Shown here: positions 1 to 27,548 of the stretch, piece by piece
Numbering within the stretch: the first letter of the stretch is position 1
How the letters are laid out: the number at the start of each line of letters is the position of its first letter
Assembly: GCA_027067235.1 (NCBI GenBank)
Contig: JALXFQ010000067.1
Coordinates: forward strand, 1 to 27,548
Direction: 5' to 3'
Origin: Gammaproteobacteria bacterium
GTDB lineage: Bacteria > Pseudomonadota > Gammaproteobacteria > QOAV01
Length of the DNA: 27,548 nucleotides
Position numbers and translations under genes: made by a program
Notes under the pieces: model-generated
The model's input: the letters and a program-made list of their open reading frames with translations, nothing else
The model's database searches: none
What the model was told of the DNA's origin: nothing

Positions 1-72
1 GATAAGTGCTGCTTTTTTACGGCCAGAGGCGGATTCTAGGTGGATGCACACACACTGGCAAGAACAGCCGTG

Positions 73-1353
73 CTATTTCATGCAGATCATGGAGGGCTGA
101 AAGTCGTCCTGACGTTCCAGCCAGGCCGCGCCCGCCTCGTCCATGGCGACATCCAGTATGCTGCCGCCATCTGCGACGCCGGACTCTTTCACCACCTCGA
201 GACGCTGAAAGATATGCGCCCGCAATCGCGCCGCTTCCGGCCCCAGTTTCAGGGTCTTGATCTGCCGGTAGTGGCTGAAATGGCCGGCGATGGCCGTTTT
301 CAGCCGGTCCATGCCCTCGCCGCTGCGGGCAGACAACCAGATATGCCGGTTATCCGTGCGGTTAGCCGGTATTTCCTCCCCTGCCAGATCGGTCTTGTTG
401 TAGACCACGATGCGCCTTATGTCACCGGCGCCGATTTCTGCCAGTACCCGGTTGACCTGTTCCTCCTGCTGGTCGTGATCAGGATCGGACCAGTCGACCA
501 CATGCAGCAGCAGGCTGGACTGGGTGACTTCTTCCAGGGTGGCATGAAACGCTTCCACCAGTCCGTGGGGTAAATCCTTGATGAATCCTACGGTGTCGGC
601 AATGATGACGTGATAATTGTCGGACAGATGTAGCTTGCGCATGGTGGTGTCCAGGGTCGCGAACAGCTGGTCCGCCTGATACACATCGGCGCCGGTCAGC
701 CGGTTGAACAGCGTGGACTTGCCGGCATTGGTGTAGCCCACCAGGGAAACCGTATGCACCGGCACTTTTTTGCGGTTCTGGCGGCGCAGTTCGCGCCTTC
801 GGGCGACTTTTTCCAGGCGTCTTTTCAGGGTTCTGATGCGACCGCCTATGAGTCGCCGGTCGGTTTCCAGCTGGGTTTCACCCGGCCCGCGCAGGCCGAT
901 ACCGCCTTTCTGGCGTTCCAGGTGAGTCCAGCCACGCACCAGCCGCGTGGAAAGGTACTGCAACTGGGCCAGCTCCACCTGCAATTTGCCTTCATGGGTC
1001 TGGGCGCGACGCGCGAAAATATCCAGTATCAGCCGGGTGCGGTCGATGACGCGCGTTTTCAGCGCACGCTCCAGGTTTCTCTCCTGCACCGGTGAAATGG
1101 CAGCATTGACCACCACCAGCCCGGCGCCATGGGCTTTTACCGCAGCCGCTATCTGTTCGACTTTGCCGGTGCCGAGAAAGGTGGAGGGGTGCGGTCGGGC
1201 GACATTGGCCAGCATGATTTCGGCCACTCCCGCGCCCGCCGAAACAGTCAGCAGGCGGATTTCCTGCGCGCCGGCTTCATCGGCCTTGAGACCGCCGAGC
1301 CCGATATGCACAACAACCGCCTTTTCCGGCGCAACCCCGGCCTCGACCATCAA
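73..1353 (-). CDS. hflX: GTPase HflX
   Basis: 426 aa; G1 GYTNAGKST, DQLFATLDTT, G3 DTVGF, G4 NKTD; GPGETQLETDRR; directly downstream of hfq. Start is TTG 1353 or ATG 1350. Confidence 0.96.
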   Translation of the reverse strand: MMVEAGVAPEKAVVVHIGLGGLKADEAGAQEIRLLTVSAGAGVAEIMLANVARPHPSTFLGTGKVEQIAAAVKAHGAGLVVVNAAISPVQERNLERALKTRVIDRTRLILDIFARRAQTHEGKLQVELAQLQYLSTRLVRGWTHLERQKGGIGLRGPGETQLETDRRLIGGRIRTLKRRLEKVARRRELRRQNRKKVPVHTVSLVGYTNAGKSTLFNRLTGADVYQADQLFATLDTTMRKLHLSDNYHVIIADTVGFIKDLPHGLVEAFHATLEEVTQSSLLLHVVDWSDPDHDQQEEQVNRVLAEIGAGDIRRIVVYNKTDLAGEEIPANRTDNRHIWLSARSGEGMDRLKTAIAGHFSHYRQIKTLKLGPEAARLRAHIFQRLEVVKESGVADGGSILDVAMDEAGAAWLERQDDFQPSMICMK

Positions 1354-1368
1354 GCGCGAAAAAGAACG

Positions 1369-1605
1369 TCAGCCATCCTCGCCTTCGACCGGAATGCGCA
1401 CTGCGCGAGACGGCACCACGGTGGAGATAGCGTGCTTGTAGATCATCTGGCTGACTGTATTCTTGAGCAGGATGACAAACTGGTCGAACGACTCGATCTG
1501 GCCCTGCAACTTGATGCCGTTTACCAGGAATATGGAAACGGGAATATGCTCTTTCCTTAGAACATTCAGATAAGGGTCTTGCAGCATAGCTCCTTTATTG
1601 GCCAT
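1369..1605 (-). CDS. hfq: RNA chaperone Hfq
   Basis: LQDPYLN...[25 protein letters not shown]...[10 protein letters not shown] Sm fold; GAGGA RBS; miaA-hfq-hflX order. Confidence 0.98.
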
Positions 1606-1676
1606 GATTCTATCCTCTAATTGTTATTATGCCGATGTACACGGATGCCCTGATTCTGACAGATTACCCGGCTGTA

Positions 1677-2642
1677 TTATTCCACAGTTTCCAGGCTTCG
1701 AGAAATGACACATGTCACTTTGTTATAATAATCCTGCCCGTCAGGGTCGATGGCCCGTGAAAAAGCGCTGCCGTACTGGCGCCTGAGCCAGGTCAGCTGG
1801 CGTTTTGCCAGTTGCCGGGTGGCGTATATGCCACGGTTTTCCAGTTCCTCGCGGTCATACTCGCCATTCAGATATTTCAGCGCCTGCCGATAACCGACCA
1901 TGCGCATGGCGGGAAGTTCGGCATGCACAGCGGGCTTTTGCAGCAGGGTTTCGACTTCCTGCACCAGCCCGGCCGCCAGCATGCGCCGAAAACGCAGCGC
2001 AATGCGCTGGTGCAGCACGGCGCGATCCTGCGGATTGATGACCAGCGTTTTTACCGTATGGGGCAAGGGGTCGCCGCGGTTTTGCGCCATTGCCACCGAG
2101 GGCGGCCCGCCGGTTATTTCGGCAATTTCCAGAGCACGCTGTATGCGCTGCGAGTCATTGGGGTCGATGCGGGCGGCCATCTGCCCGTCTATCGCCTGCA
2201 GACGTCGATGCATGGCCGGCCAGCCGGTTTGCGCCGCTTCTGACGCCAGTTGCTCGCGTATGGCCTGATCCGCTGCCGGCAGACGGGACAGGCCGTATTG
2301 CAGCGCGTGAAAATACATCATGCTGCCGCCCACCAGCAGCGGGAAGTTACCGCGGGCGAAGACGTCGCTGATTTCTGCCCGCGCGTCGGTGCAGAAACTG
2401 GCAGCCGAATACGTCTGCTGCGGCTCGCGGATGTCGATCAGGCGATGTGGCGCACGCGCCAGTTCCTCCGCCGTCGGCTTGCCGGTGCCGATATCCATGC
2501 CGCGGTAAACCAGCGAAGAATCCACGCTGATGATTTCCAGCGGAAACCGCTGCACCAGCTCCATGGCAACCGCGGTCTTGCCCGCTGCGGTGGGCCCCAT
2601 GAGAAAAAATACCGGCGCCCGGCTGTGCTCGCTACTGGCCAC
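1677..2642 (-). CDS. miaA: tRNA dimethylallyltransferase
   Basis: GPTAAGKT, ISVDS, YRGMDIGTGKP, LVGGS, TRQLAKRQLTW motifs. GTG at 2642 (11-nt overlap with mutL end) chosen over the ORF-track start at 2675. Confidence 0.95.
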   Translation of the reverse strand: MASSEHSRAPVFFLMGPTAAGKTAVAMELVQRFPLEIISVDSSLVYRGMDIGTGKPTAEELARAPHRLIDIREPQQTYSAASFCTDARAEISDVFARGNFPLLVGGSMMYFHALQYGLSRLPAADQAIREQLASEAAQTGWPAMHRRLQAIDGQMAARIDPNDSQRIQRALEIAEITGGPPSVAMAQNRGDPLPHTVKTLVINPQDRAVLHQRIALRFRRMLAAGLVQEVETLLQKPAVHAELPAMRMVGYRQALKYLNGEYDREELENRGIYATRQLAKRQLTWLRRQYGSAFSRAIDPDGQDYYNKVTCVISRSLETVE

Positions 2643-4401
2643 GTTTGAACCATTTGTCCAGCTGGGCAAGATCAATCTTGGTCCATGTTGGCCGCCCGTG
2701 ATTGCATTGACCGCTGCGCTCGGTTGCTTCCATATCGCGCAACAGGGCGTTCATCTCGGGGATGGTGAGCGCATGATTGGCGCGTACCGAAGCATGGCAG
2801 GCCACGGTGGACAACAGCTCGTTGACATGCGCTTCCACGCGTTCGGCGCTGCCGTATTCCAGCAGGTCAGCCACCACATCGCGCAGCAGTGTCGCCACGT
2901 CGGCGCCGGCCAGCAGCTGCGGTATTTCGCGCACCACCACCGACTCTTCACCCAGCACTTCAGCCACCAGTCCGGAACGCGACAGCAGCGCCTGAAATTC
3001 GCTCACGGCCGCCACCTCGTCCGGGTTCATCTGCAGGGTAACGGGCAACAGCAGCGGCTGGGACGTGATTGCGGCGTCTTCCCAGGCCTGTTTCAACCGT
3101 TCGTAGGTGATGCGCTCATGGGCGGCGTGCATGTCCACCACCACCAGACCTTCGCGGTTTTCGGCCAGTATGTAGACGCCGTGCAGCTGGGCAATGGCGT
3201 AACCCAGCGGCGGCATGTCTGCAGCGTCTTGCGCTTGCGGCTGGCGCGGGAAGTCACGCACCGGCATGTCCCGCGGCGAATGCAGATGCTGGTATCCCGC
3301 CAGGGTTTCACGCACCTGCAGACCGGATTGCTGCGGTAACGACCACTGCGGTGCCGGCGTGGCCCCGTCATCGCCGGCAAGATCGATGGGCGCGGCGCTA
3401 CCGGCGTTGGGACGGGAATCCTGCGCCACGATATCGCGCAGGGTGTGAAACACAAAGTCGTGCACCATGCGCGGTTCGCGAAAGCGCACCTCGTGCTTGG
3501 CCGGATGCACGTTGACATCCACCATGCCCGGATCCAGCTCCACATGCAGCACCCAGGCCGGAAAGCGGTCGTGATACATGACATCGGCGTAGGCCCGACG
3601 CACGGCATGGGCCAGCGAGGCATCGCGCACATAGCGGCCATTGACGAACAGATATTGCTGGTCGCGCTGACTGCGCGAATACACCGGCAGGCCGGCGCGA
3701 CCGTGGATACGCAGACCGTCTGTTTCGGCCTGAAAAGAAACCGATTGCGCGGCAAACTGCTTGCTCAGTACGCGGCCCAGCCTTTCTTCCAGATCGGTGC
3801 GGAAACGCAGCGTGGCGCGACCGTTGTGCAGCACAACCAGCTCCACATCGGGGCGCGCCAGCGCCAGACGCCTGATAACCTGCTCCACATGGCGATATTC
3901 GGTTCGATCGGTGCGTAAAAACTTGCGCCGCGCCGGGATATTGTAGAACAGCTGGCTGACTTCCACGGTTGTACCCGGTGCATGGGCAGCCGGCGCCGGC
4001 TGTTCATCCATCTGCCCGCCATGGCAGTGAATTTCCCAGCCCTGGTCGCTGCCAGCCAGGCGCGAACGCAGGCTCAGATGCGAGACGGAAGCAATACTCG
4101 GCAGGGCCTCGCCGCGAAAGCCCATGGTGACGACCTGCTTGAGATCGTCCAGGTCGCTGATCTTGCTGGTGGCGTGGCGGGTCAGCGCCGGAATCAGATC
4201 GTCGCGGCCGATGCCTTCGCCATCATCACGCACCACGATACGCGCTATGCCGCCCTGCTCCAGCTCCAGGGTAATGCGGGTGGCACCGGCGTCGATACTG
4301 TTTTCCACCAGCTCCTTGACCACCGAGGCCGGACGCTCGATCACCTCGCCGGCCGCAATCTGGTTGATCAGTCGGTTATCGAGCAGGCGAATGCGCGTCA
4401 T
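2632..4401 (-). CDS. mutL: DNA mismatch repair protein MutL, endonuclease-motif type
   Basis: NQIAAGEVIERPASVVKELVENSIDAG, GFRGEAL; C-terminal DMHAAHERITYE, ACH and CNHGRP motifs typical of MutH-independent MutL. Confidence 0.97.
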   Translation of the reverse strand: MTRIRLLDNRLINQIAAGEVIERPASVVKELVENSIDAGATRITLELEQGGIARIVVRDDGEGIGRDDLIPALTRHATSKISDLDDLKQVVTMGFRGEALPSIASVSHLSLRSRLAGSDQGWEIHCHGGQMDEQPAPAAHAPGTTVEVSQLFYNIPARRKFLRTDRTEYRHVEQVIRRLALARPDVELVVLHNGRATLRFRTDLEERLGRVLSKQFAAQSVSFQAETDGLRIHGRAGLPVYSRSQRDQQYLFVNGRYVRDASLAHAVRRAYADVMYHDRFPAWVLHVELDPGMVDVNVHPAKHEVRFREPRMVHDFVFHTLRDIVAQDSRPNAGSAAPIDLAGDDGATPAPQWSLPQQSGLQVRETLAGYQHLHSPRDMPVRDFPRQPQAQDAADMPPLGYAIAQLHGVYILAENREGLVVVDMHAAHERITYERLKQAWEDAAITSQPLLLPVTLQMNPDEVAAVSEFQALLSRSGLVAEVLGEESVVVREIPQLLAGADVATLLRDVVADLLEYGSAERVEAHVNELLSTVACHASVRANHALTIPEMNALLRDMEATERSGQCNHGRPTWTKIDLAQLDKWFKRGQ

Positions 4402-4416
4402 GGCCTGCGCACCCGG

Positions 4417-5580
4417 CTATTGGGTGGGAGATTCGGCAACGATTTTTCTTATGCGCCCGCTTTTGACGAAATGCTTGATGCCCTTGTAGATGGCGGTGGC
4501 GAACTTTTTCTGATGCAGCCTGCTTTTCAGCAGTTTCTCTTCTCTCGGATTGGAAATGAAAGCCGTCTCCACCAGAATGGACGGAATATCCGGCGATTTC
4601 AGCACCACGAACCCGGCCTGCTCGACGGAGCGCTTGTGCAGCCTGTTCACCTTGCCCAGTTCTTTCAATACGTCTGCGCCCAGATCCAGGCTTTCCGAAA
4701 TCTGTTGCGTCAGTGAAAGATCCAGCAGGACATCACGCACCACCGGATCCTTGTTTTGCAGGGGCACGCCGCCAATATAGTCAGACGCATTTTCCTTTGC
4801 CGCCAGACGCTTGGCGCGCTCCGAGGTCGCACCACGGCGGGACAGGACATAGACCGACGAACCGCTGGCGCTGGTATTCTTGTAGGAATCGGCATGAATG
4901 GAGACAAACAGGTCGGCCTGCTGTTTTTGTCTGGCGATGCGCGTGCGTTCACGCAGCGGTATGAAATAGTCGCCCTTGCGCACCAGTTCCGCGTCCAGTT
5001 CCGGATCTTTCTTGATCAGCCGGTAGAGTTCCCTGGCAATGCCCAGCACCACGGTTTTTTCATGCGCATGATAGCGCCTGCCGGGGGCGCCATAGTCTTC
5101 GCCGCCATGCCCGGCATCAATCGCCACCTTGATACGCGCCCTGGCCTTGTCCGCCAGCTTCGGCGCCCGGCGCCGGACCTTGCCCTGTTTGCGCCGCAGA
5201 TCCACCACCAGCCGGTGTCCATACACGTCGTTGGGCTTCAGCACCTGGGTGACGGGTGATACCTTTTCCTTCAGGTCAAGTACCACGCGCAGCGTGTCTT
5301 TCTGCGGCGACCCGCGGCGCACGTTGGTAATCAACTTACCCAGCAAACGCTGCTTGTCCAGTTCGCCGGTCCAGCGCGCGCCCTCCATGTCGATAACCAC
5401 GCGATGCGGCTTTTTCAGCGTGAAAACCTTGTATTTGACGCTGGAGCCCAGATCGAACACCACGCGCGTGTTGTCCGGCGCATTCCACACACGGATGTTT
5501 TTCACGTCCACCGTCCTGGCCGATCCGACCTGGGGCAGGATCAGGGCAATGAACAGAAACAGCTTCAGGGTTGTTTTCAT
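4417..5580 (-). CDS. amiB: N-acetylmuramoyl-L-alanine amidase (signal peptide + AMIN + Amidase_3)
   Basis: AIDAGHGGED, EK, FVSIHAD, SILVETAFISN zinc-amidase motifs. Named by its position between tsaE and mutL; no LysM tail seen, so the architecture is AmiC-like. Confidence 0.88.
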   Translation of the reverse strand: MKTTLKLFLFIALILPQVGSARTVDVKNIRVWNAPDNTRVVFDLGSSVKYKVFTLKKPHRVVIDMEGARWTGELDKQRLLGKLITNVRRGSPQKDTLRVVLDLKEKVSPVTQVLKPNDVYGHRLVVDLRRKQGKVRRRAPKLADKARARIKVAIDAGHGGEDYGAPGRRYHAHEKTVVLGIARELYRLIKKDPELDAELVRKGDYFIPLRERTRIARQKQQADLFVSIHADSYKNTSASGSSVYVLSRRGATSERAKRLAAKENASDYIGGVPLQNKDPVVRDVLLDLSLTQQISESLDLGADVLKELGKVNRLHKRSVEQAGFVVLKSPDIPSILVETAFISNPREEKLLKSRLHQKKFATAIYKGIKHFVKSGRIRKIVAESPTQ

Positions 5581-6038
5581 TGCAGTACTGACAAGAGTTC
5601 CTGGCCACGCTGACTGCCGGCAACAGCCATCAGCCGACGCGCATGGCCGACTGTTTCCAGATCAATCTGCACATCGGGGTCGGGCAGAAATCCCCTGCCG
5701 TTTACCGCCCATTCAATCAGGGCCACCGCCGCCGAGCCAAGATAATCCCTGACGCCGGCAAATTCCAGCTCCTCGGGATCTGCGATACGGTACAGATCAA
5801 AATGGCAAACTTCCAGATTCTTCATGGCATATAGCTCCACTAACGTGAACGTCGGACTCCTCACTGCCCCGACGTGACCGAGCTGGCGCAACATGCCGCG
5901 CACCAGGGTTGTTTTGCCAGCGCCCAGATCGCCATCCAGATAAAACCTGTCGCCGGATTGTAGCCTGCTCGCCAGCCGCCGCCCTGCCCGCTCTGTTTCT
6001 TCTGGTGTTTCCAGAATAATTTCAACTGGTTGCGACAT
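5577..6038 (-). CDS. tsaE: tRNA threonylcarbamoyladenosine biosynthesis ATPase TsaE
   Basis: LDGDLGAGKTT, VRSPTFTLVELY, HFDLYR, LIEW. ATG 6038 preferred (ORF track extends to 6059). 4-nt overlap with amiB. Confidence 0.95.
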   Translation of the reverse strand: MSQPVEIILETPEETERAGRRLASRLQSGDRFYLDGDLGAGKTTLVRGMLRQLGHVGAVRSPTFTLVELYAMKNLEVCHFDLYRIADPEELEFAGVRDYLGSAAVALIEWAVNGRGFLPDPDVQIDLETVGHARRLMAVAGSQRGQELLSVLQ

Positions 6039-6097
6039 ATTTGTAACCGTATATATCAAGCATTATTTACTACTTGCCAACGACTTTCAAGCGCAAC

Positions 6098-7207
6098 ATG
6101 CCGCAGCTTGCTGATAAACTCGCCGCCATGCCCGCTCATCCTCGACCATCCATCGACTACTCAAGCCTGGCCCGGCAGATAAAACAATGGGGCCGGGAAC
6201 TCGGTTTTTCGGCCGTGGGCATTACCGACACCCGTCTGGACGCCGCAGAGGCCGACTTTCTCAACTGGCTGAAACGCGGCCTGCACGGCGACATGGAATA
6301 CATGCAACGCCACGGCAGCAAGCGTACGCGGCCGGCGCAGCTGGTCAGCGGCACAATACGGATCATATCGGTACGCATGGACTACCGCCCGCCCGGGGCG
6401 CGCAACAGTAATGACATCCTCGACAATCCGCGCAAGGCTTTCATATCACGTTACGCGCTGGGCCGCGACTACCACAAGACCCTGCGTAACCGCCTGCAGA
6501 AGCTGGCCAGCAAAATCGAACAGGTTATCGGCGAATTCGGCTACCGTGCTTTTACCGACAGCGCGCCGGTACTGGAAAAACCGCTGGCGGAAAAAGCCGG
6601 GCTGGGCTGGATCGGCAAGCACAGCAACGTGATACACCGCAACGAAGGCTCGTGGTTTTTCATTGGCGAGCTGTTTACCGACCTGCCGCTGCCCGTGGAC
6701 CAGCCTTCCGGCAAGCACTGCGGGACTTGCGACGCCTGCCTGCGCGCCTGCCCCACCGGCGCCATCATCGAACCCTATACCGTGGACGCGCGACTGTGCA
6801 TTTCCTACCTTACCATCGAGCTGAAATCGTCCATCCCGGAGCGGCTGCGCCCGCTCATGGGCAATCGCATCTACGGCTGCGACGACTGCCAGCTGGTATG
6901 CCCGTGGAACCGCTTCGCCAGTGATACGAGCTGCGAGGATTTTGGCATACGCAATGGGCTGGACGACGTCGACCTGCTGGATCTGTTCCAATGGAGCGAA
7001 CACGAGTTTGACCTGAATCTGCGCGGCTCACCGATACGCCGCATCGGCCATGCATGCTGGCTGCGCAATATCGCCGTGGCGCTGGGTAATGGCGATGGTG
7101 GAACGCAAGTCATCGACGCGCTGCGGGAAAAAATGCAGCATCCCTCCGCCATGGTACGCGAACACGCGCAATGGGCGCTCAATCGGCTTTCAGGAACACT
7201 TCCCTGA
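6098..7207 (+). CDS. queG: Epoxyqueuosine reductase QueG
   Basis: [35 protein letters not shown] and [13 protein letters not shown] Fe-S motifs, [11 protein letters not shown]. Start uncertain (6074, 6098 or 6128). Confidence 0.94.
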
Positions 7208-7736
7208 AGTATTTCAGTTCGCCTATGGATTCGCGAATATCATCCAGCGCCTTGTGGGTGTTTTCCTTTTTGAAGCCGTTGCAGATATCCGGCCGCCAGC
7301 GTTTTGCCAGTTCCTTGATGCTGCTCACATCCAGATTGCGGTAGTGCAGCCAGTCATTCAGCTCGGGCATGTATTTGTAGAGAAAGCGGCGATCCTGGCA
7401 AATGCTGTTGCCACACAGTGGTGAGCGGTTTTTCGGCACATGCTTCTGCAGGAATTCCAGAGTTTCCAGCTCGGCCGTGCGTGCCGAAATTTTCGAGCTT
7501 TTCACCCGCTCCACCAGCCCGGTGGCGTTATGGGTGCGCGTATTCCATTCGTCCATGGCGTCCAGCGCAGCATCGGGCTGATGGATGGCCAGCACCGGCC
7601 CCTCGGCGACGATATTCAACTGGCTGTCGGTAATGATGGTGGCAATCTCGATAATCAGGTCTGTCTCTGGCTCCAGCCCGGTCATTTCCAGATCCATCCA
7701 GACCAGCGCATTGGCGTCTTGCGGCATTGGTGACAC
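7179..7736 (-). CDS. orn: Oligoribonuclease
   Basis: [47 protein letters not shown] (DEDDh). Converges on queG with a 29-nt overlap. Confidence 0.97.
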
Positions 7737-7792
7737 TCTCTTGGTAAACGGTTATGCTTTTGATCCGGGGCGTAACTTACGGAGTATTGCAC

Positions 7793-8110
7793 ATGAAAAC
7801 CAGAAAAATATTACTGGCTGCATTCATTTCTGCCGGTTTTGCCGGAGCAGCCCAGAGCGCCATGCTGCTGGGTGATGCCGGGCATGGCGAGCAGCTGTAC
7901 AACGCCAAATGCGCCGGTTGCCACGTCAGCCAGTTTGGCGGCGACGGTTCGGGCGTCTTTACGCGCAAGGACCACCACATCACCACCATTGAGGGACTGA
8001 CCGGCAAAGTCAACAACTGCAACGCCATGACCCATGCCGGGCTTTCCGATGACGACATCAACGATGTCATCAAATATCTGGACGAGGCATTTTACAAGTT
8101 CGAGGAATAA
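7793..8110 (+). CDS. Small exported monoheme c-type cytochrome
   Basis: GGAG RBS before ATG 7793; Sec-type signal MKTRKILLAAFISAGFAGAAQSA; one CAGCH heme motif; 105 aa. Confidence 0.85.
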   Translation: MKTRKILLAAFISAGFAGAAQSAMLLGDAGHGEQLYNAKCAGCHVSQFGGDGSGVFTRKDHHITTIEGLTGKVNNCNAMTHAGLSDDDINDVIKYLDEAFYKFEE

Positions 8111-8121
8111 ACAGCGCCTCA

Positions 8122-8165
8122 CAGGATGTTGAAAAAGTCCTTTCCTGGACTTTTTCAATACCCTG
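8122..8165. terminator. Bidirectional intrinsic terminator-like hairpin between convergent cytochrome c and recR
   Basis: Perfect 12-bp arms TTGAAAAAGTCC (8129-8140) and GGACTTTTTCAA (8147-8158), extendable to about 19 bp, with a U-tract on both strands. Confidence 0.7.
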
Positions 8166-8762
8166 CTAAAGGTCCTTGCGGCCCTGAAACGCCCCGGCCA
8201 GCGTATTGCGGTCGACATATTCCAGCTCGCCGCCCACCGGCACGCCGCGCGCCAGTTGCGTCACCCTGATGCCCCGCTGCTTGACCAGCTGGGCGATAAA
8301 ATCCGCAGTGGCGTCGCCTTCCACCGTGGGGTTGGTGGCCATCACCACCTCTTCGATATTTTCTTCATCCAGCAGGCGTTGCAGACGATCCAGCCCCAGT
8401 TCCTCCGGGCCGATACCGTCCAGCGGCGACAAATGTCCCATGAGCACGAAATAGGTGCCGGAAAAAGCCTTCGACGTTTCGATGGACTCCAGGTCCGCCT
8501 GGGTTTCCACCACACACAGTTGGGCCGCGTTGCGTTTCGGCGAAGAACACACCGGGCACAGTTCGGTTTCGCTGAAATTGTTGCAGCGCCTGCAGCGGCG
8601 AATGGACTGCAGGGCGCCGGTGATGGCTTCGGACAGCGTTCGCGCGCCCCCGCGATCCCGGCCCACCAGATGAAACGCCATGCGTTGCGCCGTTTTCGGG
8701 CCCACGCCGGGCAAGGCGCACAGCGCTTTTTTCAGGCGCTCCAGGGCAATGGTCTCCAGCAT
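8166..8762 (-). CDS. recR: Recombination mediator RecR
   Basis: LPGVGPKTAQR HhH, CRRC...CPVC zinc finger, TOPRIM ATNPTVEGDATA, LARGVPVGGELEYVD. Confidence 0.97.
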   Translation of the reverse strand: MLETIALERLKKALCALPGVGPKTAQRMAFHLVGRDRGGARTLSEAITGALQSIRRCRRCNNFSETELCPVCSSPKRNAAQLCVVETQADLESIETSKAFSGTYFVLMGHLSPLDGIGPEELGLDRLQRLLDEENIEEVVMATNPTVEGDATADFIAQLVKQRGIRVTQLARGVPVGGELEYVDRNTLAGAFQGRKDL

Positions 8763-8773
8763 GACGAACGACC

Positions 8774-9088
8774 TTACAGATTCAGGCCGGGAATGTTCAT
8801 GCCACCGGTCACGCTGGCCATTTTTTCCTGCGTGGTGCTCTCCACCTTGCGCACGGCGTCGTTCACCGCCGCGGCTATAAGGTCTTCCAGCACTTCCTTG
8901 TCGTCTTCTATCAGGCTGGGGTCGATTTTTACCCGTCGCACGTCATGTCGGCAGGTCATTTCCACCTCCACCAGCCCGCCAGCCGCGCTGCCCGTCACCT
9001 CGATGCTGGCCAGTTCTTCCTGCATTTTTTTCATGTTTTCCTGCATCGCCTGAGCCTGTTTCATCAGGTTGCCGATCCCGCCTCTCAT
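8774..9088 (-). CDS. ybaB: YbaB/EbfC nucleoid-associated protein
   Basis: [33 protein letters not shown]; dnaX-ybaB-recR order; ATG 9088 follows a GAGGTG RBS. Confidence 0.94.
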
Positions 9089-9095
9089 AACCACC

Positions 9096-10721
9096 TCATT
9101 GTTTTTTACCTTGAATTAAACTGTCATCCAGCTGCGCGCCAAAACGCTGTTGCAGGTCTTTCACCACCGGATTGGCGTGAACCTCATCCACCAGTTGCTG
9201 GCGCTGCTCCGATTCGATGCGATCAGATCGCGCTCGTGGTGTTTCCTGTTCAGGGGCGCCGAAATCCACGGTCAGTTTGATCGCCTCGCCATAGTACGCC
9301 GCCAGCGCCTGCTGCAGGCTGGCCTTGCGCTCGGCGTTCAGCACGCGCTCGTGCACCGGCTCCACCAGCAGACTGATCTCACCGGCCTGATGATGTTGCA
9401 GTACCGCGTTCAGGGCGATTTCGCGCAACAAGCCATTCAGCGGCAGTTTCGTCACCACATCGTGCCAGCTTTCTCCCGTGCTGGCGCCAGTCCGCGGAGC
9501 CTCGGCCTGCGGTCGCCGTGCGGAGGCGGCGCCTGATTCAGCGCCGGACGCCTGTTCGCCAGCGGCCGGCGGCCGCTGCTTCTGCTTGCCATGGGAGCCA
9601 TGGGCGGGTGGCGTCGGTTCAGGCGACTCCCCCGCCGGCGCCGGCCGAAACACCAGCATGCGCAACACAATCATCTCGAAACCGGTGCGCAAATACGGCG
9701 AATACGGTAAATCCTTCTTGCCGTTGATGGCAATCTGGTAATAAAGCTGCACGTCTTCCGGGCTGATTTTTTCCGCCACGCCAGCAACCCAGTCCCTGTC
9801 GAACCGGCTTTCCACCGGATAACGCCCCAGTTCCTGCACCATGGCCAGCTGATAAAGCAGAAAAATCAGGTCATCCAGCGCCGCCTCGAAATCCACCGAC
9901 ATTTCGGCCATTTTCGCCACCGCATCCATCAGCGCGGCGCTGTCACTGGCCGCCAGCGCATCCAGCACATGCTGAATATAGGCATCATCCACCATGCCCA
10001 GCATCTGCCGCACATCATCTTCGACAACGCGGCCGCTGCCATAGGCCAGAGCCTGATCCAGCAGGCTCAGCGCATCGCGCATGCTGCCGCGCGCCGAGTC
10101 GGCTATCAGGGCCAGCGCCCGCTGGTCATGTTCCATCGATTCGGCATCCAGCACCTTGCCCAGCTGCCCGGCGATTTCCGCTTCGCCGAGCGCGCGCAGG
10201 TTGAATTGCAGACAGCGCGACAACACCGTTACCGGTAGTTTTTTCGGGTCGGTGGTGGCGAACAGAAAAACCACGTGGGCCGGCGGCTCTTCCAGCGTCT
10301 TCAACAAGGCATTGAAACTGTGCCCGGAGAGCATGTGCACCTCGTCAATGAGATAGATCTTGTAACGACCGCTGGCCGGCGCGTATTGCACGTTATCCAG
10401 CAACTCGCGCGTATCATCAACCTTGGTGCGCGAGGCCGCGTCCACTTCCAGCAAATCGACAAAGCGGCCTTCATCCACCGACAGGCAGGCGGAGCATTTG
10501 CCGCAGGGCTCGGCGCTGACGCCCTGCTCGCAATTCAGCGCCTTGGCGAAAATGCGCGCAATGGTGGTCTTGCCCACGCCGCGCGTTCCGGTAAACAGAT
10601 AGGCATGGTGCAAACGGTTCTGATCCAGTGCGTGAACCAGCGCCTTGAGTATGTGCTCCTGCCCCACCACATCGGCAAACTGCCGGGGCCGCCATTTACG
10701 CGCAAGCGCCTGATTACTCAT
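9096..10721 (-). CDS. dnaX: DNA polymerase III subunit gamma/tau
   Basis: [16 protein letters not shown], CxxC zinc motif, [14 protein letters not shown], Pro/Ala linker and C-terminal tau domain. Confidence 0.97.
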
Positions 10722-10883
10722 GCAGAACAGCCAGACGCAAGAACCTGTGAAAACGCGATTTCACCGCCGCAGCAAGAACACGCCGCGCACCCAGCCGCAA
10801 GATACCTGGCAGATGAACGTTCGGGCTCGTGGCTGACAACACTAACGCAGAAAAAGTGCATGTTCAGAGGCTCACAGAAAGAA

Positions 10884-11001
10884 TGGTGGCGACGCCAACC
10901 AGCGGGACTCTGTGCACCCGAAAACACTGCTGTGGCTGCTCCCTTCCGGGCCTGACCAGGTTCACAATGCTTCGTCGCCAGAGGCGCCAACCAACGTCGC
11001 C
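10884..11001 (-). ncRNA. ffs: Small bacterial SRP RNA (4.5S)
   Basis: Minus strand has the domain IV core GGTCAGGCCCGGAAGGGAGCAGCC. 5' GGCGACG pairs with 3' CGTCGCC plus an ACCA tail, followed by a G.U-rich helix; about 118 nt; upstream of dnaX as usual. Confidence 0.92.
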
Positions 11002-11015
11002 CTATGAGGGGCGCG

Positions 11016-11021
11016 ATTATA
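11016..11021 (-). promoter_or_regulatory. sigma70 -10 box of ffs
   Basis: Perfect TATAAT on the minus strand 14 nt upstream of the predicted mature 5' end; no convincing -35. Confidence 0.6.
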
Positions 11022-11200
11022 TATCAGAATTCGATCCGGTGTGTGGAAAAAGACCATGAAAAATAGCTGGTCCGGTGCACGGTATTCTGCTCGCCTGTGT
11101 GGGCCTTTATACAGTTACTTCCGTCTGCCGGCCGGTGGTTTGGAGCTTTCGAGCCTCGCAGCCCGTGCGGGAGCCCGCTCACGGCGCAGCGCCCGCAGCT

Positions 11201-14200
11201 CGGTTCATCCCCACAGGCGTGGGGAACGCTCGATCTGGTGTTTTACAGCAAATTCGCGCAGCGGTTCATCCCCACAGGCGTGGGGAACGCGCGTCCGCGC
11301 TGCGCTGGTCGCGATATTTGCGCGGTTCATCCCCACAGGCGTGGGGAACGCCATGCGACCATAGGTGGCGAGCTGGATCGTCTCGGTTCATCCCCACAGG
11401 CGTGGGGAACGCCAGTTCGTCCGCTTCGGCGCGGATGCTCCCACCGGTTCATCCCCACAGGCGTGGGGAACGCATCACCGTACCAGATGCCAGAACCTTG
11501 ACCGGCGGTTCATCCCCACAGGCGTGGGGAACGCCGAGGGGTTCGACGGCGACTTTTTGCAGGAATCGGTTCATCCCCACAGGCGTGGGGAACGCTTGTT
11601 GTTAATCTGGAAATAGAAGGCGCTGAACGGTTCATCCCCACAGGCGTGGGGAACGCGCCGCGATAGTGACAAGCTCGGGATAAACCATCGGTTCATCCCC
11701 ACAGGCGTGGGGAACGCGGCTGTCTGGTACTGATGCAATAGAAGCATAACGGTTCATCCCCACAGGCGTGGGGAACGCCGCACGGAGAAAGGCCGACAGG
11801 CGCGACGATACGGTTCATCCCCACAGGCGTGGGGAACGCGCCAGCTGATCCGGCTGGCGTTCCGGGTGCGGCCGGTTCATCCCCACAGGCGTGGGGAACG
11901 CCTAACAACGAACCCGTTTTTTTCCAGGAATCTCGGTTCATCCCCACAGGCGTGGGGAACGCCGACGCCCGTCTGGACGCCGCCTCCGCCACCACGGTTC
12001 ATCCCCACAGGCGTGGGGAACGCAGTTTGCAAAATACGACTGGCACCGCATCCGGCGGTTCATCCCCACAGGCGTGGGGAACGCGAAAACATCGCCGAAA
12101 AGGCCATGCTGAAAGGCGGTTCATCCCCACAGGCGTGGGGAACGCTACGACAAGGCGCTGCGCAAGGTCGCCGGTCGCGGTTCATCCCCACAGGCGTGGG
12201 GAACGCACCGGGATCGAATGCCTCAACGCGATATTTACCGGTTCATCCCCACAGGCGTGGGGAACGCGAATGTCAAATATGGCCAAGTCAAATGCGTGAC
12301 GGTTCATCCCCACAGGCGTGGGGAACGCAAACAGTTCACGCGCCCACGCTGGATGCTGGACGGTTCATCCCCACAGGCGTGGGGAACGCTGCTCATCAGT
12401 GTTTTCGGAGGACTGGCGGCGCGGTTCATCCCCACAGGCGTGGGGAACGCAACACTTGTTTAATTAGTGGTTTCTTATCAATGCGGTTCATCCCCACAGG
12501 CGTGGGGAACGCTTCAAGCTTCGCCATTACCTGTCACTCCTCATCGGTTCATCCCCACAGGCGTGGGGAACGCGACATCATCATGCTTTTGCCCTGTTTC
12601 AGTATCGGTTCATCCCCACAGGCGTGGGGAACGCACGACCGAGAACTACCGTTTACGCATGGACGCCGGTTCATCCCCACAGGCGTGGGGAACGCTTTTC
12701 AGCCAGCGCCTTTTTCTCTTCCAACAGCGGTTCATCCCCACAGGCGTGGGGAACGCCTCAGCCTATCTGGGTGAATCAGTTTACTCCGCGGTTCATCCCC
12801 ACAGGCGTGGGGAACGCGACCGCGTCAACAGTCGCCAACGGAGAATTGAGGGTTCATCCCCACAGGCGTGGGGAACGCCCTTGTTTCGTTCCTGCTATTC
12901 TAGCATGTCGCGGTTCATCCCCACAGGCGTGGGGAACGCGGTAGAGACCGGGTTGCACACTGGCCTGAAACTGGTTCATCCCCACAGGCGTGGGGAACGC
13001 TAATAACCATCCTGAATGGGTGGATGCTGTTTCGGTTCATCCCCACAGGCGTGGGGAACGCAAGCCGCCGAGGACGAAAAGACGAAGGAGCTGCGGTTCA
13101 TCCCCACAGGCGTGGGGAACGCTTGGGATGACGTTCGCACCTTTGACGGACGTCCGGTTCATCCCCACAGGCGTGGGGAACGCTAATCAATCGGGGCTTT
13201 TTTTGCAACCTACGTCGGTTCATCCCCACAGGCGTGGGGAACGCCACCTGATCCCTGAGAACACGATGGACAGAATCGGTTCATCCCCACAGGCGTGGGG
13301 AACGCCTGTGCGTGTCCCGGAGGTTCCAAAGATCCCGCGGTTCATCCCCACAGGCGTGGGGAACGCGCCAACTCCATTGACCCGTCGCCTGTTTCCAACG
13401 GTTCATCCCCACAGGCGTGGGGAACGCTGATACTGTGGCTCGACGACGTGCCGCATGATCGGTTCATCCCCACAGGCGTGGGGAACGCAACCAATGATGT
13501 CTCCGGTGGTGCCAATGTTACGGTTCATCCCCACAGGCGTGGGGAACGCCTGCATTTGAGAGAGTGCCATAAGATTTTATCCGGTTCATCCCCACAGGCG
13601 TGGGGAACGCTTTGCCGCCAGCGCCTTGATGTAGTCAGACCACGGTTCATCCCCACAGGCGTGGGGAACGCTTACCGCCGCCAGAACCCTGACTACCGGA
13701 ACCCGGTTCATCCCCACAGGCGTGGGGAACGCCCCTTTTTCCATGTAAAGCGCATGCGCACTATCGGTTCATCCCCACAGGCGTGGGGAACGCGTCCTCG
13801 GCGGCTTCGGCCTGTTTTTTGATGGCGGTTCATCCCCACAGGCGTGGGGAACGCGAGGATGAGCGCTAAATACTGGCGCAAAAAATCGGTTCATCCCCAC
13901 AGGCGTGGGGAACGCGGGATATTCGCCAGATCATTTGCCGCCAGCGCCGGTTCATCCCCACAGGCGTGGGGAACGCGCGTATCGAGACCACCATGCAGGT
14001 TGACTACACCGGTTCATCCCCACAGGCGTGGGGAACGCGCTTCTCTCATCCACTGGCTGCGAGTTTTGACCGGTTCATCCCCACAGGCGTGGGGAACGCG
14101 GCATTTTTATCCTTGACAGTTATAACAATTACGGTTCATCCCCACAGGCGTGGGGAACGCTTGAGAAAACGCGCCGAGGATTGAAGCGTCTGCGGTTCAT

Positions 14201-16295
14201 CCCCACAGGCGTGGGGAACGCCCTTTCTGCCGCACGCTGCGCCTTCCGGCGCTCGGTTCATCCCCACAGGCGTGGGGAACGCGGAGTATTCCGACACCGA
14301 CCGGAACGGTAGTTCGGTTCATCCCCACAGGCGTGGGGAACGCGCAAGTACCGCAACCTGCCTGAAGATTCAATACGGTTCATCCCCACAGGCGTGGGGA
14401 ACGCATTTCATGTTGATGATGATGGCCGGGCCAAAGCGGTTCATCCCCACAGGCGTGGGGAACGCTGTTAGAGTTCGGTCAATTTGGTTGTTTTAGGCGG
14501 TTCATCCCCACAGGCGTGGGGAACGCGCGCCAGTTCTGCGCGCCGGGCCACATCGAACCGGTTCATCCCCACAGGCGTGGGGAACGCGTCGCCTTCGTAG
14601 ATCAGGCGCTTGCAGGTGGCGGTTCATCCCCACAGGCGTGGGGAACGCGCTCTTTTTCGGTTTCGAGTGAGCGGATTACCGGTTCATCCCCACAGGCGTG
14701 GGGAACGCAAAATAGATTGCCCGCGCGTCTGGTGGAATCGCGGTTCATCCCCACAGGCGTGGGGAACGCCGTTTGCTGATGGCGACAGCCAGCTGATCCG
14801 GCGGTTCATCCCCACAGGCGTGGGGAACGCATGACCATAATCATAGACATCGCGCTGGTACTGCGGTTCATCCCCACAGGCGTGGGGAACGCGGTAATGG
14901 CGAAGTTGACAGACAAGCAAAAAGCGGTTCATCCCCACAGGCGTGGGGAACGCTATTGTAAAATCAGCAAATTCAAATACACACTCGGTTCATCCCCACA
15001 GGCGTGGGGAACGCCGCAACATTTTTGTACGTTTCCGGGTATTTTACGGTTCATCCCCACAGGCGTGGGGAACGCTGCCCCGATCTCCTCAGATCAGCAA
15101 TGGCAGACGGTTCATCCCCACAGGCGTGGGGAACGCATCCTCTGCCGCTGGCGGGGATGGTTACTGATCGGTTCATCCCCACAGGCGTGGGGAACGCATG
15201 TTGATTCAATGACTTGGTTCCTATCAAGCCGGTTCATCCCCACAGGCGTGGGGAACGCATCCGCCTGACTACCGAAGGGTTTGATGGCGACGGTTCATCC
15301 CCACAGGCGTGGGGAACGCCGGCACGGATGCGGTGGCGGTGTGCGAGGAGGCGGTTCATCCCCACAGGCGTGGGGAACGCCGTCGCGCCGGTTATGTGGG
15401 CGATTCGTTCATCGGTTCATCCCCACAGGCGTGGGGAACGCATCACCGTGCCGGAGGCCAACACTTTGACCGGCGGTTCATCCCCACAGGCGTGGGGAAC
15501 GCGTACAGCAGAGGATTACGCGGACGCTGTTGAGCGGTTCATCCCCACAGGCGTGGGGAACGCACTGGAACAACCGTTGCAATTAGGGCAAAAAACGGTT
15601 CATCCCCACAGGCGTGGGGAACGCTTCGTATCGTGTCGGCCCCAGCCACGCCCTGACGGTTCATCCCCACAGGCGTGGGGAACGCCTGATTATTGACGTT
15701 GTAATATACGTCTCCTGCGGTTCATCCCCACAGGCGTGGGGAACGCGAAACCATGCAGCCGCGTCCCACGCAGCAGGCGGGTTCATCCCCACAGGCGTGG
15801 GGAACGCCCACTCCGGGACGGGCGTGTCGAGCGGATTCACGGTTCATCCCCACAGGCGTGGGGAACGCACCGGGGAACCGAGGTTGTCATCCTCGGCCAG
15901 CGGTTCATCCCCACAGGCGTGGGGAACGCGCGCACATCATCGCAGGCGCGCAGCGGCCCGACGGTTCATCCCCACAGGCGTGGGGAACGCCCGGAGACGA
16001 CGAGAATACCGCCATCGAATTCCGGTTCATCCCCACAGGCGTGGGGAACGCTCGCCAATCACCAGCCAAAAAAAGTCCCATTCCGGTTCATCCCCACAGG
16101 CGTGGGGAACGCATACTGGCCCTTGACTTCGCGCCAGACGTGGACGGTTCATCCCCACAGGCGTGGGGAACGCTGGGCCATTCCCTCCACTCCAAAGGAC
16201 ATTAACGGTTCATCCCCACAGGCGTGGGGAACGCGCGACGCTCGCGCTCTTTGTCCACTAGGCGGCCGGTTCATCCCCACAGGCGTGGGGAACGC
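11201..16295 (-). CRISPR. Type I-E CRISPR array, 84 repeats / 83 spacers
   Basis: 29-nt repeat GCGTTCCCCACGCCTGTGGGGATGAACCG (transcribed sense) with a CCCCAC/GTGGGG stem. Hand count: 78 spacers of 32 nt, four of 33, one of 31. Leader lies on the cas2 side. Spacers here are numbered S1 from the low-coordinate (oldest) end. Confidence 0.99.
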
Positions 16296-16420
16296 ACCAA
16301 TCGTAACCGATTGGTTTTACTCTGAAAATAGAGCAGAGAAAATTCTACCGATTTTTTCCGCTAAAAATCCGGCGATCTTTTCTGCTCCAAACAGTACTTT
16401 CGAATTGTAAAAGAGCGTGG
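16296..16420 (-). promoter_or_regulatory. CRISPR leader
   Basis: AT-rich gap between cas2 and the first repeat; contains AAAATCGGTAGAATTTT, resembling the GGTAGA motif of I-E leaders, about 50 nt from the repeat. Confidence 0.85.
16304..16316 (-). promoter_or_regulatory. IHF-like site in the leader
   Basis: AACCAATCGGTTA has one mismatch to WATCAANNNNTTR, at -9 to -21 from the first repeat, where IHF binds in E. coli I-E leaders. Confidence 0.6.
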
Positions 16421-17646
<1,226 letters not shown>

Positions 17647-17661
17647 GGGAAGACAACGCCG

Positions 17662-17943
17662 TCACGCTGCCCGATGAATGTGCATATCGACACGGAAACC
17701 CGCCTGCGACAGCATGTTGACCAGCCGATCCACGGTACATTTGTCGATACGCCCCTTGATGACGTCATTAAGCCGGGGTTGCGTCGTACCCAGACGTTGC
17801 GCCGCTTCAGTCTGGGTCAAACCGGAGTGTTCCACATACTCGGCGATCTTCATCATCAACGCGGAGCGCAGTTTCAGGTTTTCCGCCAGAACGACATCGT
17901 CTTCCAACGCATCCCATACGCTTTCATATTGCTTGTCAGTCAT
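17662..17943 (-). CDS. higA: XRE/HigA-like HTH antitoxin
   Basis: 93 aa; SVWDALED...ENLKLRSALM...LTQTEAAQRLGTTQPRLNDVIKGRI helix-turn-helix; ATGA overlap with the upstream toxin. Confidence 0.8.
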   Translation of the reverse strand: MTDKQYESVWDALEDDVVLAENLKLRSALMMKIAEYVEHSGLTQTEAAQRLGTTQPRLNDVIKGRIDKCTVDRLVNMLSQAGFRVDMHIHRAA

Positions 17944-18266
17944 TTTTCCAACCTCTGCGTTAATTGCCTCAACCGCCGCCGCGCCAGCTCGATATCCGGT
18001 TTTGATGTCTTTTGCGTTTTCTTTTGAAACGCATGGAGAACATGAACCTTGTCGCCAAATTTCGCGACATAAATCACGCGATACTGCATGCCCACCTGTA
18101 TTCCTATCTCGCTTACGCCAGCACCAATCGCAGAGAATGGCTTCCAGTTGAGCGGCTCCAACCCACGCTGAATACGATCAATCTCGTAACCTGCTCTCTG
18201 CCGGGCGTTATCTGGAAACGCGCGAATAACCGCCAGAGAATCTCCTTCAAAAGAAACTGATTTCAT
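17940..18266 (-). CDS. higB: RelE/HigB (Gp49-like) type II toxin
   Basis: 108 aa; F.GDSL..IR.FP..AR..AGY, YRVIYVAKF, VLHAFQKKTQKT...DIELAR; toxin-before-antitoxin order. Confidence 0.82.
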   Translation of the reverse strand: MKSVSFEGDSLAVIRAFPDNARQRAGYEIDRIQRGLEPLNWKPFSAIGAGVSEIGIQVGMQYRVIYVAKFGDKVHVLHAFQKKTQKTSKPDIELARRRLRQLTQRLEK

Positions 18267-18285
18267 CTTAAGCGCAATCCTTCGC

Positions 18286-18303
18286 TATATCAAGTTTGAT
18301 ATA
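18286..18303. promoter_or_regulatory. Palindromic operator candidate upstream of the TA module
   Basis: TATATCAA-GT-TTGATATA, perfect 8-bp arms, 19 bp before the higB start. Confidence 0.65.
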
Positions 18304-18312
18304 AACAGGAGT

Positions 18313-18996
18313 TCAAACCCGCCTGACCAGCATCAGGCCGCAGCCGAAGGCTTTGGAACGGCCAAAGCCCAGCTTTAACGCAGCTTGATAAGCCTCTGGC
18401 TCGGTCAGGGTCAGGCTGCCCTGAATGTCCAGGCTCGCGAACTGGCGTTTGTTGGCGTCTCCGGGTTTTCTCACTTTGTGGAACTGGTGGTTGGAAACCA
18501 GACAGTCGCCCGGTTGAAAGCCTTGTTTCTCGCCCTGTCTTTCCAGCCATTTTTTGGCGGCGTCGTGATGGATGACCGAGGGTGGCGGCCAGCTTTCTCC
18601 GCTCGGGTCATTTTTGCGGTATTCGTCGATGGCCGCCTCGATGATGTCACGGCGGATGCGCCGCTTGCTGTGATCGTCGGCCTTGCGGGTGACCACGGCA
18701 TTGACGCGAAGCTGGAATTGCAGGCGGTCGCCCGCCCGCAGGCGCGGCTCGAAAGGCTTGGTTTCGACGATCAGGCTTTCGTTTCCTTCCAGAGGGCGGC
18801 GCGCCGAAAGCAAATAGTAGAACGGCGGCTCGCCAGGCTTGTCCTCGCGCCGGTAGAGAAAGTCGCGCTGTTGATCGGGCGCATTGTCGAACAGACTCCA
18901 GATCATCTGGTGTTCACGGAACAGGTCAGCGGTGACGCCTCGCCGGCACTGACGGCGAATGCCCTCCCGGGTAAAGTGGATACGACTCAGATACAT
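18313..18996 (-). CDS. cas6e: Type I-E Cas6 (Cse3/CasE)
   Basis: YLSR...EHQMIWSLF, L..GDRLQFQLRVNAV, Gly-loop GFGRSKAFGCGLMLV. ATG 18996 or GTG 18999. Confidence 0.95.
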   Translation of the reverse strand: MYLSRIHFTREGIRRQCRRGVTADLFREHQMIWSLFDNAPDQQRDFLYRREDKPGEPPFYYLLSARRPLEGNESLIVETKPFEPRLRAGDRLQFQLRVNAVVTRKADDHSKRRIRRDIIEAAIDEYRKNDPSGESWPPPSVIHHDAAKKWLERQGEKQGFQPGDCLVSNHQFHKVRKPGDANKRQFASLDIQGSLTLTEPEAYQAALKLGFGRSKAFGCGLMLVRRV

Positions 18997-19700
18997 CACT
19001 CACCTCCCAGGCGGACGAATTCTTCGCGCGGCGCAAACTGCCAGCGTTGGCGGCTCAGGGGCTGGTCATAACGTGGCGTATGGAAGTCGTGATCCATGCC
19101 AGATTTCATGTCCGCTTCCCAGTAGTAGCGCGAGGATTTTCCCAGGAGTATCGCCAGCCAGGGGGCGACGCAATAGCTGTCCAGCGCCATTCTGAGATCG
19201 TGCGCGGGAATGACCTCCGGGTTGAGCGGCAATGCGGGCGGACAGGCCTTGCGTCCAAGGTAGAGTGGAAACACCGGTTCCAGTAGGGCGTCATGCAGGC
19301 GGTCCGGGCTGTAGCGTTCGTCCCCGCTGGTGACGGCGACGATGCTTACGGCATCCTGCCGATAGCTACGGAAAGAGAGCATGGTGCCGACCTTGGGTTC
19401 GCGCAGTTCGTCGCGCCGGGTCTGCAAGTGCTGTTGTTTTTTTGCCGATGGCGGTACCTGAATGGTGTGAAAATCCCGCAGGGCCAGGCCGGGCGCGGGC
19501 AGCTTGACGCCAAAGCGGCAAGCATGGCTCAAGGCCCGGTGTTCCGCTTCTTCGTCGCGGCGGATGCCAAGGGCCGCAGCCAGCAGACCCAGCAAGGCCG
19601 AGCGGCTGGGGTGGTCGTCACTGGGGCGCTCCTGCCCCACGGCCTGCCCGCCCCAGGCGGCCAGCGGCGCGTAGAGTTGAAAAACCAGATAGTCGTCCAT
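18996..19700 (-). CDS. cas5: Type I-E Cas5 (CasD)
   Basis: YLVFQLYAPLAAWG, PSRSALLGLLAAALGIRR, LRDFHT, LYLGRKACP. Confidence 0.95.
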   Translation of the reverse strand: MDDYLVFQLYAPLAAWGGQAVGQERPSDDHPSRSALLGLLAAALGIRRDEEAEHRALSHACRFGVKLPAPGLALRDFHTIQVPPSAKKQQHLQTRRDELREPKVGTMLSFRSYRQDAVSIVAVTSGDERYSPDRLHDALLEPVFPLYLGRKACPPALPLNPEVIPAHDLRMALDSYCVAPWLAILLGKSSRYYWEADMKSGMDHDFHTPRYDQPLSRQRWQFAPREEFVRLGGE

Positions 19701-19703
19701 GAC

Positions 19704-20747
19704 TCAGCCCGCCACGAAGTCGATGATGTCTTCGAGCTTATCGCCCTCGCCGGTATGGGCGTTCATGGCGCGCCGTTCGTCAGCGCAATCGCCATACATG
19801 CGGTCGAAGTTGTCGCGCTGTGTCTCCAACGCCTGGATCGCCTGCGCCATCAGGTCGTCGCTGCCGCCCACGGGTTTCAAGAAAGCCACCGACAGACTGC
19901 GGGGTTGCTGACTGCCTTTCTCCGCCAGCAGATAGGAGGTATAGGCGCGGGAAGCGAAACTGTTCTGCTTGCCGGTGGGCGCAACCTTGGCCGCCGCCTC
20001 GGTGAGCGCGGCGATGGCTTTGTTCGCCAGGTCTTCATCCCCTTGCAGGTTCTCCACCAGCCGGTCGCGGTCGATGCAGAGGTACTGGTAAAACACGCCA
20101 GAACTGAAGCCAGCATCGCCCATGTGTCCCGCGCCGGCGTCTTCTTCATGGGTATTGAGATCATCCACGGCGGTGAAGAAGTCGTCCTCGATCTTCACCT
20201 GATTGACGGTGACGGCGTGCGCCACCTGCGCGGCGGCCTCGACGTTGAACGCCGGACTGGAGGCCAGCATGCGGCCAAACAGCGCGATATCCACGGCTTT
20301 GGGTTTTTCACGAAGCAGCGCCAGTTCTTCCTTTTCGGGTTCCCGGTTCTCCGTTGCGAGCGTATCGGCCAACGCCATGACCGCTTGCCACTCCTCGGGA
20401 GAGACATGGGCAAGTTGCTCGATCTCCAGTGGATTTTCCTTTTTGACCTTGCCAAAAACAGCAGCGATGGCGGAGGCCCATTTTTCCGCGTCCTTTTCCT
20501 TGACGCCCGCATCGACCAGCTTTTTGTGTACTTCCACGCCCAGCCGCTTGGTGCGTGTGCCTTTGAACTCGCTCAAGGCATTCTCGAAGTGCTCTGAGGT
20601 ACGCCAGGCCCGCTTGAGGCTTTGCGAGGAAACCCGCAACCGCTCCGCGCCGCCAACGATGGCAGTCTTCGGTCGACCGAGATCATCCCGGTTGAGATTG
20701 GAAGGCGGATAGGCAGTGAGCAGATGCAGTTGGATGAATTGAGTCAT
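19704..20747 (-). CDS. cas7: Type I-E Cas7 (Cse4/CasC)
   Basis: FIQLHLLTAYPPSNLNRDDLGRPKT, RVSSQSLKRAWR, DIALFGRM, DFFTAVDDL, PTGKQNSFA. Confidence 0.97.
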   Translation of the reverse strand: MTQFIQLHLLTAYPPSNLNRDDLGRPKTAIVGGAERLRVSSQSLKRAWRTSEHFENALSEFKGTRTKRLGVEVHKKLVDAGVKEKDAEKWASAIAAVFGKVKKENPLEIEQLAHVSPEEWQAVMALADTLATENREPEKEELALLREKPKAVDIALFGRMLASSPAFNVEAAAQVAHAVTVNQVKIEDDFFTAVDDLNTHEEDAGAGHMGDAGFSSGVFYQYLCIDRDRLVENLQGDEDLANKAIAALTEAAAKVAPTGKQNSFASRAYTSYLLAEKGSQQPRSLSVAFLKPVGGSDDLMAQAIQALETQRDNFDRMYGDCADERRAMNAHTGEGDKLEDIIDFVAG

Positions 20748-20750
20748 GAT

Positions 20751-21308
20751 TTAAGCTCCTTTTGAGGTCGACTTGGCATTTGCCAGACTTTGAGGTTCGT
20801 AATAGCCACGCGCCATCCGGTACTGCCATTGGCGTGTGCCCCGGTAGCTGTCGGGCCAGCGCTGCTGGGCATGCCAATGCAGAATCTCATCGGCGAGTTG
20901 TATGGGGTCTGCCGTCTTGGCCAGCTGCATGATGGCGCGGCGCATGGTCTGATAGAAATCGTTAACGCTATTCGATGCCAGCAGACGTTGAAAACGCAGT
21001 TCGCTGAACAGCGGGCTGCCGTCATTAGTTTTGGTGCCGGGTTTGGGGCGCCCCAATAGTACGGCAGTCGGCTGGTCGCTGGGGTTTTCCACCCAGGCCA
21101 ACAGGCCGGCAATGAGCGCCAACCCTTCAGCATCACCCTTGGTTTTCTGGCACAACCGGAAATAGGCCGGCTCCAACATCACGGCATCGAGCTTGTCACA
21201 ACGGCGCAGGCGGGCGCGGTCACCACGGTGATTTTCGTCATGCAGTTCACTGTGCCATTCCCGGATGGCCTGCTGACGGTCTTCGTCTTTAAGTATGATG
21301 AAACACAT
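20751..21308 (-). CDS. cse2: Type I-E small subunit Cas11 (Cse2/CasB)
   Basis: W...RGDRARLRRC, FSELRFQRLL, RRAI, W...MARGYY; lies between cse1 and cas7. Confidence 0.9.
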   Translation of the reverse strand: MCFIILKDEDRQQAIREWHSELHDENHRGDRARLRRCDKLDAVMLEPAYFRLCQKTKGDAEGLALIAGLLAWVENPSDQPTAVLLGRPKPGTKTNDGSPLFSELRFQRLLASNSVNDFYQTMRRAIMQLAKTADPIQLADEILHWHAQQRWPDSYRGTRQWQYRMARGYYEPQSLANAKSTSKGA

Positions 21309-21320
21309 AAGCTACTCCAG

Positions 21321-22898
21321 TTAAGCCGCCAGGTTTTTCAGCGCGCGGCTGCCATTGAGATAGTGATTGAGCCCGCCCTTGCCATCGCGCGCCCTGACCA
21401 CGCGCTTGAGATCGCCACCTTCGCTCAGGCTGGACAGGGCGTACTGATCGAACAGTTTCCGGGCTTCGTCTTTCAGGGTGCCGGCCCACTTTTTTAACAA
21501 CGCGTCGATGGCGTCCTCGTCATCGAGTCGGTCAACCAGTTGCTGCAGCAAGTGGTAGAACGGCGCTTCTGTGGTGGACCAGAAGTTGGCGTCGATAAAG
21601 GACATGTCTCCCTTTGCGTCCTTCGGGCGATCGAACCAAGCGCTTTTCAAGGCGGACTTGAGGGTCTTGAGCGCATCGGTGGCGGCTTCGATCATTCTCT
21701 GTGCATACTCGGCAATGTCATCCCGCTCGTCTTGATCGAGATTGAACAGCGGCATTTCGGCTTCGTACCAGCAACGCGCCTTCATATTGTCCATGTCATA
21801 GCCGAATGCCCACAGGCGGGGGGCGAAATCCAGCTCGGGCATGCGGCGCTGCCGATCGTCATAACAACGCACGACCAGCGCGGGAGACCGGGTGAGCTTG
21901 CCTTGCTGGGCGGTGACCGCCAGCCCCAGCCAGTGGCGATACCCCAGGCCGCCCGGTTGCGCCTTGATGGAAAGGGGCTCCTTGTCCGCTTCGAGAACAT
22001 AAGGGGTCAAGGGGTGCTGCCAGTGGCCCGCGTAATTGATGCCGTAGTTTTTGGTGAGGTAACGATTCACCAGGCTGGAAGCGGCTTCACCGGTGAGGTC
22101 GCAGTGCCCCTCATGGTCCAATGGCAGCAGGCGCATGCGCCGGGGCATGGACCAATACACCTGCAAGGGGTGGGCGTGTTGAGGATAAGTTTCCATCCCC
22201 TTCTTTTCGCTGGTGCGGGTTAGAGCCAACCACGGGAAGATTTTTCCAATGGCGTCATTTTCATGGTCGCCGGGCGCTTGCACCAACTCGTCGCGGGTCA
22301 ACACATTGAGCCACAGACGCCGCCACAGGCAATCGCCCTCGCCGTTCTCCGGTGGCAGCACCAGCGTGGTCAGGGGTCCGCCGCCACGCACCGAAACGCG
22401 GTGGCCCACGCCCCCGGATGGTGCATTGATCTGCAGAGTGAACAGCGCCAGGGCGGCCATCTCCGGCGATAGTTTCTCGATGCCGCCGCGCTTGATGAAA
22501 TGATCCTGGTTGTCGCGCAGGGTTTTGCCGCCCGGCGCTTCGACGAACAAAGCGGCGATTTCTTTTTCTTCGCCCTCATCCAGTGTCAGATCCTGCATGA
22601 AGGCCGGTTCGCCGATGGCCGAGAAGATTTCGAAGGCCCGTTCGTAAGGGGCGAAGGCTTGATCCAGGGTTTCCGCATCGGGCGGTTCTCGCCACCAGCG
22701 CCGCCATTCCCTGAGGTTTTCCGGTGCGAATGCGGTCTGTAGCAGACCAATGAGGAACTGGTAGAGGGCGCCGCGAAAATCGGCGCGAGGGGCTGATATA
22801 TCAACAATATCCTCGCATCCCAAGTCTGAGACAGAAACAGCCTCGTGATTTCCGTCCCGCATGGAGACGTTAATCCATTTCAGTTTCAACAGGTTCAT
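21321..22898 (-). CDS. cse1: Type I-E large subunit Cas8e (Cse1/CasA)
   Basis: MNLL..WI, RADFRGALYQFLIGLLQ, QINAPSGGVGHRVSVRGGGPLTT, HPLTPY, GYDMDNMKARCW. ATG 22898 is 9 nt after GGAG (ORF track extends to 22937). Confidence 0.95.
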   Translation of the reverse strand: MNLLKLKWINVSMRDGNHEAVSVSDLGCEDIVDISAPRADFRGALYQFLIGLLQTAFAPENLREWRRWWREPPDAETLDQAFAPYERAFEIFSAIGEPAFMQDLTLDEGEEKEIAALFVEAPGGKTLRDNQDHFIKRGGIEKLSPEMAALALFTLQINAPSGGVGHRVSVRGGGPLTTLVLPPENGEGDCLWRRLWLNVLTRDELVQAPGDHENDAIGKIFPWLALTRTSEKKGMETYPQHAHPLQVYWSMPRRMRLLPLDHEGHCDLTGEAASSLVNRYLTKNYGINYAGHWQHPLTPYVLEADKEPLSIKAQPGGLGYRHWLGLAVTAQQGKLTRSPALVVRCYDDRQRRMPELDFAPRLWAFGYDMDNMKARCWYEAEMPLFNLDQDERDDIAEYAQRMIEAATDALKTLKSALKSAWFDRPKDAKGDMSFIDANFWSTTEAPFYHLLQQLVDRLDDEDAIDALLKKWAGTLKDEARKLFDQYALSSLSEGGDLKRVVRARDGKGGLNHYLNGSRALKNLAA

Positions 22899-23017
22899 CT
22901 GCATGATCTCCGGAGGATTTGTAATCGAATTCGACATGGAACCAACGACCCAATCGAAGCATGAATCGTATAAAAATATTGCGCATCACCAGTTCTCGAT
23001 ATATCATAAATGAGAGC

Positions 23018-23047
23018 ATGATAAAGTATAAACGGTTTGTGTATCAA
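23018..23047 (-). promoter_or_regulatory. Predicted sigma70 promoter of the cse1 (Cascade) operon
   Basis: TTGATA (23047-23042), 18-nt spacer, TATCAT (23023-23018). Confidence 0.55.
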
Positions 23048-23065
23048 GCGCAGTTCGTTTATCAT
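23037..23065 (+). promoter_or_regulatory. Predicted divergent promoter of the mini-array
   Basis: TTGTGT (23037-23042), 17-nt spacer, TATCAT (23060-23065); the implied start is about 23072, the first base of the repeat. Confidence 0.5.
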
Positions 23066-23071
23066 GCTCTT

Positions 23072-23149
23072 GAGTTCCCCACACTTGTGGGGATGAACCG
23101 GTATACACGGTTTGCGGAAACTACTCCCCACATTCGTGGGGCTGTGAGA
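23072..23149 (+). CRISPR. Antisense CRISPR mini-array, CreR/CreA-like regulatory crRNA candidate
   Basis: Repeat 1 GAGTTCCCCACACTTGTGGGGATGAACCG (23072-23100, 26/29 to the main repeat); 20-nt spacer GTATACACGGTTTGCGGAAA; degenerate repeat 2 (23121-23149) keeps the stem CCCCAC-ATTC-GTGGGG. Confidence 0.85.
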
Positions 23150-23157
23150 GGGGTAAT

Positions 23158-25866
23158 TCATCTTGCCCCTCTTATTTCAAGACCTGTTTCTGGCGAATAT
23201 TGGATTTCAACTTCCAGTCCCTTATCAGCAACTCCTTTGGCGAGCCAAACCCCTTCTTGCTCTACAAGAGGCACTATCAAGCTCATATCATCGAACAGTT
23301 TTTCGCTTTCCCTCAGCTCCTCCAGCGCCTGTTGCAGCGCCGGGTCATCCACCGGAGCCAGTTCCTGAAATTGATTGGCGTTGACCCGAAGGCTGGATAA
23401 ATCCCACGAATAACGGTCTTCGCGCGCCCAGGGTTCGAGCCGGCCGTCCTGCCAGCGGGCGAGGTAGATGGTCCGGCTTTCGTCACCGAGGCGGGTGGCG
23501 ACGCGGGCTTCCTCGTCCCAGAGTGGGCCACCCCGATAGCCACCTTCGAACCGCAGGCTGGCGAACCGACCGGCATCGCGCTCGGCATGGGTCTCGCCAT
23601 CGACCTCGGTCTTGGCGTCTATCAGTCCCGCCGGGATTGGGCCTTCATCGTCATAGACCGGCTCCAGCAGATCGCGGGCATCATCGGGCATTTTCCAACC
23701 ACCTTTTTCCGCCAGCAATCCGGCGGTACGCCACAGCACCAGGGTGTCGGGATAGACGTAGTGCGCTTTCGGGAATAGCGCCTTGTACCAGTCGGCTTCG
23801 GGTTCGTCGGTGAGCTGAGGGCTGAAAACATCGAGCACCGGCATTCCCCGCTCGCCCCGCTGGTGACGATGCAGCCTGCCGGCGCGCTGGATCAGCAGAT
23901 CGATGGGGGCGAGGTCGGAGATCATGCGGTCGAAGTCGAGGTCCAACGACTGTTCGACCACCTGGGTGGCGATAAGAACCCGCCCCCGGCGCTGCTCCGG
24001 CATGGAACCCTTGCCGAAACGTTTCAGCATGTCCTGTTCGATGCGCAGCCGGTCGGTCAGCGCGTAGCGGCTGTGGAACAAGTGCAGTTTGTCGTTTTCC
24101 AGCCAGTCGCTCTCTTGCAAGGCGCGCCAGGCTTCGCGGGCGTCATGAACAGTGTTGCGAATCCAGCAGATGCACTGGCCGTCCTCCACGGCGGCGCGGA
24201 TTTCTTCGAGGAGCACTATTTCATCATGGTGCAGACGCACGCCGACTTGTCGCGCCACCGAGGGGCGGGTGGCTACGGCTTGCTCCACGATGATGTCACT
24301 CGCGTTCGCCTGGGTGAGTAGCGGATAGTCTGTCGATTCCGGGGTGGCCTGTATTCCGCCCTGAAACGCGCCAACCAGGTCGGCTCGCTGTTTGCGGGTC
24401 AGCGTGGCGGAGAGCAGGATGACGCTGCCGCCAAGGGCGGCATGAAAGCCGATCAGGCGCTTGAGGGGTTCCGATGTGTAGGCATCGTAGGCGTGCACCT
24501 CGTCAAGGATCAGCACCTTGCCGACCAAACCGAGCAGGCGCAGGGATTGATGGCGGGCGGGCATGACGGCGAGCAGAGCCTGGTCGATGGTGCCAATGCC
24601 AACATCGGCGAGCAGCGCCTTTTTGCGGTTGTCCGCCAGCCAGCGGTTGCACTGGGCGACGATGCTTTCTTCGTCGCCATAACGCGGATCCCCGGTGTGT
24701 GCGGCCAGCAGGGATTGCCGGAACGATTCGGACGAGTGCCGGGCGCTGTGACTGAGGATCAGGCTGGGTTGCGGCTCGCCCGACTGATAGAGGCCTCGAT
24801 AGACCTTGCGCATGCGGTCATACATGGCGTTGGCGGTGGCCATGGTCGGCAAGCCGATATAGATGCCCTGCCCCTGTCCCGCCGCCATCAGCTGCGCGGC
24901 GAGGATCAGCGCCGCCTCGGTCTTGCCCGCGCCGGTGGCGTCTTCCAGGATGAACAACTGCGGCTTCGCCTTGATGGACAGATCGAGGCAGGCCTGTTGC
25001 AGGGGAGTCGGCGTTTCAAGGTAGTCGAACAGATCGCGGGGTTGTTCGAGAGGGCGGACGGGGCGCGGCAGGATGCCGGCAGCCGCCACGGCTTCCCGTG
25101 CCGCAGGCAGGGCATGCTTTTCCCAATATTCGGACAGAGGCATGGGCCGGTCACAATAGCGGAAACGTTCGCTGTCGGAACCCAGCCAGTCGGCCAGCAC
25201 GGCGATGCCCGCCAGCAGCCAGCTTGCCTGACATTGGCGCTCGGAAAAGGTCGAGTCTTCGAAATGCTGCGCCAGTCGTGAAAAGTCGGGTCGGATCAAT
25301 GCCTGCCATTCCCGGCAAAACAACAAGGCAGCCTGTTTGTCGAAATCCCTGAAATGCCGCTTGATCTTTTCGTTACGGCTGGAATTGTCGGGCGGCCAGC
25401 CATGATGGCCGGTCACAGCCGCAAGCCAGTAGTTCATGCCCTCGTCGATGAAGTCCTGCACATCTTCATCTTCGGAATCGAACAGTTCATTGCGCAGGAA
25501 TTGCTGCCATAACATCCAGCCGAGCGCGTCATGACGGATGCTGTAGTTGCGCTTGCGGATTTTTTCATCGGGCCAGAACTGCTGGCGCAGATCATGACGC
25601 AATTGTTGGAAGCTCTCGGCGAACTTGCCCAAGTCGTGCAGGCCAAGCAGAAAAACGCACCAAACTTTGGCTTCTTCGGGCGCAAGTCCTGTCGCCTCGG
25701 CCAGCCGGCCCAGGAGTTCCGGGTTTTCGTCGAGCAAGACGGCCGCCACCGCCGCCACATCCAGAGAGTGATAAGCCAGCATATGACATGACTTCTCAGT
25801 CGAATCATCAGGCTCGCCAGCCTTGCCCCAATACCGATAAATCGCTTCCGCCATCCCGACCTTCAT
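23158..25866 (-). CDS. cas3: Cas3 HD nuclease-helicase
   Basis: AYHSLDV and LHDLGK (HD), TGAGKTEAA, DEVH, LSAT, ATQVVEQSLDLD, QRAGRLHRH. Start may be ATG 25854. Confidence 0.97.
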   Translation of the reverse strand: MKVGMAEAIYRYWGKAGEPDDSTEKSCHMLAYHSLDVAAVAAVLLDENPELLGRLAEATGLAPEEAKVWCVFLLGLHDLGKFAESFQQLRHDLRQQFWPDEKIRKRNYSIRHDALGWMLWQQFLRNELFDSEDEDVQDFIDEGMNYWLAAVTGHHGWPPDNSSRNEKIKRHFRDFDKQAALLFCREWQALIRPDFSRLAQHFEDSTFSERQCQASWLLAGIAVLADWLGSDSERFRYCDRPMPLSEYWEKHALPAAREAVAAAGILPRPVRPLEQPRDLFDYLETPTPLQQACLDLSIKAKPQLFILEDATGAGKTEAALILAAQLMAAGQGQGIYIGLPTMATANAMYDRMRKVYRGLYQSGEPQPSLILSHSARHSSESFRQSLLAAHTGDPRYGDEESIVAQCNRWLADNRKKALLADVGIGTIDQALLAVMPARHQSLRLLGLVGKVLILDEVHAYDAYTSEPLKRLIGFHAALGGSVILLSATLTRKQRADLVGAFQGGIQATPESTDYPLLTQANASDIIVEQAVATRPSVARQVGVRLHHDEIVLLEEIRAAVEDGQCICWIRNTVHDAREAWRALQESDWLENDKLHLFHSRYALTDRLRIEQDMLKRFGKGSMPEQRRGRVLIATQVVEQSLDLDFDRMISDLAPIDLLIQRAGRLHRHQRGERGMPVLDVFSPQLTDEPEADWYKALFPKAHYVYPDTLVLWRTAGLLAEKGGWKMPDDARDLLEPVYDDEGPIPAGLIDAKTEVDGETHAERDAGRFASLRFEGGYRGGPLWDEEARVATRLGDESRTIYLARWQDGRLEPWAREDRYSWDLSSLRVNANQFQELAPVDDPALQQALEELRESEKLFDDMSLIVPLVEQEGVWLAKGVADKGLEVEIQYSPETGLEIRGAR

Positions 25867-25913
25867 TTAACCTGTGGAATCAGCTAATAGTAACAGAATC
25901 TTCCACCGCCAAT

Positions 25914-26510
25914 TCACGACTTGTACACAACATAACCCGGAAGTTGTGATTCGTCCCGCGCGCAGACGTCGAACGGGCCTTCGGAGAGCCAGCGTCGGCG
26001 GGTGTTTTCGCTGAGGAGGCGCGGGCGGGCGGCTTTTTCGGTGCTGTATTTGCCCAGATAGTCTTCCGCGTCCGGTTGCTGGTTTTCGGCGTCCGCCCAC
26101 TGCGGCAGGCCTTGCAGGGGGATAAGGATGGCGAAGCGCATCCGCTCCCACGGGTTGGCGGCGTCGATGCGGCGGGTGAGTCGGGCTTCGAGGGGGACGC
26201 CGGCGTCCATGAGCTGGGCGACGGCGGCGTTGTCGCGCATGGGAACGTAGCCGAGTTTGTGTTGTTTCCACCAGATTTCCACGGCGCGGCGGTCGTGGGG
26301 GTTGGTTTTGTCTCGCTTGAGGGTCAGCGGCGCGCCGGGCGGGATGTTTTTCCAGACGGTTTCGCCGTCGTAGTATTGAAACCCGGCGATGGCGGAGACT
26401 TGCAGCAGGGCGATGCGATGATCACCCCCGGTCTTTGCGCTGGCCTTGTTTGTGGTGATGCCAACCGCGCTTACGGCGGCAATTTGCTTGAGGAAATGAC
26501 GACGTTTCAT
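25914..26510 (-). CDS. HIRAN-domain protein with twin-arginine-like N-terminus
   Basis: IAGFQYY...LTLKRDKTNPHDRRAV...KLGYVP..DNAAVAQLMD HIRAN signature; MKRRHFLK...ASA N-terminus; GGGAG RBS. Confidence 0.85.
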   Translation of the reverse strand: MKRRHFLKQIAAVSAVGITTNKASAKTGGDHRIALLQVSAIAGFQYYDGETVWKNIPPGAPLTLKRDKTNPHDRRAVEIWWKQHKLGYVPMRDNAAVAQLMDAGVPLEARLTRRIDAANPWERMRFAILIPLQGLPQWADAENQQPDAEDYLGKYSTEKAARPRLLSENTRRRWLSEGPFDVCARDESQLPGYVVYKS

Positions 26511-26564
26511 GTTGGCGGCTCCCTGTCGTTGGTTTTCTAAGAACCAACACGATAGCGAAGCCGC

Positions 26565-26581
26565 GTATCATTCCCTGATAC
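26565..26581. promoter_or_regulatory. Inverted repeat, candidate WYL-regulator operator
   Basis: GTATCA-N5-TGATAC in the WYL-HIRAN gap, 10 bp upstream of a possible -10 box TATCGT (26554-26549). Confidence 0.4.
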
Positions 26582-26591
26582 TGCCAGATGA

Positions 26592-27548
26592 TTATTGGTA
26601 ATTTTTTTGCATCTGGCCCAGTTCGCGGCGAAGCGCCTCGCGCAGAACCGGCGGCGCCAGCACTTCCACATCCGCGCCGTATTTGAGGATGTCGCCAATC
26701 AGTTCCTCATGGCGGCGGTAGGGCAGGCGCAGTTCGTAGCCGCCGTCGTCCAGCCAGCGGCCGGTCTGCTCGGGATGCCAGGATTCGTTGGCCACCCAGC
26801 GGGCGCGGTGGGGGTTGAAACGCAGCACGGCGGTCTTGTCCGGCTCGCCGGCGAATATGCCGTAGGCGGTGGCGTAGTGGCGGTCGAGTTGTTCGTCGTC
26901 CATATCCAGCGCGGCCTCATCCAGCGCCTCGGCGGTTTCGATGCAATCCAGCGAGAACGTGCGCAGGGCCTCGCGCTGGTGGCACCAGGCGTCCAGATAC
27001 CAGTTGTCGCGGTAATGGGTCAGGCGCTGCGGTGAAAGCTCGCGCTGACTGGGTTGATCGGCGCTGCGGGCGTGGTAGGTGATGCGCAGGCGCTGGCGCT
27101 GCAGGACGGCGTGGGCGATACGCGGGAACCAGCGCGACTGTTCGCGCCGTCGCCCCATGGTCAGCAGCCGGATGCGGTTGAAATGCTGCCCGGCTCCGCC
27201 AATACGCTCCATCAGCTTGCGCAGCCGCCGCCGGAATGGCCGGGTTTCGGCGCGCACCAGCCCCGGCTCCAGATTGGACAACAGGCTGTCGGCCACCAGC
27301 AGGGCGTGGATTTCTTCCGGGTTGAGCCAGAGGCCGGGGACTTCCCGTTCGCCCGCGGCGCGGTCGATCACATAACCGTTATGCTCGCGGTCGTATTCCA
27401 CCGGCACGGAGAACGTATCACGCAGCGCGGCGATGGCGCGCTTGACGGTAACGCCCTTGCATTCCAGTTTTTGCTCAAGCTGTTGACGCGACACCGGATA
27501 CCGTCGGTTGGCCAACTCGCGATACAGAGTCATCACACGATCAAACTT
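26592..27548 (-). CDS. wHTH-WYL-WCX transcriptional regulator (5' end runs off the window)
   Basis: Frame is open to the edge (KFDRVMTLYR...); HTH VSRQQL..KLE...TVKRAI..LRD; WYL core SPQRLTHYRDNWYLDAWCH..EALRTFSLD; WCX tail ILKYGADVEVLAP. Confidence 0.92.
   Translation of the reverse strand, partial: KFDRVMTLYRELANRRYPVSRQQLEQKLECKGVTVKRAIAALRDTFSVPVEYDREHNGYVIDRAAGEREVPGLWLNPEEIHALLVADSLLSNLEPGLVRAETRPFRRRLRKLMERIGGAGQHFNRIRLLTMGRRREQSRWFPRIAHAVLQRQRLRITYHARSADQPSQRELSPQRLTHYRDNWYLDAWCHQREALRTFSLDCIETAEALDEAALDMDDEQLDRHYATAYGIFAGEPDKTAVLRFNPHRARWVANESWHPEQTGRWLDDGGYELRLPYRRHEELIGDILKYGADVEVLAPPVLREALRRELGQMQKNYQ

Follow-up and report, generated by a model that had tools for sequence, protein, structure and literature searches.

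The window analysed here, a contig of 27,548 nucleotides from a gammaproteobacterial genome, contains a type I-E CRISPR array on the minus strand (positions 11201–16295) and an adjoining set of cas genes on the same strand. A 29-base repeat occurs 84 times in the array and alternates with 83 spacers, most of which are 32 bases long (four are 33 bases, and one is 31 bases). An A+T-rich leader of 125 bases (16296–16420, minus strand) separates the first repeat from cas2 (16421–16726, minus strand; TIGR01873 at 3e-37), which is followed by cas1 (16729–17646, minus strand; TIGR03638 at 8e-116); these are the type I-E adaptation genes. The interference genes cas6e, cas5e, cas7e, cse2, cse1, and cas3 occupy positions 18313–25866, also on the minus strand. 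Seven of the eight cas genes (cse1, cse2, cas7e, cas5e, cas6e, cas1e, and cas2e) scored above the curated cut-offs of the type I-E NCBIfam models. The score of Cas3, 508 bits, is below the cut-off of the full-length equivalog model (569), and the protein passes the models for the Cas3 helicase core and the HD domain. With the full I-E gene set beside the array, the locus is a complete CRISPR-Cas system of type I-E. The host genome is a metagenome bin of 474 contigs with 4.8% contamination, and the co-occurrence in one cell of the two spacers discussed below rests on the assembly.

The position of the cas operon and the leader indicates that the array is transcribed on the minus strand and that new spacers enter at its high-coordinate end. 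Only three repeat variants were found, at 12850, 12972, and 15779, all of them at the last base in the minus-strand reading, and the remaining repeat positions are invariant across the 84 repeats. In the E. coli type I-E system, the PAM supplies the last base of the repeat (Swarts et al. 2012, PMC3338789). The orientation agrees with the position of the repeat variants and with the 5' AAG at the protospacers found for three spacers (described below). Since the array lies on the minus strand, the S-numbers assigned to the spacers in the original prediction, which are retained here, run from the trailer to the leader. Acquisition therefore ran in the opposite direction to that numbering: S5 (11474–11505, minus strand), the 79th spacer from the leader, is the older copy of the pair considered below, and S70 (15442–15473, minus strand), the 14th from the leader, is the newer one.

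S5 and S70 are identical at 26 of 32 bases in exact register and differ at positions 9, 12, 15, 20, 21, and 24 of the plus strand. The coordinates, the sequences, and the in-register identity of the two spacers are as the original prediction gave them. Among all 3403 spacer pairs of the array, the next-best in-register identities were 21, 21, and 18, and 20 shuffles of the spacers yielded maxima of 16–18, so that the match between S5 and S70 is far above chance. When all spacer pairs were compared at the peptide level, S5/S70 alone exceeded the shuffled null. The repeats flanking both spacers are perfect. The neighbouring spacers, S4/S69 on one side and S6/S71 on the other, are unrelated in register, indicating that a single unit, not a duplicated block, is common to the two places. 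A search of the host's own genome found no self-target, no second array, and no further copy of the S5/S70 sequence.

The differences between the two spacers follow codon structure. With a spacer length of 32 bases, plus frame 1 and minus frame 1 have their wobble positions at the same bases. The original remark that five of the six differences fall at third codon positions is true for plus frame 1, in which both of the translations given with it are also correct, and, owing to this coincidence, it is true on either strand. In plus frame 1, two amino-acid replacements separate S5 from S70, whereas in minus frame 1 both spacers encode PVKVLASGTV over the same ten codons and all six differences are silent, including a first-position change in a leucine codon. 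The other four frames contain stops or five replacements. In 200,000 simulations, random sets of six substitutions were wholly silent in any open frame in only 0.18–0.24% of cases. The divergence thus arose in a coding gene, not in the array (P about 0.002). From the pattern of the substitutions, we conclude that the source is a protein-coding gene under purifying selection. Its reading direction is most probably that of the crRNA spacer; a plus-strand frame, with its two replacements, is less likely. The original prediction of independent acquisitions from diverged coding sequence, as opposed to duplication or decay within the array, is therefore supported by the 26/32 identity, the silent pattern, and the invariant repeats, while its choice of a plus-strand frame gives way to the wholly silent minus frame.

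Captures from diverged relatives of one phage gene can be demonstrated for other spacers of the same array. S6 (11535–11566, minus strand), which adjoins S5, and S67 (15259–15290, minus strand), which lies three units from S70, overlap by 18 bases, with three differences that are all silent. The peptide of S6 read on the plus strand of the window is EGFDGDFLQE. A degenerate pattern built from the composite plus-strand peptide of S6 and S67 matched 61 IMG/VR contigs and 34 metagenome contigs (95 in total), and every match lay inside an open frame. The longest of these frames reach about 350 residues; most have 320–331 residues, and some are cut by the end of the contig. The one tested as a representative, L040 with 325 residues, is a major capsid protein; it matches the Gp13-like Pfam family PF20036 at 8e-122 and also phrog_247. 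The S6 and S67 sites in this conserved gene are 14 bases apart, and a third spacer, S46 (13977–14009, minus strand; 33 bases), targets the same capsid gene further downstream. The best matches of the spacers to the capsid contigs were 28/32 for S6, 29/32 for S67, and 32/33 for S46 (the last in one viral contig), and the ten-residue translations of the three spacers were found exactly in 66–83 contigs. In crRNA orientation, the S67 site has AAG on its 5' side in 56 homologous contigs, and so does the S46 site, likewise in 56; at the S6 site the bases in front are A-N-G, and S6 itself has AAG just before the overlap. The AAG PAM of a type I-E system was thus found through S67, S46, and S6, and the repeats vary only at the PAM-derived base. 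This array has thus demonstrably taken spacers from relatives of a single phage gene that had diverged from one another, which lends indirect support to the reading of S5/S70 and suggests that related phages were met on two occasions.

The two pairs resemble each other in arrangement and in divergence. S5 and S6 are next to each other among the old spacers, and S67 and S70, no more than three units apart, are among the newer ones; the divergence in both pairs (S5/S70 and S6/S67) is about 17–19% and purely silent. This grouping is in keeping with two related invaders met at two different times. As for other spacers of the array, S45 weakly resembles, in frame, the start of the large terminase gene in the capsid contigs, and S11 and S59 weakly resemble, also in frame, a 146-codon gene that lies between the capsid and tail genes of these contigs.

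The original prediction had expected spacer and peptide searches to reveal two homologous genes as the targets of S5 and S70, and no target was found in any collection searched, namely the GenBank phages, the PLSDB plasmids, IMG/VR, the JGI metagenome contigs, and one genome per GTDB species. A blastn search with each spacer against the GenBank phages gave chance-level partial matches only, and with the whole array against phages and plasmids only other I-E arrays were matched. The wobble-degenerate pattern of the minus-frame peptide had no match in IMG/VR, the JGI metagenome contigs, or one genome per GTDB species, and a relaxed pattern without the first codon likewise gave none. Neither the frame-3 peptide pattern nor the patterns derived from three overlapping spacer pairs were found in IMG/VR. 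In a 400-genome sample of the same class, only matches to the repeat and two chance-level hits were obtained; among the latter, S40 matches a fumarate hydratase gene at 24/24 bases. No S5/S70 site was present, at up to three mismatches, in 38 viral records related to the capsid target, and the three candidate peptides were all absent from about 0.9 Mb of capsid-phage loci. The family and order of the host are represented by only two genomes in the genome collection searched, and the phages of this host are therefore probably unsampled.

Two weak leads from these searches, neither of which exceeded the controls, were discarded. In the first, 12 bases match in frame within a motif of the large terminase gene that two related proviruses carry. 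The second was a 23/32 in-frame match in a tail tube gene. Reversed-spacer controls reach 22/32. At the peptide level, unrelated peptides and windows scored higher than either lead.

The explanation that we favour, with a probability of roughly 80%, is that one 32-base protospacer was captured twice from diverged versions of a single coding gene carried by an invader. The Cas1-Cas2 integrase would have taken the same PAM-anchored 32-base protospacer on two occasions widely separated in time. The two sources would have been versions of one protein-coding invader gene that had diverged by about 19% at the DNA level, and purifying selection on this gene would account for copies that differ at silent sites only. 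The older copy now sits close to the trailer, and the newer one close to the leader. We infer that the source was a phage or another mobile element, that the PAM of the S5/S70 protospacer was AAG, and that the copies came from two distinct relatives, not from paralogues.

Double capture from one site has been described before. In Legionella pneumophila arrays, pairs of spacers target one protospacer, or two that overlap, in closely related foreign elements. The authors read these pairs as repeated invasion and suggest that acquisition of the newer spacers may have been induced by the older, imperfect ones (Rao et al. 2016, PMC5071653). The present case is similar in that a single array holds a same-site pair whose older and newer copies differ. 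The Legionella system is, however, of type I-C, its target LME-1 is known, and the newer spacer was shown to match better, whereas the locus described here is of type I-E, the divergence is larger (six silent differences), and the target of S5/S70 was not found in the collections searched. With respect to the machinery, the closest comparison is the E. coli type I-E system, which shares with this locus the 29-base repeat, the spacers of 32–33 bases, and the AAG PAM whose G becomes the last base of the repeat, as well as a seed at positions 1–5 and 7–8 and unpaired positions at every sixth base. In E. coli, mismatched targets can prime acquisition (Swarts et al. 2012, PMC3338789; Xue et al. 2015, PMC4678831). 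That work consists of laboratory experiments with plasmids and phages, while the present evidence is the natural record of an array; in addition, the repeat sequence is not the same, and the order of the host is represented by only two genomes in the collection searched.

The positions of the differences bear on whether one spacer could have promoted the acquisition of the other. In crRNA orientation, S5 and S70 differ at positions 9, 12, 13, 18, 21, and 24, and seed positions 1–8 are identical. Cascade leaves every sixth position unpaired (Xue et al. 2015, PMC4678831). Since the differences at 12, 18, and 24 fall on such unpaired positions, each guide would face the variant of the other with its seed fully matched, and the effective mismatches would number three, all of them distal. 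An AAG PAM would constitute a lysine codon in frame, in which case all of the unpaired sixth positions are wobble positions. The intact seed and the coincidence of the sixth positions with wobble positions make cross-recognition, and hence primed re-acquisition, plausible.

A priming step may accordingly be added to the favoured explanation: the old S5 and S6 guides would have bound a later relative imperfectly, leading to the capture of S70 and S67. We regard this addition as a tentative possibility. It is consistent with the adjacency of S5 and S6, the placement of S67 and S70 within three units, and the shared silent divergence of about 17–19% in both pairs, as well as with the intact seed and only three effective mismatches under the pairing rules (PMC4678831), and the same idea was put forward for the Legionella arrays (PMC5071653). 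On the other hand, no site for S5 and S70 was found in the capsid phage family within the 38 viral records and about 0.9 Mb of loci mentioned above, and priming in the E. coli I-E system showed no preference for sites near the primer (PMC3338789). Moreover, naive capture at a favoured AAG site would look alike and accounts for the data equally well. The more specific scenario, in which there were two encounters with related phages and the S5 and S6 guides primed the re-capture of both the same site (S70) and the overlapping capsid site (S67), is doubtful.

The spacers might instead have been derived from paralogues within one invader, or from a co-circulating population of invaders in a single infection. 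As the targets were not found, nothing in the window decides against such an origin, but S5 and S70 are 65 acquisitions apart, a purely silent divergence of 19% is typical of constrained orthologues, and S6/S67 shows the same split into old and new copies, which together make it improbable. A chimeric assembly, in which the bin merges the arrays of two strains so that the two spacers were never present in one cell, is suggested by the origin of the genome (the metagenome bin of 474 contigs with 4.8% contamination). Against this, S5 and S70 stand at separate places in a set of 83 unique spacers, all on a single 27.5-kb contig whose repeats are uniform, and an artefact of this kind seems slightly more improbable still; even a chimeric array would leave the two captures independent.

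A specific identity for the target was also considered, namely a sheath-like tail gene (DUF3383) with minus frame 3 as its reading frame. S5 matches 19/20 bases of this gene in about 48 Salmonella and Escherichia phages, which was the best partial hit, and these phages appear to be among the 355 phage records with a Gp13-like capsid gene, a correspondence that was drawn from tallies of genus and host, not from individual accessions. The match has an E-value of 3 and is thus expected by chance. Furthermore, in minus frame 3 each of the six differences hits the first or second base of a codon, five of the ten residues are altered, and the frame-3 peptide is absent from IMG/VR and related contigs. 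We therefore consider this target very unlikely. Duplication of a spacer within the array followed by mutational drift, to which the identical register and the perfect flanking repeats might point, is the least likely of all, since six changes would have had to gather in 32 bases, with the 84 repeats, each of 29 bases, left unchanged outside the PAM-derived base, non-coding drift would not be all-silent in one frame (P about 0.002), and the neighbouring spacers are not duplicated.

Same-site double capture is an already documented phenomenon (PMC5071653), found here in a standard type I-E locus, and no new mechanism is involved. The practical value is modest. The capsid-targeting spacers link a host of a poorly sampled order to a widespread phage group with a Gp13-like capsid. 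A codon pattern in the differences between spacers can show on which strand and in which frame an unseen target is read, and PVKVLASGTV offers a ten-residue tag for recognising the missing invader in future data. An AAG PAM that stands in frame as a codon would render half of the wobble-position drift, which is mostly silent, invisible to Cascade. The S5/S70 pair is a clean, small example of an array recording repeated contact with an evolving lineage of invaders, and, if the primed re-capture of S70 and S67 is true, the array would represent a natural case of 'memory refresh' by a type I-E system.

Variants of the repeat occur in the type I-E array at positions 12850, 12972, and 15779 only, and all three lie at the PAM-derived last base when the array is read on the minus strand. 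Their position implies that spacers S27, S29, and S75 (counted from the trailer) would have been captured beside a PAM base other than G. Spacer length also varies: four spacers have 33 bases (S11, S21, S46, and S60) and one, S57, has 31.

The only other genome from the genus, family, and order of the host (G001) carries two repeats and one spacer (L005, 871-960); the completeness of this assembly is only 55%, and the locus is thus seen in part. The repeats are located approximately 500 bases from dnaX, a neighbourhood shared with the array in the window, where dnaX flanks the trailer end.

S6, S67, and S46 target a phage group that occurs widely in marine, freshwater, and soil samples (loci L040, 2353-3327, L095, and L120; records G401-G404 and G433), and many of its records are classified as proviruses. 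The group possesses the Gp13-like capsid. The one relative tested (L112) also encodes a Phage_tube_2 tail tube protein. Its nearest named phages by capsid are Acinetobacter phage TCUAN1, Paracoccus phage Pkon1, and Pseudomonas phage PS-1, with a capsid protein identity of only approximately 66-71%.

S5 (11474-11505) matches 19 of 20 bases in a DUF3383 sheath-like gene of Salmonella phage S1 (L001, 1501-1520), which is probably a coincidence. The phage group carrying this gene also appears, from matching tallies of genus and host, to carry a Gp13-like capsid; two weak links, the S5 match and the capsid, lead to one phage group. A match between S40 (13611-13642) and a class I fumarate hydratase-like gene, in a genome that belongs to the host's class but is otherwise unrelated (G002; L029, 1501-1524), is identical over 24/24 bases. 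We regard this match as chance, since the similarity stops abruptly and the E value of 7e-4 applies per genome, with 400 genomes searched.

Besides S5 and S70, S40 is in register with S25 (12696-12727), and S59 (14770-14801) with S14 (12024-12055). Each pair shares 21 of 32 bases, above the shuffle maximum of 18. Because amino-acid changes arise in every frame in both pairs, these spacers may represent the same sites captured from more distant relatives.

Three pairs of spacers overlap: S40 with S45 (13916-13947), S11 (11840-11872) with S59, and S31 (13062-13093) with S43 (13794-13825). The overlap is exactly 14 identical bases in all three; in two of the pairs both spacers share a strand, and in the third they lie on opposite strands. 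The overlap with S40 reveals AAG as the PAM of S45, and that with S11 reveals CAG for S59. From how often spacers overlap, the pair counts give a rough estimate of approximately 50 kb for the effective target pool that these spacers would have sampled.

Follow-up and report, generated by a model that had tools for sequence, protein, structure and literature searches.

A HigBA-like toxin-antitoxin pair from a clade near-exclusive to CRISPR loci occupies an exchangeable slot at the end of a type I-E Cascade operon

In E. coli-like CRISPR-Cas loci of type I-E, cas6e and cas1 are neighbours. In the window analysed here, by which we mean the whole stretch of 27,548 nucleotides of gammaproteobacterial DNA, a toxin-antitoxin (TA) pair stands between them, which raises the question of what such a pair does at the end of a Cascade operon. 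An earlier note on this DNA proposed that the pair gates adaptation, with cas1-cas2 transcribed from the TA promoter, and offered stabilisation of the island as an alternative. The locus lies on the minus strand of contig C67 (genome 2.39 Mb) and runs WYL, HIRAN, cas3, cas8e, cas11, cas7, cas5, cas6e, toxin, antitoxin, cas1e, cas2e and an array of 84 repeats, so that the type I-E set, from cas3 to cas2e together with a 29-bp repeat array, is complete. Its relevant parts are:

18996..22937, minus strand: cas8e-cas11-cas7-cas5, the remainder of the Cascade operon
18313..18999, minus strand: cas6e, the last Cascade gene (TIGR01907)
18267-18312: gap of 46 bp between cas6e and the toxin
17940..18266, minus strand: HigB-like toxin of 108 residues, Gp49, RelE fold (Pfam Gp49 PF05973, E 8e-23)
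17662..17943, minus strand: HigA-like XRE antitoxin of 93 residues (HTH_37 PF13744, E 3e-22)
17647..17661, minus strand: gap of 15 bp between the antitoxin and cas1, with no terminator-like site or obvious ribosome-binding site
16729..17646, minus strand: cas1e, with a GTG start at 17646 (TIGR03638, E 8e-116)
16421..16726, minus strand: cas2e (TIGR01873)
16406..16416, minus strand: boxA-like antitermination motif, 4 bp past the cas2 stop
11201..16295, minus strand: CRISPR array, 84 repeats of 29 bp with 83 spacers

The gene calls confirmed that a HigBA-like pair, co-oriented with the cas genes, lies between cas6e and cas1 and ends 15 bp before the cas1 GTG. The toxin frame comes first and overlaps the antitoxin frame by 4 bp. 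The note had seen no terminator before cas1; a terminator-like site is indeed missing from that gap, and equally from the gap between cas6e and the toxin. The one genome of the same genus that was available for comparison, which is 55% complete, gave no cas1 match.

Sequence and structure models support the naming of the pair as a HigBA-like type II TA system. The toxin model (pLDDT 94.5) resembled most closely the S. pneumoniae HigB (6AF4) and M. tuberculosis HigB1 (7AWK) folds, and all eight Foldseek matches at E ≤ 0.001 were HigB toxins; PADLOC returned no match for the toxin. The antitoxin carries HTH_37 and HTH_3 domains and matches PDB 2A6C (E 3e-15), and an antitoxin homologue follows the toxin homologue in 74 of 80 homologue loci. 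A toxin-antitoxin complex was predicted with a score of 0.88, against 0.01 for the best control, above a mark reached by 116 of 157 solved pairs and 2 of 215 mismatched pairs, though it is like complexes already solved and the pass may only reflect that likeness. The runs agreed in at least 93% of contacts, with a partner pLDDT of at least 90. As in the Gp49-group HigBA systems described from S. pneumoniae (6AF3/6AF4), M. tuberculosis (HigB1/TAC; 7AWK, 7NBU, PMC9098466) and V. cholerae (HigBA2; 5JAA), the toxin gene comes first, the toxin has a RelE fold with a long C-terminal helix, the antitoxin is of the XRE type, and most of the catalytic equivalents (K42, E53, R63, F80, K82, Q85 and K86) are kept. 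Unlike those systems, to which it is only about 21-24% identical, the pair sits inside a CRISPR operon. It also differs from HigB1/TAC in lacking a SecB chaperone and in having glycine at the position equivalent to HigB1 R68.

To place the pair among its relatives, we collected 134 homologue loci, with flanks of 1.5-4 kb in which Cas types other than I-E and I-F were visible only through their arrays, and built a quick, midpoint-rooted tree from the 74 whose antitoxin was at least 44% identical. The window pair falls in a 10-member clade (SH-aLRT 98), nine members of which lie at the end of a Cascade operon, five in type I-E and four in type I-F loci. The I-E members (window, L005, L272, L273 and L278) stand between the Cascade end and cas1. 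The I-F members (L222, L223, L224 and L279, one of them behind a Phd-VapC pair) stand after cas6f and before the array, with cas1 upstream. The conserved position is after Cascade and not before cas1, because in the I-F loci the array, not cas1, follows the pair. The tenth member, L006, has no visible cas context, on a contig that offers just 426 bp upstream. By comparison, I-E or I-F cas genes occurred in none of the 124 other homologue loci within those flanks, and CRISPR arrays in none of the 120 that were scanned. Because the members are related to one another and the orders to which they belong guided the later searches, nine of ten does not stand for nine independent events. All four clade members picked by toxin sequence alone were cas-linked, as against none of the four non-clade matches from the same searches. 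Viral contigs held no clade members. On one further contig, a cas6e end is joined to an antitoxin about 80% alike with 428 letters between them, a probable member that we did not count.

Within the midpoint-rooted tree the I-F members form one branch (support 97) nested among the I-E members, which suggests a single move of the clade from I-E to I-F. In a comparison of four I-E members, dS either comes to 1.6 or is saturated, and dN is 0.10-0.16 for the antitoxin and 0.14-0.26 for the toxin; the arrangement is therefore old, and purifying selection has acted on both genes. The best genome match for the toxin, L005 (a Sedimenticola MAG), reads cas6e, HigBA, a second HigBA pair and the cas1 start. 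The DNA match between the window and L005 spans the TA pair and the cas6e tail (17662-18369, 69%). Recent transfer between the two was considered and rejected, as third codon positions are no more alike there than elsewhere.

The toxin of the window departs from this conserved pattern at two positions. Residue 55 is glycine, where 57 of 59 and 116 of 119 homologues (in two alignments) have arginine, and residue 52 is serine, where 37 of the 39 nearest homologues have arginine; all nine other clade members keep both arginines. A profile alignment, though weak (E 0.01), puts position 55 opposite R68 of HigB1, and replacement of R68 by alanine is reported to inhibit toxicity (PMC9098466). The catalytic site is thus incomplete at Gly55, with the other listed catalytic equivalents intact, and since Gly55 and Ser52 replace the arginines of its relatives, one of them near-invariant in the active site, the toxin is probably weakened. 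Gly55 may be a strain-specific change or an assembly error: codon 55 lies outside the coverage of independent contigs, while a 151-nt contig identical to 18155-18305 possibly comes from the same source. We also considered faster evolution of the window toxin, whose end branch first measured 0.38 against 0.03 for the antitoxin; this shrank to 0.12 with closer relatives, and so we claim only the two residue changes.

XRE antitoxins repress their own promoters at inverted repeats. The 46-bp gap upstream of the toxin contains such a repeat, overlapped by the sole promoter-like site of the gap:

18286..18303: predicted HigA operator, an 8-2-8 inverted repeat that fits the family motif and is present in all 10 clade members
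18265..18293, minus strand: predicted promoter P2, with -35 TTGATA at 18293-18288, a 17-bp spacer and -10 TAAGAT at 18270-18265

The sequence, TATATCAA-nn-TTGATATA, had been called a perfect palindrome. Its two 8-bp arms are perfect, but the 2-bp centre is unpaired, and the element is better described as an interrupted inverted repeat. Such 8-2-8 repeats number 99 in the 2.39-Mb genome, or about 0.001 expected per 46-bp gap, so that its presence here exceeds chance. The pattern TATATC-N6-GATATA, with up to two mismatches, precedes 53 of 80 toxin homologues; 100 shuffles gave 1.35 on average and never more than 5. A matrix built from those homologues ranks the window site first genome-wide (27.0 bits, with 18.4 for the next). 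The match to the family motif and the overlap with the predicted promoter uphold the earlier reading of the repeat as a putative TA operator. Because the motif belongs to the whole toxin family, we regard it as a predicted autoregulatory operator and not as a CRISPR-specific element. Control of the other cas promoters by HigA was considered and set aside: the matrix reached 5.9 bits at the cas8e promoter, and no strong second site occurs at the cas promoters or leader.

P2 has its -35 inside the right arm of the operator and its -10 over the toxin ATG; a transcript from it would not contain the start codon of the toxin. A plain promoter scan (4 sites in 11 kb, 3.3 expected) is not significant alone. 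The geometry is kept across the clade: TTGA(T/G)A in the right arm, followed 17 bp on (16 bp in L278) by a -10-like hexamer over the toxin start, occurs in 10 of 10 members, with a looser version in 4 of 120 other homologue loci. The usual layout of the family, found in 41 of 53 homologues, places a TTG -35 just before the operator, ends the -10 with the right arm and starts the toxin at an ATG about 8 nt later. That -35 is missing in all nine cas-linked clade members and kept in L006, and where the family has an apparently leaderless start, the clade shows a Shine-Dalgarno-like sequence. P2 is thus predicted to yield the antitoxin and downstream genes without the toxin, under control of the operator. 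An alternative toxin promoter could be provided by an extended -10 inside the operator, which needs no -35 and is weakest in the window (TATAGC). A separate cas1 promoter within higBA is not indicated, the best score of 7.0 lying inside the background of 5.5-9.0.

Could the operator then act as a switch for adaptation? In a dedicated gate, transcripts of cas1-cas2 and the array would come mainly from the operator-controlled promoter and HigA would block read-through from Cascade as well, and the consequence would be that antitoxin turnover under stress turns on spacer acquisition and crRNA supply. The overlap of the operator with the -35 of P2 and the constancy of P2 in the clade agree with this, as does the lack of a terminator-like site after the antitoxin in eight of nine cas-linked members (the exception, L222, has a terminator-like hairpin ahead of the array). 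A boxA-like motif lies 26-43 nt past the antitoxin in three of four I-F members and 4 bp after cas2 in the window; related loci have one after cas2 in 46 of 75 cases (consensus from bioRxiv 10.64898/2026.07.09.737519), which suggests that the array is reached by read-through from upstream. The lower dN of the antitoxin and the apparently weakened window toxin also fit this reading. Against it, read-through from Cascade appears unblocked, and in E. coli Pcas8e is reported to transcribe the whole operon, including cas1-cas2 (PMC10011333). Given this precedent and the lack of a terminator after cas6e, cas1-cas2 need not depend on the TA promoter. Moreover, cas1 lies upstream of the pair in the I-F members, strong second operators are missing at the cas promoters and leader, and the position is filled in other loci by many TA types with other regulators, or by none. 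Co-transcription of the pair with cas1-cas2 is plausible from its orientation, tight spacing and lack of terminators, and to that extent the proposal that cas1-cas2 are transcribed from the TA promoter survives; the dedicated gate itself is unsupported, and we consider both it and its stress-response consequence unlikely.

The adjacency of cas6e and cas1 that the earlier note took as normal for I-E holds in E. coli-like loci; in the present class, inserts are frequent at this junction. Among 400 evenly drawn genomes of the class, 27 others had cas1e, and the place immediately ahead of cas1 was taken by TA genes in 10 of these 27 loci (in one, Cascade was not on the contig). They comprise Phd-PIN, Phd-ParE, MNT-HepT, Unstab-ParE, DUF433-DUF5615, an MNT pair, AbrB-PIN, a HipA fragment, RHH-PIN and a further PIN pair. 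At least seven other TA toxin or antitoxin types use the same slot, and many loci are empty. The same sample has about 94 intra-Cascade junctions, where one RhuM gene but no TA pair was seen, and 27 cas1-cas2 junctions, likewise free of TA pairs; the cas3-cas8 gap held TA pairs in 3 of 23 cases (Fisher p 0.058, computed on 3/24). Of 80 close metagenome relatives of cas1, 76 had context and 21 of them had slot TA genes (11 of 30 clusters at 90% identity); other inserts were KilA-N, Fic and DUF1016 genes. All TA genes at the junction are co-oriented, and of the 25 loci examined, 19 leave no more than about 55 bp between the TA end and cas1. On quick or FastTree cas1 trees, TA-bearing loci are scattered across the main clade with at least 11 changes of state. 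A wider phylum sample gave no TA pairs in 29 loci and two KilA-N genes. The assignment of L193 to KilA-N was made by eye from its likeness to L151 and L152. A distant cas1 clade had slot TA in none of 16 rows, where the ORFs in gaps left by unlabelled divergent cas8/cas11 genes were scanned in part. The survey of cas6e-TA-cas1 arrangements that the note had called for thus identifies the slot as an exchangeable TA hotspot in this class, and not as a general one.

A hotspot of this kind might be mere litter, with TA-rich genomes dropping pairs at a tolerant junction where they have no CRISPR role and decay. TA load does correlate with slot occupancy, genomes with slot TA having more Phd and ParE genes (11.6 vs 5.2, p 0.02; per Mb, p 0.06). 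Decayed TA remnants adjoin cas1 in L107, L132 and L158 (by eye), orphan antitoxins occupy the slot in L103, L140 and L141, the phylum sample held no pairs, and the window toxin has lost two conserved arginines. Neutral dropping would not, however, readily produce a clade of which nine in ten members are cas-linked when none of the 124 other homologues is, nor purifying selection that persists to saturated dS, nor the equivalent I-F place after cas6f, whose tail is unrelated to that of cas6e. Slot occupancy of 37% also stands against 1-3% expected per junction, a rough estimate from a few dozen TA loci and thousands of junctions. We rate this reading as decidedly unlikely.

How the slot is refilled may be read from its upstream edge. 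The 3′ tail of cas6e encodes a G-rich loop (about 18313-18370) that forms a conserved anchor: many unrelated vent-metagenome contigs match 18313-18370 at about 80-100% and then diverge into other sequence. A second cas6e tail lies in the junction of 6 of 41 insert-bearing loci and of none of 89 empty ones. It separates two stacked TA units in L120 and L128, and in L138 it is fused behind the cas5 of a differently ordered Cascade. In L278/L280 the clade cassette follows a Cascade of other gene order, with a cas6e tail before the pair; identity to the window is 82% in cas1, 36% in cas7 and 24% in cas6. Conversely, L093 has a cas7 83% identical to that of the window, yet MNT-HepT in the slot. The start of cas1 is duplicated in L101, and in L223, where the cas6f tail is unrelated in sequence to that of cas6e, a decayed cas6f tail follows the antitoxin (by eye). 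The simplest reading of these scars is that a unit of cas6 tail, TA pair and cas1 would be exchanged by recombination at conserved anchors, swapping effector modules too.

A second small element lies at the other end of the Cascade genes:

23072..23146, plus strand: CreR-like mini-array in the cas3-cas8e gap (repeat, short spacer, degenerate repeat)

A standalone repeat (23072-23100) heads it, and in the region of the cas8e promoter its spacer fits 23026-23039: 12 of 12 seed positions agree, position 6 is mismatched and the PAM is AAA. This is the best non-self match in the genome. The element fits a CreR-type mini-array, predicted to repress cas8e. In common with the CreR elements of type I-E described by Shmakov et al. 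(bioRxiv 10.1101/2023.03.03.530964), it sits in the cas3-cas8e gap on the opposite strand, has a degenerate distal repeat and fits the cas8e promoter with its seed, position 6 being mismatched; it differs in its PAM, which is AAA and not AAG, and in being an element separate from the TA pair. Mini-arrays occur in 6 of the 19 I-E loci that bear a TA and in 7 of the 70 that do not, counts that were not de-replicated, and in 1 of 6 other clade loci scanned.

Does a guide RNA control the pair itself? In CreTA and CrePA systems, a crRNA-like RNA serves as the antitoxin and guides Cascade to the toxin promoter in the cas3-csy1 gap (bioRxiv 10.1101/2024.01.05.574328; PMC12737573). The window shares with them, as described there, the preference of a toxin for a set position in cas loci and a proposed safeguard role. 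Here, by contrast, the antitoxin is a protein and the site is the Cascade 3′ end, not the cas3-cas8/csy1 or cas6-cas8 gap that those systems occupy. Within the TA promoter region, the mini-array spacer reached a seed run of no more than 2, none of the 83 array spacers targets that promoter (the best reaches 8, in the cas6e tail, with PAM GCG), and no mini-array of the relatives matches a TA promoter. CreTA/CrePA-type control of the TA promoter is thereby rejected: no guide to the toxin promoter was found, a protein antitoxin is present, and the pair follows cas6e. Autorepression of Cascade could still set, indirectly, the level of read-through into the toxin.

Such an indirect link would allow the pair to act as an abortive back-up, a protein-antitoxin analogue of CrePA. 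The toxin would be made only by read-through from Cascade while P2 makes the antitoxin alone, and an anti-CRISPR that relieved CreR-type repression of Pcas8e would raise toxin levels to the point of arrest. The loss of the usual -35 in all nine cas-linked members and its presence in L006, the Shine-Dalgarno-like sequence replacing a leaderless start, and the targeting of the cas8e promoter by the window mini-array are consistent with such an arrangement. Yet the extended -10 within the operator could drive the toxin without a -35, and read-through makes the antitoxin as well as the toxin. The paucity of mini-arrays, at just 6 of 19 TA-bearing I-E loci and 1 of 6 other clade loci, the absence of mini-array or array spacers against the TA promoter, and a window toxin that has lost Arg55 further weaken the case, and we give either part of this proposal, the promoter division or the release of toxin by an anti-CRISPR, only a slim chance.

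We therefore return to maintenance, which the earlier note had listed as an alternative. Here the pair is an autorepressed, co-transcribed addiction cassette in an exchangeable slot, travelling with cas1-cas2 and the array, a reading to which we give about even chances. HigBA would repress itself at its own operator and be co-transcribed with its cas neighbours. The junction would tolerate co-oriented, terminator-free cassettes, Cascade stoichiometry and downstream expression remaining intact, and CRISPR loci would exchange cassettes by recombining at the conserved cas6 tail and within cas1. Loss of the cassette would free the toxin and so favour retention of the downstream module. HigA at its operator would modulate transcription of cas1-cas2 and the array as a side effect, not as a dedicated gate. 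On the sequence evidence, stabilisation of the island fits at least as well as a gate; a weakened toxin (Gly55) would not addict, which counts against addiction in the window. There the pair may now serve mainly as a repressor and promoter.

TA pairs within cas loci are already published. Zhang, Doak and Ye (PMC3936711) describe them as type I cas cargo that mostly shares the strand of the cas genes, and Garrett et al. (PMC4390879) also describe them in cas loci; Shmakov et al. (bioRxiv 10.1101/2023.03.03.530964) report that in I-B, I-D, I-E and I-F1 they are enriched in the stretch from mini-arrays to cas genes, and a Pectobacterium survey places I-E TA after cas2 or between cas3 and cse1 (PMC6963963). 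A general coupling of immunity to dormancy has been hypothesised (PMC3632139, PMC3506569). With this published cargo the window pair shares a type II TA system on the cas strand that varies between relatives, and the suggestion of locus maintenance or dormancy coupling. The I-E sites given in the available text of those papers are the cas3-cas8e gap, the position after cas2 and the gaps between mini-arrays and cas genes, and not the Cascade-cas1 junction. In the literature covered, which included few subscription journals and part of the text of many papers, we found no report of a Cascade-cas1 TA slot, a CRISPR-restricted HigBA clade or cas6 tail duplications, which thus appear new; Fig. 4/S4 of Zhang et al. 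and Table S7 of Shmakov et al. may hold such cases.

Reports spanning more than 10 years have listed TA genes among the scattered cargo of cas loci; what the coupling idea has been short of is defined protein-TA cases on which to test it. The present locus offers a TA clade that is near-exclusive to CRISPR loci of two subtypes. It also provides a constant site furnished with a predicted operator and promoter, together with scars that cassette and effector swapping left in the sequence. Its natural variants, with the toxin intact or weakened, in I-E or I-F, with or without a mini-array, and with another TA or none in the slot, make maintenance, gating and back-up separable. Were the gate true, spacer acquisition and crRNA supply would be tied to stress, a link of which we found no description. 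A broader reading, improbable in our view, is that type I CRISPR systems have domesticated a HigBA lineage as a switch at the Cascade end, with an internal promoter under operator control that makes the antitoxin and whatever lies downstream (cas1-cas2, the boxA-led array or both) but no toxin, and with toxin arising only by read-through from Cascade. If so, spacer acquisition and crRNA supply would rise as the antitoxin is turned over, an anti-CRISPR that de-represses the Cascade promoter would release the toxin, and modules of this kind would in general plug into the Cascade 3′ end, a slot refilled through recombination at the cas6 tail.

The junction between the end of the Cascade genes and cas1 recurrently holds a conserved KilA-N gene of at most about 290 codons' worth of protein (≤ ~290 aa), found there in six loci (L086, L131, L151, L152, L193 and L206), with KilA-N remnants at the same place in L095, L101 and L107. 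This gene is notable because CreP, the toxin of the CRISPR-regulated toxin-antitoxin CrePA, has a related KilA C-terminal domain. Directly past the Cascade end in L135/L140 and the I-E locus L278, the cas6e tail is duplicated, and short palindromes resembling REP/MITE elements lie between the copies.

Beyond cas2, we found a short motif:

16406-16416, minus strand: boxA-like motif, 4 bp past the cas2 stop

A motif of similar kind occurs in 46 of the 75 related loci. In one locus, cas6e and cas1 are separated by a CRISPR array whose leader is boxA-led (L167:5417-8953).

Two features near the start of the Cascade operon and cas3 may bear on regulation:

23072-23146, plus strand: CreR-like mini-array, with its target at 23026-23039
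25914-27536, minus strand: WYL-WCX regulator and HIRAN-domain gene, immediately upstream of cas3

The mini-array's predicted role is repression of the cas8e promoter; the PAM at its target is AAA, not AAG. The HIRAN-domain gene matches PADLOC PDC-M03B (E 2e-13), and both it and the WYL-WCX gene are possible regulators of the CRISPR locus. Another locus, L270 (G283), carries an I-F mini-array ~4 kb upstream of the operator, with a 15-position seed match close by, and additional genes flanking cas1.

Other Gp49 genes were also seen. In another locus, a different Gp49/HTH_37 pair, encoded on the opposite strand, lies between cas3 and cas8e (L181:1992-2682), and the window's genome encodes a second, distant Gp49-family gene (G000:C372:1607-1852), which is without a top-ranked operator site.

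No full self-match of the array spacers was found among the BLAST matches listed. Two spacer pairs apparently share the same or overlapping protospacers:

11474-11505 and 15442-15473: first pair
11840-11872 and 14770-14801: second pair

Each pair appears to represent variants of one target, which suggests that one invader family was met repeatedly.

What the first reader, a model, noticed from the sequence alone, without database searches (positions are those of the whole stretch)
23026..23149. Antisense mini-array whose short spacer targets the Cascade promoter (CreR/CreA-like)
Seen: a + strand repeat (23072-23100) with an intact 5' handle ATGAACCG, the spacer GTATACACGGTTTGCGGAAA, and a degenerate second repeat keeping only the hairpin. 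The spacer matches 23026-23039 (GTATAAACGGTTTG) at 13/14 nt, with the single mismatch at position 6. The 5' flank is AAA, and the target lies between the predicted -10 and -35 of cse1. Established: Cascade flips out every 6th crRNA base, so position 6 is not read; partial pairing lets Cascade bind without Cas3 cleavage; crRNA-like cas-regulating RNAs (CreR, CreA) are known in type I loci. The spacer is 12 nt (2x6) shorter than normal, i.e. two fewer Cas7 subunits. Inference: Cascade represses its own operon, and repression lifts if Cascade is lost or inhibited by anti-CRISPRs. The class is known; whether this instance is described I cannot tell.
Basis: partly seen in the sequence, partly recalled or inferred. 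Interest (0 to 1): 0.9.

Follow-up and report, generated by a model that had tools for sequence, protein, structure and literature searches.

The report
Self-repressing mini-CRISPR guarding Cascade operon
Between cas3 and cse1 of a type I-E CRISPR locus lies a one-spacer mini-CRISPR whose short guide most likely parks the cell's own Cascade complex on the Cascade promoter without cutting it; this kind of element (CreR/CreA) is already published, and the main addition here is that the repressed promoter first drives a conserved 38-codon gene.

Summary
The site lies between a predicted -35 and -10, and its PAM-position flank is AAA.

25 of 77 cse1-homologous loci carry the same antisense mini-array with its own cognate target (sense-strand control 0; cross-locus controls 0-1). 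Spacer and target co-vary. The PAM is AAG in 23 of the 25. In a position-blind search, 41 of 49 mismatches fall at positions 6 or 12 (P about 3e-27). ΨS length is bimodal, 20-21 or 32-33 nt.

The class is already published for type I-E (Salmonella CreR; Shmakov mini-arrays; the Citrobacter rodentium I-E CreTA), and this scan has noted it before on other DNA. This is a new member of a known kind.

One amendment: the repressed promoter first drives an unannotated 38-aa ORF (22986-22870) that is under purifying selection and overlaps the cse1 start. Most related CreR loci carry this ORF or a 36-40-aa membrane peptide in the same place. It may be a Cascade-repressed toxin; toxicity is untested. 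No RNA run was listed.

The parts
23072..23100 (+). ΨR1: repeat-like sequence with intact stem-loop and 8-nt 5' handle ATGAACCG (23093-23100)
   Evidence: 3 mismatches to the array repeat, all outside the stem and handle. The hairpin is predicted.
23101..23120 (+). ΨS: 20-nt spacer-like guide GTATACACGGTTTGCGGAAA
   Evidence: Homologues carry a 20-21 or a 32-33 nt ΨS.
23121..23149 (+). ΨR2: degenerate repeat that keeps the Cas6e-type hairpin CCCCAC-ATTC-GTGGGG but has lost the handle
23093..23141 (+). Predicted mature crRNA-like RNA, 49 nt (8-nt handle + 20-nt ΨS + 21-nt 3' hairpin)
   Evidence: Inferred from the Cas6e cleavage rule applied. No RNA data are available.
23023..23039 (+). PAM-position flank AAA (23023-25) plus protospacer-like target GTATAAACGGTTTG (23026-39)
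   Evidence: Homologues have AAG in 23 of 25 loci.
23018..23047 (-). Predicted sigma-70 promoter of the small-ORF/Cascade operon: -35 TTGATA, 18 nt, -10 TATCAT; the target lies in its spacer
   Evidence: The equivalent hexamers flank the variable target in L004, L005, L011, L015, L018, L029 and L033.
23037..23065 (+). Putative divergent promoter of the mini-array: -35 TTGTGT (TTGACA in L005, ATGACA in L004), 17 nt, -10 TATCAT, with a start near 23072. Its -35 overlaps the target's 3' end.
   Evidence: Read from the alignment. It falls below the threshold of the scan, so it is inferred.
23144..23175 (.). 13-bp hairpin spanning the cas3 stop codon (23158-60); possible bidirectional terminator with a weak U tract
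   Evidence: Fold. Compensatory changes in L009 and L011 (GAGGGG/CCCCTC to GCGGGA/TCCCGC). The terminator scan did not call it.
22870..22986 (-). Unannotated 38-aa ORF MRNIFIRFMLRLGRWFHVEFDYKSSGDHADEPVETEMD. It is the first cistron behind the repressed promoter and overlaps the cse1 SD and start in another frame.
   Evidence: synonymous/non-synonymous 5/2, 6/5 and 8/3 in frame against 0-1/6-10 in the other frames. Helix at residues 3-24.
21321..22898 (-). cse1 (cas8e), probable start ATG 22898
   Evidence: Pfam CRISPR_Cse1, E = 1.7e-116. Conserved N-terminus MNL(L/I)xxxW.
23158..25866 (-). cas3
   Evidence: Pfam Cas3_HD and Cas3-like_C_2.

Best explanation
The mini-array is a crRNA-like regulatory gene of the CreR/CreA class. 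It is transcribed on the + strand from about 23072. Cas6e would cut the precursor after both hairpins, giving a 49-nt RNA with a normal 5' handle and a 20-nt guide. That RNA would assemble into a shortened Cascade with about four Cas7 subunits instead of six. This complex would recognise the AAA-flanked site 23026-23039 through seed pairing at positions 1-5, 7-11 and 13-14. It would sit between the -35 and -10 of the promoter that drives a 38-aa ORF and then cse1-cse2-cas7-cas5-cas6e. It would also cover the -35 of the mini-array's own promoter. Binding would block RNA polymerase. Cleavage would not follow, because pairing ends after 14 nt and the guide is at or below the length that supports interference. 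The result is a negative feedback loop: less functional Cascade (loss, anti-CRISPR, or competition by array crRNAs) means more transcription. Shown here: the sequence anatomy, conservation, spacer-target covariation, PAM conservation, 6-nt mismatch periodicity, and the coding status of the small ORF. Inferred: transcription, processing, binding, repression, and complex stoichiometry.
For: 25/77 homologous loci carry an antisense mini-array with a cognate target flanked by AAG or AAA; the sense-strand control gave 0 and five cross-locus shuffles gave 0,0,0,1,0. ΨS sequences differ between loci yet each matches its own promoter. In a position-blind search (at least 11/14 matches), 41 of 49 mismatches fall at positions 6 or 12, P = 3e-27. 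Positions 15-17 match at 39-65% and position 18 at 33%. The target sits either in the -35/-10 spacer or directly against the -35. The window's target is the only full seed match in the 2.39-Mb genome. The precursor folds into the ΨR1, ΨR2 and terminal hairpins with z = -5.4. Published precedent: Salmonella I-E CreR represses PcasA about 8.6-fold with E. coli Cascade (10.1101/2023.03.10.532045). About 19% of bacterial I-E loci carry mini-arrays transcribed opposite to cas3, with an AAG PAM and sixth-position mismatches (10.1101/2023.03.03.530964). Shortened spacers give Cascades with fewer Cas7, and interference needs more than 20 nt (PMC5159557).
Against: There is no transcript, processing or binding evidence; no RNA run was listed. 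The window's PAM is AAA, which in E. coli is weak and spacer-dependent, so repression here may be weaker than in relatives. The mini-array's own promoter is weak in the window (3/6 at the -35) and was not called by the scan. The promoter assignments are consensus matches only. The loci are not phylogenetically independent, so the P values overstate.
Confidence: 0.85

Rival explanations
1. The element is the antitoxin half (CreA) of a CreTA/CrePA-type guard, not a stand-alone CreR. The 38-aa ORF behind the repressed promoter would be a translated toxin that harms the cell when Cascade is lost or inhibited. This does not exclude autoregulation; it changes what the circuit is mainly for.
For: The ORF is real: synonymous changes are in excess only in its own frame, and it is conserved at the amino-acid level in loci with 56-89% Cse1 identity. 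Of the 25 CreR-positive loci, 19 clearly carry this ORF (9) or a 36-58-aa single-TM peptide (10) between target and cse1, and 2 more probably do. None was seen in the loci without a mini-array. All 3 database relatives of the TM peptide that I looked up lie between cas3 and cse1 with a mini-array and an AAG-flanked target. HicA/HicB genes occupy the same slot in other loci. A translated 96-bp ORF in the cas3-casA gap of C. rodentium I-E is a proven Cascade-repressed toxin (PMC12055562). CreP occupies the cas3-csy1 gap in I-F.
Against: Toxicity is untested. There is no hit in Pfam, NCBIfam, PHROGs or PADLOC and no informative Atlas hit. The window's peptide is a cationic amphipathic helix (17-residue hydropathy 0.7; helix 3-24), not a classic membrane toxin. 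It appears to be co-transcribed with the Cascade genes, so it is made whenever Cascade is made. Its overlap with the cse1 SD and start would also fit a translational-coupling or leader role.
Confidence: 0.45
2. The two repeats are inert debris of an old array, and the 13/14 match is coincidence.
For: ΨR2 is degenerate, the PAM is non-canonical, and short matches do occur by chance (about 0.3 full seed matches expected genome-wide by my arithmetic).
Against: Conservation of position and orientation, spacer-target covariation, the AAG PAM and the mismatch periodicity across 25 loci, with clean controls. The only genome-wide match lies 75 nt away in the adjacent promoter.
Confidence: 0.03
3. Regulation is independent of Cascade. 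Either a protein binds the 13-bp inverted repeat (23013-23025 / 23058-23070) to control the divergent promoters, or the + strand transcript acts by antisense or transcriptional interference on cas3 read-through.
For: A perfect 13-bp inverted repeat brackets the target. The + strand transcript would be antisense to the cas3 3' end and to any read-through RNA.
Against: The inverted repeat is only partly kept in L004 and is absent in L005. It is explained by two opposed TATCAT -10 elements. Neither model predicts a PAM, a conserved 5' handle or mismatches at every sixth position. The small-ORF/cse1 transcript and the mini-array diverge, so they do not overlap.
Confidence: 0.05

Closest known systems
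CreR of the Salmonella enterica type I-E locus (Liu et al., bioRxiv 10.1101/2023.03.10.532045)
   Same: It is a degenerate mini-CRISPR upstream of casA/cse1. ΨR1 keeps the 5' handle and ΨR2 keeps the hairpin. A partial seed match lies next to a PAM in the casA promoter region. Cascade autorepression there is relieved by crRNA competition and by an anti-CRISPR.
   Different: Salmonella has 15 consecutive matches, an AAG PAM and a target about 140 bp upstream of casA. The window has 13/14 matches with a position-6 mismatch, an AAA PAM, a 20-nt ΨS, a target inside the -35/-10 spacer, and a conserved 38-aa ORF between target and cse1. Nothing here has been tested experimentally.
Regulatory mini-arrays of type I-E loci (Shmakov et al., bioRxiv 10.1101/2023.03.03.530964 / NAR 2023)
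   Same: They lie in the cas3-cas8e gap and are transcribed opposite to cas3. They have a partial match to the cas8 promoter with an AAG PAM and sixth-position mismatches, and occur in about 19% of bacterial I-E loci.
   Different: In the text I read, that survey does not mention small proteins or transmembrane peptides behind the target (0 occurrences of these terms). This lineage (hydrothermal-vent Gammaproteobacteria MAGs) is a new instance.
CreTA of Citrobacter rodentium type I-E (Basta, Campbell et al., Nat Microbiol 2025, PMC12055562)
   Same: It has an antisense crRNA-like gene and a PAM-flanked partial target at a promoter in the cas3-casA gap, followed by a very small ORF (96 bp) that must be translated.
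   Different: Their toxin is proven and its target PAM is ATG. Here toxicity is untested. Homology between the two peptides could not be checked because I had no access to their sequence. The window's ORF overlaps the cse1 start.
CrePA of Acinetobacter baylyi type I-F (Shu et al., bioRxiv 10.1101/2024.01.05.574328)
   Same: It consists of a creA mini-array, a repressed promoter and a protein-coding ORF, placed between cas3 and the large Cascade subunit gene.
   Different: It belongs to subtype I-F with a CC PAM and a 30-nt ΨS, and its toxin is a 103-aa KilAC-domain protein of phage origin. There is no sequence relation to the 38-aa ORF.
CreTA of Haloarcula hispanica type I-B (Li et al., Science 2021; as described)
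   Same: A crRNA-like RNA guides Cascade to repress a neighbouring promoter through partial pairing.
   Different: It is archaeal and of subtype I-B, its toxin is an RNA that sequesters a rare tRNA, and it lies between cas6 and cas8.

Membership tests
CreR/CreA crRNA-like regulatory RNA (crlRNA) of type I systems | Two CRISPR-repeat-like sequences flank one spacer-like sequence inside the cas locus | tested here: met
   ΨR1 23072-23100, ΨS 23101-23120 and ΨR2 23121-23149 lie in the cas3-cse1 gap.
CreR/CreA crRNA-like regulatory RNA (crlRNA) of type I systems | ΨR1 keeps the part that becomes the 5' handle; ΨR2 keeps the hairpin that becomes the 3' handle | tested here: met
   The handle ATGAACCG is identical to the array repeat. 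The ΨR2 stem CCCCAC/GTGGGG is identical and the rest is degenerate.
CreR/CreA crRNA-like regulatory RNA (crlRNA) of type I systems | Partial, seed-biased complementarity of ΨS to a promoter in the locus | tested here: met
   13/14 match inside the predicted -35/-10 spacer. The same holds in 25/77 homologues, with covariation.
CreR/CreA crRNA-like regulatory RNA (crlRNA) of type I systems | The target is flanked by the subtype's PAM | tested here: inconclusive
   The window has AAA. 23 of 25 homologues have the canonical AAG. In E. coli I-E, AAA is a weak and spacer-dependent PAM.
CreR/CreA crRNA-like regulatory RNA (crlRNA) of type I systems | The RNA is transcribed and is processed in a Cas6-dependent way | not testable with these tools
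   No RNA run was listed. Only DNA metagenome contigs of relatives were available.
CreR/CreA crRNA-like regulatory RNA (crlRNA) of type I systems | Repression of the target promoter depends on Cascade and on ΨS | not testable with these tools
   A reporter assay is needed. The only indirect support is the 6-nt periodic mismatch pattern.
CreR in the strict sense (stand-alone, no coupled toxin) | No toxin gene lies behind the repressed promoter | tested here: inconclusive
   A conserved 38-aa ORF is the first cistron behind the target. Whether it is toxic is unknown.
CreTA/CrePA (Cascade-repressed toxin plus crRNA-like antitoxin) | The gene product behind the repressed promoter is toxic when derepressed | not testable with these tools
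   The architecture matches C. rodentium I-E CreTA and I-F CrePA, but there are no toxicity data and no family hit.
CreTA/CrePA (Cascade-repressed toxin plus crRNA-like antitoxin) | The cargo gene is consistently linked to the mini-array and its target | tested here: met
   19 clear plus 2 probable of the 25 mini-array loci carry a small ORF between target and cse1; none of the loci without a mini-array does. All 3 database relatives that I looked up agree.

The most novel reading that the evidence does not exclude
The 38-aa cationic-helix protein (and, in sister loci, the 36-40-aa membrane peptide) would be a new family of translated, Cascade-repressed toxins placed as the first cistron of the Cascade operon. 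One promoter and one 20-nt guide would then couple Cas autoregulation to an addiction or anti-anti-CRISPR suicide response. The 12-nt-shortened guide would build a dedicated four-Cas7 'regulatory' Cascade that cannot trigger Cas3.
Probability: 0.35. Interest if true: 0.55.

Novelty: new member of a known kind. Interest (0 to 1): 0.35.

Why it matters
The element shows that the CreR/CreA design reaches uncultured hydrothermal-vent Gammaproteobacteria. The 77-locus comparison gives a clean evolutionary read-out of how Cascade reads DNA: positions 6 and 12 are free, there is a 14-nt functional seed, and the PAM is kept. It also gives two practical leads. First, natural guides come in two lengths 12 nt apart, which suggests selection for shortened, binding-only Cascades; this is useful for CRISPRi design. 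Second, two unannotated families of tiny proteins are almost always the first product of the repressed promoter. If they are toxins, many I-E elements now called 'CreR' are really toxin-antitoxin guards like the one proven in Citrobacter rodentium.

Tried and rejected
- Taxonomic relatives were of no use. Only 2 of 60 related genomes had any cse1 match.
- No expression evidence was found. No RNA run was listed. The four DNA metagenome runs hold only 85-95% alleles and do not map across 22992-23055.
- Rfam gave no match at E <= 1.
- The small ORFs gave nothing significant in Pfam, NCBIfam, PHROGs or PADLOC, and the Atlas scores were <= 0.75.
The alignment-based searches did work.
- The E. coli K-12 tangent was inconclusive. 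A lone antisense repeat, an AAG-flanked partial target and a 39-aa GTG ORF overlapping the casA start are present. The region is >= 99% identical in almost all E. coli genomes, so coding selection could not be tested.
- The idea that the 13-bp inverted repeat is a protein operator was rejected because the repeat is not conserved.
- A programmed frameshift fusing the small ORF to Cse1 was considered and not pursued. I did not look for a slippery site, and the membrane-peptide loci do not overlap cse1 at all.
- My first per-position table is circular for the positions used in detection. It was replaced by the position-blind test.

Full report
**Setting.** The window is contig C67 of a 2.39-Mb, 474-contig genome. 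The closest cse1 relatives are Gammaproteobacteria MAGs, and the sequencing runs that hold related sequence are labelled hydrothermal vent metagenome. The - strand carries a complete type I-E system:
- a WYL regulator (26592-27536) and a HIRAN protein (25914-26510);
- cas3 (23158-25866), cse1, cse2, cas7, cas5 and cas6e;
- a Gp49/HTH pair, then cas1 and cas2;
- an array of about 85 repeats (16295 down to 11201; repeat GCGTTCCCCACGCCTGTGGGGATGAACCG, 32-nt spacers).

**Observation.**
- ΨR1 (23072-23100, + strand) differs from the array repeat at three positions outside the stem and handle.
- ΨS is 20 nt.
- ΨR2 keeps only the hairpin.
- ΨS matches 23026-23039 at 13/14, with the mismatch at position 6.
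- The three bases 5' of the site are AAA.
- A consensus scan places TTGATA-18-TATCAT on the - strand, so that the site fills the promoter spacer.
- In the whole genome this is the only site matching all 12 read seed positions with a PAM-like flank.

**Comparative test.** I fetched 80 loci encoding Cse1 relatives of 44-93% identity. For each, I searched the 700 nt upstream of cse1 for a handle-like octamer followed by a 14-mer that recurs next to AAG or AAA.
- 25 of 77 usable loci scored on the antisense strand.
- None scored on the sense strand, and 0-1 scored when spacers were paired with other loci's promoters.
- ΨS differs from locus to locus, but each matches its own promoter. Against L005 the window differs at positions 1, 3 and 7 in both spacer and target. 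Against L009 and L011 it differs at positions 3, 8, 9 and 11.
- 23 of the 25 loci have the canonical AAG; only the window and L045 have AAA.

That search ignored positions 6 and 12, so I repeated it position-blind (at least 11 of 14 matches). It found 26 loci (24 non-redundant), and 41 of 49 mismatches fell at position 6 (22) or 12 (19), binomial P about 3e-27. Beyond position 14, matching decays (39-65% at 15-17, 33% at 18, then near chance). This is the footprint expected if selection acts through Cascade, which does not read every sixth base. The loci are related, so the P values overstate, but the effect is very large.

**Geometry.**
- In the window and its nearer relatives the target fills the -35/-10 spacer and the PAM abuts the -10.
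- In a second group the PAM overlaps the -35.
- In L017 and L019 the target lies in the 5' UTR.
- The mini-array always lies 59-405 nt from its target (about 75-100 nt in most loci) and points away from it.
- In the alignment of close relatives, a -35 for the mini-array overlaps the 3' end of the target (TTGACA in L005, ATGACA in L004, TTGTGT in the window), with a TATCAT -10 at 23060-23065. Cascade would therefore also throttle its own guide. This promoter is inferred.
- The precursor folds into the ΨR1, ΨR2 and a 13-bp terminal hairpin over the cas3 stop (z = -5.4). That hairpin shows compensatory changes in L009 and L011.

**Guide length.** ΨS is 20-21 nt in 9 loci, including the window, and 32-33 nt in 16 (with ΨR2 boundaries checked by eye). 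It also fits Kuznedelov et al., who found that shortened crRNAs build Cascades with fewer Cas7 and that interference needs spacers longer than 20 nt (PMC5159557). Short pairing and a short guide would both protect the chromosome from Cas3.

**PAM.** AAA is not canonical. In E. coli it was less enriched and was seen at high Cascade dose (10.1101/2021.10.18.464778). It supported interference or only priming, depending on the spacer (PMC4678831). Repression in this organism may therefore need more Cascade than in its relatives. This is an inference.

- The conserved Cse1 N-terminus (MNL(L/I)xxxW) begins at ATG 22898, behind a GGAG SD. L004 and L005 have ATA where the window has the 22937 ATG.
- Between the promoter and cse1 lies an ORF of 38 codons (22986-22870). 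It overlaps the cse1 SD and start in another frame.
- It recurs in L004, L005, L011, L015, L017, L018 and L019 with the motif M(R/K)N..F.R..L..G.W..(I/L)E. L009 also keeps the peptide, but out of frame with its ATG.
- Codon changes among the window, L004 and L005 are synonymous/non-synonymous 5/2, 6/5 and 8/3 in its frame, against 0-1/6-10 in the other two frames. It is therefore a protein-coding gene.
- AlphaFold2 gives one helix (residues 3-24, pLDDT about 75-80) and a disordered tail. Hydropathy is moderate, with four arginines.
- Ten other mini-array loci instead carry a 36-58-aa peptide with an amphipathic N-terminus and a clear transmembrane helix. Its 25 database relatives carry no functional annotation ('hypothetical' or 'uncharacterized' where a source names them at all). 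The three that I looked up all lie between cas3 and cse1 with a mini-array and an AAG-flanked target.
- In total, 19 clear and 2 probable of the 25 mini-array loci have such an ORF between target and cse1. No locus without a mini-array has one. L048 and L080 have a mini-array whose target I could not find, and L054 is degenerate.
- No library recognises either peptide.

**Comparison with the literature.** The class is established.
- CreR autorepression was shown for Salmonella I-E.
- Shmakov et al. found mini-arrays opposite to cas3 in about 19% of bacterial I-E loci, with an AAG PAM and sixth-position mismatches.
- Phages mimic these RNAs.
- A lead from earlier notes of this scan took me to Basta, Campbell et al. 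They showed that C. rodentium I-E has a Cascade-repressed 96-bp ORF in the cas3-casA gap that must be translated to be toxic.
- CrePA is the I-F analogue.

The small-ORF arrangement is therefore also a known kind. What is new is the lineage, the two peptide families, and the breadth of the association. I could not compare the peptides with the C. rodentium toxin.

**Population data.** Vent metagenome contigs 85-95% identical to the window map to the cse1/small-ORF side and to the mini-array, but not across 22992-23055, which is replaced by unlike sequence of equal length. Loose ends show other ΨS alleles (TTGTAGGCGGTTTG..., ATATAGGCGGTTTG...), and position 6 of ΨS is polymorphic. The guide-target pair is thus the fastest-evolving part of the region. 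One possible reason, which is speculation, is escape from phage-borne mimics.

**Verdict.** It is a new member of a known kind. The toxin reading of the small ORF is plausible (0.45) and untested.

Noticed in passing
window 22870-22986 (- strand): An unannotated 38-aa ORF under purifying selection. It is the first cistron behind the Cascade-targeted promoter and overlaps the cse1 SD and start in another frame.
   Followed up: yes
L033, L036, L041, L043, L048, L056, L057, L061, L067, L070, L072, L080, L084-L087 (just upstream of cse1): A family of 36-58-aa peptides with an amphipathic N-terminus and one transmembrane helix (...ALIALALVLAIIVALKM). It is always found between a mini-array target and cse1, and no source gives it a functional name.
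   Followed up: partly
window 22898 vs 22937: The longest cse1 ORF starts at 22937. The conserved N-terminus, the SD and the relatives (ATA at that codon in L004 and L005) point to ATG 22898.
   Followed up: yes
24 non-redundant mini-array loci: Position 6 of ΨS matches its target in only about 2 of 24 loci, below the 25% expected for a free position (in the set 1 of 23; binomial P about 0.01). This hints that a mismatch there is favoured, not merely tolerated.
   Followed up: partly
window 22992-23055 in vent metagenome runs X1-X4: The promoter/target segment is replaced by unlike sequence of equal length in related populations, while the flanks stay 85-95% identical. Other ΨS alleles are seen in loose ends.
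   Followed up: partly
window 17662-18266 (- strand): A Gp49-like (HigB-type) gene and an HTH_37/XRE gene lie between cas6e and cas1. This looks like a toxin-antitoxin pair inside the cas operon (Pfam E = 8e-23 and 3e-22).
   Followed up: partly
window 25914-27536 (- strand): A wHTH-WYL-WCX regulator and a HIRAN-domain protein lie directly upstream of cas3.
   Followed up: no
L050, L052, L058, L063 (HicA-like) and L061 (HicB-like), upstream of cse1: HicA/HicB-type toxin-antitoxin genes occupy the cas3-cse1 gap in several Methylobacter and Methylomonas loci. In L061 they lie downstream of a mini-array target and a membrane-peptide ORF.
   Followed up: no
L088 (E. coli K-12) 4136-4541: K-12 has a lone antisense repeat next to the cas3 stop. 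The 18 nt after it match an AAG-flanked site just upstream of a TTGCAG -35 (mismatches at positions 6, 9, 17 and 18). A 39-aa GTG ORF overlaps the casA start. The region is too invariant in E. coli to test for coding.
   Followed up: partly
L007, L010, L013, L014, L016, L020, L024, L025, L028: In these relatives cas3 runs straight into cse1 with no gap, no mini-array and no small ORF. The whole regulatory cassette is therefore gained or lost as a unit.
   Followed up: no
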